Origin: Ignisphaera sp. | GTDB taxonomy: Archaea > Thermoproteota > Thermoprotei_A > Sulfolobales > Ignisphaeraceae | Assembly (NCBI GenBank): GCA_038889075.1 | Contig: JAWAHS010000014.1 | Span: 1 to 37,504, forward strand | Length of the DNA stretch: 37,504 bases | Reading direction: 5' to 3' | In this document: positions 1 through 37,504 of the stretch, one piece after another | How positions within the stretch are numbered: the first letter of the stretch is position 1 | How the letters are laid out: the number at the start of each line of letters is the position of its first letter | Program-made: the position numbers and the translations under genes | The notes under the pieces: model-generated | What the model saw: the letters and a program-made list of their open reading frames with translations, nothing else | What the model was told of the DNA's origin: nothing | Database searches by the model: none

Positions 1-2
1 CG

Positions 3-98
3 AAGGATACAGCTCTCTACCCACTAGGAAGAGACAAAGAGAAGATCAGGCACCTCCACGGAAAGAGGGTCTACACGCTAATCATAGCAGGAGAATAA
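3..98 (+). CDS. 3' end of a possible small hypothetical protein (partial at window edge)
   Basis: Open frame KDTALYPLGRDKEKIRHLHGKRVYTLIIAGE* ending at TAA 96-98; no family recognised. Confidence 0.3.
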   Translation, partial: KDTALYPLGRDKEKIRHLHGKRVYTLIIAGE

Positions 99-144
99 CA
101 TCAAGCAATACAAACCTACATGAAAACCTAAACAGCTACACGAG

Positions 145-585
145 GCATACGCTTATACGATAAGGTAATGTCAAGAAGCTACCGAGCTACTTTTTAAAGT
201 AGCCCTAAAGGCTTGCTGGTATAGAGCCTCCGAAATGGCATGACGTAGGATCCGTGCTAATCGAGTACAGCAGTAGGTTTCCCAAATGGTTTAGATAAGA
301 GAGGACATACCAATACTAGCGGCTACCTCAAGATGATTGTGTAGGAAAAAAGAGCCGTCTATGTGCGGAGATAAGGAGATCGGACTACCACCAACAAAGC
401 TCTATGCAGAGCCGTATGCAAGAAAAGGAGTTGAAGAAGCCGAATTTTTATATCAGCACGTTGTAAAGCTTCTAGAAGAGCTAGAGAGGCATAGGGAAGC
501 AATAGTACTAGAACGTACTAAGGTACTAAAAAGAAGAATTTACATCCGTTCTCTATGGCCATCTCAACCTCTAGGAAAACCCTAA
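145..585 (+). pseudogene. Degraded HEPN-domain toxin pseudogene
   Basis: Fragments across stops and frameshifts read YAYTIR*CQEATELL..IEPPKWHDVGSVLIEYSSRFPKWFR*..ILAATSR*LCRKKEPSMCGDKEIGLPPTKLY..EAEFLY, matching the crenarchaeal HEPN pattern QEAxEL..PPKWHDVG..RExSMYGDEExGLPP. The 337..585 ORF is only its tail. Confidence 0.75.
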
Positions 586-942
586 ACCCTTCCACATATA
601 GAAAATTCATCAACTCGATATATACCTGCTCTAGTGCATCTCTATGCACTAACCTACATATTCACCTCATATTGCCGTAGCAAGCTAGCCATCAGAGGCA
701 CTCTCCTATGAGATCTACAGCCTTACCTAGCTCTGACAATCTCTACATCTAACCTATACTCGTTGAATCCATTGATGAGATACTCCAAACCTTGATCATG
801 TGTAGAAGATTTAAGTATAATTTTCGCTAGCTTTCTCCCCGTACATAGGCCATCTCATATAGTGCTGTCAATACTGTGTTAGTAAAGATTTTTAGTAGGC
901 ATCGCATTTCTATAGGTATATCCACTTGCGGGTAGATTCACG

Positions 943-1692
943 ATGTCTCGATTGATGCTATTGTTTTTCATCCTGCTTATCATTAGCCTAGCACTTGTGG
1001 TTACCGGTGTCTATATTGTTGTTTACAGAGGTGTTGAGATAGGCTACACCACATACTTCATTACGATACCGGAGTACAGTTTTGAAACCTTGATGCCAGG
1101 TAGCTACATAAGAACAGAGGTGTACGGTATCGAGCTAGCCTCAATAAAACGAGATATATTTGAACCGGTGAACTGGATATACAGAACGACCGATTTGCCT
1201 TGGCGAAACTGTACAGGGGCAAAGTATATAGGGGTAGGGTTTGCATCACGTCTTGCAGCATTCTATAATGGAACGCCGAGGCTAATGCTAGAAATATATG
1301 GCTGTCGTGGTAGCTATTGCGAGCTACTTGTATCAAGCGACCTGATATCGGATACCATTACAGTTAAAGAATTGAATAGGTATTATGGTAAAACAGATTA
1401 CAAGCTTCAAAACAGTATTCTCGACTACGAGTACTTCAACATAACCCTCGTACCCATTGGGCTTGTTATAGAAGATTTTGGAGTAGTCTCGGATGCCACC
1501 TGCTACTTCAAATATGAGGTATCAACCCCGGTACTATCAGTTAAGGGTTACGACCCCAAGACGTACCTTATCACTATCCCAACATATGTCAATACCTTCT
1601 TGCTACAGATAGGGTTAGCGCTATCTATATCAGGTCTGGCTCTAATGCTGGCATCGCTATACATACTCATCATAATAAGAACAAAACCCTAA
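943..1692 (+). CDS. Hypothetical membrane protein (N- and C-terminal TM helices, extracellular central domain)
   Basis: 249-aa ORF with hydrophobic termini. Confidence 0.75.
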   Translation: MSRLMLLFFILLIISLALVVTGVYIVVYRGVEIGYTTYFITIPEYSFETLMPGSYIRTEVYGIELASIKRDIFEPVNWIYRTTDLPWRNCTGAKYIGVGFASRLAAFYNGTPRLMLEIYGCRGSYCELLVSSDLISDTITVKELNRYYGKTDYKLQNSILDYEYFNITLVPIGLVIEDFGVVSDATCYFKYEVSTPVLSVKGYDPKTYLITIPTYVNTFLLQIGLALSISGLALMLASLYILIIIRTKP

Positions 1693-1744
1693 CCCGATCC
1701 TCATCTTTTCGGTATTTTTTCACAGATTTACTAACCTATAGATG

Positions 1745-2707
1745 TTAGAATTCTGTAATTGCTAGCAGTATGGCATAGGACAATGCTATGAGTATAGCTG
1801 TGTAAAGAGCTACTATGGCTAGTACATCTTTTGCGTTTGTCGGGTATTCTCTAACTATTTTTCTCATAGGCCATGCCACAATTCTGTAAAGCGGTTTTGG
1901 TAGAGGGATCATGAATGGTGTTCTTCTTCTGTATTCTTCATATTTCTCCCCGAGTTTTCTAGCCATCTCTAGCTCTTCGAGTAGAGCTATCCCTACCACT
2001 ATCATTGTTGATATAAGCCAGATAGTCGATGGAGGTGTTGTAAAGGCTCCTCTTACGTAGGATTTGAAGCTTATAAATACTAGTAGACCGTAGCTCCACA
2101 GTATGTATCCTAGGTACTGGGGATGTCTACTATATCTATACATCCAGAAATCCACTATTTCACAACCTCTAAACCTTCCATAAAGCCATGTAGCAACCCC
2201 TAGAGAAAACACCAAGAGACCAGCAAATGTGATAGCCATCCCTACAACATATATGTATGGGGTGGATAGAAGGGGTAGAAGCGGTACATAGGCTATACAT
2301 CCCAAGGTCAAGATCGATGGAGAAAGATCTAGTATAGGTAGCCAGAGAACCCTTAAAACTCCCAGACCTGCCAGAAAGAACATTGCAAAGGCGAAGTAGC
2401 CAAAGGTTGGGATATACAGAGCTAGAGAACCTAGAAAAGCCATGGAACCTCTCCTAATAGCGAAGCCCAGAGCTACCAAGGCTATGGTTATAGCCATCGC
2501 AGAGTAGCCAACAGGTCTTAGCATACCGAGAATACCTTCTCTCGCCTCTATATCGTAGAACACATCAGGAAAATACTGACGAAGTATTTCATCTAGGAAT
2601 CTAGGGATCTCAAAAGTTAGGTAGAAAAGAGATATCGTAAATATAATCGATAGAGTACAAGCAAGTACAAGCTCTACCCAACGAGTTCTATCCAAAGCCT
2701 CACCCAA
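1745..2707 (-). CDS. Isoprenylcysteine carboxyl methyltransferase/PEMT/DUF1295-like integral membrane protein
   Basis: Multi-TM; motif MYRYSRHPQYLG and EE..M.RKLGEKYEEYRRRTP. Confidence 0.8.
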   Translation of the reverse strand: MGEALDRTRWVELVLACTLSIIFTISLFYLTFEIPRFLDEILRQYFPDVFYDIEAREGILGMLRPVGYSAMAITIALVALGFAIRRGSMAFLGSLALYIPTFGYFAFAMFFLAGLGVLRVLWLPILDLSPSILTLGCIAYVPLLPLLSTPYIYVVGMAITFAGLLVFSLGVATWLYGRFRGCEIVDFWMYRYSRHPQYLGYILWSYGLLVFISFKSYVRGAFTTPPSTIWLISTMIVVGIALLEELEMARKLGEKYEEYRRRTPFMIPLPKPLYRIVAWPMRKIVREYPTNAKDVLAIVALYTAILIALSYAILLAITEF

Positions 2708-3349
2708 TCAAATCCGGTCCCAACAACAATAATAATACACTAACTAATAGACACTCTATAAGTTTTTCGCTAGATAAACACTCTAATAGCGACATATATG
2801 TGGAGCATAGATTTGAGGTAGGTTTTGTGAACCAGTGAAAATACCTAGTCCACAAAATATACGGCAATGCACCTTCTATTCAACGACAACCAGCTAATTC
2901 AATAACCCGGATAGAATACCCGTCCTCCCATCACCATTGGCAAATCCAATGCTACAGTCAAGCAATAGCGCTTACTAGCTTATGTTAAGAACCCCTATAG
3001 AGGATTATCAAGGTGCTTAGCCAATAGTTGAATAAGACCATTCTTTACCAAATTACCTATGCTACGGCCTTAAGCTCTACTACCCAACGATCTACTTCAA
3101 ATAACCCTCCCTCTCTATGAACTAGAACATCTTCCAAGCCTAGTAGAGGCCCAATCCCAGCTAAAATCGATCTAGGAAATCCAAATACACTACTACGTAG
3201 ATGCGACTAAGATATTGTATATACCTGGAAGTTGGTAGGTAAAGTAGAGTGTATACCGATTTCAGAGAGATTTGTATTAGGTATTTTGGAGATGTTCACA
3301 GGCATCCTATCCTATAGAGATTATACAGATTTGAAAACGGAGTATCATC

Positions 3350-4303
3350 TTAGTATCTCTTTCTCATCATATATCCTAGTGCGAATCCTATGGGGATTAG
3401 TACTGCTAGCAGTAGTACTAGAGCAGTTGGTATTTGGTATACTACTATAGTCTCTTCCGCTTTAGTTGTCATAGTTTGGGTTACGGTTTTTACATTGGTG
3501 AGAGTTGTTATAGCTATAGATGTTTTCTCTACTGTTACTGTTGTAGGTTGAACTGATGTTGTAGTAGCTGTTGTAGTGGTAGCAAAGCTAGTTATTGTAG
3601 CAGTTGTTGTTAGAGTTGTAGTAACTGGTAGGATGGATGTACTGGTAACCGTTCTAGTCGTGGTAACAGGTGAGGTAATAATCTGTGTAGCGGTTTGAAC
3701 AATAGTGGCAGTGCTAGTGATGGTTGATGTAATAGTTATGGTTTTAGTAGCTGTTGCCGTTATAGTCTTTTCTCCGCATGGGTCGTAGGGTAGGTATATG
3801 TATAGGGTCCATGTATATGGATTGAATTCGTTTGGATAGTCGGCTATGGTTGCATAGCCGTTATCGATAAGCCATCTATTTACGTTGATTATATGTGTTT
3901 TGTTGTATCTTAGGTAGGCAACTGCCACAATCCTATTGTATCTATCCATGATATAGATATCGTCTACATCTAGATAGACCCTGGATCCGTATCTCGATAC
4001 AAGGTTTGATAGAGCCTGTTTAGCCTGCTCACCTTCAGAAGTACCAAGCTCGGGGGCATCTATATCAGCAAGCCTAACTCTTCCAACAGGAAAAGCATCG
4101 AAGGTATCACCATCAACAACACGATAGATATCTGCACACGCATCAAATTCGCTCTGCAGAGCTACAGAGTAGTACATACCTATGTAGATCGATGATAGAT
4201 ATAGAAGCACGGTGATGAACATGGTGAGAGATAGATACTCTACAGCTCCATTCATGGATCTGGAAATGTCTGTAGCCATATGGTTGACTACCCATAGCTG
4301 CAT
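3350..4303 (-). CDS. Secreted, membrane-anchored thermonuclease (SNase-like) with Thr-rich stalk
   Basis: RVVDGDTF, VRLADIDAPE and DRYNRIVA motifs; N-terminal hydrophobic segment, Thr-rich linker, C-terminal TM plus basic tail; exact start uncertain. Confidence 0.88.
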   Translation of the reverse strand: MQLWVVNHMATDISRSMNGAVEYLSLTMFITVLLYLSSIYIGMYYSVALQSEFDACADIYRVVDGDTFDAFPVGRVRLADIDAPELGTSEGEQAKQALSNLVSRYGSRVYLDVDDIYIMDRYNRIVAVAYLRYNKTHIINVNRWLIDNGYATIADYPNEFNPYTWTLYIYLPYDPCGEKTITATATKTITITSTITSTATIVQTATQIITSPVTTTRTVTSTSILPVTTTLTTTATITSFATTTTATTTSVQPTTVTVEKTSIAITTLTNVKTVTQTMTTKAEETIVVYQIPTALVLLLAVLIPIGFALGYMMRKRY

Positions 4304-4369
4304 CTATATTAGCTACAGACCTTTTAACCTAGATGTCCACCTCCATCTACTGTGCAGATATACTCAAGC

Positions 4370-4540
4370 TATAGGGGTTCAGCTCTGATATAGGTTTATA
4401 TTGGTTGGTTTCATTGCCTCATCCCTGTTTCCTCTGTTGGAGGCGTTCAGGGACACCCCTAGACCCCCACATCTTGGGTGCCTAGGGGAGAGCTGCTATC
4501 TAGAGCATCTCAGCGGCTCCCGAACCCCTCATCCAGCTAC
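4370..4540 (-). mobile_element. Remnant of a TnpB 3' end / omega-RNA-like right-end region (IS200/IS605-IS607 superfamily)
   Basis: GC-rich structured patch in AT-rich intergenic DNA (stem CCCCTAG 4456-4462 / CTAGGGG 4482-4488); 4480..4379 reads HPRCGGLGVSLNASNRGNRDEAMKPTNINLYQS*, which resembles archaeal TnpB C-terminal tails as recalled (not searched). Confidence 0.5.
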
Positions 4541-4829
4541 CTCCACACATATCGCTATATAATAGTATACCTATAGATGTTACAACCAATACCAACAGAT
4601 ATGAAAAACGAAACAGTTGCACTAGGCAAAGCTTAGAAGCGTTGTGAGGATAGTTGAAGAAGATCTAATGGAGAAAGAGAAGCTGAAAAAGATAAAAGTA
4701 CTATATATAGAGGTATCTGGATGCATCCACATTAGAAGAATTGTATGAACTATCTGAACTTCCATATGTATTCACGTAAAGCTGTGGACGATGTAGGTAT
4801 TCTGAAGCTTATCAATGGTTTTAGAGAGA

Positions 4830-5159
4830 CTATTGCTGTGGTCTGATCTCTATCCAGTATCTCGATATGTCTCTAAAGAAGGCTTTTTGTATTTTAATGC
4901 TGAGCTCTCTAGGTGTTAGAGCTATTATATCGAAGCCTATGTCATGCGGTAGCCTTACTCTTACAAGCTCAACCCTATCTGTATACTCCATACCTTCGAA
5001 GCACTTGCACGCAATGACTACATCAACATCGCTTTCAAGTGTGTGATCTCCTCTCGCATAGCTTCCAAATAGATAGATTGTAGCATTGATTTCTCTAGCA
5101 AGCTTTTTAAGAATCTCTACAACCTCTCTACGGATCTCGAACAGTCTTTGTGATCTCAT
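4830..5159 (-). CDS. Minimal nucleotidyltransferase (MNT) antitoxin
   Basis: LFGSYARGDHTLESDVDV (GSx10DxD) motif; overlaps the upstream HEPN gene. Confidence 0.9.
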   Translation of the reverse strand: MRSQRLFEIRREVVEILKKLAREINATIYLFGSYARGDHTLESDVDVVIACKCFEGMEYTDRVELVRVRLPHDIGFDIIALTPRELSIKIQKAFFRDISRYWIEIRPQQ

Positions 5160-5526
5160 CTAGAGCACCCCTAGCAATAGAGATTGCCTCTTCAGCATGT
5201 TCTTTCAAAATCTCTTCGGAAGGTCTCTCCATACCAGCATTTGGATATCTAGCTAGAGTATAGTATGGAGATAGCCTAGCTAGAGATGCTTCGCTAAGAG
5301 ATAGCACTATGGAGTCCCTGACCCTACGATAGAGCTTAGCAAGATCGTGCCCCCGGGGATACTCGCCTACAACATGGAGTATTAAGGCCTTCAAAGCCTT
5401 TTTAACTGCTTGCTGAGCTGCAAAACAGGCCCGGTTGTAATCACCTATATTGATGCTGGCTTCAGCATGCCTAAGATCAGCTCTAGTTTCTGCTAACCAG
5501 TTCAAAACATCATCCCTTACAGGCAT
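5128..5526 (-). CDS. HEPN-domain protein (HEPN-MNT toxin-antitoxin)
   Basis: ACFAAQQAVKKALKA, PRGHDL and ARYPNA motifs; coupled to MNT. Confidence 0.9.
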   Translation of the reverse strand: MPVRDDVLNWLAETRADLRHAEASINIGDYNRACFAAQQAVKKALKALILHVVGEYPRGHDLAKLYRRVRDSIVLSLSEASLARLSPYYTLARYPNAGMERPSEEILKEHAEEAISIARGALDEITKTVRDP

Positions 5527-6014
5527 GGACCGCTACACCAGGATTCTACCTACCTCCTACTAGCTATATAGATAAATCTTGCCGCACCTATATATGGAAT
5601 GCTCCATCGATAGCCTATAGAAGTGTTGAATAGCTTGAAAGTACATCAAGAAAGATTAAATCCTTTATCGACCCGCACCAAGACATCGTCGTACCGCCTA
5701 CAAAAACCGGTATTGGACATCCTATGAACTTTCGAATTCATTGTATTTCCAGCATCTCCATCTATGCAAAGGCTTCTGCTACAATTCCTCTACTAGATGG
5801 GGTACCTCTATATCTCTATAGAGCAGAAGAGTCTATCCCTCAGAGTATGGAAGAGGGCGGTAACCAGCCATGGCTATATCTATAGATGTAGTCTATGGAT
5901 ATGATTGCTCTACATAGGATGGATTCTAGAGAGCTCGGCCCTTAGCGACGCTGGCTACTAGCATTGTGAAATATTTATAACCCTTCTCTGCAGACTATTC
6001 CCAGTGAGGTAAAT

Positions 6015-6722
6015 ATGAGTGAGGTACTGAGTAAGGAGGAGAAGCTTAGAATACTCAAAACACTAGAGGAGGATGTAGAGTTTAGATATGCTATGGCGGG
6101 TGCACTCGGGGTACTAGAAATTCTCAAAAGATTAGATACAATAGAGAGTAGGCTTGAAGAGAATAGCAAAAGGCTGGAATTGATAGAGAAAAGATTGGAG
6201 GAGCACAGCAGAATACTGCAGGAGCATAGCAAGAGACTGGAGGAGCACAGCAGAATACTGCAGGAGCATAGCAAGAGACTGGAGGAGGTTACAAAAACAC
6301 TAAATATACTTGTTACTAAGATTGGTGAGCATAGTGAGAAGATTAATGGGCTTAGAAGGGAGGTTTCATCACTTTCTCTAGTTGTTGGTGCACTAACGGA
6401 GAGTTTCTATGCTAAGTCAGTCTATGAGGATATTGAAAGGGAGGTGTTGAAAAGAGGAGAGAAGGTGTTAGAAAGAATTAGAAATGCTAGAATTGACGAT
6501 GTTGATATAGATCTCCTTGTAGAGACAGATAGAGTAGTATACATTATTGAGGTTAAGGTTAGACCGGAGTATGAAGATGTTGGAAGACTTATAGCCAAGA
6601 TTGATATAGCTAAGAAGCACTACCCGGAAAAGAATATTGTAGGCATACTCGCAGGAGCAATGATAGGAAAGGAAATTGAGGCATATGCAAGAGGAAAGGA
6701 AATAAAAGTATACACATACTAG
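6015..6722 (+). CDS. Coiled-coil heptad-repeat protein with C-terminal PD-(D/E)XK-like domain (crenarchaeal family)
   Basis: N-terminal LEEDVEFRYAMAG, heptads LEEHSRI/LQEHSKR, C-terminal DIDLLVE..IIEVK; SD GAGGT upstream. Confidence 0.85.
   Translation: MSEVLSKEEKLRILKTLEEDVEFRYAMAGALGVLEILKRLDTIESRLEENSKRLELIEKRLEEHSRILQEHSKRLEEHSRILQEHSKRLEEVTKTLNILVTKIGEHSEKINGLRREVSSLSLVVGALTESFYAKSVYEDIEREVLKRGEKVLERIRNARIDDVDIDLLVETDRVVYIIEVKVRPEYEDVGRLIAKIDIAKKHYPEKNIVGILAGAMIGKEIEAYARGKEIKVYTY
6196..6287 (+). repeat. Perfect 42-bp tandem repeat (about 2.2 copies) encoding two heptads
   Basis: TGGAGGAGCACAGCAGAATACTGCAGGAGCATAGCAAGAGAC at 6196-6237 and 6238-6279, partial third copy to 6287. Confidence 0.95.
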
Positions 6723-6963
6723 GATTCAAGTAGTAAGTACATCCAGCTCTAATATAGATACTTATAACCATTCTCCCAGTCCTGCATCTAAATCCCTCTA
6801 TCTGTCTAGAACATCCTCTGCCGTAGGGTCTGCATCTAGCTCTTTTAGGATGGAGAGAAGATTAGAGATATAATTGATTTAAAGAATTCGGTGAGTTTGT
6901 TAAATATTGATGGTGGAGTAGATGTATATTCGATATTCTATGCAGTGTGGGGGTGTGTAACTA

Positions 6964-8136
6964 TTAATGTTGTGGTCTCTCCGAACTGCTCTGTCTATTC
7001 AGTATCGTTAGTATCGTAAGTGACAGCATTTGCGTTGCTGCTGTATAGCCTACTACTAATGGTGCTGATATCTGTAGTAGAGAGGTTAGTACAAAGCCTC
7101 CGATACCCCATGAAACCCCGTACAGCATTCCAAATACTCCGTAGGCCATTGCCAGCCTATCCCTCCCAACTATATCTGCTATAGAGGCTCTCATTATCGT
7201 CTCTGATATACCCATTGTAACCCCCCAGAGAACGGCTGCTGCATATGCTAGGGCTGCAACTCTTGTAGTTAGCAGTGGTACTATTGCTAACGTTGTTATG
7301 GGGGCTATATAGAGGCTTCTAAACTTTACCACATCATATAGATAGCCTATTGGAAAGGCTACGATAGCGTCTACACCCATCGCAATAGCGTACAGCAGTG
7401 CTATCTCAGCATCTCCCAAGACCCCCCAGTATTTTAGGAAGTAGGATACTATAGCCCAGTGTATAAAACCTAGAGACTGTAGAGCCATTGATGATACATA
7501 TAACCAGAACCTTCTACCCATACCTCTAAACGAAATCCTCCTCGATGGAATCTCAACACTTTTAATCCTTGGATACAGAAACCATGCTGTAAATACAAAT
7601 GCCATAGCTAATGTGCCTGGGATTAGGAGTACTAGAAATGCATTTGAGTAGCCGTAGTGTATAAGCATGTATGCAAAGAGTAGTGGGCCTGCCAAAGCTC
7701 CAACCTGATCCATAACCTCGTGAAGACCGAAGCCCTTCCCCTTACCAATACCCTCGGTAACCTCAGCTAAAATAGCATCCCTCACAGGAGCCCTCAAACC
7801 CTTACCAATCCTCTCCACAAGATATAGCAGTGTTGCAATCCACCAAATACCTGTAAAGGCAAGGAAGGGTAGAAGCAGGACATTCATAGCATAGCCAAGT
7901 GCTACAAAACCCCAGAACACAGCTGAAGACCCTAGATAAGATGCTACAGCACCACTTACAAACCTAAGGATATACCCTATAAACTCACCCACTCCAACAA
8001 TAGATGAAGCAATAGGCGGAGCTTTCAAATACTCTAGATAGGCCCCACTAGCAGACCTAGCCCCCTCGTAAACCATATCAGCAGCTAGAGAAACTAGTCC
8101 GAGAAGCACAAATACAATCAGGATTTTCTTCTCCAT
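6964..8136 (-). CDS. MFS transporter
   Basis: About 12 TM; SLAADMVYEGARS and ERIGKGLRAPVRDAIL motifs. Confidence 0.9.
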   Translation of the reverse strand: MEKKILIVFVLLGLVSLAADMVYEGARSASGAYLEYLKAPPIASSIVGVGEFIGYILRFVSGAVASYLGSSAVFWGFVALGYAMNVLLLPFLAFTGIWWIATLLYLVERIGKGLRAPVRDAILAEVTEGIGKGKGFGLHEVMDQVGALAGPLLFAYMLIHYGYSNAFLVLLIPGTLAMAFVFTAWFLYPRIKSVEIPSRRISFRGMGRRFWLYVSSMALQSLGFIHWAIVSYFLKYWGVLGDAEIALLYAIAMGVDAIVAFPIGYLYDVVKFRSLYIAPITTLAIVPLLTTRVAALAYAAAVLWGVTMGISETIMRASIADIVGRDRLAMAYGVFGMLYGVSWGIGGFVLTSLLQISAPLVVGYTAATQMLSLTILTILNRQSSSERPQH

Positions 8137-8293
8137 TCCTCAACAGCCCCTTACTTGTTAAGCAGACAGAAGAAATGCGTATATTTAAAAACTTTTATTA
8201 CAGATAACCGGTAGCTCTATAGATAGAATAAATTAAGATGAGGATAGGATATCCTGAATGTTTTGCTATAGGTGTATGGGCTGGGTATAGGTT

Positions 8294-9883
8294 CTATCTA
8301 AGGGTTAGCGATATTGCTCTACTTGGACACATAGCTATGCACGCCGGTTCCAGACCTCCTCTTCTTAGTGGTTGACACAGATCGCAGTTGACTATATCAC
8401 CTCTGCTTATCCTCATAGCCCTTATCGGACACTCGTTTAGGCAATCCATACACTTATTGCACTTTCTATAGTCTATAAGAACCTCCCCCAGCTCACCTCT
8501 AGTAATAGCGTTCTTCTTACAGACCGCTATACACCTTGCATTTACACAGTGTAGACAGGATGTTGGAATTACCAGACCATCCTCTGTTTTTCTAACCTTT
8601 ATAAAGGACTTACTATCGTGGATAAAGCTGCATACAGCATTACACGTCTCACACCCTATACACTTTGCATAGCTGAAGATTCTAGCAAATGGTGGTAGGG
8701 CTAAGCAGCTCTCTATCTTCACCTCTGCAAATCTACCTAAGTATCTACACAACTCCTCAGCAATGTCATCCCTCCACGCAGCAAACTTTAGCATAGGCTT
8801 TTCAACCCTCTTCAATCTCTTCACCATATCATCGACCCTAACCTTCTCACCGGATATAACCCCATCGATTACCCTAATAGCCTTCAGAGTATGGTCTACA
8901 GCAAGCCCTATCTTTGAGGGACCTGTAGCCACATCACCAACAGCAAATATATTTGTACCCGGCACTCTATAGTCGCCTCCGATACTAGGTCTACCATCGC
9001 TACCGATGTACTTCACCAGCTCGCCTGAATATATCGGTGGTGTTGGTATTTCTCCTACTGCTGCTATAACTAGATCTGTTTCTATTGTGAATTCAGATCC
9101 CTCTATAGCTATAGGCCTAGGCCTACCACTCTCATCAAGCTCCCCAAGCCTAACCCTAACAAACTCAACACCCCTAGCAAAACCACCAACAGAAACAATC
9201 CTCCTAGGCTGAACAAGCTCAATAAAATTCACACCTCTATCAATAAGCTCCCTTATCCTATGGGCTCCTGCAGGAGCCTCTCTAATACTCCTCCTATACG
9301 TTAGGTAAACCTCCTTTACACCTATAGAGAGACACTCCTCAGCTGCATCAATAGCTGAAAGCCCAGCACCTATAATTATAGCTCTACCGAAGCTCTGCAT
9401 GCTATCATTAGATAGTTTCAGCTCCCTCAGCCTCTGGCGATAGAGAAAGTCTAGCGCTGTAACGACATTCTTCGCATCCTCACCCTCTATACCGAGCCTT
9501 CTAGACCTCCACGTACCTGTAGCAACTATAACGCCGCTATAGTTTCTAGAGAGCTCTAAAAGATCTAGCCTCCTCTCGATAAACTCATCGCCCTCGTCAT
9601 GTCCATCGCCTACAGCGACCTTTGTCCTGAGGTAGAACTTTACACCGAAGTTCTCCTCTAGATCTCTCCAACCATCTAAAACCTCCTCAATGGGGATTCT
9701 ATAGCGGGGGATTGCAAAGGTCATTAGCCCTCCGGGGTAGGGGAGCTTATCGTAGACATCAACCTCATAGCCTCTACACACAAGGTATCCAACTGCTGTA
9801 AGCCCTGCAGGTCCTGCACCAATAACGGCAATACGTTTTCTAACGCTATACAGAGGCTCCCTACATAAAAATGCGAACTTCAT
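8294..9883 (-). CDS. GltD/SudA-like FAD/NAD(P) oxidoreductase fused to a C-terminal 4x[4Fe-4S] (DmsB/HydN-like) domain
   Basis: IAVIGAGPAG, IIGAGLSAIDAA and FAVGDVATGPS motifs; four Cys clusters in the last 125 aa; start set at ATG 9883 (MKFAFLCRE). Confidence 0.88.
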   Translation of the reverse strand: MKFAFLCREPLYSVRKRIAVIGAGPAGLTAVGYLVCRGYEVDVYDKLPYPGGLMTFAIPRYRIPIEEVLDGWRDLEENFGVKFYLRTKVAVGDGHDEGDEFIERRLDLLELSRNYSGVIVATGTWRSRRLGIEGEDAKNVVTALDFLYRQRLRELKLSNDSMQSFGRAIIIGAGLSAIDAAEECLSIGVKEVYLTYRRSIREAPAGAHRIRELIDRGVNFIELVQPRRIVSVGGFARGVEFVRVRLGELDESGRPRPIAIEGSEFTIETDLVIAAVGEIPTPPIYSGELVKYIGSDGRPSIGGDYRVPGTNIFAVGDVATGPSKIGLAVDHTLKAIRVIDGVISGEKVRVDDMVKRLKRVEKPMLKFAAWRDDIAEELCRYLGRFAEVKIESCLALPPFARIFSYAKCIGCETCNAVCSFIHDSKSFIKVRKTEDGLVIPTSCLHCVNARCIAVCKKNAITRGELGEVLIDYRKCNKCMDCLNECPIRAMRISRGDIVNCDLCQPLRRGGLEPACIAMCPSRAISLTLR

Positions 9884-10072
9884 AGAGATACCGTGCAATG
9901 TTGTTAATACCTAGCTACAGCTAGTCTTGGCTTAAAAGTTTTCCCATCTTCACACTATGATTTAGATCGAAGCGATGGTATGGAAATAATACCTACAGCG
10001 GTGTATTGGTTGAATTGTTCTGCTGTATATATGGAAAAATACCTCTATCTAGATTATTATACGCAGGGGTTG

Positions 10073-11146
10073 TTAGAATACAACTACCTGTCTTCCTAAG
10101 GCTCTACGTTTCTCTAGTGCTTCAAGCCCTTCCGTAGCCTCTTCGAGCTTGAGTCTCCTTGTTACAACCGCTCTATAGTTTATCATATTCCTCTTTGCAG
10201 CATTTACAACCTCTATCTGCTCACTTAATGAACCAACAATCGATCCTGTGATGGTCCTCTCATTTACTATAAATGGTAGTAGAGGTGATATCTTTGCCTC
10301 TCCACCAATCATACCAACAAGCATGTGTATACCCATCTTAGCAAGTAGGCTGGTGTACATCGCTATCGTTGCCTCTGTGCCGACGGTATCTACTACAGCC
10401 TTTAGACCCCTGCCCCTGGTAATCTCCATAATGGTCTTGACCGGATCGACCCTAGAGGTATTGATTGCAGCATCCAGTCTAACAATCTTTGATGCAAATT
10501 CTATCGACTCATCCCTACCGGCCACCCCAATGAGATTGACATAGGGTGCTAGTGCCTTTACCCACTGTATTGCGTAACATCCAAGACCTCCGAGACCCAC
10601 TACTGCAACATAGTCATCTGGCTCTAGATGGGGTAGTACCCGCTTTACTGCTCTATATGTTGTTAGCCCTGCACAGGCTAGTGGTGCAGCTGCTGGAAGA
10701 TCCTCCAGCCCCTCGACATCAACCAGGAATCTGTAGTCTGAGACTAGGAAGTACTCCTGCAAACCACCATCAACAACTATAGCTAGATGTGCAGGATAGC
10801 TACTTAACTGTGTAAGACCCTTAGCAACATATGGATCGTCTCTCGCCCACTGCCATGCATAGACCAGGACACCTCTACCCTCCTTTATATCCTCGGGTAC
10901 CCTATCACCCTTAGCAACAACTGTCCCCACGACCTCATGGGATAGTATAAATGGTAGCTTTGGCGGTATGCCTGCTGCAGACCAGTCACCCCTCCACACA
11001 TGTACATCGGTATGGCATATACCGGCACCGAGAACCTTTATTAGAACCTGTCGATCTCTAGGCTCTGGGGTAGGGATCTCCTCGATAGCAAGCGGCTTAC
11101 CGAATTCCTTAATCAGTGCAGCACGGTGCTTCTTTGGAGGAGACAT
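10073..11146 (-). CDS. adh: Zinc-dependent medium-chain alcohol dehydrogenase
   Basis: GICHTD, SHEVVG, LACAGLT and Rossmann VVGLGGLG motifs. Confidence 0.9.
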   Translation of the reverse strand: MSPPKKHRAALIKEFGKPLAIEEIPTPEPRDRQVLIKVLGAGICHTDVHVWRGDWSAAGIPPKLPFILSHEVVGTVVAKGDRVPEDIKEGRGVLVYAWQWARDDPYVAKGLTQLSSYPAHLAIVVDGGLQEYFLVSDYRFLVDVEGLEDLPAAAPLACAGLTTYRAVKRVLPHLEPDDYVAVVGLGGLGCYAIQWVKALAPYVNLIGVAGRDESIEFASKIVRLDAAINTSRVDPVKTIMEITRGRGLKAVVDTVGTEATIAMYTSLLAKMGIHMLVGMIGGEAKISPLLPFIVNERTITGSIVGSLSEQIEVVNAAKRNMINYRAVVTRRLKLEEATEGLEALEKRRALGRQVVVF

Positions 11147-11242
11147 GTTTGCACCACAAAATATAGTACCCTATCCAATACTAATTTACTTTTATGCCAG
11201 ATAGAGGAGGTGTTCTGAACTTGACAGCTTCTAGCCCTCCTT

Positions 11243-11288
11243 GCAAAATTTATATAGCGGAGCCTCCAGAGGATATTCTAGAGGTGAG
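11243..11288 (+). promoter_or_regulatory. BRE/TATA promoter and SD for aor
   Basis: GCAAAATTTATATA at about 11243-11256; GAGGTGA at 11281-11287, upstream of ATG 11296. Confidence 0.6.
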
Positions 11289-11295
11289 CTCTGGA

Positions 11296-13176
11296 ATGTC
11301 GCAGTCTAAACTATATGGCTATGCAGGTAGGATTCTCTGGGTAGATCTATCGACAAAAACGTATAGAGTTGTAGAGACCCCGATGGAGCTGGCGAAGAAC
11401 TTCATTGGTGCAAGAGGCTTTGGAGCTAAGATGCTGTGGGATCATCTGAGACCTGGTGCCGATCCCTTTAGCCCTGAGAACATGATCGTATTCTCTGTAG
11501 GGCCTCTAGCTGCAGTTGGCGCCCATAGTGCAAGTAGATTCTTTGTATCGTTTAAGTCTCCACTGACAGGGACGTACTTCAGAAGTGTTGGCGGGGGGAA
11601 GTTTGGGGCAGAGATGAAGCTGGCAGGCTACGATGCAATTGTTGTTACGGGTAGAGCTGAGAAGCCCACATACCTATGGATACAGGATGGAGCTGTCGAA
11701 TTTAGAGATGCAACCCATGTCTGGGGAGCTATAGCCTCTCACACAACTGAGGTACTCCTTAAGGAGACTGACCGTGATGCAAAGCTTGTTACAGTAGGTC
11801 CTGCTGGTGAGAAGCTCGTTAGGTTTGCATCCGTGCAGACTGATGATACTAGGAGTGCTGGTAGGGGTGGTGGAGGGGCTGTAATGGGGTCTAAGAATCT
11901 GAAGGCTATAGTTGTTAGGGGTACTGGAAAGCCGGAGCTGTACAATGAGGAGGAGTTCGAGAGGCTTGTTGAGGAGCAGCTGGATATCTACCATAAGAGC
12001 CCTGCATTCCAGGCCTTTAGAAGCCTTGGAACAGATGGTGTTGTATATCTATTCTATACACTTGGCCACTTCCCAACCTACAACTTTAAGCAGCTGGAGC
12101 TTGATAATGCAGATAGATTTAGTCCAGAGGTGCTCGCAACCTATGTTGTCAAGACCGGTAGCTGCTACAACTGCGCCATAGAATGCTGGCAGTTCTTCAA
12201 AACATCAAAGGGTCCCTACGCTGGCATCATATGGGATAAGCCTGAGTATGAGACGCAGTGGTCCTTTGGAGGTGTACTGGGTGTTACAAACCTGGAAGCG
12301 ATAATGTATGCAAACATGCTGTGCGACCTCTATGGACTCGACACAATCTCTACAGGTGTTACAATAGCCTTTGCCTACGAGCTCTATGAGAAGGGTATAC
12401 TATCGAGAAGCGAGGTAGATGGTCTCGACCTTAGATGGGGCAGCCCTGAGCCGGCAATTGAGCTCATAAGGAAGATCGCCCTTAGGGAGGGTATAGGCAA
12501 CATCCTTGCCGAAGGCACTGCACGGGCTGCAGAATTAATAGGCCGTGGAGCGGAGAAGTTCGCTATGCATGTCAAGGGGCTTGAGATCCCCGCCTATGAT
12601 CCGAGGTCTGCAAAGGCCCACGGCCTAAGCATCGCTACATCGAATATTGGAGCAAGCCACATGCTTGGATGGAACACCTATGAGATAACCGGCTTTCCAG
12701 AGAGAGTAGATCCATACACAGTTGAGGGCAAGGGTGCTCTTGCAAAAAAGGTTCAAGATGTAACAGCTACCTACGAGGCTATGGGGTTCTGCCTCTTCCC
12801 GCAGTCAAACGGTATGATACCTCTGGAGCTAGCCTCGAGAATGCTCTATGCTGCAACAGGTGTTGAGGAGTTTAGAGATCCACAGTACCTCCTCCTAGTT
12901 GGTGAGAGGGTATACAATATCGAAAGGGCTTTCAATGCTAGGGAGGGCTTTACGAGAAAGGATGACACGCTACCTGAGAGATTCCTTAGAGAACCTGTCC
13001 CAAGACCGCCATCGAAAGGGCAGATAGTTGAACTCGATAGAATGCTTGACGACTACTACACTGCTAGGGGATGGGATGTAAAGACAGGGATACCGACAAG
13101 AAGAAAGCTCGAGGAACTTGGTCTAGCATATGTTGCAGAGGAGCTGACAAAGCTAGGGAGGCTACCAGCTGGGTGA
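11296..13176 (+). CDS. aor: Tungsten-containing aldehyde:ferredoxin oxidoreductase family protein
   Basis: YGYAGRILWVDLS, KSPLTG, AGRGGGGAVMGSKNLKAI, CxxCxxxC, EYET, CDLYGLDTIS and HVKGLE motifs; start moved to MSQSK after the SD. Confidence 0.95.
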   Translation: MSQSKLYGYAGRILWVDLSTKTYRVVETPMELAKNFIGARGFGAKMLWDHLRPGADPFSPENMIVFSVGPLAAVGAHSASRFFVSFKSPLTGTYFRSVGGGKFGAEMKLAGYDAIVVTGRAEKPTYLWIQDGAVEFRDATHVWGAIASHTTEVLLKETDRDAKLVTVGPAGEKLVRFASVQTDDTRSAGRGGGGAVMGSKNLKAIVVRGTGKPELYNEEEFERLVEEQLDIYHKSPAFQAFRSLGTDGVVYLFYTLGHFPTYNFKQLELDNADRFSPEVLATYVVKTGSCYNCAIECWQFFKTSKGPYAGIIWDKPEYETQWSFGGVLGVTNLEAIMYANMLCDLYGLDTISTGVTIAFAYELYEKGILSRSEVDGLDLRWGSPEPAIELIRKIALREGIGNILAEGTARAAELIGRGAEKFAMHVKGLEIPAYDPRSAKAHGLSIATSNIGASHMLGWNTYEITGFPERVDPYTVEGKGALAKKVQDVTATYEAMGFCLFPQSNGMIPLELASRMLYAATGVEEFRDPQYLLLVGERVYNIERAFNAREGFTRKDDTLPERFLREPVPRPPSKGQIVELDRMLDDYYTARGWDVKTGIPTRRKLEELGLAYVAEELTKLGRLPAG

Positions 13177-13184
13177 ATAGAGGA

Positions 13185-13457
13185 GTGAGGATATACATAG
13201 AGTTTTCATGGTTTCTAGCACAGAAAACTGGAAGAAAATTCGTCTGGCTAGATATAGATGGAGACTCGAAAATAGAGGATCTTTTTCTAAAGATACTCCC
13301 TCCGGTGATAGGAAAGGAGTTTGGGGAAACTCTATTCAAGCTATTCCTAAATGGAGGAATCCTCGTAATAGTGAATGGTGTTCTAGTTGTAGATCCCTCA
13401 ACAAAACTAAAGGATGGAGATAGGATATATATTCAGCCGCTAGCCTTTGGAGGCTAA
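13185..13457 (+). CDS. moaD: MoaD/ThiS ubiquitin-like sulfur carrier
   Basis: VIVNG..LKDGDRIYIQPLAFGG* C-terminal diglycine; GTG start 8 nt after the aor stop. Confidence 0.85.
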   Translation: MRIYIEFSWFLAQKTGRKFVWLDIDGDSKIEDLFLKILPPVIGKEFGETLFKLFLNGGILVIVNGVLVVDPSTKLKDGDRIYIQPLAFGG

Positions 13458-13777
13458 AAAGTAGATCTAACTTTATTTAGTCAGATTACCAAGGGTAGGG
13501 ATATCGACCACCCAAATCAACATTTGTCTAATGCATTGAAAATCTGCTAGCTATGACGCAGTGTAGTCTTCCACAATACTAGTTAGTTTATACCATCCTT
13601 CGGCAGAGGGATCGATTAAAAGATCCTGTGCTCTGATCTTATACCGTGTATCTATGGGCTATTCAACATGTAGGATGTCATAATCTATTCTATTGTTATA
13701 AAGGTGCAGGATGGTGTCTAAAGCTACTATACAAGGATCACTACCTATTGCATATCTAACATATATAGCGAATACTG

Positions 13778-14986
13778 TTAACTTGCCATTTGGTTAATCA
13801 CTATAGCATCAAAGGGACATGCTGTATAGCACAGTCCACAGACATCGCATCTAGACTCATCTACTACCGGAGGCTCCTCACCTCTATCGATAACTGCTCT
13901 ATATGGACATACCTTTACACATACACCACATATTCTACACTTCTCTGGAACTACTGTAAATCTGTAGATCTTTTCCCTATTCAGCTTCTCTAGTGGAAGT
14001 ATGTTTTGTATTGCCAGTCCACGGAAATCCTCTATTCTTGAAAAACCGTGTCTCAACATCCACTCCTCTAGCTCACTCAGCATAACCCTTACCACACCAT
14101 ATCCATGTACAACAATTGTTGTACATACCTGTACAGCTCTAGCCCCAACAAGTATGAATCTAGCTATATCTAAACCGGAAGCAATACCACCGGAGCCTAT
14201 CACAACTACCTGAGGCAACTCTCTCACAATGTTATAGGTCCATGCAAGGCTTATTGGGAGCTGCCACGGCCCTCCATAGCCACCCAGACCACCCCACAGT
14301 ATTGGTTTCATCGATTCAACATCTAGTATCAGTCCCTGGAATCTCGCTGTAGAAACTAGTATATCGGCACCTGCGCTAACCATTGTTCTAGCTAGCTCAA
14401 CCGGGTTGGCCCCGTGTGGTGTTATCTTGCCTATCACTGGGAGATCTGTGTTCTCCTTAACTCTTCTTACTATAGCCGAGACTATCTGTGGGTTGTAGGC
14501 TGCAGCTCTACCCATCAACCCATTGTATGTTGGCTCTACATGTGGACATGATAGGTTGAGCTCTATGGCATCGGCTCCTGCTTCCGATACCATTCTTGCT
14601 AGTCTCTCCCACTCCTCATACGTTCGCCCAGCTATACTGGCTATAACAACTCCCTCTATCTCCCTTCTAGAGATCTCCATTTTTGCTCTCTTCAGTAGAT
14701 CTGCCCATTTCTCAGGTGGGTGCTCAGACATTAAATCTACCGAATAGAAGGAGTAGAACCTTGTCCTTGCTAATGCACTCTGTTTATCAACAATATGCAT
14801 CCTAGGTCTTGGCTGAATCTGCTGGTTAACATCGTAGGTTATAGTCTTTGTAACAACACCTCCTGCACCAGCCTCCAGACCCTGTACTATATCGCGATCA
14901 TTCTTTACGGAGGGCCCTGATGCAATAATTAGTGGATTGGGTAGTTGGAGCCTTCTATGCAGTTTTGTAGTGAGATCTATCTCCAT
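13778..14986 (-). CDS. Dihydropyrimidine/dihydroorotate dehydrogenase-like FMN protein with C-terminal 2x[4Fe-4S] (PreA-like)
   Basis: NPLIIASGP, GGVVTKT, ELNLSCPH, GSGGI and AVQVCT motifs; two CxxCxxCxxxCP motifs. Confidence 0.88.
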   Translation of the reverse strand: MEIDLTTKLHRRLQLPNPLIIASGPSVKNDRDIVQGLEAGAGGVVTKTITYDVNQQIQPRPRMHIVDKQSALARTRFYSFYSVDLMSEHPPEKWADLLKRAKMEISRREIEGVVIASIAGRTYEEWERLARMVSEAGADAIELNLSCPHVEPTYNGLMGRAAAYNPQIVSAIVRRVKENTDLPVIGKITPHGANPVELARTMVSAGADILVSTARFQGLILDVESMKPILWGGLGGYGGPWQLPISLAWTYNIVRELPQVVVIGSGGIASGLDIARFILVGARAVQVCTTIVVHGYGVVRVMLSELEEWMLRHGFSRIEDFRGLAIQNILPLEKLNREKIYRFTVVPEKCRICGVCVKVCPYRAVIDRGEEPPVVDESRCDVCGLCYTACPFDAIVINQMAS

Positions 14987-14995
14987 TACACGCCC

Positions 14996-15949
14996 CTATA
15001 TAAACTTCAGCTGCTTCAAAATTCCTCTTATCCGCTCCCTCTCATCACTTGAGATTGGATGTAGAGGTGGCCTTACATAGGCCGTCTCTAGCACACCCAT
15101 CATCGTGAGCGCCTCTTTGAGCCTTGCCCTATAGTTTCTCACAGGAGGAGCAAATACTACCTCCATAAGTGGTACTAGCATCTCCCAGATCTCCAAAGCT
15201 TCATCGTATCTCCTCTTTGCTACAAGTCTAAACATTTCAACCTGTTCACCAACAGCTATGGTACCAAAACCAAGCAAACCTCCCCTAGCACCCATCACTA
15301 GAGACTCGTAGATAAAGTTGTCGTTACCTGTCAACACCATTATGCTATTTCCCAGCCTCTTAATCACTCTAACGATATCTAGGAACTTTTTAGCGTTGAA
15401 GGAGGCCTCCTTTATCGCTACAACAGTTCTCAATGAGGATAGAAGCTCTATCGCCTTAGGTGTATATTCAACCCCTCCAAGTTCAGGTTGTAGATTAAAT
15501 ACCACCAACGGAACATCAATACTATCTGAAAGTGCCTTATGATACATGTAGATGACATCCTCATTCGGATGTCCAATGAATAGAGAATGGGGAAAGACTA
15601 GAAAGGCATCTGCACCAGAATCCCTCAACTGCTTAGCCATCTCAATAGCATCAAAGGTATTTATAGCCTGAAGCCCCACCACCACCGGTACCCTCCCCTT
15701 AACAACACTGCTAACCAGTTTGACTATTGCAAGCTTTTCGTCTCTATAGAGCTGGGGACCTTCACCAGTATCTACAGCAACAGCAAGACCTCCAATATCA
15801 AAGTTTAACAGCCATTTTACATACTTCTCCATCTGATCCAGATCAACACTATAGTCAGCCCTCATAGGGGTTACTATAGCCGGTATCAAGCTATATTCTT
15901 TAAAAGGATTGAATATCTTACCCCCCTGCATTATCCAGCCCCCAGTCAC
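14996..15949 (-). CDS. DapA/NanA/KDG-aldolase superfamily class I aldolase-like protein
   Basis: PAIVTPM, DTGEG, Schiff-base IKEAS, LTGND; start may be ATG 15931; 9 nt from the PreA-like gene (operon). Confidence 0.88.
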   Translation of the reverse strand: MTGGWIMQGGKIFNPFKEYSLIPAIVTPMRADYSVDLDQMEKYVKWLLNFDIGGLAVAVDTGEGPQLYRDEKLAIVKLVSSVVKGRVPVVVGLQAINTFDAIEMAKQLRDSGADAFLVFPHSLFIGHPNEDVIYMYHKALSDSIDVPLVVFNLQPELGGVEYTPKAIELLSSLRTVVAIKEASFNAKKFLDIVRVIKRLGNSIMVLTGNDNFIYESLVMGARGGLLGFGTIAVGEQVEMFRLVAKRRYDEALEIWEMLVPLMEVVFAPPVRNYRARLKEALTMMGVLETAYVRPPLHPISSDERERIRGILKQLKFI

Positions 15950-16224
15950 ATATTTGAACTCTCTAAATTAAAAATTTTCAAGCTATACAATTCAAAACTA
16001 ATGCATAGCTTTAAAACTAAGGTACTCCCAATGTATAGTACCTAGAAGATAAATCTCTGTACTAAGATGCCACATTACAGCCTCTACTATACCATTTAAG
16101 ATGCCGCTATGAGAGCATCAGATTTGGAAAAGATTCAGTGATTCTGGAAGAGCCATGAAACAACCTAGATCATAAAGGAGGTACCAGTTTCGATGGTAGG
16201 ATGCCTAAAATGTAGCCTCTAGTT

Positions 16225-18150
16225 CTATTCTGAGATAAAGTTGCCATACAGCGATTGGTTATACATTCTTCTCCTGGGTATATATACACCGTCCCTAGGA
16301 TTATCATCCTGGGTATATATTATGAGCCTATGCTCATTCCATACAATTACCTCATCTCTTGGATCCCCTACTATGTTCCATACATAGACCTTCGGCCCCC
16401 ATTCACTATCGCTCCACATGTTGTATTCAAAGGGAACAACAATGTTTCCATAGAGGTCGTACAGTCCATTAGGTGCTGCAATTAATTCAGAACCGTTGCC
16501 GATCCAGTTTACCGGTACCCAGCCAAAGACCTTATTAAATGCTGCAAAGATCATCTCGCCACTGAGATCAAATACAAACTGGTTTACCCCTCCCCAAAAT
16601 GTTTGAGCCACTATTAATGGCTTCGAGACCGTGGGATCGAAGTTTGCTAACGACATTATCTGGGCGTGGCCTAGATGCCACTCCTTAATAACCTCACCCT
16701 TCTCCACGTCGATGAAGTATACACCCCCATCTTGATTCGCTATGGCTAGATACATTCTACCATTATATCTGTATGCAACGGCACTGTCACAGTGGTCATA
16801 TAGATCTATCCTCCACAAAACTCTACCATTATCATCTATAAGTGCATCACCGGCAAAAACCTCGTCCCTTCCATCATCGTCAAAGTCGTATATGAGGGGC
16901 GTATGTATAAGCTTACCGCTATAGCTCCAAAGTTCATCGAGATCCTCTGTATAGGTCCACATATTGTTGTACCGGTCCTTGAATACTATATCCCTTGCTC
17001 TACCCAGCCCTCTCAGATCCGCAAAAACTATGTGGTCTCCGAAAACCCTCTCAAAGATGGTCTCGGAACCCTCTACAAAACCTCCACCCTCTCTTGCTTT
17101 CGGTGTATCTCTACTCCTTATAGTTTTTCCACTACTACCTTCAATAATTATTAGCTTGAAATTTCTAGCGAGCACAACCTCATCTCTTCCATCACCATTG
17201 ATATCTATAACGCCTATAGGAAGCTCTGTCTGGGCTGGGAAGTTTCTTGCATCTGGTCTTCCAATTTGCCAGAGAATACTGCCATCAATATTCACTGCTG
17301 TTACACATGATATGTGTCTATATATGTTGTGGTGGTACTTCTCGCCAGTTACAACATTCTCATTCTGTACAAATATGAACTCTGGAATACCATCGCCATC
17401 GAGATCCCCTATCCTCATTATCCTTCCAGCAAAGTTCCTTAACAGTAGACTTCTATACACTGTAGCCCGGGGTATGGCAAGGGTTTTGAATGGCGATTCC
17501 CTGTGCTCTAGGGCAACATTTTTCAAAGGCTCATTTTTTACCCTCACGCCTCCTATGGATACCGTGCCATTTCCTTGACCGGTGATGTATAGCATGAGGT
17601 AGCGTGTACCCGTGGGTGTTTTGAAGAAGCTGAACACCCTCTTCCAATCGCTATACCCCGATAAGGCTATGTCACCACATCTAAATCTGCCAATACTTAT
17701 GCATGGTTTGTATCCGCATCTCCAATCGGTTCTATAGAAAGTCTCACCATTATCACCCCACATCCACTTTTCTATCCTAAGCTCAATAGGCTCCAGCACC
17801 CTATCCAGAGCCTCTACTCTCACTACAAACCCATCAACAATACCCTTCTTAGGGTTAAATCTATTGCTATAGAAGCGGTACCTAACATAAGCTTCAATGA
17901 TATAGTAGTCCTCTTCGTGAACCCTTATTAGTGGTTTATACACCAGCGACCATTTAGATTCCCTACCACCTACAATCTCAATTCCTCTACCATCCAGATA
18001 TCTTACTGTAGGCTCTAAATCACTATGCTTAATTAGAATCCAGTAGGTCAAACCATCAGAAAAATCGAGATTGTAAGCACTATCTGGATCAAATACGGGA
18101 AGCTCTACATTATGGAGATAGAGTATGTGCCTAAGGCTCACTGACACCAC
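16225..18150 (-). CDS. Rhamnogalacturonan lyase PL11-like/FG-GAP beta-propeller with N-terminal CBM4/9-like domain
   Basis: Repeated DxDGDGxxE calcium-blade motifs (GDLDGDGIPE, DINGDGRDE, DFDDDGRDE), H-x-D (DHCDS), LGHAQ; directly downstream of GH28. Confidence 0.7.
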   Translation of the reverse strand: MVSVSLRHILYLHNVELPVFDPDSAYNLDFSDGLTYWILIKHSDLEPTVRYLDGRGIEIVGGRESKWSLVYKPLIRVHEEDYYIIEAYVRYRFYSNRFNPKKGIVDGFVVRVEALDRVLEPIELRIEKWMWGDNGETFYRTDWRCGYKPCISIGRFRCGDIALSGYSDWKRVFSFFKTPTGTRYLMLYITGQGNGTVSIGGVRVKNEPLKNVALEHRESPFKTLAIPRATVYRSLLLRNFAGRIMRIGDLDGDGIPEFIFVQNENVVTGEKYHHNIYRHISCVTAVNIDGSILWQIGRPDARNFPAQTELPIGVIDINGDGRDEVVLARNFKLIIIEGSSGKTIRSRDTPKAREGGGFVEGSETIFERVFGDHIVFADLRGLGRARDIVFKDRYNNMWTYTEDLDELWSYSGKLIHTPLIYDFDDDGRDEVFAGDALIDDNGRVLWRIDLYDHCDSAVAYRYNGRMYLAIANQDGGVYFIDVEKGEVIKEWHLGHAQIMSLANFDPTVSKPLIVAQTFWGGVNQFVFDLSGEMIFAAFNKVFGWVPVNWIGNGSELIAAPNGLYDLYGNIVVPFEYNMWSDSEWGPKVYVWNIVGDPRDEVIVWNEHRLIIYTQDDNPRDGVYIPRRRMYNQSLYGNFISE

Positions 18151-18190
18151 CGAATACTATAGATGGCCTAGTTCTCTAGGTGTGCCAAGC

Positions 18191-19588
18191 CTACCCTGCT
18201 CTACTACTAAAGTCATCCAAGGTCACGCCATCTGTATTGTCAAGTACCAGTACCGGGCCCTCTAACGAAGATATCCTAATCTTTGAGAGCCTAGCGCTAG
18301 TGACATTTGAAAGTAGGATCCCCCTCCTTGCCCTAATTCTGGCGTTCTCAATTACTATATCCCTTATTGGCATCTCTGGCAATCCACTCAACCTCACTGC
18401 CTGGCCTGCACCATCACAAACTATATTATACATGTAGACTCCTCTAATAGCTGGTGTTCTTTCTGATACAGGCTCTGGTGGTAGAGGTTCGTAGAACATA
18501 TCTATGACTATAGCCTCATAGACTATGTCCCGCATCACGATGTTTCTAGCAATAACATTTTCAACAATGCCTCCACGTCCTCTAGCAGTCTTTATCCTCA
18601 CCCCTCTTTCCGTGCCGTCAAATACACAATTCTCTATAGTGGCATTTCTTACACCCCCAGACATCTCACTACCTATAACAAAACCTCCATGGCCTCTTCT
18701 CATGGTGCAGCTACTCACATAGATATTCATAGATGGTTTCCCTATTCTTCTACCCTCCTCATTCTTACCAGACTTAATCACTACACAATCATCGCCTACA
18801 TCTATGAAACACCCACGGATGTGGACATCACTCGACGAATCTACTACAATACCATCTGTATTTGGAGAGTAGTCGGGAGCCGTGATCAAGATGCTTTCTA
18901 CTGTTACATGCTGGCTGTATAGGAGGTGTACATTCCACATAGGGGAATTCTTAAATGTAACACCGCTTATCAAAACGTTCTCAGCATTGTATAGCTGGAG
19001 GAGCTGCGGTCTGAAGAATTCATGATATTGCTTACATATGTCTTCAGTAGGCTTTACACCCTTTGCTACGAGCTCTCTATATAACTTGTATCCCTCAAAG
19101 GCCCTTTTTGAAGGCCACCAAATCTGCTGCTCTTCATCAATAAAACCTCTTCCAGAGTCTACAATATTTTTCCACATCTCTTCGGATACACGAGACCTCT
19201 TTATATACCACCACTGCTGCCCCTGACCATCTACTACTCCCTCACCAATTAGTGCAACATTCCTTACATCTCTGCCAAAAATCATAGGGGAAGTCTGACA
19301 CTGGTGCTGACCCTCCCTTCTTGTTTCAATAACAGGATATCTATCGAAATCTGAGCTAAACTTTATGAAAGCATCCCGCTCCATGAACACTACAGTGTTG
19401 CTTTTTAGAAGAATTGTTGTAACTAAATATTCCCCTGGTGGAATATATACCACACCTTTTTTCTCAGAAGCTTCCTCAATGGCAGTATTAAATGCCCTTG
19501 AGCTATCCTCACCACCCTTCGAATCCGCCCCAAAATCAACTACATTAAATCTTTGTCCCATGGTATCTATTAGCCACATAGGGTTCAC
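18191..19588 (-). CDS. Glycoside hydrolase family 28 (probable cytoplasmic exo-polygalacturonase)
   Basis: All four GH28 motifs: SPNTDG, GDDC, GHGG, RIKT; no signal peptide visible. Confidence 0.95.
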   Translation of the reverse strand: MNPMWLIDTMGQRFNVVDFGADSKGGEDSSRAFNTAIEEASEKKGVVYIPPGEYLVTTILLKSNTVVFMERDAFIKFSSDFDRYPVIETRREGQHQCQTSPMIFGRDVRNVALIGEGVVDGQGQQWWYIKRSRVSEEMWKNIVDSGRGFIDEEQQIWWPSKRAFEGYKLYRELVAKGVKPTEDICKQYHEFFRPQLLQLYNAENVLISGVTFKNSPMWNVHLLYSQHVTVESILITAPDYSPNTDGIVVDSSSDVHIRGCFIDVGDDCVVIKSGKNEEGRRIGKPSMNIYVSSCTMRRGHGGFVIGSEMSGGVRNATIENCVFDGTERGVRIKTARGRGGIVENVIARNIVMRDIVYEAIVIDMFYEPLPPEPVSERTPAIRGVYMYNIVCDGAGQAVRLSGLPEMPIRDIVIENARIRARRGILLSNVTSARLSKIRISSLEGPVLVLDNTDGVTLDDFSSRAG

Positions 19589-19793
19589 TAAGCTTACCTC
19601 AAGATAGATTGTTAAAAAGCTTAATCATTGACTCCTCTATAGGATAACATGATTGTGAGAAAAGAGTTAAAGGGGTATGTAATAGGTTAGGATGCATCGT
19701 GGATCTTCAATAGATCAGTAGCTCACCCTATAGAGATTTAAATTCTACAGTTTATAACCCATGAGAAAATAGGAAATCTCTTGGTGATACTCG

Positions 19794-20843
19794 ATAAAAA
19801 CAGTAAATGTTGCAGTTGTGGGCCTCGGCGCAATTGGTCGTAGACATGTAGAGAGCTTGAAGGAATTAGAGCTTGAAGGATATGGTGTTAAGCTTATTGC
19901 TGTAATGGATGTATTAAAGGGCAGAGTTGACGAATTTGCATCTAGATATGGTTGCAGAGGGTACACTACATATGATGATGTTGTTAGAGATCCTGAAATA
20001 GATGTAGTATCTATTGCAACACCGCACTATCTCCATGCTCAGCAGGCAATCTATGCAATGGAGCATAAAAAGCATGTTATTGTGGAGAAGCCTATGGCTA
20101 TAACATTGGCCTCTGCAAAAGAGATGATATTAAAGGCGAGAAAGAATGGCGTCAGACTGGGTGTTGTATACCAGAGACGCTATTCTGAGGCTATCCAGAA
20201 GCTAAGGGAAATGGTATGCAATGGAGTACTTGGAAAGGTATTTCTAGCCGAAGCCTCACTCATGTGGTATCGAGATGAAGAGGACTACTTTCTAAAGGAT
20301 GAGATTGCAAGAAGCTGGAGAGGACTACTAAGTACAGAGGGAGGAGGGTTGCTCATGACTCAAGCAATCCATGTAGTAGACCTTCTAATCTTTTTATTCA
20401 GAGAAGCAGAGGAGGCCTATGGCTACATAGATAATGTATCTCATCCGTCCATAGACGTTGAAGATACGACTACCGCAATAATCAAGTTCAAGAACAGGGT
20501 AACCGCCAGTCTTACAGCATCAATATCATTCCAGCCACCAGACAAACAATACTGGAGAATAAGAGTATTTGGTACCAAAGGATTTGCCGAAGTAGAAAAT
20601 GAAACTTTCACACAAATCCAAGTAAAGGACCAAGCCATAGACCATATAGCCTATGAGAAGAAGAGAGAAAACCTCCACAAAAAATTATTCAAGGACTTTC
20701 TAACTAAACTACAAAATGATGAAGATTTTCCAATAAATGGCGAAGAAGGCTATAAAAGCTTAGAACTTGTGAAAGCGATCTACTACTCTACAATTTTAGC
20801 TAAACCCACAAAAATACCCCTAAATATAAACCTAGTAATATGA
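19794..20843 (+). CDS. Gfo/Idh/MocA family sugar oxidoreductase
   Basis: VAVVGLGAIG, ATPHYLH, VEKPMA, GGGLLMTQAIHVVD and VEDT motifs; start probably ATA 19794 (see findings). Confidence 0.9.
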   Translation: MKTVNVAVVGLGAIGRRHVESLKELELEGYGVKLIAVMDVLKGRVDEFASRYGCRGYTTYDDVVRDPEIDVVSIATPHYLHAQQAIYAMEHKKHVIVEKPMAITLASAKEMILKARKNGVRLGVVYQRRYSEAIQKLREMVCNGVLGKVFLAEASLMWYRDEEDYFLKDEIARSWRGLLSTEGGGLLMTQAIHVVDLLIFLFREAEEAYGYIDNVSHPSIDVEDTTTAIIKFKNRVTASLTASISFQPPDKQYWRIRVFGTKGFAEVENETFTQIQVKDQAIDHIAYEKKRENLHKKLFKDFLTKLQNDEDFPINGEEGYKSLELVKAIYYSTILAKPTKIPLNINLVI

Positions 20844-20914
20844 GCACTACAAAACAATTAGAAATAGTTTATCTATAATAAAATAGATAGGTAAAACAGA
20901 TTAAAGGTGGTTGT

Positions 20915-20949
20915 GTAAAAATTAAAAATTTAAAAAATTTCTTTTTATT
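20915..20949 (-). terminator. Oligo-T terminator after the ABC operon
   Basis: Minus strand reads AAATTTTTTAAATTTTTAATTTTT just after the substrate-binding protein stop, between convergent genes. Confidence 0.5.
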
Positions 20950-23169
20950 CTATTTTCTTTTTATGAACCATCCTATTGCTATTCCTATTATTAGTAGTGC
21001 TATTGCTAGTGCTGTTGTTGTTGTCCATTCTGTTACTGTCTCTGTTTTTGTTGCTGTTGTTGTTGATACTGCTGTAGATGTTACTACTGCTGTTGATGTT
21101 ACTGTTGCCGTTTCTGTTCTAGTAACTGTAACTGTTACAGCACCAGGCACAGGAGTAGGTGTTGGGGTAGGCTTTGGAGTCGGGGTAGGTGTAGGAGATG
21201 GAGTAGGCGAAGGAGTAGGTGTTGGCGTTGGAGTCGGGGTAGGTGTAGGAGATGGTGTTGGTTTTGGTGTTGGTGTGGGAGATGGTGTAGGGGTAGGCGC
21301 AGGTGCTAGTATTGCTGTAACGTCTTTCCAGAATCTGTCATAGGATATCAGTAGTCCACCCATTTCAGTGGGTTTAACCCACCATGGTGTTCGTGGTGTT
21401 TCACCTTTGAGTTTGTTTGCAATACCAAAGAATACTGGGAAGTTTTGGTCGGTGAACGAGTTCGCAGGCCACCACCATGGATTGGTTGCATTAGGCCATC
21501 CTATCCATCGATCTAATCTAATCTGGTACCATGAACCAGCTCTTGAATATACTATGTATGGTAGATCTCTATATAGAATTTCCTGTATCTTGCTTGCAGC
21601 CTTTATCTTCACGTCTTCAAACGGTGATGTCAGCATGTTTATCAGTTTATCCAATTCGCTATTGTTGTACCAAGCATAGTTGTTATATGGAATGTTGATG
21701 CTATGTAGCCTTATATAGTATGTGCTCCATGGAGATGCCCAGTTAGCAGTTATGGTCTCCGATGTATCAGCTACATCCCACTGAGTACCGCCAGTTTGAA
21801 TAATCTGTTGTATTGTTGAAATCGATTGGCGCTGCACATTTACCTCAAAACCTATCTTCTCTAGATTGGCCTTAAATAACTCAGCAAGCATTTCCCTTAC
21901 CGCAGCACCCGATCTTACAAGATAGGTTATACTGAGCTTTGTACCATCTGGAAGCTCTCTTATACCATCACCATTTCTATCGATTATACCGGCCTGCTCT
22001 AGTATCTCCTTCGCCTTCTCAAGATTTGTAGTCAGTACACAGCCTTCGTTACCCCAGTACATTTTACACAGTGTTCTATTGATGTAGCTACTCCATGGAG
22101 GTTCATCAGGTAGCCAAGCCATGGAGGATTTTATCCCTGCACCTGACAGTGCTTTTTCTATGTGTTCATCCCATGGAAATGCATACACCATGGCAAGCCT
22201 AACTTCTCTATACTTTCCTACAACTGGGCTTCTCATATTGAATACCATGAAGTTACCGGTACCTGTTCTATAGTATGGTGGGTTTTTGATATCCCATGTA
22301 TATATTCCGTCCCTAAAGTAATTGTATATATCTGGCATGCCTCCATTCCCATCCCAGTCAAGTTCATTGTTTTGAAGTGCTATAACCCTTGCTTGATCAC
22401 TTGGATAGAACAGTAAGATAAGGTACTTTGGTCCCGGTAATCCAAAGATGTCCCTACCCCACCAATTATCAATACGTTCATAGTAGATCTGACCAGCAGC
22501 TTCATCAAATGATACCAGTCTGTATGGCCCTGAGACAACCATCTTGTCAGGCTCGTTGTTTCTCCACGACTTTACTTGTCCAGATGCGTTTACAGCTTCA
22601 AATACATGTTTGGGATATACCCTTAGTGTAATCCAACAATCTATGAAACTTATATACCCTACTCTACCAAGCTGGTAGGAAGTTCTATTCATCCTTAGCT
22701 CAACTGTTCTATCGTCAATCCTTTTAATTAATTCAACAACATCAGGTCTGCATCCTGATCCAGGTCCTCTACCAGCATATAGACCAAGCCGTATTGTATA
22801 TATCAAGTCATCAGCTGTTATAGGCTTACCATCACTCCACTTTGCTTGAGACCTTATATATATCCTAACGGTATATGGATCAATCCACTCATATTTTTCA
22901 GCCAAAATAGGTACAAATCCTTTTACACCATAGCTTTCCCCCTCTATGAATAGAGTTGGATAGAGAATATTAAGAGGACTAACTGTTGAACCTGCATATT
23001 CATTCCAGTTAAATGCTGTCCTACCCCTACTAAATTTCAGGGTATCTTCTGGTCGATATTGAGCCTGCAGTACTGGTAGTAAGCTTAGAGCAAACATTAA
23101 TACAATTATGATTAGCTCAACTAACTTTTTCACCTGATTTCCCCAAGAAGTTCTTAGAGATAATACCAA
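20950..23169 (-). CDS. oppA: ABC transporter substrate-binding protein, family 5 (Opp/Dpp-type, probably oligosaccharide-binding)
   Basis: Signal peptide; [21 protein letters not shown] and DRNGDGIRE motifs; PT linker, Thr-rich stalk, C-terminal TM. Confidence 0.92.
21150..21300 (-). repeat. Pro-Thr linker low-complexity repeat
   Basis: (PT/PS/PK)n; exact 28-bp duplicate TTGGAGTCGGGGTAGGTGTAGGAGATGG at 21174-21201 and 21228-21255. Confidence 0.85.
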
Positions 23170-23261
23170 GCTATATAAATTTTAATGCCAGCCTTTAACA
23201 GGTTTAATTTCCAAATCCACGTTATTTAAAGATATCAGCATACTACAATAAAAAGGCATAT

Positions 23262-24074
23262 CTATTCTATATCGCTCCATTTACGATAGATACTTGGTAT
23301 GCTATCGATCAGCATTTTGGTGTATTTATGTTTTGGATTTCTTACTACCTCTTCGGGAGAACCTCCATCAACTATCTCACCTTTGTACATCACGAGGATT
23401 CTATCTGATATTGCGTACGCTAGGTTCATATCATGAGTTATGAAGAGTACTGATGTGTTATATGTTTCTCTTAGATTATAAAACAACTTCATTATATCTC
23501 CCCTCAGTGAAGCATCTATCATTGAGACAGGTTCGTCTGCTACTACAAGCCTAGGCTTTATTATGAAGCATCTTGCTATCAGTATCCTTTGTCTTTGCCC
23601 ACCTGAAAGCTGATGAGGATACTTACCTAGAATTTCTTCTGGATTAAGTCCAACATGCCTTAGGCTTTCAACAACCATTCTACGTCCATGCGCATCATTC
23701 GGATCTACTCCTATAAGTTTTAGAGCTTGGTATAGTATTCTGTCAACTTTATAAGATGGGTTAAAAGTTGAGTACGGGTCTTGAAATACTGGCTGGACAT
23801 TTCTCCAGTATTCAATCAACTCTTTAGAATTTCGAATATCCCTCCATATATCTTTCCCACCAAATTTTATCGTTCCCGATGTTGGGGGTATTAATCTTAG
23901 AATTATTTTTGCTATTGTTGATTTTCCGGAACCGGATTCACCAACAAGGGCTAGTATCTCTTTTTTCATAATGTCAAAGGACACATTATTGACCGCTACA
24001 GTATGCATCTTCCTAATAAGTCCCGTCTCGTAAACCTTTGTTAGGTTTTTTACCTCTAGTAATACATCTCCCAT
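23262..24074 (-). CDS. oppF: ABC transporter ATP-binding protein (OppF/DppF)
   Basis: GESGSGKST, LSGGQRQR, ADEPVSMID. Confidence 0.93.
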   Translation of the reverse strand: MGDVLLEVKNLTKVYETGLIRKMHTVAVNNVSFDIMKKEILALVGESGSGKSTIAKIILRLIPPTSGTIKFGGKDIWRDIRNSKELIEYWRNVQPVFQDPYSTFNPSYKVDRILYQALKLIGVDPNDAHGRRMVVESLRHVGLNPEEILGKYPHQLSGGQRQRILIARCFIIKPRLVVADEPVSMIDASLRGDIMKLFYNLRETYNTSVLFITHDMNLAYAISDRILVMYKGEIVDGGSPEEVVRNPKHKYTKMLIDSIPSIYRKWSDIE

Positions 24075-24086
24075 ATAAACACCTGG

Positions 24087-25109
24087 CTACTTCTTTACAT
24101 AAAGCCAGCAAGCAACAAAACGATTACTCTCAATATGTATCATTGGCGGTTCTTCTCTTCTACACACATTCATAGCATATGGACATCTTGGGTGGAATCT
24201 ACATCCAGTTGGTGGTTCTGCTAAATTTGGCGGAGCTCCAGCTACTGATGTAAATTCCTTCTTCATTCTGCTACCTCCATAGTATAGTACCTCTGCTACA
24301 TCTGGTATTGATCTGATGAGTAGTGAAGAATATGGATGGTACGGCTTCTCTATGAATTCTTCAGTGGGTGCCTCCTCGACTATCTTTCCTGCATACATGA
24401 CATTAAATCTGGTAGCTATCTGTCTTGCAGCCCCAATTTCATGTGTTATAAATATTATGCTACCTACATAACCCTGTTTTTTTAAGTCTAGTATGGTCTT
24501 TAGCACTATTTTCTGAGTCGAAACATCTAGTGCTGATGTAGGCTCATCAGCTATCATTATGCTAGGGCCTAGCATTGCAACAAGGCCTAGCACTACCCTC
24601 TGTCTCATGCCACCGCTTAACTCAAATGGATATCTATCAACCACGTCACCGGGTAAACCAATGGATTGAAAGATCTTTGATGCACGCTCTACTACCTTCT
24701 CCTCTTCAACATTCTCGAAGTGAGACTTCATTATATCCATGATTATTCTCCTAATCCTCAGCGTGGGTGTGAGTGCGTTCATAGCAAACTGAGGTACAAG
24801 TGCCATTTCTACACCCCATACATACCTTCTTAGCATATCCCTTGAGAGTTTGTGTAGCTCTAATTCCTTACCATTCTTTGCACGTAGAATAACACTACCA
24901 CTTATGTACTGTAACGGTGGAGAGAAATCCGCTAAAATAGCCCTTGCCAATGTTGATTTGCCACAGCCACTCTCACCAATAATCCCTACAATCTCATTAC
25001 TTCTAACCGTTAAATTCACATTGTCAACCGCTTTTACATAAATCTTCTTACCAGCCAATATCTGGATATAGTATGCCTTTAGGTTTTCTATCCTCAGAAC
25101 TTCGCTCAA
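24087..25109 (-). CDS. oppD: ABC transporter ATP-binding protein (OppD/DppD)
   Basis: GESGCGKST, LSGGMRQR, HPYS and GCRFHPRCP..C..VACW tail. Confidence 0.93.
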   Translation of the reverse strand: MSEVLRIENLKAYYIQILAGKKIYVKAVDNVNLTVRSNEIVGIIGESGCGKSTLARAILADFSPPLQYISGSVILRAKNGKELELHKLSRDMLRRYVWGVEMALVPQFAMNALTPTLRIRRIIMDIMKSHFENVEEEKVVERASKIFQSIGLPGDVVDRYPFELSGGMRQRVVLGLVAMLGPSIMIADEPTSALDVSTQKIVLKTILDLKKQGYVGSIIFITHEIGAARQIATRFNVMYAGKIVEEAPTEEFIEKPYHPYSSLLIRSIPDVAEVLYYGGSRMKKEFTSVAGAPPNLAEPPTGCRFHPRCPYAMNVCRREEPPMIHIESNRFVACWLYVKK

Positions 25110-25118
25110 ACCCCATCC

Positions 25119-26012
25119 CTAGGCCTTTCTTAGTCTAGGATTGAATATCTCATCAATAGCTGTCGAAATTAGTAGCATAGATATGGCCACCAGCATTATG
25201 ATGAGACCTGGTGGAACAAACCACCACCACGCACCTCTCCTTATACCTCCATAAGTATTTGACTGAGAGAACATTATACCTAGTGAATATCCCTTAGATG
25301 GCTGTAGCCCTAGCAAACTCAGTGTTGCTTCACCAACCATACCATTGTCTATGTGGCCTGCAAAGAAAATCACTATATATGCAGCAACGGCTGGTAACAT
25401 ATCTTCCAAAACTATCCTTATAGTGCTATAGCCTGCAACCCTAGACATGTTTATGAAGTCCTCCTCTCTCAAGCTTAGCAATCTTGCTCTTAAACCCCTA
25501 GCAAAACCAGCCCAGCCTGTACCACCCAGCACCAATGCTATAACTTCATAACTTTTAACAGGTGCATAGAAGGCTATTATAAGTGCGAGGAGTGTTGACG
25601 GTACTGATAGCAGAAAGCTGATTATGGCGGTAATAATATCATCGACTATCCCTCCAAAAGCTACGGAAAGAGCTGCAGCTATGACTCCTATTAATGTCGC
25701 TATTGCCGCTGTTAGAAATCCTACATATAGAGATGTCCTTGTACCAATCATTAATGCGGCCAGCACGTCTCGACCAAGAGCATCTGTACCCAGTGGATAT
25801 TCGGAGCTTGGTGGCATAAGTGGTCTGCCAGCAGTGCTTAGAGGATCTTTTGGATAGAATATGGGTCCTATTAAACCGAATAGTGCTATAGCCAAGATTA
25901 TTACAAACCCTATTAGAAATCTAGGAGCTCTGAGTAGCAATTGCAATGATTCAGGTATTTTTACTTTCTTGATAGTCATACTCATCATATATTTCACCAA
26001 ATGGGTATCCAC
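25119..26012 (-). CDS. oppC: ABC transporter permease (OppC/DppC)
   Basis: PLGTDALGRDV, WWWFVPPG, IFNPRLR. Confidence 0.92.
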   Translation of the reverse strand: MDTHLVKYMMSMTIKKVKIPESLQLLLRAPRFLIGFVIILAIALFGLIGPIFYPKDPLSTAGRPLMPPSSEYPLGTDALGRDVLAALMIGTRTSLYVGFLTAAIATLIGVIAAALSVAFGGIVDDIITAIISFLLSVPSTLLALIIAFYAPVKSYEVIALVLGGTGWAGFARGLRARLLSLREEDFINMSRVAGYSTIRIVLEDMLPAVAAYIVIFFAGHIDNGMVGEATLSLLGLQPSKGYSLGIMFSQSNTYGGIRRGAWWWFVPPGLIIMLVAISMLLISTAIDEIFNPRLRKA

Positions 26013-26015
26013 CTA

Positions 26016-27053
26016 CTATTGTTTAACATATCCCAATCTTACACGCGGATCTATGATCATGTGGACAAGATCTGAAATAAATATCGCTAGATAGACTGTA
26101 GCAACAAGTATTACAAATATACCTTGCAGTAACATGTAATCGTTATTTGATACAGCCTGGGCCATGTAGTACCCCATACCAGGGTAGCTAAATAGAGCTT
26201 CTACTAGTGCGGCTCCCGCAACAGTTCTGCCTAACCTTATGGAGAGCCCAACTATTTGAGGCATTACAGCATTCCTAAAGGCATATTTTCTTACCACCTT
26301 CTCTCGGAGCCCTATGTAATCCCCGAATACCGTGTAATCAGATTTCAATTCATATATAATCAAATTTCTCATTGTTAGTACCTGTCCACATAAATATGGG
26401 ACGGTAATGGCCGTGAATGGTAAAATATAGTGTTTTAACACATTTAGTGCATAGTCGATACTCAGTGATGGAGGTACTGTAGGATCATAAGCCCTACCTG
26501 ACGGTAGTAGCCTTAGGTATACAGCAAACCCATAGATGAGTAGCATTGCAAGCCAGTATGATGGTATTTGAGCTATAGTTGACGAAAATACTACCGAGAA
26601 TTTCTCGAAAATTGAACCACGTTTAAAACCTGTTCTCGCTCCCCATAGGTTTCCTAGATACCATCCGATAAGAGATGAAGGAATGAGCAAGAATAGTGTC
26701 CAGGGTAAAGATCCCATAATTACGTCTAGCACTCTACTTGGATAGAGCCATATCGAGGTTCCTAGATCACCCCTGAATGCTTTAACTAGAAAATCTACAT
26801 ACTGTTCCCACAAAGGTTTTCCAAACCCAAACTCTTCAATCATCGCTTTATATTGCTTCGGTACAAGATCTGGATTTGTTAAGTATCCATACTGTTCTAC
26901 TACCTGCTCTACATATATCGCTACAGGGTTAGATGGTATTAGTCTAGGAAGAGCGAAGAGAACTGATAATGTAATTAAATACATTATGCCGAGAGTGGCT
27001 AACCTCTTAAGCATATAAAATAAGAACGGTGCAATACTAATTTTAGTCATCAA
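26016..27053 (-). CDS. oppB: ABC transporter permease (OppB/DppB)
   Basis: PLWEQY, GDLGTS, VEALFSYPGMG, IDPRVR. Confidence 0.92.
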   Translation of the reverse strand: MMTKISIAPFLFYMLKRLATLGIMYLITLSVLFALPRLIPSNPVAIYVEQVVEQYGYLTNPDLVPKQYKAMIEEFGFGKPLWEQYVDFLVKAFRGDLGTSIWLYPSRVLDVIMGSLPWTLFLLIPSSLIGWYLGNLWGARTGFKRGSIFEKFSVVFSSTIAQIPSYWLAMLLIYGFAVYLRLLPSGRAYDPTVPPSLSIDYALNVLKHYILPFTAITVPYLCGQVLTMRNLIIYELKSDYTVFGDYIGLREKVVRKYAFRNAVMPQIVGLSIRLGRTVAGAALVEALFSYPGMGYYMAQAVSNNDYMLLQGIFVILVATVYLAIFISDLVHMIIDPRVRLGYVKQ

Positions 27054-27891
27054 AACCCCCAGCTGTGCCTCTATTTTATTAGAGGTTTAGACAGTGTAAT
27101 AAATTTTTAGCAAGTTTACCAGTGTTTACGATAATCTAAGATAAACTTACAGCATCTACAATGTTGATATATATTAAACATAGATTAGCTCTGCACAATA
27201 TTTTTCTATTTTCTATATACCACAGATTGCTGCTCCACGCAGTTTAGTAACGATTTAAACATAAATAGATAGAAATTATTTTAATTGGTAACACTTTTAT
27301 GTAGACCATAACGAATTTTGTAACATTCTTGTTAACGAGGCTTAACACATCGGTAGTGTTAGGATATGTAATGACTATAAAATAAATAGAATATATACTG
27401 TGGCGGACACCGTTAGTTGCTAAGGCTATAGCTGTGGTCACCCTACCCCTTCATACAATTAATACCTCTTTGCAGTAGCGAGAATAAAGCTGCATATCTA
27501 TCAATAAAAATTCATACAGTACTCTCTACTGGCCAAATTCTAAGGCACGGTAGATCTCAATCCTAGTACGAATCTATATGGAATCATTAAAGAAGGTGGC
27601 CTAATCTTGAGACACCTATAGTTGGGCTTACACTAGCTAAATATTAAATCCAATTCCAGTGCAGTAACTGTATGCAACAATATCCATGGTCAGACCTAGA
27701 TTAAAGGCTAACCTCAAGGGCTAGATGACAATGCCAAAGATTTTGAGAGAGATGAAATAAAGGGAATGCTTATGTAGTTGTAGAGGTTGAGAAAAAGAAA
27801 ATGGATTAATAGTTAGCTTTTTTGTAATAGTTTTATAGGTCTCTCACCTAATATTGCTCTGAAGAGTAGAGAAATTTCTGGCGGTCTGTAT

Positions 27892-28632
27892 ATGAGTGTC
27901 ATCCATATTGTTGGCGAGAATCTTCCTGAGGTTTGGGAACAGAGTTTGGTTATGCTTTCTGAAGTTGGTAGAGTGATTGATACTGAATACGGTGAAAGGT
28001 CTATCGATGCACCTGCAGTACTGATTGTGAGGAACCCCTTTGCAGAACCCAGGGTGCATTTAAAGGGTATTGTAGCAGGTTCCCTCAAGGGACTTCTCGA
28101 ATATGTTGATGAAGTTGTTAGGGGTGTGCATGACTATCTAGCTGATAAATTCGGCTACACCTACCACGAGAGACTCTTCAGCTATAGGCTTCCAAACGAC
28201 TCTGTAGTGGATCAGATTGCAAAGGTTATTGAGAAGCTTAGGAAGGTTCCCTATACCAGAAGGGCACAGGCAATAACATGGCAGCCTTGGAAGGATCTAG
28301 AAACCGAACACCCACCATGTCTACAGAGAATGTGGTTTAGAGTCGTAGATGGTAGACTGGCTATGCATGTACATATGAGAAGTAACGATGCATTTAAAGC
28401 TGCTTATATGAACATGTATGCCTTTACAGAGCTTCAAAAGTATGTAGCTGAGCATATAGGTGTTGAGGTAGGCTACTATATGCATGTAGCGGACTCCTAC
28501 CATGTATATGAAAAGGATTGGAAGTGGTTTAAAACATTTGTAGAGCAGGTAAAGAGTGGAGATTCGAGGAAGAGATGGGTATCAACACAAGAATATCTAG
28601 AAATGATAAGAAAGTTGGGTAGGCATAGCTAA
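27892..28632 (+). CDS. thyA: Thymidylate synthase, archaeal ThyA type
   Basis: YTYHERL, TRRAQA, HPPCLQ (catalytic Cys), MRSNDA..N and SYHVYE motifs. Confidence 0.85.
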   Translation: MSVIHIVGENLPEVWEQSLVMLSEVGRVIDTEYGERSIDAPAVLIVRNPFAEPRVHLKGIVAGSLKGLLEYVDEVVRGVHDYLADKFGYTYHERLFSYRLPNDSVVDQIAKVIEKLRKVPYTRRAQAITWQPWKDLETEHPPCLQRMWFRVVDGRLAMHVHMRSNDAFKAAYMNMYAFTELQKYVAEHIGVEVGYYMHVADSYHVYEKDWKWFKTFVEQVKSGDSRKRWVSTQEYLEMIRKLGRHS

Positions 28633-28888
28633 CTCTACTCTTCAATATATATACCTGATGGTTATAGGCTTTTCTGTTTCTGGAATGTCGTAGATTTCAA
28701 CAGGTTTTCTACATCCTTAGAGTCACTTATATGTGCTTACATACCAATGGTTAGCACTACTATGGCTAGGTTTATAGATATCAAAATTCATCAAATCCAA
28801 AAGTGGACTACTTCCTACGACTTATAAAAGGGAGGATAGAGCGTGTGTACAGAATAGGTAGGTCTGAAAATGGGGTTGGTGAAAATAT

Positions 28889-29740
28889 ATGTGTAGACAG
28901 ATTATAGTGATAGGCAATGGTGGAAGCATAAATAGTGTTAGAATTCCTCTCATTAGAAGCCTAATTAAATCCTCTAGATATGATCCCCATAGCATTGCTC
29001 TTTTTGGTTCCTCCGATGCTAGCCATTCTGATGGATGGGGTATTGTAAGGATAATTCTCACACCCTCTGGTGTGGAGAGGGTAGTTATCGAAAGATCGTC
29101 GAAGCCGATATACGAAGATGCATGGGCGGAGTATCTTGAAGAAAAGAGGTTTCCAGAGGAGGTTGGTGTAGTAGAGATGATTCACGCTAGAGCTGCTTCG
29201 AGTGGTATAGTGGATATTCGGAATACACACCCTATTGAGACCAGCACTAGAATGGGATATAGACTGTTTCTGGTTCACAATGGTTCTGTAGATAAATTAG
29301 GTTTGCTTAAGAGGCTGGGGATAGATGGAGAGAGTAGCTATGCTAAGATATATAGCGATACCTATTTCTTGGCCCAGCTAATGGCATCGCTAATAGAGTA
29401 TGATATTAGTAAAGGAGTGGTATTTGATGTAGCTAGATACACTAGAACAGCTCTTAACATAGGAGCTATTCTGGTTAAGGATAGAGAGATTCAGATGCTA
29501 GTTGGTAGCTACTATAAGGTATTCGATAAACCTATTGAAAGAAGAAACTACTACAAGATGTACAGAGCCTATAGCGACTCTCTAATTCTCTACACTTCAT
29601 CAACACTGATAGACTTCTACAAACCTGAGATAGATCTTGAATGGATTGAGATGCCGAATGGATTCTTTGAAATCCACAAACTCAAATTCGGTGAAAAATT
29701 TGAAATAGAAAAGGTATCGGAGTTTTTAATTGAAGAATAG
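28889..29740 (+). CDS. Class II (Ntn) glutamine amidotransferase-like protein
   Basis: N-terminal MCR; HSDGWG, HARAAS, NTHP, HNGS and SDT motifs; SD GGTGA. Confidence 0.88.
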   Translation: MCRQIIVIGNGGSINSVRIPLIRSLIKSSRYDPHSIALFGSSDASHSDGWGIVRIILTPSGVERVVIERSSKPIYEDAWAEYLEEKRFPEEVGVVEMIHARAASSGIVDIRNTHPIETSTRMGYRLFLVHNGSVDKLGLLKRLGIDGESSYAKIYSDTYFLAQLMASLIEYDISKGVVFDVARYTRTALNIGAILVKDREIQMLVGSYYKVFDKPIERRNYYKMYRAYSDSLILYTSSTLIDFYKPEIDLEWIEMPNGFFEIHKLKFGEKFEIEKVSEFLIEE

Positions 29741-30108
29741 CCAATGGAAGGTCCGTGATGGGGTTAAAATCTGTATTTTAGACCCCTTGAACACACGTAC
29801 ATTTATAGCATTCCTATACAGTACATTCTCGGCCATTTCTAGGGTATCATGTACATTCTTTGAGATTGGAAGTAATTCTAAAGCTTATCTAATTTCATTC
29901 CTTAAGTTAGCCAAATGGTATTATTGAAAATGTTTGCGTGAGGCCTACAGCTAAATAGTTGTAGTTATGGCAGATTCAGCCAATGCTGTGTAGTTTATTT
30001 GGCGATGGTATATCTCCACTGCATTGTGTTTCTCATCTCTTACTATATATCTAGGCTTTTCCATTGTCTGTATTCTTTCAAGCTCTGTATTTAAATGGTG
30101 AGAATAGG

Positions 30109-30837
30109 CTAAACCTTGTTTCTATTTTCTATGCATAGGCTTGGGTGTGTGGTTTTAAGTGTTTGAGTGGTCTCTTCAAGATCCTTTATGGTATCTATTG
30201 ATTTCCAGAAGACGTCTCGGTATACATATCCTTTTAGAAGCTTTTTGCCTGCAAGGAGTGGAAAGGCTGTTCTTTCTATATCTCCTTTCTCAGGTAGGTA
30301 CTCGAAGATCTTAGACTTCATTAGATATACGCCTGCATTTATTGTATATTCTATTATAGGCTTTTCAATGAACTCGGTAACGTACTCTCCATCAATTTTA
30401 ACTATGCCGTAAGGGCTCCTCATATAGACGAGCGCTATAACAGCTACACTGCTATCTCTTATCAAAGTCTGCATTTCGAGTGGGTTTAGGTTTGTAACTA
30501 TATCCCCGTTTACAACGAGAAAAATATCTTCATTTCTGAGAATCTGCTCAGCATTCTTAATAGCTCCACCTGTACCGAGAGGTTCATCCTCAATTACATA
30601 GCTGATGTTTACACCGAATTTCCTACCACTTCCAAAGTAGTCTATAACCTTCTCCTTAGCATAGCCAAGGAGAAACACAATCTCGTTAACCCCATAGTTC
30701 TTCAGCCACAGAATCTGCCACTCAGCTAGTGGTCTACCACATATCTCAACCATAGACTTTGGTCTATCCTCTGTCAAAGGTCTTAGCCTTTTACCAAGAC
30801 CTCCAGCAAGTATAACAGCCTTCAAGAATCTCACCAT
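30109..30837 (-). CDS. NDP-sugar pyrophosphorylase family nucleotidyltransferase
   Basis: AVILAGGLGKRLRPLT..PK, EPLGTGGA, NGD, EKP, INAGVY. Confidence 0.92.
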   Translation of the reverse strand: MVRFLKAVILAGGLGKRLRPLTEDRPKSMVEICGRPLAEWQILWLKNYGVNEIVFLLGYAKEKVIDYFGSGRKFGVNISYVIEDEPLGTGGAIKNAEQILRNEDIFLVVNGDIVTNLNPLEMQTLIRDSSVAVIALVYMRSPYGIVKIDGEYVTEFIEKPIIEYTINAGVYLMKSKIFEYLPEKGDIERTAFPLLAGKKLLKGYVYRDVFWKSIDTIKDLEETTQTLKTTHPSLCIENRNKV

Positions 30838-30918
30838 ATAAACCTATAAGCGGTTAAGTATTTAAGTCTTGATGGATAAGCGATCGTTGAATTGACCAAA
30901 AGATTTGACCCAGAGTAG

Positions 30919-31212
30919 GTGAGATTTTTGACCAAGATCTGTGCTGTATGCGGTAGACCTGCTGTTGAGGAGGATAGCGTTAGGTGTGCTGTATGTGGAG
31001 CTCTAATGCACAGATCCTGTGCATCCAGTGATACTCTAACTGATGCTGAGGACAACAAACTGTGTCCATACGATGCTATGCTTGCCGCATTGGACTGGTT
31101 TGATGCTATTCTAACAGAATATACAGATTCACTCAGCAGTGAACAGAGAAACGAAGTAGCTGACAGGCTCAGATCCTATCTAGATATTCTAGAGAATAGA
31201 AAATCTGCCTAG
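30919..31212 (+). CDS. Small zinc-finger protein (PHD/RING-like cross-brace) with helical C-terminus
   Basis: CxxC-x11-CxxC-x4-HxxC-x14-CPYD; SD AGGTGAG suggests TTG 30928 as an alternative start. Confidence 0.8.
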   Translation: MRFLTKICAVCGRPAVEEDSVRCAVCGALMHRSCASSDTLTDAEDNKLCPYDAMLAALDWFDAILTEYTDSLSSEQRNEVADRLRSYLDILENRKSA

Positions 31213-32053
31213 CATCACCCATTATACGGAACTACATTCATTTCATACAGAACTCCTAAAGGCCAGATTCCATAGTGTGGCAATACTTCTGGCTACTCAA
31301 TACACCTACTTACTAGCTTAAACACATAGTTAATGAACTCTAGATTCTCTCCTACAATATACACCTTATACGTCCCAGAAGGGTTGACATCGCCGCTCGC
31401 AAATCATCAGGCAGAACTCTGTAGTACTATATATGTATTTGATCTCTATACATCATCAGAAAATCCTGAGTTGTAGAGGGAATAGACATCGGGGTAGACC
31501 TCTCTAATTTCTTCAGCTACTCCAACACGTCATCATCACCTGTGGATGTGTCCGTAAGACTATTTATGGAGTACGAGCTTTTGAGGTTAGAGGTACAGTA
31601 TACCCACTGAGGAAGTATCAAGGAGAAACTCTGAAGACGTGATGGGGAAACCGTAAAGCGATATTAACGATAGAGTTGGAGTGGTTAGGTATTCTGAAAT
31701 AGAAGCATTTGAAACAATCTACATATCAATAGCCTAGGGAGGAAATCTAATTAGTGAATTGGTTAGTAGGTAATGCTATACTATATAATTGCTCCTTGTT
31801 CTCTTAAAGTTTTTCGGAGTAGTGATACGTCTAACCTTCTAGGGGGTGTGCTGAGCTTTGCTGAGAGAGCTGCTGCTGTACCAGCTGCCTGACCAATAGC
31901 TACAACTATTGGAATAATCCTTATTGCTGCCTGGGCTTCATGTGTTGATGAGATACACCTTCCAGCAACTATCAGATTTTCTACCTTTAAGGGTATTAAA
32001 CTTCTGTATGGAATCCCATAGTAGTCGCTGGGTGGTGGTCCTTTGATGAGGGT

Positions 32054-32244
32054 CCGTTTGTCCCTGGATATTTATTTTTGTTTGTTCATGTTCTTTTGTA
32101 TCCAGGGACTTCCACCTCACCCATACAGATATTGGTATCTGTATGGGTTCATGGGTGGCTGTTGAGCCCAATGGCACGGGGCTCCCATCTAGCTCAAGCC
32201 CTGGATGGCTTGGAGCATCACTCCCATCACCACCCAGGGCTTCC
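32054..32244 (-). ncRNA. Putative TnpB omega-RNA-like structured RNA
   Basis: Four hairpins: 32196-32204/32234-32242 (9 bp), 32164-32169/32179-32184 (6 bp), 32119-32131/32136-32148 (13 bp), 32060-32070/32099-32109 (11 bp); TATA-like box about 25 nt upstream. Confidence 0.55.
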
Positions 32245-32264
32245 AATAAACATAGAACAAAAAC

Positions 32265-32280
32265 AATGCTTATAAGCATT
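32265..32280. promoter_or_regulatory. Perfect 16-bp palindrome with TATA-like core in the element's left end
   Basis: AATGCTTATAAGCATT. Confidence 0.55.
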
Positions 32281-32588
32281 TCCTAAAAACATCAAGAAGA
32301 AAACAGCCCATCTATGCATATCATCCGTTCTCCAATCCTACCCTAGGTTATGGTGCTTACAAATTCCTTTTAACGAGAATAAAATTAATGTAATGATATA
32401 TGTAGTGGTGGTATTTATAGAGATACAGCTATACCAATTGTATACCTCCATCATTTCTCTGGTTTTTTCTTGGATGTGAAATGATTTGGCAATGTTTATA
32501 GGACGACTCAAAGTCTACAGCAGTCTTACGACTACGATTATGTTAATAGCTTTTAGTTTTAGTAATTAGTAATACAGAATCTCTCGAG

Positions 32589-33281
32589 GTGTCTTTGGCT
32601 TTGTCTACAGTTTCTATACTTATTAAAAGGGTTTTTAGAGGTGGTAGGGTAGAATATTTTGTTGATAGCATTGCAGTAGAGTTTGAGGTAGAGATTTATG
32701 TTAATGATGTTAGAGAGGCTGTTCTGGAGACCTCTCCAACAATGCTAGAGGAACTTGGAATAGGATATGCAAAAGCCCATGGATACAGCATCAGTAGCAT
32801 ATATATTGACAATAATAGAATTAGCATACATGCTAATCTAGATTCTACCAGATCTAGAAGACCAGTAGATGGTGTAAGGATAACAGCTGAAGGTATCTTT
32901 AGGGCTGTAGGAAATACCTTTTCTATGGCAAAGCTATTTAGAGAAACTGGATGTTTCCATGTAGCAGCCCTAGCAACCGTCAACGGAGATGTTGTAGAAT
33001 TTGTGGAGGATATATCAAGACACTGCGCACTGTACAAATTAATGGGAAGCATTATTAAAAAGAATATCGAGACGTATGACAAAGTTGTTGTTATGTCCTC
33101 TAGAGCAGCATCTCGTTTAATAGAATCCATAGCGATACTCGGAATTCCGATAGCATTATTTCGAGGAGCACCAACAAATAGAGCTATTGAAAAAGCAAAA
33201 GAACTTAACATAACATTGGTTGCACATATACGGGAAGACAAATTCAATGTCTATACATATAATCATAGATTGCTATTCTAA
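32589..33281 (+). CDS. fdhD: Formate dehydrogenase accessory sulfurtransferase FdhD family
   Basis: SPTMLEELGIG, LFRETGCFHVAAL, EDISRHCALYKLMG and GAPT..AIEKA motifs. Confidence 0.85.
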   Translation: MSLALSTVSILIKRVFRGGRVEYFVDSIAVEFEVEIYVNDVREAVLETSPTMLEELGIGYAKAHGYSISSIYIDNNRISIHANLDSTRSRRPVDGVRITAEGIFRAVGNTFSMAKLFRETGCFHVAALATVNGDVVEFVEDISRHCALYKLMGSIIKKNIETYDKVVVMSSRAASRLIESIAILGIPIALFRGAPTNRAIEKAKELNITLVAHIREDKFNVYTYNHRLLF

Positions 33282-33558
33282 TGCTCCTATCTAATGGATG
33301 ATACGGATTAGGTTTATACAATTTAGAGAAAGGTTAGAATCATAGAAGGGTTGACTATATACACATCCATTTCGGTACTAAATTGCTCCTAAAGTAGGTC
33401 TATAGCTATGAATTGTTTGCAGAGCTGTATACTGCTATCACCATTGTATCTACAGTAGCCACTGTTATGAGAACCCTAGATGGTGCTACCATGTGATATA
33501 GAAATACATACCGCAGATCAATTCAATGGGTATATGCTCGTAAAAAAGTGTTTAGAGT

Positions 33559-34731
33559 TTAGACTTTGGGTAATCCAAACATTAGAAGTGCTCCAATAAG
33601 CTCTATTATAGCCGCGGTTATTATTAGTGTTCCTAGACCTGCTGCAAGTAGTGCTCCTCCTACAAATCCTCCAACTATAGCTGCCACAGATATCGCCATG
33701 AATATAGCTGTAATTGCAACCGATATGAGTTCGGGTTTAACACTTCTAGATGCAACATAGCTTGTTCCAGGCATTCCAACAACCCCGAATACTGTTACTA
33801 GCCAGAAGAGTATGGTGTATGCCCACATACTTCCCAGCGCAGGATACATTATAAATGTTATGATGGCCGATGCGAGTAGGGCCATTATCAGCGTTCTTTT
33901 ACCACCCAATTTATCTACAACGGGACCCCATATATAGGTTCCAACACCAAGCATTATGGAGGCGACACCCATAGCGAGGCTGTAGATCTCAGGTGGCGCT
34001 TTGTAAATCATTTCCAAGACTATCGATAGCGATGGGTACATGAAGTTCCATCCTATTAGATATATACAGATTGCAACAGCTGTCATGAATACTCCTCTAG
34101 CTTTTAAAGCTGTAGCTATATCTGAAGCCTTCATAGCTGGTAGTTGAACTCTAGGAGCTCTAACAGGAAGCATAAGGAGTAGTGCTACAAGTGCTAAAGC
34201 TGCTGCAAGGAAATACATTGCTTGGTAGCTTCCTCCCAATGCTGTAAATATCATGCCTGCAAAAATTTGTGAAACACCCATTCCGAGCATCATGGAGCCC
34301 GCTAGTATTCCTAGGATAGTGCCCCTGATTTTCTCAGGTGCTATGAGGGCTGCTATAGCCATGTATAGAGATGTGAAGGCAAATGTAATCCCAGCTATAG
34401 TTCTGTATATAGCTAATTCAATCCAAGAATGCGCCAAACCGAGGAGTGCATTAAAGATTACACCGAGTACAAGTCCTATTAATATTATCTCCTTCCTCCT
34501 ACCAGTCTTATCAGCATATATGCCTACAGGTAGTAGAAGTATCAAACCGGGAATTGATGGAAGTGCCATAATCATTGCAGTGGCTATGGCCATGGGAGCG
34601 CCGAGTCTTGCAGCATGGCCAGGTATCAAGGGTCCGTATATTCCGAAACCCGCACCTGCTAGAAGAGCTGAAAGTGCCAAGAATATTACCGGTGCTAGTG
34701 ATGCTTTAGGCTGCTGCGTAGGTACAGCCAT
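33559..34731 (-). CDS. MFS transporter
   Basis: About 12 TM; motif A GIYADKTGRRK and GPVVDKLGGKR. Confidence 0.9.
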   Translation of the reverse strand: MAVPTQQPKASLAPVIFLALSALLAGAGFGIYGPLIPGHAARLGAPMAIATAMIMALPSIPGLILLLPVGIYADKTGRRKEIILIGLVLGVIFNALLGLAHSWIELAIYRTIAGITFAFTSLYMAIAALIAPEKIRGTILGILAGSMMLGMGVSQIFAGMIFTALGGSYQAMYFLAAALALVALLLMLPVRAPRVQLPAMKASDIATALKARGVFMTAVAICIYLIGWNFMYPSLSIVLEMIYKAPPEIYSLAMGVASIMLGVGTYIWGPVVDKLGGKRTLIMALLASAIITFIMYPALGSMWAYTILFWLVTVFGVVGMPGTSYVASRSVKPELISVAITAIFMAISVAAIVGGFVGGALLAAGLGTLIITAAIIELIGALLMFGLPKV

Positions 34732-34807
34732 AACTCACACCACCATCTATAAATAGAGTACGACACTTATAAATTTATATTCATATTTGAATGGAGGTAC
34801 AACGATG

Positions 34808-36097
34808 CTAGTACTCTCCACATCTACTTACAGCTTCCACTGCCGCTCTCAAATTCTCTGGTTTCGTTTCATCTGGTATACCACCGACACCCGAACCTGA
34901 GAATATGAATACACCGAATTCCTTCATCTCCTTTAGAAGATTGCAAACCTCATTAAAGACTCTCTCGGGTGTTCCATGTATTAGATGTGCTACAGAGATT
35001 CCTCCCATCAATACTACGTGGCCACCGAGAACCTCACCAGCCTTTCTTAAATTGGTTCTCTCAAAGTATGCAATGATGCTTCCTTTTGGAGCCTCGAGAA
35101 TGGTTTCAAGATGTGGGGTGTGGTCTCCTTCAAAGAATATCCACGATTTTAAACCAGATCTATGGAATTCCTCTACAAGTTTTCTTAGATATGGCCAGTA
35201 GAATTCGCTATAGAGCTTCGGTGGCAGCATCTCATTCAAATGCAGAGGTATGAAAACAACGCCTACCTCGGTTCCAAACAGACTGCTTCTGATGTTGGCT
35301 GGTGGCATGGGTTTTAAACCAAGTTTTATAAGGTAAGGTAGTAGTGCTTCGGAAGCTGCCTTGAATTCCGCTGGTACTCTATATATGTCGGTTAAAGCAT
35401 AACTATGAGGGCATCTGAGATTGTCGGCTATATAATCTGCAGGGACAGTTGAAAATGAAAAGGGTAGAATGGGGTAACCCATATTCTTTAACTCATTAAA
35501 AAGTCTCAGATTTACTGCATTGAATTTTGCTGCTTCGAGACCAATCTTTATGAGTGTAGCTATGTAATGAGGTGTTCCGGGCATGCTCAGATTTCTGTAC
35601 ACCCTTGGAATGATCTTGTTTACTAAGAAGTATTCGGGGTCTCTTGCAAGCTCTGCATACTCGTCTACGGTCATGTATGGAGCGTCGACATATGCTATCT
35701 GTGCAGGTTTATTAACATCCAGTTCTCTACCAGGCCACTTAGTATACTTATCTCCTAGAATATCGTGTAGAGGACCTGTAAAGGATGGTATTACCGTTAG
35801 TAGTTCCGGGAATTTCTCAGCAAATATTATGGGCATTCCTAGAGGTCCTGGAATACCTGCACCAGGGGCAACGAATCCAGCAGCATCGAAATTAAACTCC
35901 TTGAAAACCTTTACAACACAGTTGTAGAAGATTTCATAGTTAAATGCATAGTCGTGGTATGTAACCTTGCAGTATCTTGCAGGAAAGTAGTGAAATGCGG
36001 GAAGGAATGGAACTCTATCGGGTCTCTTACCTGTTAGAGCATTTTCTATCCTATTCAATCGTTTGTTGAAAGTGTTATCGAAGGAATCCATAGACAT
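34808..36097 (-). CDS. URO-D/MtaA-CmuA superfamily protein (probable corrinoid-dependent methyltransferase)
   Basis: PDRVP, FIPLH, EFYWPYL, FFEGD, MGGI and ETKPENLRA motifs. Confidence 0.85.
   Translation of the reverse strand: MSMDSFDNTFNKRLNRIENALTGKRPDRVPFLPAFHYFPARYCKVTYHDYAFNYEIFYNCVVKVFKEFNFDAAGFVAPGAGIPGPLGMPIIFAEKFPELLTVIPSFTGPLHDILGDKYTKWPGRELDVNKPAQIAYVDAPYMTVDEYAELARDPEYFLVNKIIPRVYRNLSMPGTPHYIATLIKIGLEAAKFNAVNLRLFNELKNMGYPILPFSFSTVPADYIADNLRCPHSYALTDIYRVPAEFKAASEALLPYLIKLGLKPMPPANIRSSLFGTEVGVVFIPLHLNEMLPPKLYSEFYWPYLRKLVEEFHRSGLKSWIFFEGDHTPHLETILEAPKGSIIAYFERTNLRKAGEVLGGHVVLMGGISVAHLIHGTPERVFNEVCNLLKEMKEFGVFIFSGSGVGGIPDETKPENLRAAVEAVSRCGEY
35185..35254. repeat. 70-bp exact repeat, copy 1 (copy 2 at 36496-36565)
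   Basis: TTAGATATGGCCAGTAGAATTCGCTATAGAGCTTCGGTGGCAGCATCTCATTCAAATGCAGAGGTATGAA identical in both paralogues. Confidence 0.95.
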
Positions 36098-36118
36098 GGA
36101 AAAAACCGTATTGAATTC

Positions 36119-37402
36119 CTAGTATACACCATACTTTAGAACGGCATTGATATAGGTTCTTACGTTAGCTACGGGAGTAGCTTTGGGTAATTCATTTACT
36201 CCTAGAGATAGGATGAATCCTCCTTCAGGTTTTATCTGGCTAAGGAGATCCTTGATATATTCTTCGATTTTCTCAGGAGTTCCTCCAGCAACTAGAGATG
36301 GGGAAACCCCACCCATAACGGCTGTATGTCCCTTTAGCTTCTCCCAAACCTTTACAAAGTTTTTCGGTCTTTCAAACCATGCTATACCCCAGCCCTTTGG
36401 AAGCTCTAGTATTGTATCCACATGTGGTGAATGGTCACCCTCAAAGAATACAAAGCCTTTATAGCCTTTTCCAACTAGTGTCTCGATAACCTTCTTTAGA
36501 TATGGCCAGTAGAATTCGCTATAGAGCTTCGGTGGCAGCATCTCATTCAAATGCAGAGGTATGAAGAAGAACGTCAGTGGTGGAATTGGCGGTATTGCTG
36601 AAGCAACCTTTAAGATGGGTTCTATAAGAGCTTCACAAGCAGCTTTAAAGTCGTCTGGATACCTCCTCATATCGAGCATAGCTCCCGTTGGATGCCTTAG
36701 GAAATCACCTATAACATCTGCAGCAGTGTAGGCATTCGTCATTGGGAATAGAGGATTGCCCATTTTAACCACCGCTGTAAATACCTGCATTGTGAATGCT
36801 GATACCTGCTGCATAGTCATTCCAACCTTGATCCATGCACCATTCCATTTAGAGGATCCTGGTGTTCCAAGGCCTGGGCAAACCCTTGGAAGTACCGTAT
36901 TGTGCATGAATTCAATTGGATTTTCAATAAGTTTTCTATACTCCTTAGGTTCCATAAACTCGCCTCCTCTAAATTGTGGATGCATATCCTCCCTAAGCTC
37001 CCTACCGGGCCACTGGCTCCACCTATCCTTTAAGATATCATGCACAGGTCCCGTAAGAAATCTAATGGTATTTGAAAACTCTGGGAAATCGGCAAATGAG
37101 AGTGCGAGTGCAAATCCTTCAAGCATCATTGGTACAAATACTATACCCCAGTCGCTCGGAAAATCATGCAGAAATCTGAGTACAGCATCTCTAACTTTAT
37201 CGCTTAGACTATAGGATAGCTCATACCATGTGATTCCCGTATAGCTACAGAGAAAGTCTCCTCCAACACCAGCGACAGGAATTCTATCAGGAACCTTAAG
37301 CTCTACAGCTTTTATAAACCTCTCGGCCTTCTCTTTGGCAACAACATCAGGTTCCTTCTCATGCCTTTCAATCCAAACATCTATTTGTTCTTTTTGTTTC
37401 AT
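36119..37402 (-). CDS. URO-D/MtaA-CmuA superfamily protein, tandem paralogue
   Basis: PDRIP, FIPLH, EFYWPYL, FFEGD, GTPEKI and GGFILS motifs; SD AGGTGA. Confidence 0.85.
   Translation of the reverse strand: MKQKEQIDVWIERHEKEPDVVAKEKAERFIKAVELKVPDRIPVAGVGGDFLCSYTGITWYELSYSLSDKVRDAVLRFLHDFPSDWGIVFVPMMLEGFALALSFADFPEFSNTIRFLTGPVHDILKDRWSQWPGRELREDMHPQFRGGEFMEPKEYRKLIENPIEFMHNTVLPRVCPGLGTPGSSKWNGAWIKVGMTMQQVSAFTMQVFTAVVKMGNPLFPMTNAYTAADVIGDFLRHPTGAMLDMRRYPDDFKAACEALIEPILKVASAIPPIPPLTFFFIPLHLNEMLPPKLYSEFYWPYLKKVIETLVGKGYKGFVFFEGDHSPHVDTILELPKGWGIAWFERPKNFVKVWEKLKGHTAVMGGVSPSLVAGGTPEKIEEYIKDLLSQIKPEGGFILSLGVNELPKATPVANVRTYINAVLKYGVY
36496..36565. repeat. 70-bp exact repeat, copy 2
   Basis: Identical to 35185-35254. 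Confidence 0.95.
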
Positions 37403-37411
37403 GGTTTTATT

Positions 37412-37504
37412 TCACCTTTTTTTCTCCTCTATCCATTTTAGCATTGTTTTTACTCCATGTGCTGCATCGTTTGTCCATGCATCTGCTTCTATGTATTGGC
37501 ATGC
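37412..37504 (-). CDS. 3' end of a cobalamin-binding (corrinoid) protein, MtbC/MttC-like (partial)
   Basis: Frame ACQYIEADAWTNDAAHGVKTMLKWIEEKKR* matches the B12-binding domain C-terminal pattern (GADAWxxDAxxGV); stop overlaps the SD of the URO-D-like gene. Confidence 0.7.
   Translation of the reverse strand, partial: ACQYIEADAWTNDAAHGVKTMLKWIEEKKR

Follow-up and report, generated by a model that had tools for sequence, protein, structure and literature searches.

A small protein-less element of probable IS607 origin with a putative omega-RNA gene in an Ignisphaera genome

Guide RNA genes that move without their effectors have already been described. Stand-alone omega-RNA loci lacking both effector and transposase are mobilised and act in trans with a compatible effector (PMC10691335, citing an earlier study), and protein-less PATE-like elements of the IS200/IS605 type in Geobacillus stearothermophilus 'often encode omega-RNAs' that require TnpB in trans (10.1101/2023.03.14.532601). 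In the IS607 family, the CboIStron recombines at a strict GG core, its TnpA prefers 5'-TGGG-3', its TnpB recognizes the TAM 5'-TGGG-3', and its scaffold ends in ...UCGG (10.1101/2023.11.20.567912). RAGATH-18-derived reRNAs, which guide bacterial IS607 TnpB proteins, are encoded downstream of tnpB and work with the TAM AGGAG, or GAGGG in 4 of 22 strains (PMC11061315). These four reports are cited throughout from excerpts of their text. The preliminary description of the DNA analysed here had taken a stand-alone omega-RNA parasite to be new; on this point it has to be corrected, as the concept is in print (PMC10691335; 10.1101/2023.03.14.532601). Previous reports of comparable protein-less elements come mainly from bacteria, and the literature searched, with incomplete coverage, contained no account of protein-less omega-RNA elements derived from IS607 in archaea. 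The element reported below is an archaeal IS607-type addition to the known class of stand-alone omega-RNA elements.

The element was found in a window of 37,504 nucleotides, the whole stretch of DNA analysed, on contig JAWAHS010000014.1 (C14) of the Ignisphaera sp. assembly GCA_038889075.1. It lies on the minus strand at 32054-32309 (256 bp counting all three left G's), with the ends GGGCTG...ACAAACGG on that strand and the right-hand sequence through the end reading GGGACAAACGG. A search of the same genome detected two further full-length copies, C15:1156-1411 (99%) and C7:70384-70639 (98%). When the three copies, 98-100% identical, were aligned with 60 nt of flank, identity began exactly at GGGCTG and ended exactly at ACGG, the flanks were unrelated on both sides, and neither a target duplication nor terminal inverted repeats were seen; copies with different flanks were what the preliminary description had proposed to look for by BLASTN. 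All features that it had seen (boundaries, junctions, palindrome, composition, and fold) were present within 1-4 nt. Its insert of ~253 bp at 32054-32308, bounded by GG on both sides, was indeed a discrete element with GG at both borders, and its size was revised to 256 bp.

In the window, the left junction falls between ...GATGGG and CTG, and the right junction between ...AAACGG and ACCCTC. The GGG at 32307-32309 includes the GG crossover dinucleotide, as judged from the sequence, the junctions in relatives, and the literature, and together with the preceding T it forms a TAM-like TGGG. At the other end, the tail AAACGG (32054-32059) closes with the right crossover dinucleotide GG, in agreement with the copies and with the same end on a full-length element in the relative G054. 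GG was found at both junctions in 3/3 copies of this genome, the left flanks being TGGG, AGGG, and AGGG.

The repeat status of the element is far above chance, and the right-end motif occurred in this genome only in element copies and at two chance-like sites. The three copies of 98-100% identity argue for recent mobilisation, and a helper must thus have been present recently or be located outside the assembly. Sensitive blastn also detected three old full-length copies of 64-67% identity (C12:19283-19564, C2:102752-102978, and C2:333662-333897), which are decaying, along with two element fragments (C5:476-527 and C4:82193-82240). The G+C content was 29% in the left 65 bp and 51% in the remainder of the element, compared with 42% for the window. 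Classification as a MITE in the strict sense was rejected because MITEs are defined by terminal inverted repeats and target-site duplication, and the element has neither; 'MITE-like' would refer to its size and non-autonomy only.

The parentage of the element was traced in relatives, the element DNA matching 34 of the 61 genomes searched (its own and 60 related genomes of its order). The full-length element in G054 encodes a TnpA of 216 aa, in which HTH_17/MerR (residues 5-52) precedes Resolvase (63-195), and then a TnpB of 404 aa carrying a Cas12f1-like TNB domain. Its right end, ...TAGGGACAAACGG (terminal stretch ...CTCTAGGGACAAACGG), is the same as that of the window element, and the last ~60 residues of its TnpB (...LKALRGDGSGAPSPAGLNLDGSPVPLGSTAAHEP...WARRKSLEAT; motif ...GDGSGAPSPAGLNLDGSPVPLGSTAAHEP...) align with a frame that is still open in the window element (LLEALGGDGSDAPSHPGLELDGSPVPLGSTATHEP...WVRWKSLDT). 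The alignment and the shared right end identify the GC-rich part of the window element as the 3' end of tnpB together with the right end. In characterised TnpB elements, the omega-RNA is encoded by this segment. Indeed, 10 loci have the RNA-homologous region behind a tnpB of which at least 370 of 404 residues are covered, and the region overlaps the last ~60 codons of this gene; TnpA matches were detected upstream in other full-length loci too. TnpB proteins of this family were found in named hyperthermophilic Thermoproteota, including Desulfurococcales, Acidilobaceae, Thermogladius, Ignisphaera, Vulcanisaeta, and Thermofilaceae. Among the relatives' loci, an autonomous element with both ends of the window sub-family was not recovered intact.

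The left end, element positions 1-65 (32245-32309), showed 91% identity to the left end in the congeners G007 and G011. In G007, the matching left end runs into an ATG-initiated remnant, MSEKLLRP, that resembles the TnpA start of G054, MLERLLKP. The identity with G007 and G011 stops at element position 65 and the match to the tnpB 3' region starts from about position 66, indicating that a single internal deletion removed tnpA and nearly all of tnpB. The deletion junction is located at 32245/32244 and sets the first helix of the RNA part ~30 nt after a TATA-like box, CTTATAAG at 32269-32276 (TTTATAAG in relatives), which is the presumed tnpA promoter and would now stand upstream of the RNA. The fusion of promoter and RNA envisaged in the preliminary description is thus reflected in the layout, the TATA-like box being the one that precedes tnpA in an IS607 left end, and the origin by internal loss of tnpA and tnpB is borne out by the matching left end and the full-length relatives with the same right end. 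A search for full-length IS607 elements sharing the ends, which it had also suggested, yielded elements with serine-recombinase TnpA and TnpB in relatives, again with the same right end. With these data, it is very probably an IS607-derived element carrying an omega-RNA gene.

The TATA-like box lies within a perfect 16-nt palindrome at 32265-32280, detected as a match of the window to its own opposite strand. The palindromic TATA core noted earlier is therefore real in this copy; its palindromy is not conserved, as it is broken in the C7 copy and relatives have only TTTATAAGC in common. A role of the palindrome as such was rejected. The box itself may be retained for mobility rather than expression, and its retention is not independent evidence for expression, since it lies within the stretch that the left end probably needs for transposition anyway.

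One close counterpart is the CboIStron, with which the window element shares the GG core, the G-rich TGGG target/TAM, an omega-RNA overlapping the right end and ending in ...CGG, and the absence of inverted repeats and target duplication (10.1101/2023.11.20.567912). The CboIStron is bacterial, contains a group I intron, and retains tnpB, whereas the window element lacks both genes and intron (10.1101/2023.11.20.567912); in the window family, the flanks on the left are (A/T/C)GGG and not strictly TGGG. The TGGG TAM, which the preliminary description had cited, is indeed published for the CboIStron TnpB of the IS607 family (10.1101/2023.11.20.567912), and the flanks of the copies suggest that (N)GGG is the probable TAM of the window family. 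The PATE-like elements are also minimal and non-autonomous and consist of two ends only, but move as single-stranded DNA with a Y1 tyrosine transposase and palindromic sub-terminal hairpins, whereas the window element has GG junctions and belongs to a serine-recombinase family (10.1101/2023.03.14.532601). Like the stand-alone omega-RNAs of OMEGA systems, mobilised loci without effector and transposase, the window element has neither gene; it differs from them, as far as the excerpted account goes, in being of the IS607 type (serine recombinase), archaeal, situated behind a retained tnpA TATA-like box, and present in a genome without a cognate effector (PMC10691335).

The RNA part (32054-32244, minus strand) folds into four hairpins followed by the tail AAACGG, and the GC-rich RNA with four hairpins that had been proposed was confirmed at 32240-32198, 32184-32164, 32158-32112, and 32109-32060. 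Hairpin 1 has an outer helix, GCCCTGGGTGG/CCATCCAGGGC, and a nested 5-bp helix, and 7 of the 10 pairs of helix 1 were changed on both sides among homologs. Hairpin 2 is formed by GAGCCC/GGGCTC (4 of 6 pairs changed on both sides), and hairpin 3, supported by fold and covariation, by an outer helix CCACC/GGTGG and an inner one CCCATACAGATA/TATCTGTATGGG. Hairpin 4, GTCCCTGGATA/TATCCAGGGAC, encloses a 28-nt A-rich loop (7 of 11 pairs changed on both sides). The minimum free energy of the RNA part was -93.9 kcal/mol, compared with -54.5 +/- 4.4 for 200 shuffles (z = -8.9), none of which was as good. Homology and structure both end at ACGG, exactly where the flanks of the copies diverge, so that the end of the scaffold coincides with the transposon boundary.

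Covariation in the stems, for which the preliminary description had suggested a check, was evident in two alignments. Among 20 RNA regions from full-length and protein-less copies, a 44-pair consensus was obtained, in which 25 of the 44 pairs showed compensatory double changes. This consensus was projected onto 46 copies without upstream tnpB (3 from the own genome and 43 from relatives), where standard pairs were seen in 92.2% of cells, compared with 30.8-48.4% when the 3' partners were slid by 1-3 columns, and both-side changes occurred in 26 of the 44 pairs. The 239 double-change cells exceeded the 87.1 +/- 6.8 of shuffled alignments and were reached by 0 of 500 shuffles, as was the covariation score of 0.372; kinship inflates these shuffle tests, whereas the slid-partner controls preserve it. 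The homology to the tnpB 3' end and right end, together with four strongly covarying hairpins, identifies the GC-rich part as an omega-RNA scaffold.

A strongly structured RNA and a 113-aa open frame running through the element (31938-32279) could instead be taken to mean that the sequence never moved and is a native gene for a structured RNA, belongs natively to the neighbouring gene, or encodes a small protein. This reading is scarcely credible, as the ends are sharp and common to all copies while the flanks differ, and the gene of a related strain appears uninterrupted at the same site (see below). The frame begins within the TATA-like box and extends into the flank, so that its sequence varies from copy to copy, and Pfam gave no match for its 61-aa part within the element. 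Rfam (4227 models) likewise gave no match at the gathering score anywhere in the window, and at E <= 10 only chance-level matches to LPR10, mir-3149, and CrcZ within 31700-32700. As far as can be judged from sequence, the copy structure refutes both a small protein gene and a native RNA gene. The putative guide RNA of the window resembles the RAGATH-18 reRNAs of the excerpted report in belonging to IS607 TnpB with G-rich TAMs, and is unlike them in having no Rfam match above chance level, even at E <= 10 (PMC11061315).

The reading that we prefer, with a probability of roughly 0.7, is that the element is a non-autonomous, protein-less deletion derivative of IS607, made up of the ends, the TATA-like box, and an omega-RNA gene. 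The parts kept would be the 65 bp left end with the box and the last ~190 bp of the parent, containing the omega-RNA gene. Judging from family membership, its mobility would depend on a serine-recombinase TnpA supplied in trans, with crossover at GG and insertion into G-rich (N)GGG sites, and would involve neither terminal inverted repeats nor target duplication. In archaea, the centre of the TATA box lies about 26-27 bp ahead of the start site, and the box at 32269-32276 thus predicts a start near 32244-32247. From the anatomy and covariation, transcription would begin at this point, ~30 nt after the box and about 5 nt before helix 1, and the transcript would pass through the four-hairpin scaffold into the flank. 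Read-through past 32054 would add a guide, ACCCTCATCAAAGG..., from the adjacent host sequence. If a compatible TnpB were available in trans, it would be guided by the RNA to cut the donor site left empty (TGGG plus flank), and the element would be restored there by recombination, riding on both proteins of an autonomous IS607. Such in-trans loading and self-homing appear plausible for the family.

The frequency of protein-less copies was investigated in 86 loci of relatives, 29 of which were returned with DNA by the genome search and 57 fetched from the rest of the match list. An nhmmer profile of the RNA region gave 89 matches, and the 82 of at least 60 bits were classed by tblastn with the G054 TnpB. 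A near-complete upstream tnpB (at least 370 of 404 residues) was present in 10 of the 82, a partial one (103-239 residues; 2 limited by contig ends) in 8, and at most the last 77 TnpB residues in 64, which were counted as protein-less; these proportions apply to a biased sample, as the loci had been chosen by similarity to the window element. Contig ends do not explain the missing tnpB, since at least 1200 nt of upstream sequence was available for 53 of the 64 protein-less matches. The scaffold was complete in 42 of these 53 and incomplete in the other 11, some of which had lost DNA between two GATGGGAGC repeats.

Several left-end types and several deletion junctions were distinguished in the upstream sequences of the protein-less copies. 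The window-type deletion breaks before the tnpA ATG, and the G054 copies L080 and L082 retain the ATG and four codons; the other left-end types are short, about 40-55 nt. Helix 1 begins within about 25 nt of every deletion junction, in some cases after only a few nt, and a TATA-like box (TTTATAAG, TTTATTAG, or TTTAAGTA) stands 26-52 nt before helix 1 in most copies. Across sub-families, most left junctions of protein-less copies are NGGG followed by C(T/A)G, a few having only GG or GGA, and the right ends read ACGG.

These observations bear on whether the copies are merely inert deletion relics, mobilised a few times, in which the RNA-like part serves as right-end DNA only and yields no functional RNA. 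Two observations speak against such relics: the whole scaffold is retained in 42/53 protein-less matches, and the separate deletion junctions, at least several in number, consistently fall shortly before helix 1. In the CboIStron, a 40 bp left end and a 60 bp right end suffice for excision (10.1101/2023.11.20.567912); the ~190 bp kept at the right are thus hard to explain by mobility alone, with the reservation that this right-end requirement comes from the one IS607 element tested. Further evidence was obtained from 8 protein-less copies with one common left-end/RNA junction, 7 from G044 and 1 from another locus, for which a single ancestral deletion is plausible. Variation affects 17 of the 44 pairs in this set, 4 of them through compensatory change, and only 11 of 352 cells are non-standard. 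Compensatory changes inside a single-junction lineage point to selection on RNA structure after gene loss, a selection that could be mimicked by recombination with autonomous copies importing such changes.

Other data agree with the relic explanation. The family TnpB was detected at E <= 1e-40 in 18 of the 34 element-bearing genomes and was absent from 16, one of which is 99% complete in 2 contigs, so many copies may be fossils. The own genome of the window element has no cognate TnpB or intact TnpA, its older copies are decaying at 64-67% identity, the scaffold is incomplete in 11/53 protein-less matches, and the metatranscriptome X1, available as contigs only, covered the element only with conserved core pieces derived from other family members. 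On balance, inert relics are a possible, rather unlikely explanation. Compared with this, we lean towards the preferred reading of a deletion derivative with an omega-RNA gene; use of the family's protein-less copies as omega-RNAs in trans, now or recently, is given slightly less than an even chance.

A broader proposition is that IS607 elements of hyperthermophilic archaea repeatedly shed both genes and left mini-elements of promoter and omega-RNA that are still under selection as RNAs, are several-fold commoner than autonomous parents in the sampled loci, and persist structurally intact without a cognate TnpB. We consider it unlikely in this full form. If it were true, the protein-less copies would be parasites of a parasite, taking both recombinase and nuclease, and the fact that they survive where no TnpB is resident would suggest that helpers arrive with viruses or plasmids, or that the RNA has a second use.

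The supply of helpers was investigated in the own assembly, which is 99.6% complete in 25 contigs. Nine family TnpB queries gave full-length matches of at most 30.6% identity and none at E <= 1e-40, the hits being only element remnants and distant TnpBs of 24-31% identity. In scans with PF07282 and PF00239, tnpB was represented by four intact genes and two fragments, and tnpA by two remnants. Neither IS607-type tnpA gene is intact: a 1.3-kb insert interrupts one, and the other is degraded. The 3' ends of the resident tnpB genes showed no similarity to the element by sensitive blastn or with the nhmmer profile. A parent element within the own genome was rejected on this ground, as no resident tnpB shares its 3' end with the element. 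As the assembly contains no cognate TnpB and no intact IS607 TnpA, the three young copies are therefore either stranded or served by a helper outside the assembly.

The flank that read-through would supply as guide in the window is ACCCTCATCAAAGGACCACC (32034-32053, minus strand), assigned by position only. Its first 16 nt had no other match in the genome with fewer than 3 mismatches, and the 16-nt guides of the C7 and C15 copies had no second match with fewer than 2 mismatches. In the raw-read metatranscriptomes X2-X4, no reads fell on the element, the 3-5% of each run that was read being too little to serve as a test. It is improbable that the window copy is acting as an in-trans omega-RNA now.

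The four intact but distant tnpB genes of the genome, and the persistence of intact-looking copies in genomes without a cognate TnpB, would also agree with re-use of the RNA by another effector, such as the own distant TnpBs (25-31% identical to the family), or in host regulation. Against this, the element has no sequence similarity to the 3' regions of the resident tnpB genes, the guides match their own flanks only, and the copies are not linked by any evidence to particular host genes, making re-use very improbable.

If the RNA of these copies is expressed and loaded in trans, a gene for a guide RNA could by itself be enough for a successful mobile element. This would bear on the separability of RNA-guided nucleases and their guides, a step towards CRISPR arrays. 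The structure of the archaeal IS607 omega-RNA, for which there is no Rfam family, is well supported by the 20- and 46-sequence alignments, and thermophilic TnpB/omega-RNA pairs with the probable (N)GGG TAM are candidates for editors.

The insertion target of the window copy is a gene for a FAD-dependent oxidoreductase, of which a C-terminal remnant of 90 residues remains at 31781-32053 on the minus strand, covering positions 340-416 of 416 only in the Pfam profile PF12831. The N-terminal part was found neither upstream of the element nor elsewhere in the genome, and no ortholog was detected in 20 relatives. A 179-nt contig of X1 matched 32022-32055 with one difference and then continued into unrelated sequence. 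On the minus strand, the oxidoreductase frame stays open in this contig, with ...CGGGG directly before ACCCTC, and the frame is entered at 32055. This one contig of one run gives a weak indication that a related strain has an uninterrupted oxidoreductase gene, that the element went in at a GG within GGGG, and that the present left flank (...ATAGATGGG) was brought in later than the insertion. The TGGG of the left flank, previously regarded as flanking the insertion site, is accordingly called into question by the ...CGGGG before the same right flank in the related strain. Beyond ATAGATGGG, non-coding AT-rich DNA extends as far as fdhD at 32589, and the 5' part of the oxidoreductase gene was lost in the window genome; the later change could be a deletion or recombination between two copies. 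For the C7 and C15 copies, 400-bp flanks gave no contiguous unoccupied site in 16 congeners, since the flanks are too diverged. For annotation, the element accounts both for the truncated FAD-oxidoreductase gene in the window and for a GC-rich 'orphan RNA' that recurs in AT-rich genomes of archaea.

The minus-strand element (window 32054-32309) is directly adjoined by the remnant of a gene for an FAD-dependent oxidoreductase, represented by its last 90 codons (31781-32053, minus strand). On the opposite flank, AT-rich non-coding DNA (32310-32588) reaches as far as fdhD (32589-33281, plus strand). The 5' part of the oxidoreductase gene was probably removed by a rearrangement at the left end of the element.

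A protein-less element of a second kind was detected at locus L007 on contig C4 of the source genome (82100-82243, minus strand). Its hairpins occurred in the same order as in the window element with differences that were compensatory, the element terminated in GGGAAACGG, and no tnpB was found upstream. The L007 element represents a separate sub-family of the same RNA. In the protein-less copies at loci L112 and L125, the DNA between two GATGGGAGC repeats, extending from the 3' half of hairpin 1 through the start of hairpin 2, was absent; this internal deletion between the repeats is recurrent. The RNA region was also seen twice in locus L090 (G001:C23, about 1621-1940), placed head to head on opposite strands.

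The search of the source genome with the RNA profile gave weak matches at four sites (E-values of 3e-4 to 0.012), C5:62141-62224, C2:161187-161342, C3:200609-200695 and C13:23871-24006, which may be very old copies. Another locus on contig C5, L037 (39603-41508), contained an IS607-type tnpA upstream of a 448-aa TnpB. This tnpA was interrupted by a 1.3-kb insertion and, as the insert carries its own TnpB-like ORF (376 aa, opposite strand), one element is nested inside another at this locus.

The contig pieces of the metatranscriptome run X1 matching window 32144-32191 include a 959-nt contig with a mean depth of 340. Approximately 870 nt from its start, this contig contains the RNA core conserved in the family, here from a related element. 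Such a position would be expected of a tnpB transcript, with the contigs being silent on strand and expression level.

Inspection by eye also noted a tRNA-like sequence, about 60-150 nt or less from the right end, for each of two IS607-type elements, one in the source genome (C1:338700-339013) and the other the full-length element of the related genome G054 (locus L069, about 1000-1140).

Follow-up and report, generated by a model that had tools for sequence, protein, structure and literature searches.

The end of this stretch of Ignisphaera DNA raises the question of what reaction is served by an operon in which two URO-D-fold proteins are encoded between a corrinoid-protein gene and a gene for an MFS transporter. 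The whole stretch analysed, 37,504 nt on contig C14, is called the window here. A possible model is the Mto system described for Methermicoccus shengliensis and Archaeoglobus fulgidus, in which MtoB is methyltransferase I (MT1), MtoC the corrinoid protein, MtoA an MtrH-like MT2 and MtoD the activase, together with an MFS transporter (Kurth 2021, PMC8630106; Welte 2021, PMC8359953). In the account of M. shengliensis the genes run MtoC-MtoB1-MtoB2, with MFS genes adjacent (PMC8630106).

Layout of the operon and the split corrinoid gene

On the minus strand the genes follow the order corrinoid protein-MT1-MT1-MFS (Table 1). Nine nucleotides separate the corrinoid stop codon from the ATG of MT1_A, 21 nt lie between MT1_A and MT1_B, and the MFS gene begins 76 nt downstream of MT1_B. 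The two URO-D paralogues of about 430 residues and the MFS gene noted in a preliminary description of the locus are borne out by both reading frames and Pfam matches. The transporter is the presumed importer of the substrate or exporter of the product; its best NCBIfam match, to an aromatic acid/H+ symporter family, is weak, at 39 bits where the cut-off is 418.

Table 1. Positions of the features discussed, numbered along the window.
Feature	Position	Strand	Remarks
Corrinoid-protein gene, 3' end (MtoC-like)	37412..37504	-	30 codons (37415-37504) and TGA (37412-37414); truncated at contig end
MT1_A, 427-aa URO-D-fold protein, predicted methyltransferase I of MtoB/CdmB type	36119..37402	-	Pfam URO-D and PDB CdmB match
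MT1_B, 429-aa predicted MT1-type paralogue	34808..36097	-	Pfam URO-D and PDB CdmB match
MFS transporter, 390 aa	33559..34731	-	Pfam MFS_1, 1e-34
84-nt direct repeat, copy 1, inside MT1_A	36482..36565	.	holds 70-nt exact run
84-nt direct repeat, copy 2, inside MT1_B	35171..35254	.	same repeat as copy 1
Pectin locus: GH28 and RGL11-like protein	16225-19588
ABC transporter of the pectin locus	20950-27053

The final 93 nt, previously read as the C-terminus of a B12-binding protein, do encode such an end: the 30 residues are 100% identical to the last 30 of a complete corrinoid protein (Pfam B12-binding_2 and B12-binding) encoded at the paralogous C5 locus, and the DNA is identical too, over all 93 nt. 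The assembly break sits within an exact repeat common to the window and the C5 locus, and unitigs of three DNA runs continue beyond the window by 144-151 nt. An open-ended ORF of 141 aa, with which contig C18 ends, most probably supplies the missing N-terminus. It has B12-binding_2 and B12-binding domains and the DxHxxG motif and shares 83% identity with the C5 protein; about 44 codons fall in the gap between this ORF and the tail in the window. Synteny gives the C18-C14 join no support, since in none of the relatives is the corrinoid gene preceded by the PhnS2/U2/T2-like ABC transporter genes of C18. With the join that we infer, the B12-binding motif sought upstream is present, and a cognate corrinoid protein would be encoded beside MT1_A by a gene split over the ends of C18 and C14.

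Family placement of the two methyltransferases

MT1_A and MT1_B are 37% identical to each other and match Pfam URO-D (PF01208) with E-values of 1e-20 and 9e-24 (74 and 85 bits; gathering threshold 23.9). Searching PDB sequences returned a sole match, CdmB (9rui), a biochemically shown MT1 (PMC13222342), which aligns over the full length of both proteins, with residues 23-427 of MT1_A (E 9e-70) and residues 9-429 of MT1_B (E 6e-60). By hand count of the alignment MT1_A is about 36% identical to CdmB; it is 35% identical to the representative of an Archaeoglobi cluster. Relatives 80-82% identical to it are in MAGs labelled Ignisphaera sp. and in Nezhaarchaeota WYZ-LMO8, and the nearest named relative of MT1_B is from Baldrarchaeia (67-68%).

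The URO-D match might suggest that the paralogues are HemE, the uroporphyrinogen decarboxylases of tetrapyrrole synthesis, as might a Foldseek search with the AF2 model of MT1_A (pLDDT 92.3), whose best matches are UROD structures with TM 0.5-0.6, next to MtaA (4ay7, TM 0.57). The PDB copy searched was one without 9rui, and the matches in it were to UROD and MtaA only, with 11-15% identity for the UROD structures; the TIM-barrel fold of the URO-D superfamily is thereby confirmed. On TIGR01464, the hemE equivalog with its cut-off of 302.95, the two proteins reach just 22.2 and 19.9 bits, and across archaeal loci MT1 genes of this kind lie directly behind a corrinoid gene in 34 of 41 cases. Grouping with HemE, the outcome that would have told against a methyl-transfer role, is not what is seen, and a HemE function can be regarded as extremely improbable.

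A division of labour between the paralogues had also been proposed, in which one is the MT1 and the other, an MtaA-like MT2, would hand the methyl group on to a thiol or another acceptor. MtaA likewise belongs to the URO-D superfamily, and MtaA/CmuA models do match, at E-values of 1e-7 to 5e-12, but weakly and over the C-terminal part only. Over the MtaA/MtbA/CmuA models as a whole both proteins score 22-45 bits against cut-offs of 235-600, with 31-45 bits against 235-244 for MtaA/MtbA, whereas both align end to end with the MT1 CdmB, N-terminal extensions included. A single gene of this kind suffices at the C5 locus and at the closest Ignisphaera-labelled loci, and the neighbouring MT2 candidate in relatives is MtrH. 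The zinc motif HxC is absent from both paralogues in alignments that include the MtaA-like paralogue of this genome and four further URO-D paralogues. An MT1/MT2 pair is thus very doubtful, and sequence comparison places both proteins in the MtoB/CdmB group, as putative MT1 enzymes acting on the substrate side.

The preliminary description had HxC appear as HLN. The absence of HxC stands, but the mapping does not: the HxC(G) position aligns to F319-F320-E321(G322), with two alignments agreeing within one residue, and H284-L285-N286 lies 35 residues upstream of it, where the preceding beta-strand ends. HLN is a conserved motif of the MT1 family.

Within that family, a 50-row tree places MT1_A and MT1_B in a 40-row clade of moderate support (85/94) that also holds an Archaeoglobus sp. 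protein and an IMG entry named 'methoxylated aromatic compound--corrinoid protein Co-methyltransferase'. They fall in two separate subclades, A and B respectively, that are sisters of the Archaeoglobus/MtoB-named subclade and not part of it. The MtoB side of this tree stands on the Archaeoglobus sp. protein and the IMG name, its rows having come from a homologue search with the Archaeoglobi-cluster representative; the MtoB proteins of M. shengliensis and A. fulgidus are absent under their own names. Residues D233, H284 and E321 are retained in all 40 of the A, B and MtoB-like rows, MT1_B included, whereas the corresponding residues are A/W/Q in three CdmB-like rows and S/W/Q in CdmB itself.

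This signature bears on a further alternative, Cdm-type haloalkane dehalogenation, in which Co(I) would receive the methyl group of chloromethane, or of a similar haloalkane, through the MT1s. CdmB, the one homologue with a solved structure, matches both proteins over their full length, it too has no zinc motif, and homologues of it are reported from archaea (PMC13222342). Yet MT1_A and MT1_B fall outside the CdmB-like clade (support 100/100; its row P0213 is confirmed as CdmB-like at 634 bits), and their identity to CdmB is below that of the set of at least 40% described in PMC13222342. The gene order is not cdmB-C-A, a gaseous substrate needs no MFS transporter, and an MtqA-like pterin-binding MT2 is not nearby, the sole Pterin_bind match in the genome being weak (43 bits) and on another contig (C12). 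The names Ignisphaera, Nezhaarchae, Bathyarchae, Thermoprote, Desulfurococc and Tepidanaerobacter do not occur in the supplements of PMC13222342, so its tree gives no placement of the two proteins. Haloalkane dehalogenation is accordingly improbable, and D233/H284/E321 versus S(A)/W/Q offers a cheap, testable marker that may separate ether-cleaving from haloalkane-type MT1s.

Methyl route, substrate and occurrence

Candidate genes for the remaining steps are found elsewhere in the genome, which is 99.6% complete. McrA was not detected in it, in agreement with the earlier view of a non-methanogenic organism, and in the absence of Mcr no methane would be made. A search for C1 genes did not find FTHFS but did find CdhC, Mch, Mer and a single MtrH-family gene (PF02007). 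The latter reaches 353 bits on NF002142, under the mtrH equivalog cut-off, and adjoins the mer gene in divergent orientation (Mer equivalog, 450 bits); it is free-standing, outside the operon and not part of an Mtr complex. Two RamA/RACo-type activases of 620 and 643 aa are also encoded, so that the activator looked for is present in the genome, but not in the operon. Four other corrinoid modules occur in the genome, and the C5 locus combines its corrinoid gene with a single MT1 gene.

Synteny in other genomes connects these genes to the operon. A gene for MtrH lies within 7 kb in eight of the 41 archaeal loci and one for RamA is adjacent in 14, as it is in 13 of 32 bacterial loci; the clusters L032, L036 and L047 are complete. 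In L025-L027, L032 and L036 the gene pair for corrinoid protein and MT1 is followed by one for an MFS homologue, at 59-76% identity. The MT1 proteins of L028 (Nezhaarchaeota WYZ-LMO8) and L033 (SJ3.Bin21) are 80% and 76% identical to MT1_A, and both MAGs are among those listed by Welte et al. with mtoABC homologues (PMC8359953). More distant relatives of the MT1s, 44-50% identical, are encoded beside corrinoid and RamA genes in thermophilic Bacillota. From this synteny the MT2 for the operon is likely the product of the single MtrH-family gene, and use of a RamA-type activase may be inferred in the same way.

Gene content, activases and C1 pathway together uphold the original idea of a corrinoid-dependent methyl-transfer operon with a transporter, and an O-demethylase-like role appears to be its best reading. 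With a probability of roughly 0.6, the operon encodes the substrate-side half of an Mto-type corrinoid system, for which methoxylated aromatics would be the probable substrate and H4MPT the methyl acceptor. In the proposed route, the MFS protein would carry across the membrane either the methylated substrate, which is probably anionic or polar, or the demethylated product. MT1_A and MT1_B, both lacking the zinc motif and perhaps differing in specificity, would then each demethylate a methyl ether, with a methoxylated aromatic as the most likely one, and load the methyl group onto the Co(I) of the corrinoid protein that they share, whose gene immediately precedes theirs. The methyl-Co(III) protein would be unloaded by the free-standing MtrH-family protein, acting like MtoA, to give methyl-H4MPT, which could either be oxidised by the adjacently encoded Mer followed by Mch, or serve CODH/ACS in the condensation to acetyl-CoA. 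Any Co(II) formed would be re-reduced by one of the two activases.

The same machinery could act on another class of substrate, for instance methyl ethers that are not aromatic, plant-polysaccharide sugars bearing O-methyl groups or a hot-spring metabolite, with the methyl group still going to H4MPT. Subclades A and B are distinct from the MtoB-named one, and substrate range shifts among close relatives of MT1, CdmB being described as not converting methoxylated aromatics (PMC13222342). The genome also has pectin-degrading genes, from which a plant-derived O-methyl substrate had been suggested. That part of the earlier proposal of uptake and demethylation is weak, because the pectin locus lies at least 14 kb from the operon with unrelated genes in between and so gives no specific link. 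No sequence feature indicates a sugar, and the characterised relatives with the H284-type signature are all aryl methyl ether demethylases in the literature. Another substrate class is therefore unlikely, if not negligibly so, and the Mto-type reading with methoxylated aromatics is preferred.

The paralogues also share the 84-nt direct repeat, which spans the strand and motif region including HLN. A third identical copy sits in the C5 MT1 gene, and the 70-nt unitig stands at about 2-4 times the flanking depth in three independent DNA runs. A tentative extension, speculative on present sequence data, would be that MT1_A and MT1_B stand for two clades of enzymes, sister to MtoB and each with its own range of substrates, that with their four other corrinoid modules Ignisphaera-type archaea are near-boiling methyl-scavenging organisms of the acetyl-CoA pathway, a lifestyle not reported before in that group, and that the 70-nt tract encodes the surface that all the MT1s present to the shared corrinoid protein.

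Hot-spring metagenomes from several studies contain the stretch in almost identical form. In one metatranscriptome, assembled contigs of a single RNA run cover 33572-37504 at about 99% identity and have no coverage of 32300-33571, although three DNA runs cover that part; the contig end at 33572, near the MFS stop codon, is a hint from this one study of a transcript end. RNA depths are contig word depths, which cannot rank genes. Given its recurrence in the metagenomes of several studies and its presence in one metatranscriptome, the trait looks active in nature.

Comparison with known systems

The system itself has already been described in other archaea, and the locus reveals no new kind of system. 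The methylcobamide:CoM methyltransferases MtaA and MtbA, which are MT2 enzymes, share the URO-D fold, but MT1_A and MT1_B lack their HxC motif, are about 90 residues longer, score far under their model cut-offs and occur in a host without Mcr. The bacterial O-demethylase MT1s MtvB (Moorella) and OdmB/VdmB (Acetobacterium) are likewise MT1s of the URO-D superfamily and work by the same MT1/corrinoid/MT2/activase logic, but there the methyl group is handed to H4F. Some of these enzymes bind zinc, as cited in PMC13222342, and such MT1s in Bathyarchaeia have been called 'bacterial-type MT1' (Yu et al. 2023, PMC10989822). CdmB, from the chloromethane dehalogenase CdmBCA of Acetobacterium dehalogenans, resembles the two proteins in length (429 aa), fold, N-terminal extensions, missing zinc site and corrinoid dependence, but differs in clade and in the three signature residues; its system is described with the order MT1-CP-MT2, an MtqA-like MT2 that binds H4F and no transporter (PMC13222342).

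The Mto system is the closest parallel. It shares the URO-D-fold MT1, the tandem paralogues (MtoB1/MtoB2), the corrinoid gene directly upstream and the adjacent MFS gene, and its gene order in M. shengliensis (PMC8630106) and in A. fulgidus AF_0006-13 (PMC8359953) matches the order here. An MtrH-family MT2 delivering to H4MPT and a RamA-type activase would be further points in common, on the operon's side by inference. A. fulgidus is a non-methanogen too, and Welte et al. name Nezhaarchaeota and Verstraetearchaeota MAGs in which close homologues of MT1_A are found (PMC8359953). The differences are that the MtrH and RamA genes lie away from the operon, that MT1_A and MT1_B fall in two sister subclades of the MtoB-named one, and that the host is an Ignisphaera-type hot-spring archaeon. 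The literature searched held no report of Mto-type genes in Ignisphaera. Uncultured Ignisphaera were described by Berghuis et al. (2019, PMC6421429) as carrying the Wood-Ljungdahl pathway and an MtrH without a clear role, for which the operon offers a concrete one, the unloading of methyl groups captured by Mto-type MT1s. The reach of corrinoid-dependent demethylation would thereby extend to very hot habitats.

Operon layout and assignment of the URO-D proteins

The genome (1.95 Mb, 25 contigs, 99.6% complete) contributes the whole of contig C14 to the window, and the operon occupies its right end. The table gives its genes together with other genes of the window and further methyl-transfer loci of the genome. 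Thymidylate synthase, GATase-like, NTP-transferase and FdhD genes separate the operon from the pectin-type locus. The pairing of a HEPN gene with a minimal nucleotidyltransferase gene is the usual toxin-antitoxin-like arrangement.

Genes of the operon, of the remaining window and of further loci in the genome
Contig	Position	Strand	Feature	Remark
C14	37412-37504	minus	Corrinoid gene, 3' end	Last 30 codons and stop; gene exits contig
C14	36119-37402	minus	MT1_A, 427-aa URO-D-family ORF	Starts 9 nt past corrinoid stop
C14	34808-36097	minus	MT1_B, 429-aa URO-D-family ORF	21 nt beyond MT1_A
C14	33559-34731	minus	MFS_1 transporter, 390 aa	76 nt beyond MT1_B
C14	16225-27053		Pectin-type locus	RGL11-like, GH28 polygalacturonase-like, GFO/IDH/MocA oxidoreductase, five-gene oligopeptide-type ABC transporter
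C14	8294-13176		Pyr_redox_2/4Fe-4S protein, zinc alcohol dehydrogenase, aldehyde:ferredoxin oxidoreductase	Adjoin second MFS transporter
C14	6964-8136		Second MFS transporter	
C14	4830-5526		HEPN-domain gene and minimal nucleotidyltransferase gene	The two genes overlap
C18	7471-11286 (of locus L003)		PhnS2/PhnU2/PhnT2-like ABC transporter	Just before corrinoid fragment, same strand; below equivalog cut-offs
C1	244000-260900 (L006, L012)		Corrinoid gene with a full-length MtmB homologue on either side	MtmB homologues without in-frame stop; 337-aa MtaA-like gene nearby, HxC intact
C1	283000-298000 (L005)		Corrinoid gene between two shorter URO-D paralogues (400 aa with HxC; 362 aa)	Beside aldehyde dehydrogenase
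C2	293000-308000 (L007)		Corrinoid gene, 365-aa URO-D gene, MFS gene	
C4	31000-46000 (L008)		MttB homologue (410 bits, under Pyl-type cut-off), corrinoid gene, amino-acid permease	

The Pfam match covers only the C-terminal halves of MT1_A and MT1_B, and identity as MtaA/CmuA, MtbA or HemE is rejected by scores of 20-45 bits against NCBIfam cut-offs of 235-600. The only PDB sequence match for each protein is CdmB (9rui, 429 aa), aligned end to end (E 9e-70 for MT1_A, 6e-60 for MT1_B). According to its description (PMC13222342), the chloromethane system of Acetobacterium dehalogenans has CdmB as its substrate-side methyltransferase (MT1); the protein is a URO-D-fold TIM barrel with extensions and no zinc, and it is inactive on methoxylated aromatics. 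It is presented there as kin of the O-demethylases MtvB, OdmB and VdmB, with archaeal MtoB (31%) the closest. Both proteins match this MT1 over their full length, so by sequence both are assigned to the MT1 type, in place of the MT1/MT2 pair proposed in the preliminary description. A confident AlphaFold2 model of MT1_A (pLDDT 92.3, pTM 0.91) resembles UROD and MtaA structures, with 11-15% sequence identity to them, in a structure library without 9rui.

The HLN of MT1_A (H284-L285-N286) had been equated with the MtaA zinc motif HxC. HxC or variants of it are carried by this genome's MtaA-like paralogue and by four further URO-D paralogues, and its position aligns with F319-F320-E321 (G322) of MT1_A, one residue off in a second alignment. 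In the predicted structure these residues lie at the end of strand 315-320, and HLN ends the preceding strand, 278-283. HLN is a family motif and not the zinc motif.

Closest to MT1_A, with 80-82% identity, are proteins from Nezhaarchaeota WYZ-LMO8 and from MAGs that bear the label Ignisphaera sp., followed by those of Bathyarchaeia MAGs (74-78%), Methanomethylicota SJ3.Bin21 (76%) and thermophilic Bacillota (44-50%). MT1_B has few close relatives: the first is 71% identical and the next, in Baldrarchaeia, 68%, after which identity drops to about 50%. A tree was built from 50 rows, our own selection among the homologues found plus six outgroup representatives. Its ingroup (support 100/99) has two parts: 3 rows form a CdmB-like clade (100/100) and the other 40 a second clade (85/94); the CdmB cluster is represented by P0213 (634 bits to 9rui). 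The larger clade comprises an A subclade (18 rows, including MT1_A and its C5 paralogue), a B subclade (12 rows, including MT1_B) and a subclade of MtoB-named, Archaeoglobus and Methanomicrobiales proteins (10 rows), in which MtoB is represented, in place of the characterised sequences, by an Archaeoglobus sp. protein and by one listed in IMG as 'methoxylated aromatic compound--corrinoid protein Co-methyltransferase'.

All 40 rows that make up the A, B and MtoB-like subclades retain H284, D233 and E321, as do 96/110, 89/110 and 101/110 more distant representatives, respectively. At the same positions, the CdmB-like clade shows W, A and Q in its three rows, and CdmB itself has W, S and Q. Because CdmB is proposed to be a hydrophobic, non-catalytic scaffold, the retained polar triad may be read as a sign of ether-cleaving chemistry.

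The interrupted corrinoid gene and its paralogues

The 30 corrinoid residues of the window, and all 93 nt, match at 100% the 3' end of a full-length corrinoid gene on C5, whose product has two Pfam domains, B12-binding_2 and B12-binding, as well as a DxHxxG motif. This match bears out the earlier reading of the contig end as a B12-binding C-terminus. By tblastn the genome holds six corrinoid genes. The window's is the sole fragment without an N-terminus, and the sole one without a C-terminus is a 141-aa ORF exiting the end of C18, with both B12 domains and the DxHxxG expected upstream. Judged from sequence, the two fragments would form one gene with about 44 codons absent between them, a join that receives no support from synteny in relatives. 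C18 ends in ~180 nt that are almost identical to C5, and the 93 nt of the window are fully identical to it, so the assembly broke inside a two-copy repeat. In agreement with this, three independent DNA runs contain unitigs that reach 144-151 nt beyond the end of the window, at ~1.5-1.9x the neighbouring depth. In relatives, the Phn-like transporter of C18 is not a conserved neighbour of the module.

Window 36119-37504 and C5 51575-53629 (locus L004) share long runs of exactly identical DNA interspersed with diverged sequence, in the corrinoid gene as well as in the MT1 gene; the MT1 proteins are 69% identical overall. Such a mosaic points to gene conversion between these loci, and it accounts for the contig breaks. 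Five of the six corrinoid paralogues (those of C5, C1, C2 and C4, and the end of C18) are ~46% identical overall, with a ~30-residue Rossmann-domain block that is almost invariant and nearly identical in DNA too.

An exact 70-nt DNA run is common to MT1_A (within 36482-36565), MT1_B (within 35171-35254) and the C5 MT1 gene (L004:7573-8856), despite a protein identity of only 37% between MT1_A and MT1_B. It forms a separate unitig at ~2-4x depth in three independent metagenomes and is therefore not an artefact of the MAG. Tandem paralogues of Baldrarchaeum (locus L036) are identical over the same block at 69/69 nt, and bacterial paralogues with identical peptides match at only 51-55/69 nt. The run resembles a tract of small-scale gene conversion that has recurred across the HLN strand.

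Gene neighbourhoods, occurrence and expression

Among 73 related loci, 41 archaeal and 32 bacterial, a corrinoid gene lies directly upstream of MT1 in 34/41 archaeal loci; MtrH is found within 7 kb in 8, RamA in 14, at least two MT1s in 7 and an MFS homologue in 6. The bacterial loci have the upstream corrinoid gene in 13/32 (12 others are without any upstream DNA), RamA in 13, an MFS homologue in 5 and MtrH in none. Complete clusters occur in L032 (MtrH-CP-MT1-MFS-MT1-MT1-RamA, CP being the corrinoid protein), L036 (CP-MT1-MFS-MT1_B-like-MtrH-RamA-MtrH) and L047. Loci L028 and L033 come from MAGs that appear among those listed with mtoABC homologues by Welte et al. (PMC8359953).

Among 121 genomes sampled from the order, MT1 homologues (E <= 1e-40) are found in 10/12 other genomes of the genus vs 1/108 elsewhere. 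Of 17 genomes from the genus, 16 have MtrH, 16 have RamA and 14 have CdhC. Two genus-mates are without CdhC, and with n=2 the pattern is anecdotal: one has an MT1 homologue broken by two stops, and the other has none at E <= 1e-40. In the first, G004, a one-contig genome (~1.9 Mb), the MT1 homologue (70% identical) has one in-frame TGA and one TAG, CdhC was not found, the single RamA match holds a stop and MtrH is intact. This may reflect module decay where ACS was lost, a weak reading because single-stop RamA matches are also seen in several CdhC-bearing genomes.

Near-identical DNA (at least half of sampled words) is present in 16 listed runs, nearly all hot-spring metagenomes, with rows from 11 studies; three rows may be the source of the window DNA. 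Contigs of one metatranscriptome span 33572-37504 and 61 nt beyond at ~99% identity and lack 32300-33571, a stretch that three DNA runs do cover. That RNA coverage stops where DNA runs continue argues for transcription of the operon over DNA carry-over, on assembled contigs of one run.

Remaining pathway and comparison with Mto systems

McrA was not found in the genome, in line with the apparently non-methanogenic host of the preliminary description. Two RamA/RACo activases, the activator to be sought, are encoded away from the operon. Of the Wood-Ljungdahl and folate/H4MPT genes, CdhC, Mch, Mer and an MtrH-family gene are present and FTHFS was not found. The MtrH-family gene is the only one in the genome; it passes the family model, fails the mtrH equivalog and is divergent from the Mer equivalog. 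The sole Pterin_bind match is weak.

In MAGs of Ignisphaera, Berghuis et al. (PMC6421429) had already observed WLP genes together with an MtrH that was left unexplained; no link of Ignisphaera to Mto genes was found in the literature searched. In the methoxydotrophic Mto system, as shown by Kurth et al. (PMC8630106), H4MPT is methylated by the MtrH-like methyl-unloading MT2 MtoA, and the operon runs MtoC-MtoB1-MtoB2 with MtoA, MtoD and MFS transporters; A. fulgidus AF_0006-13 is similar (PMC8359953). The window operon is a probable Mto-type module, and its host is an Ignisphaera-type archaeon that lacks Mcr. Systems of this kind are already known, and the members found here are new; unlike in the operon of Kurth et al., the putative MT2 and activase genes sit elsewhere in the genome.
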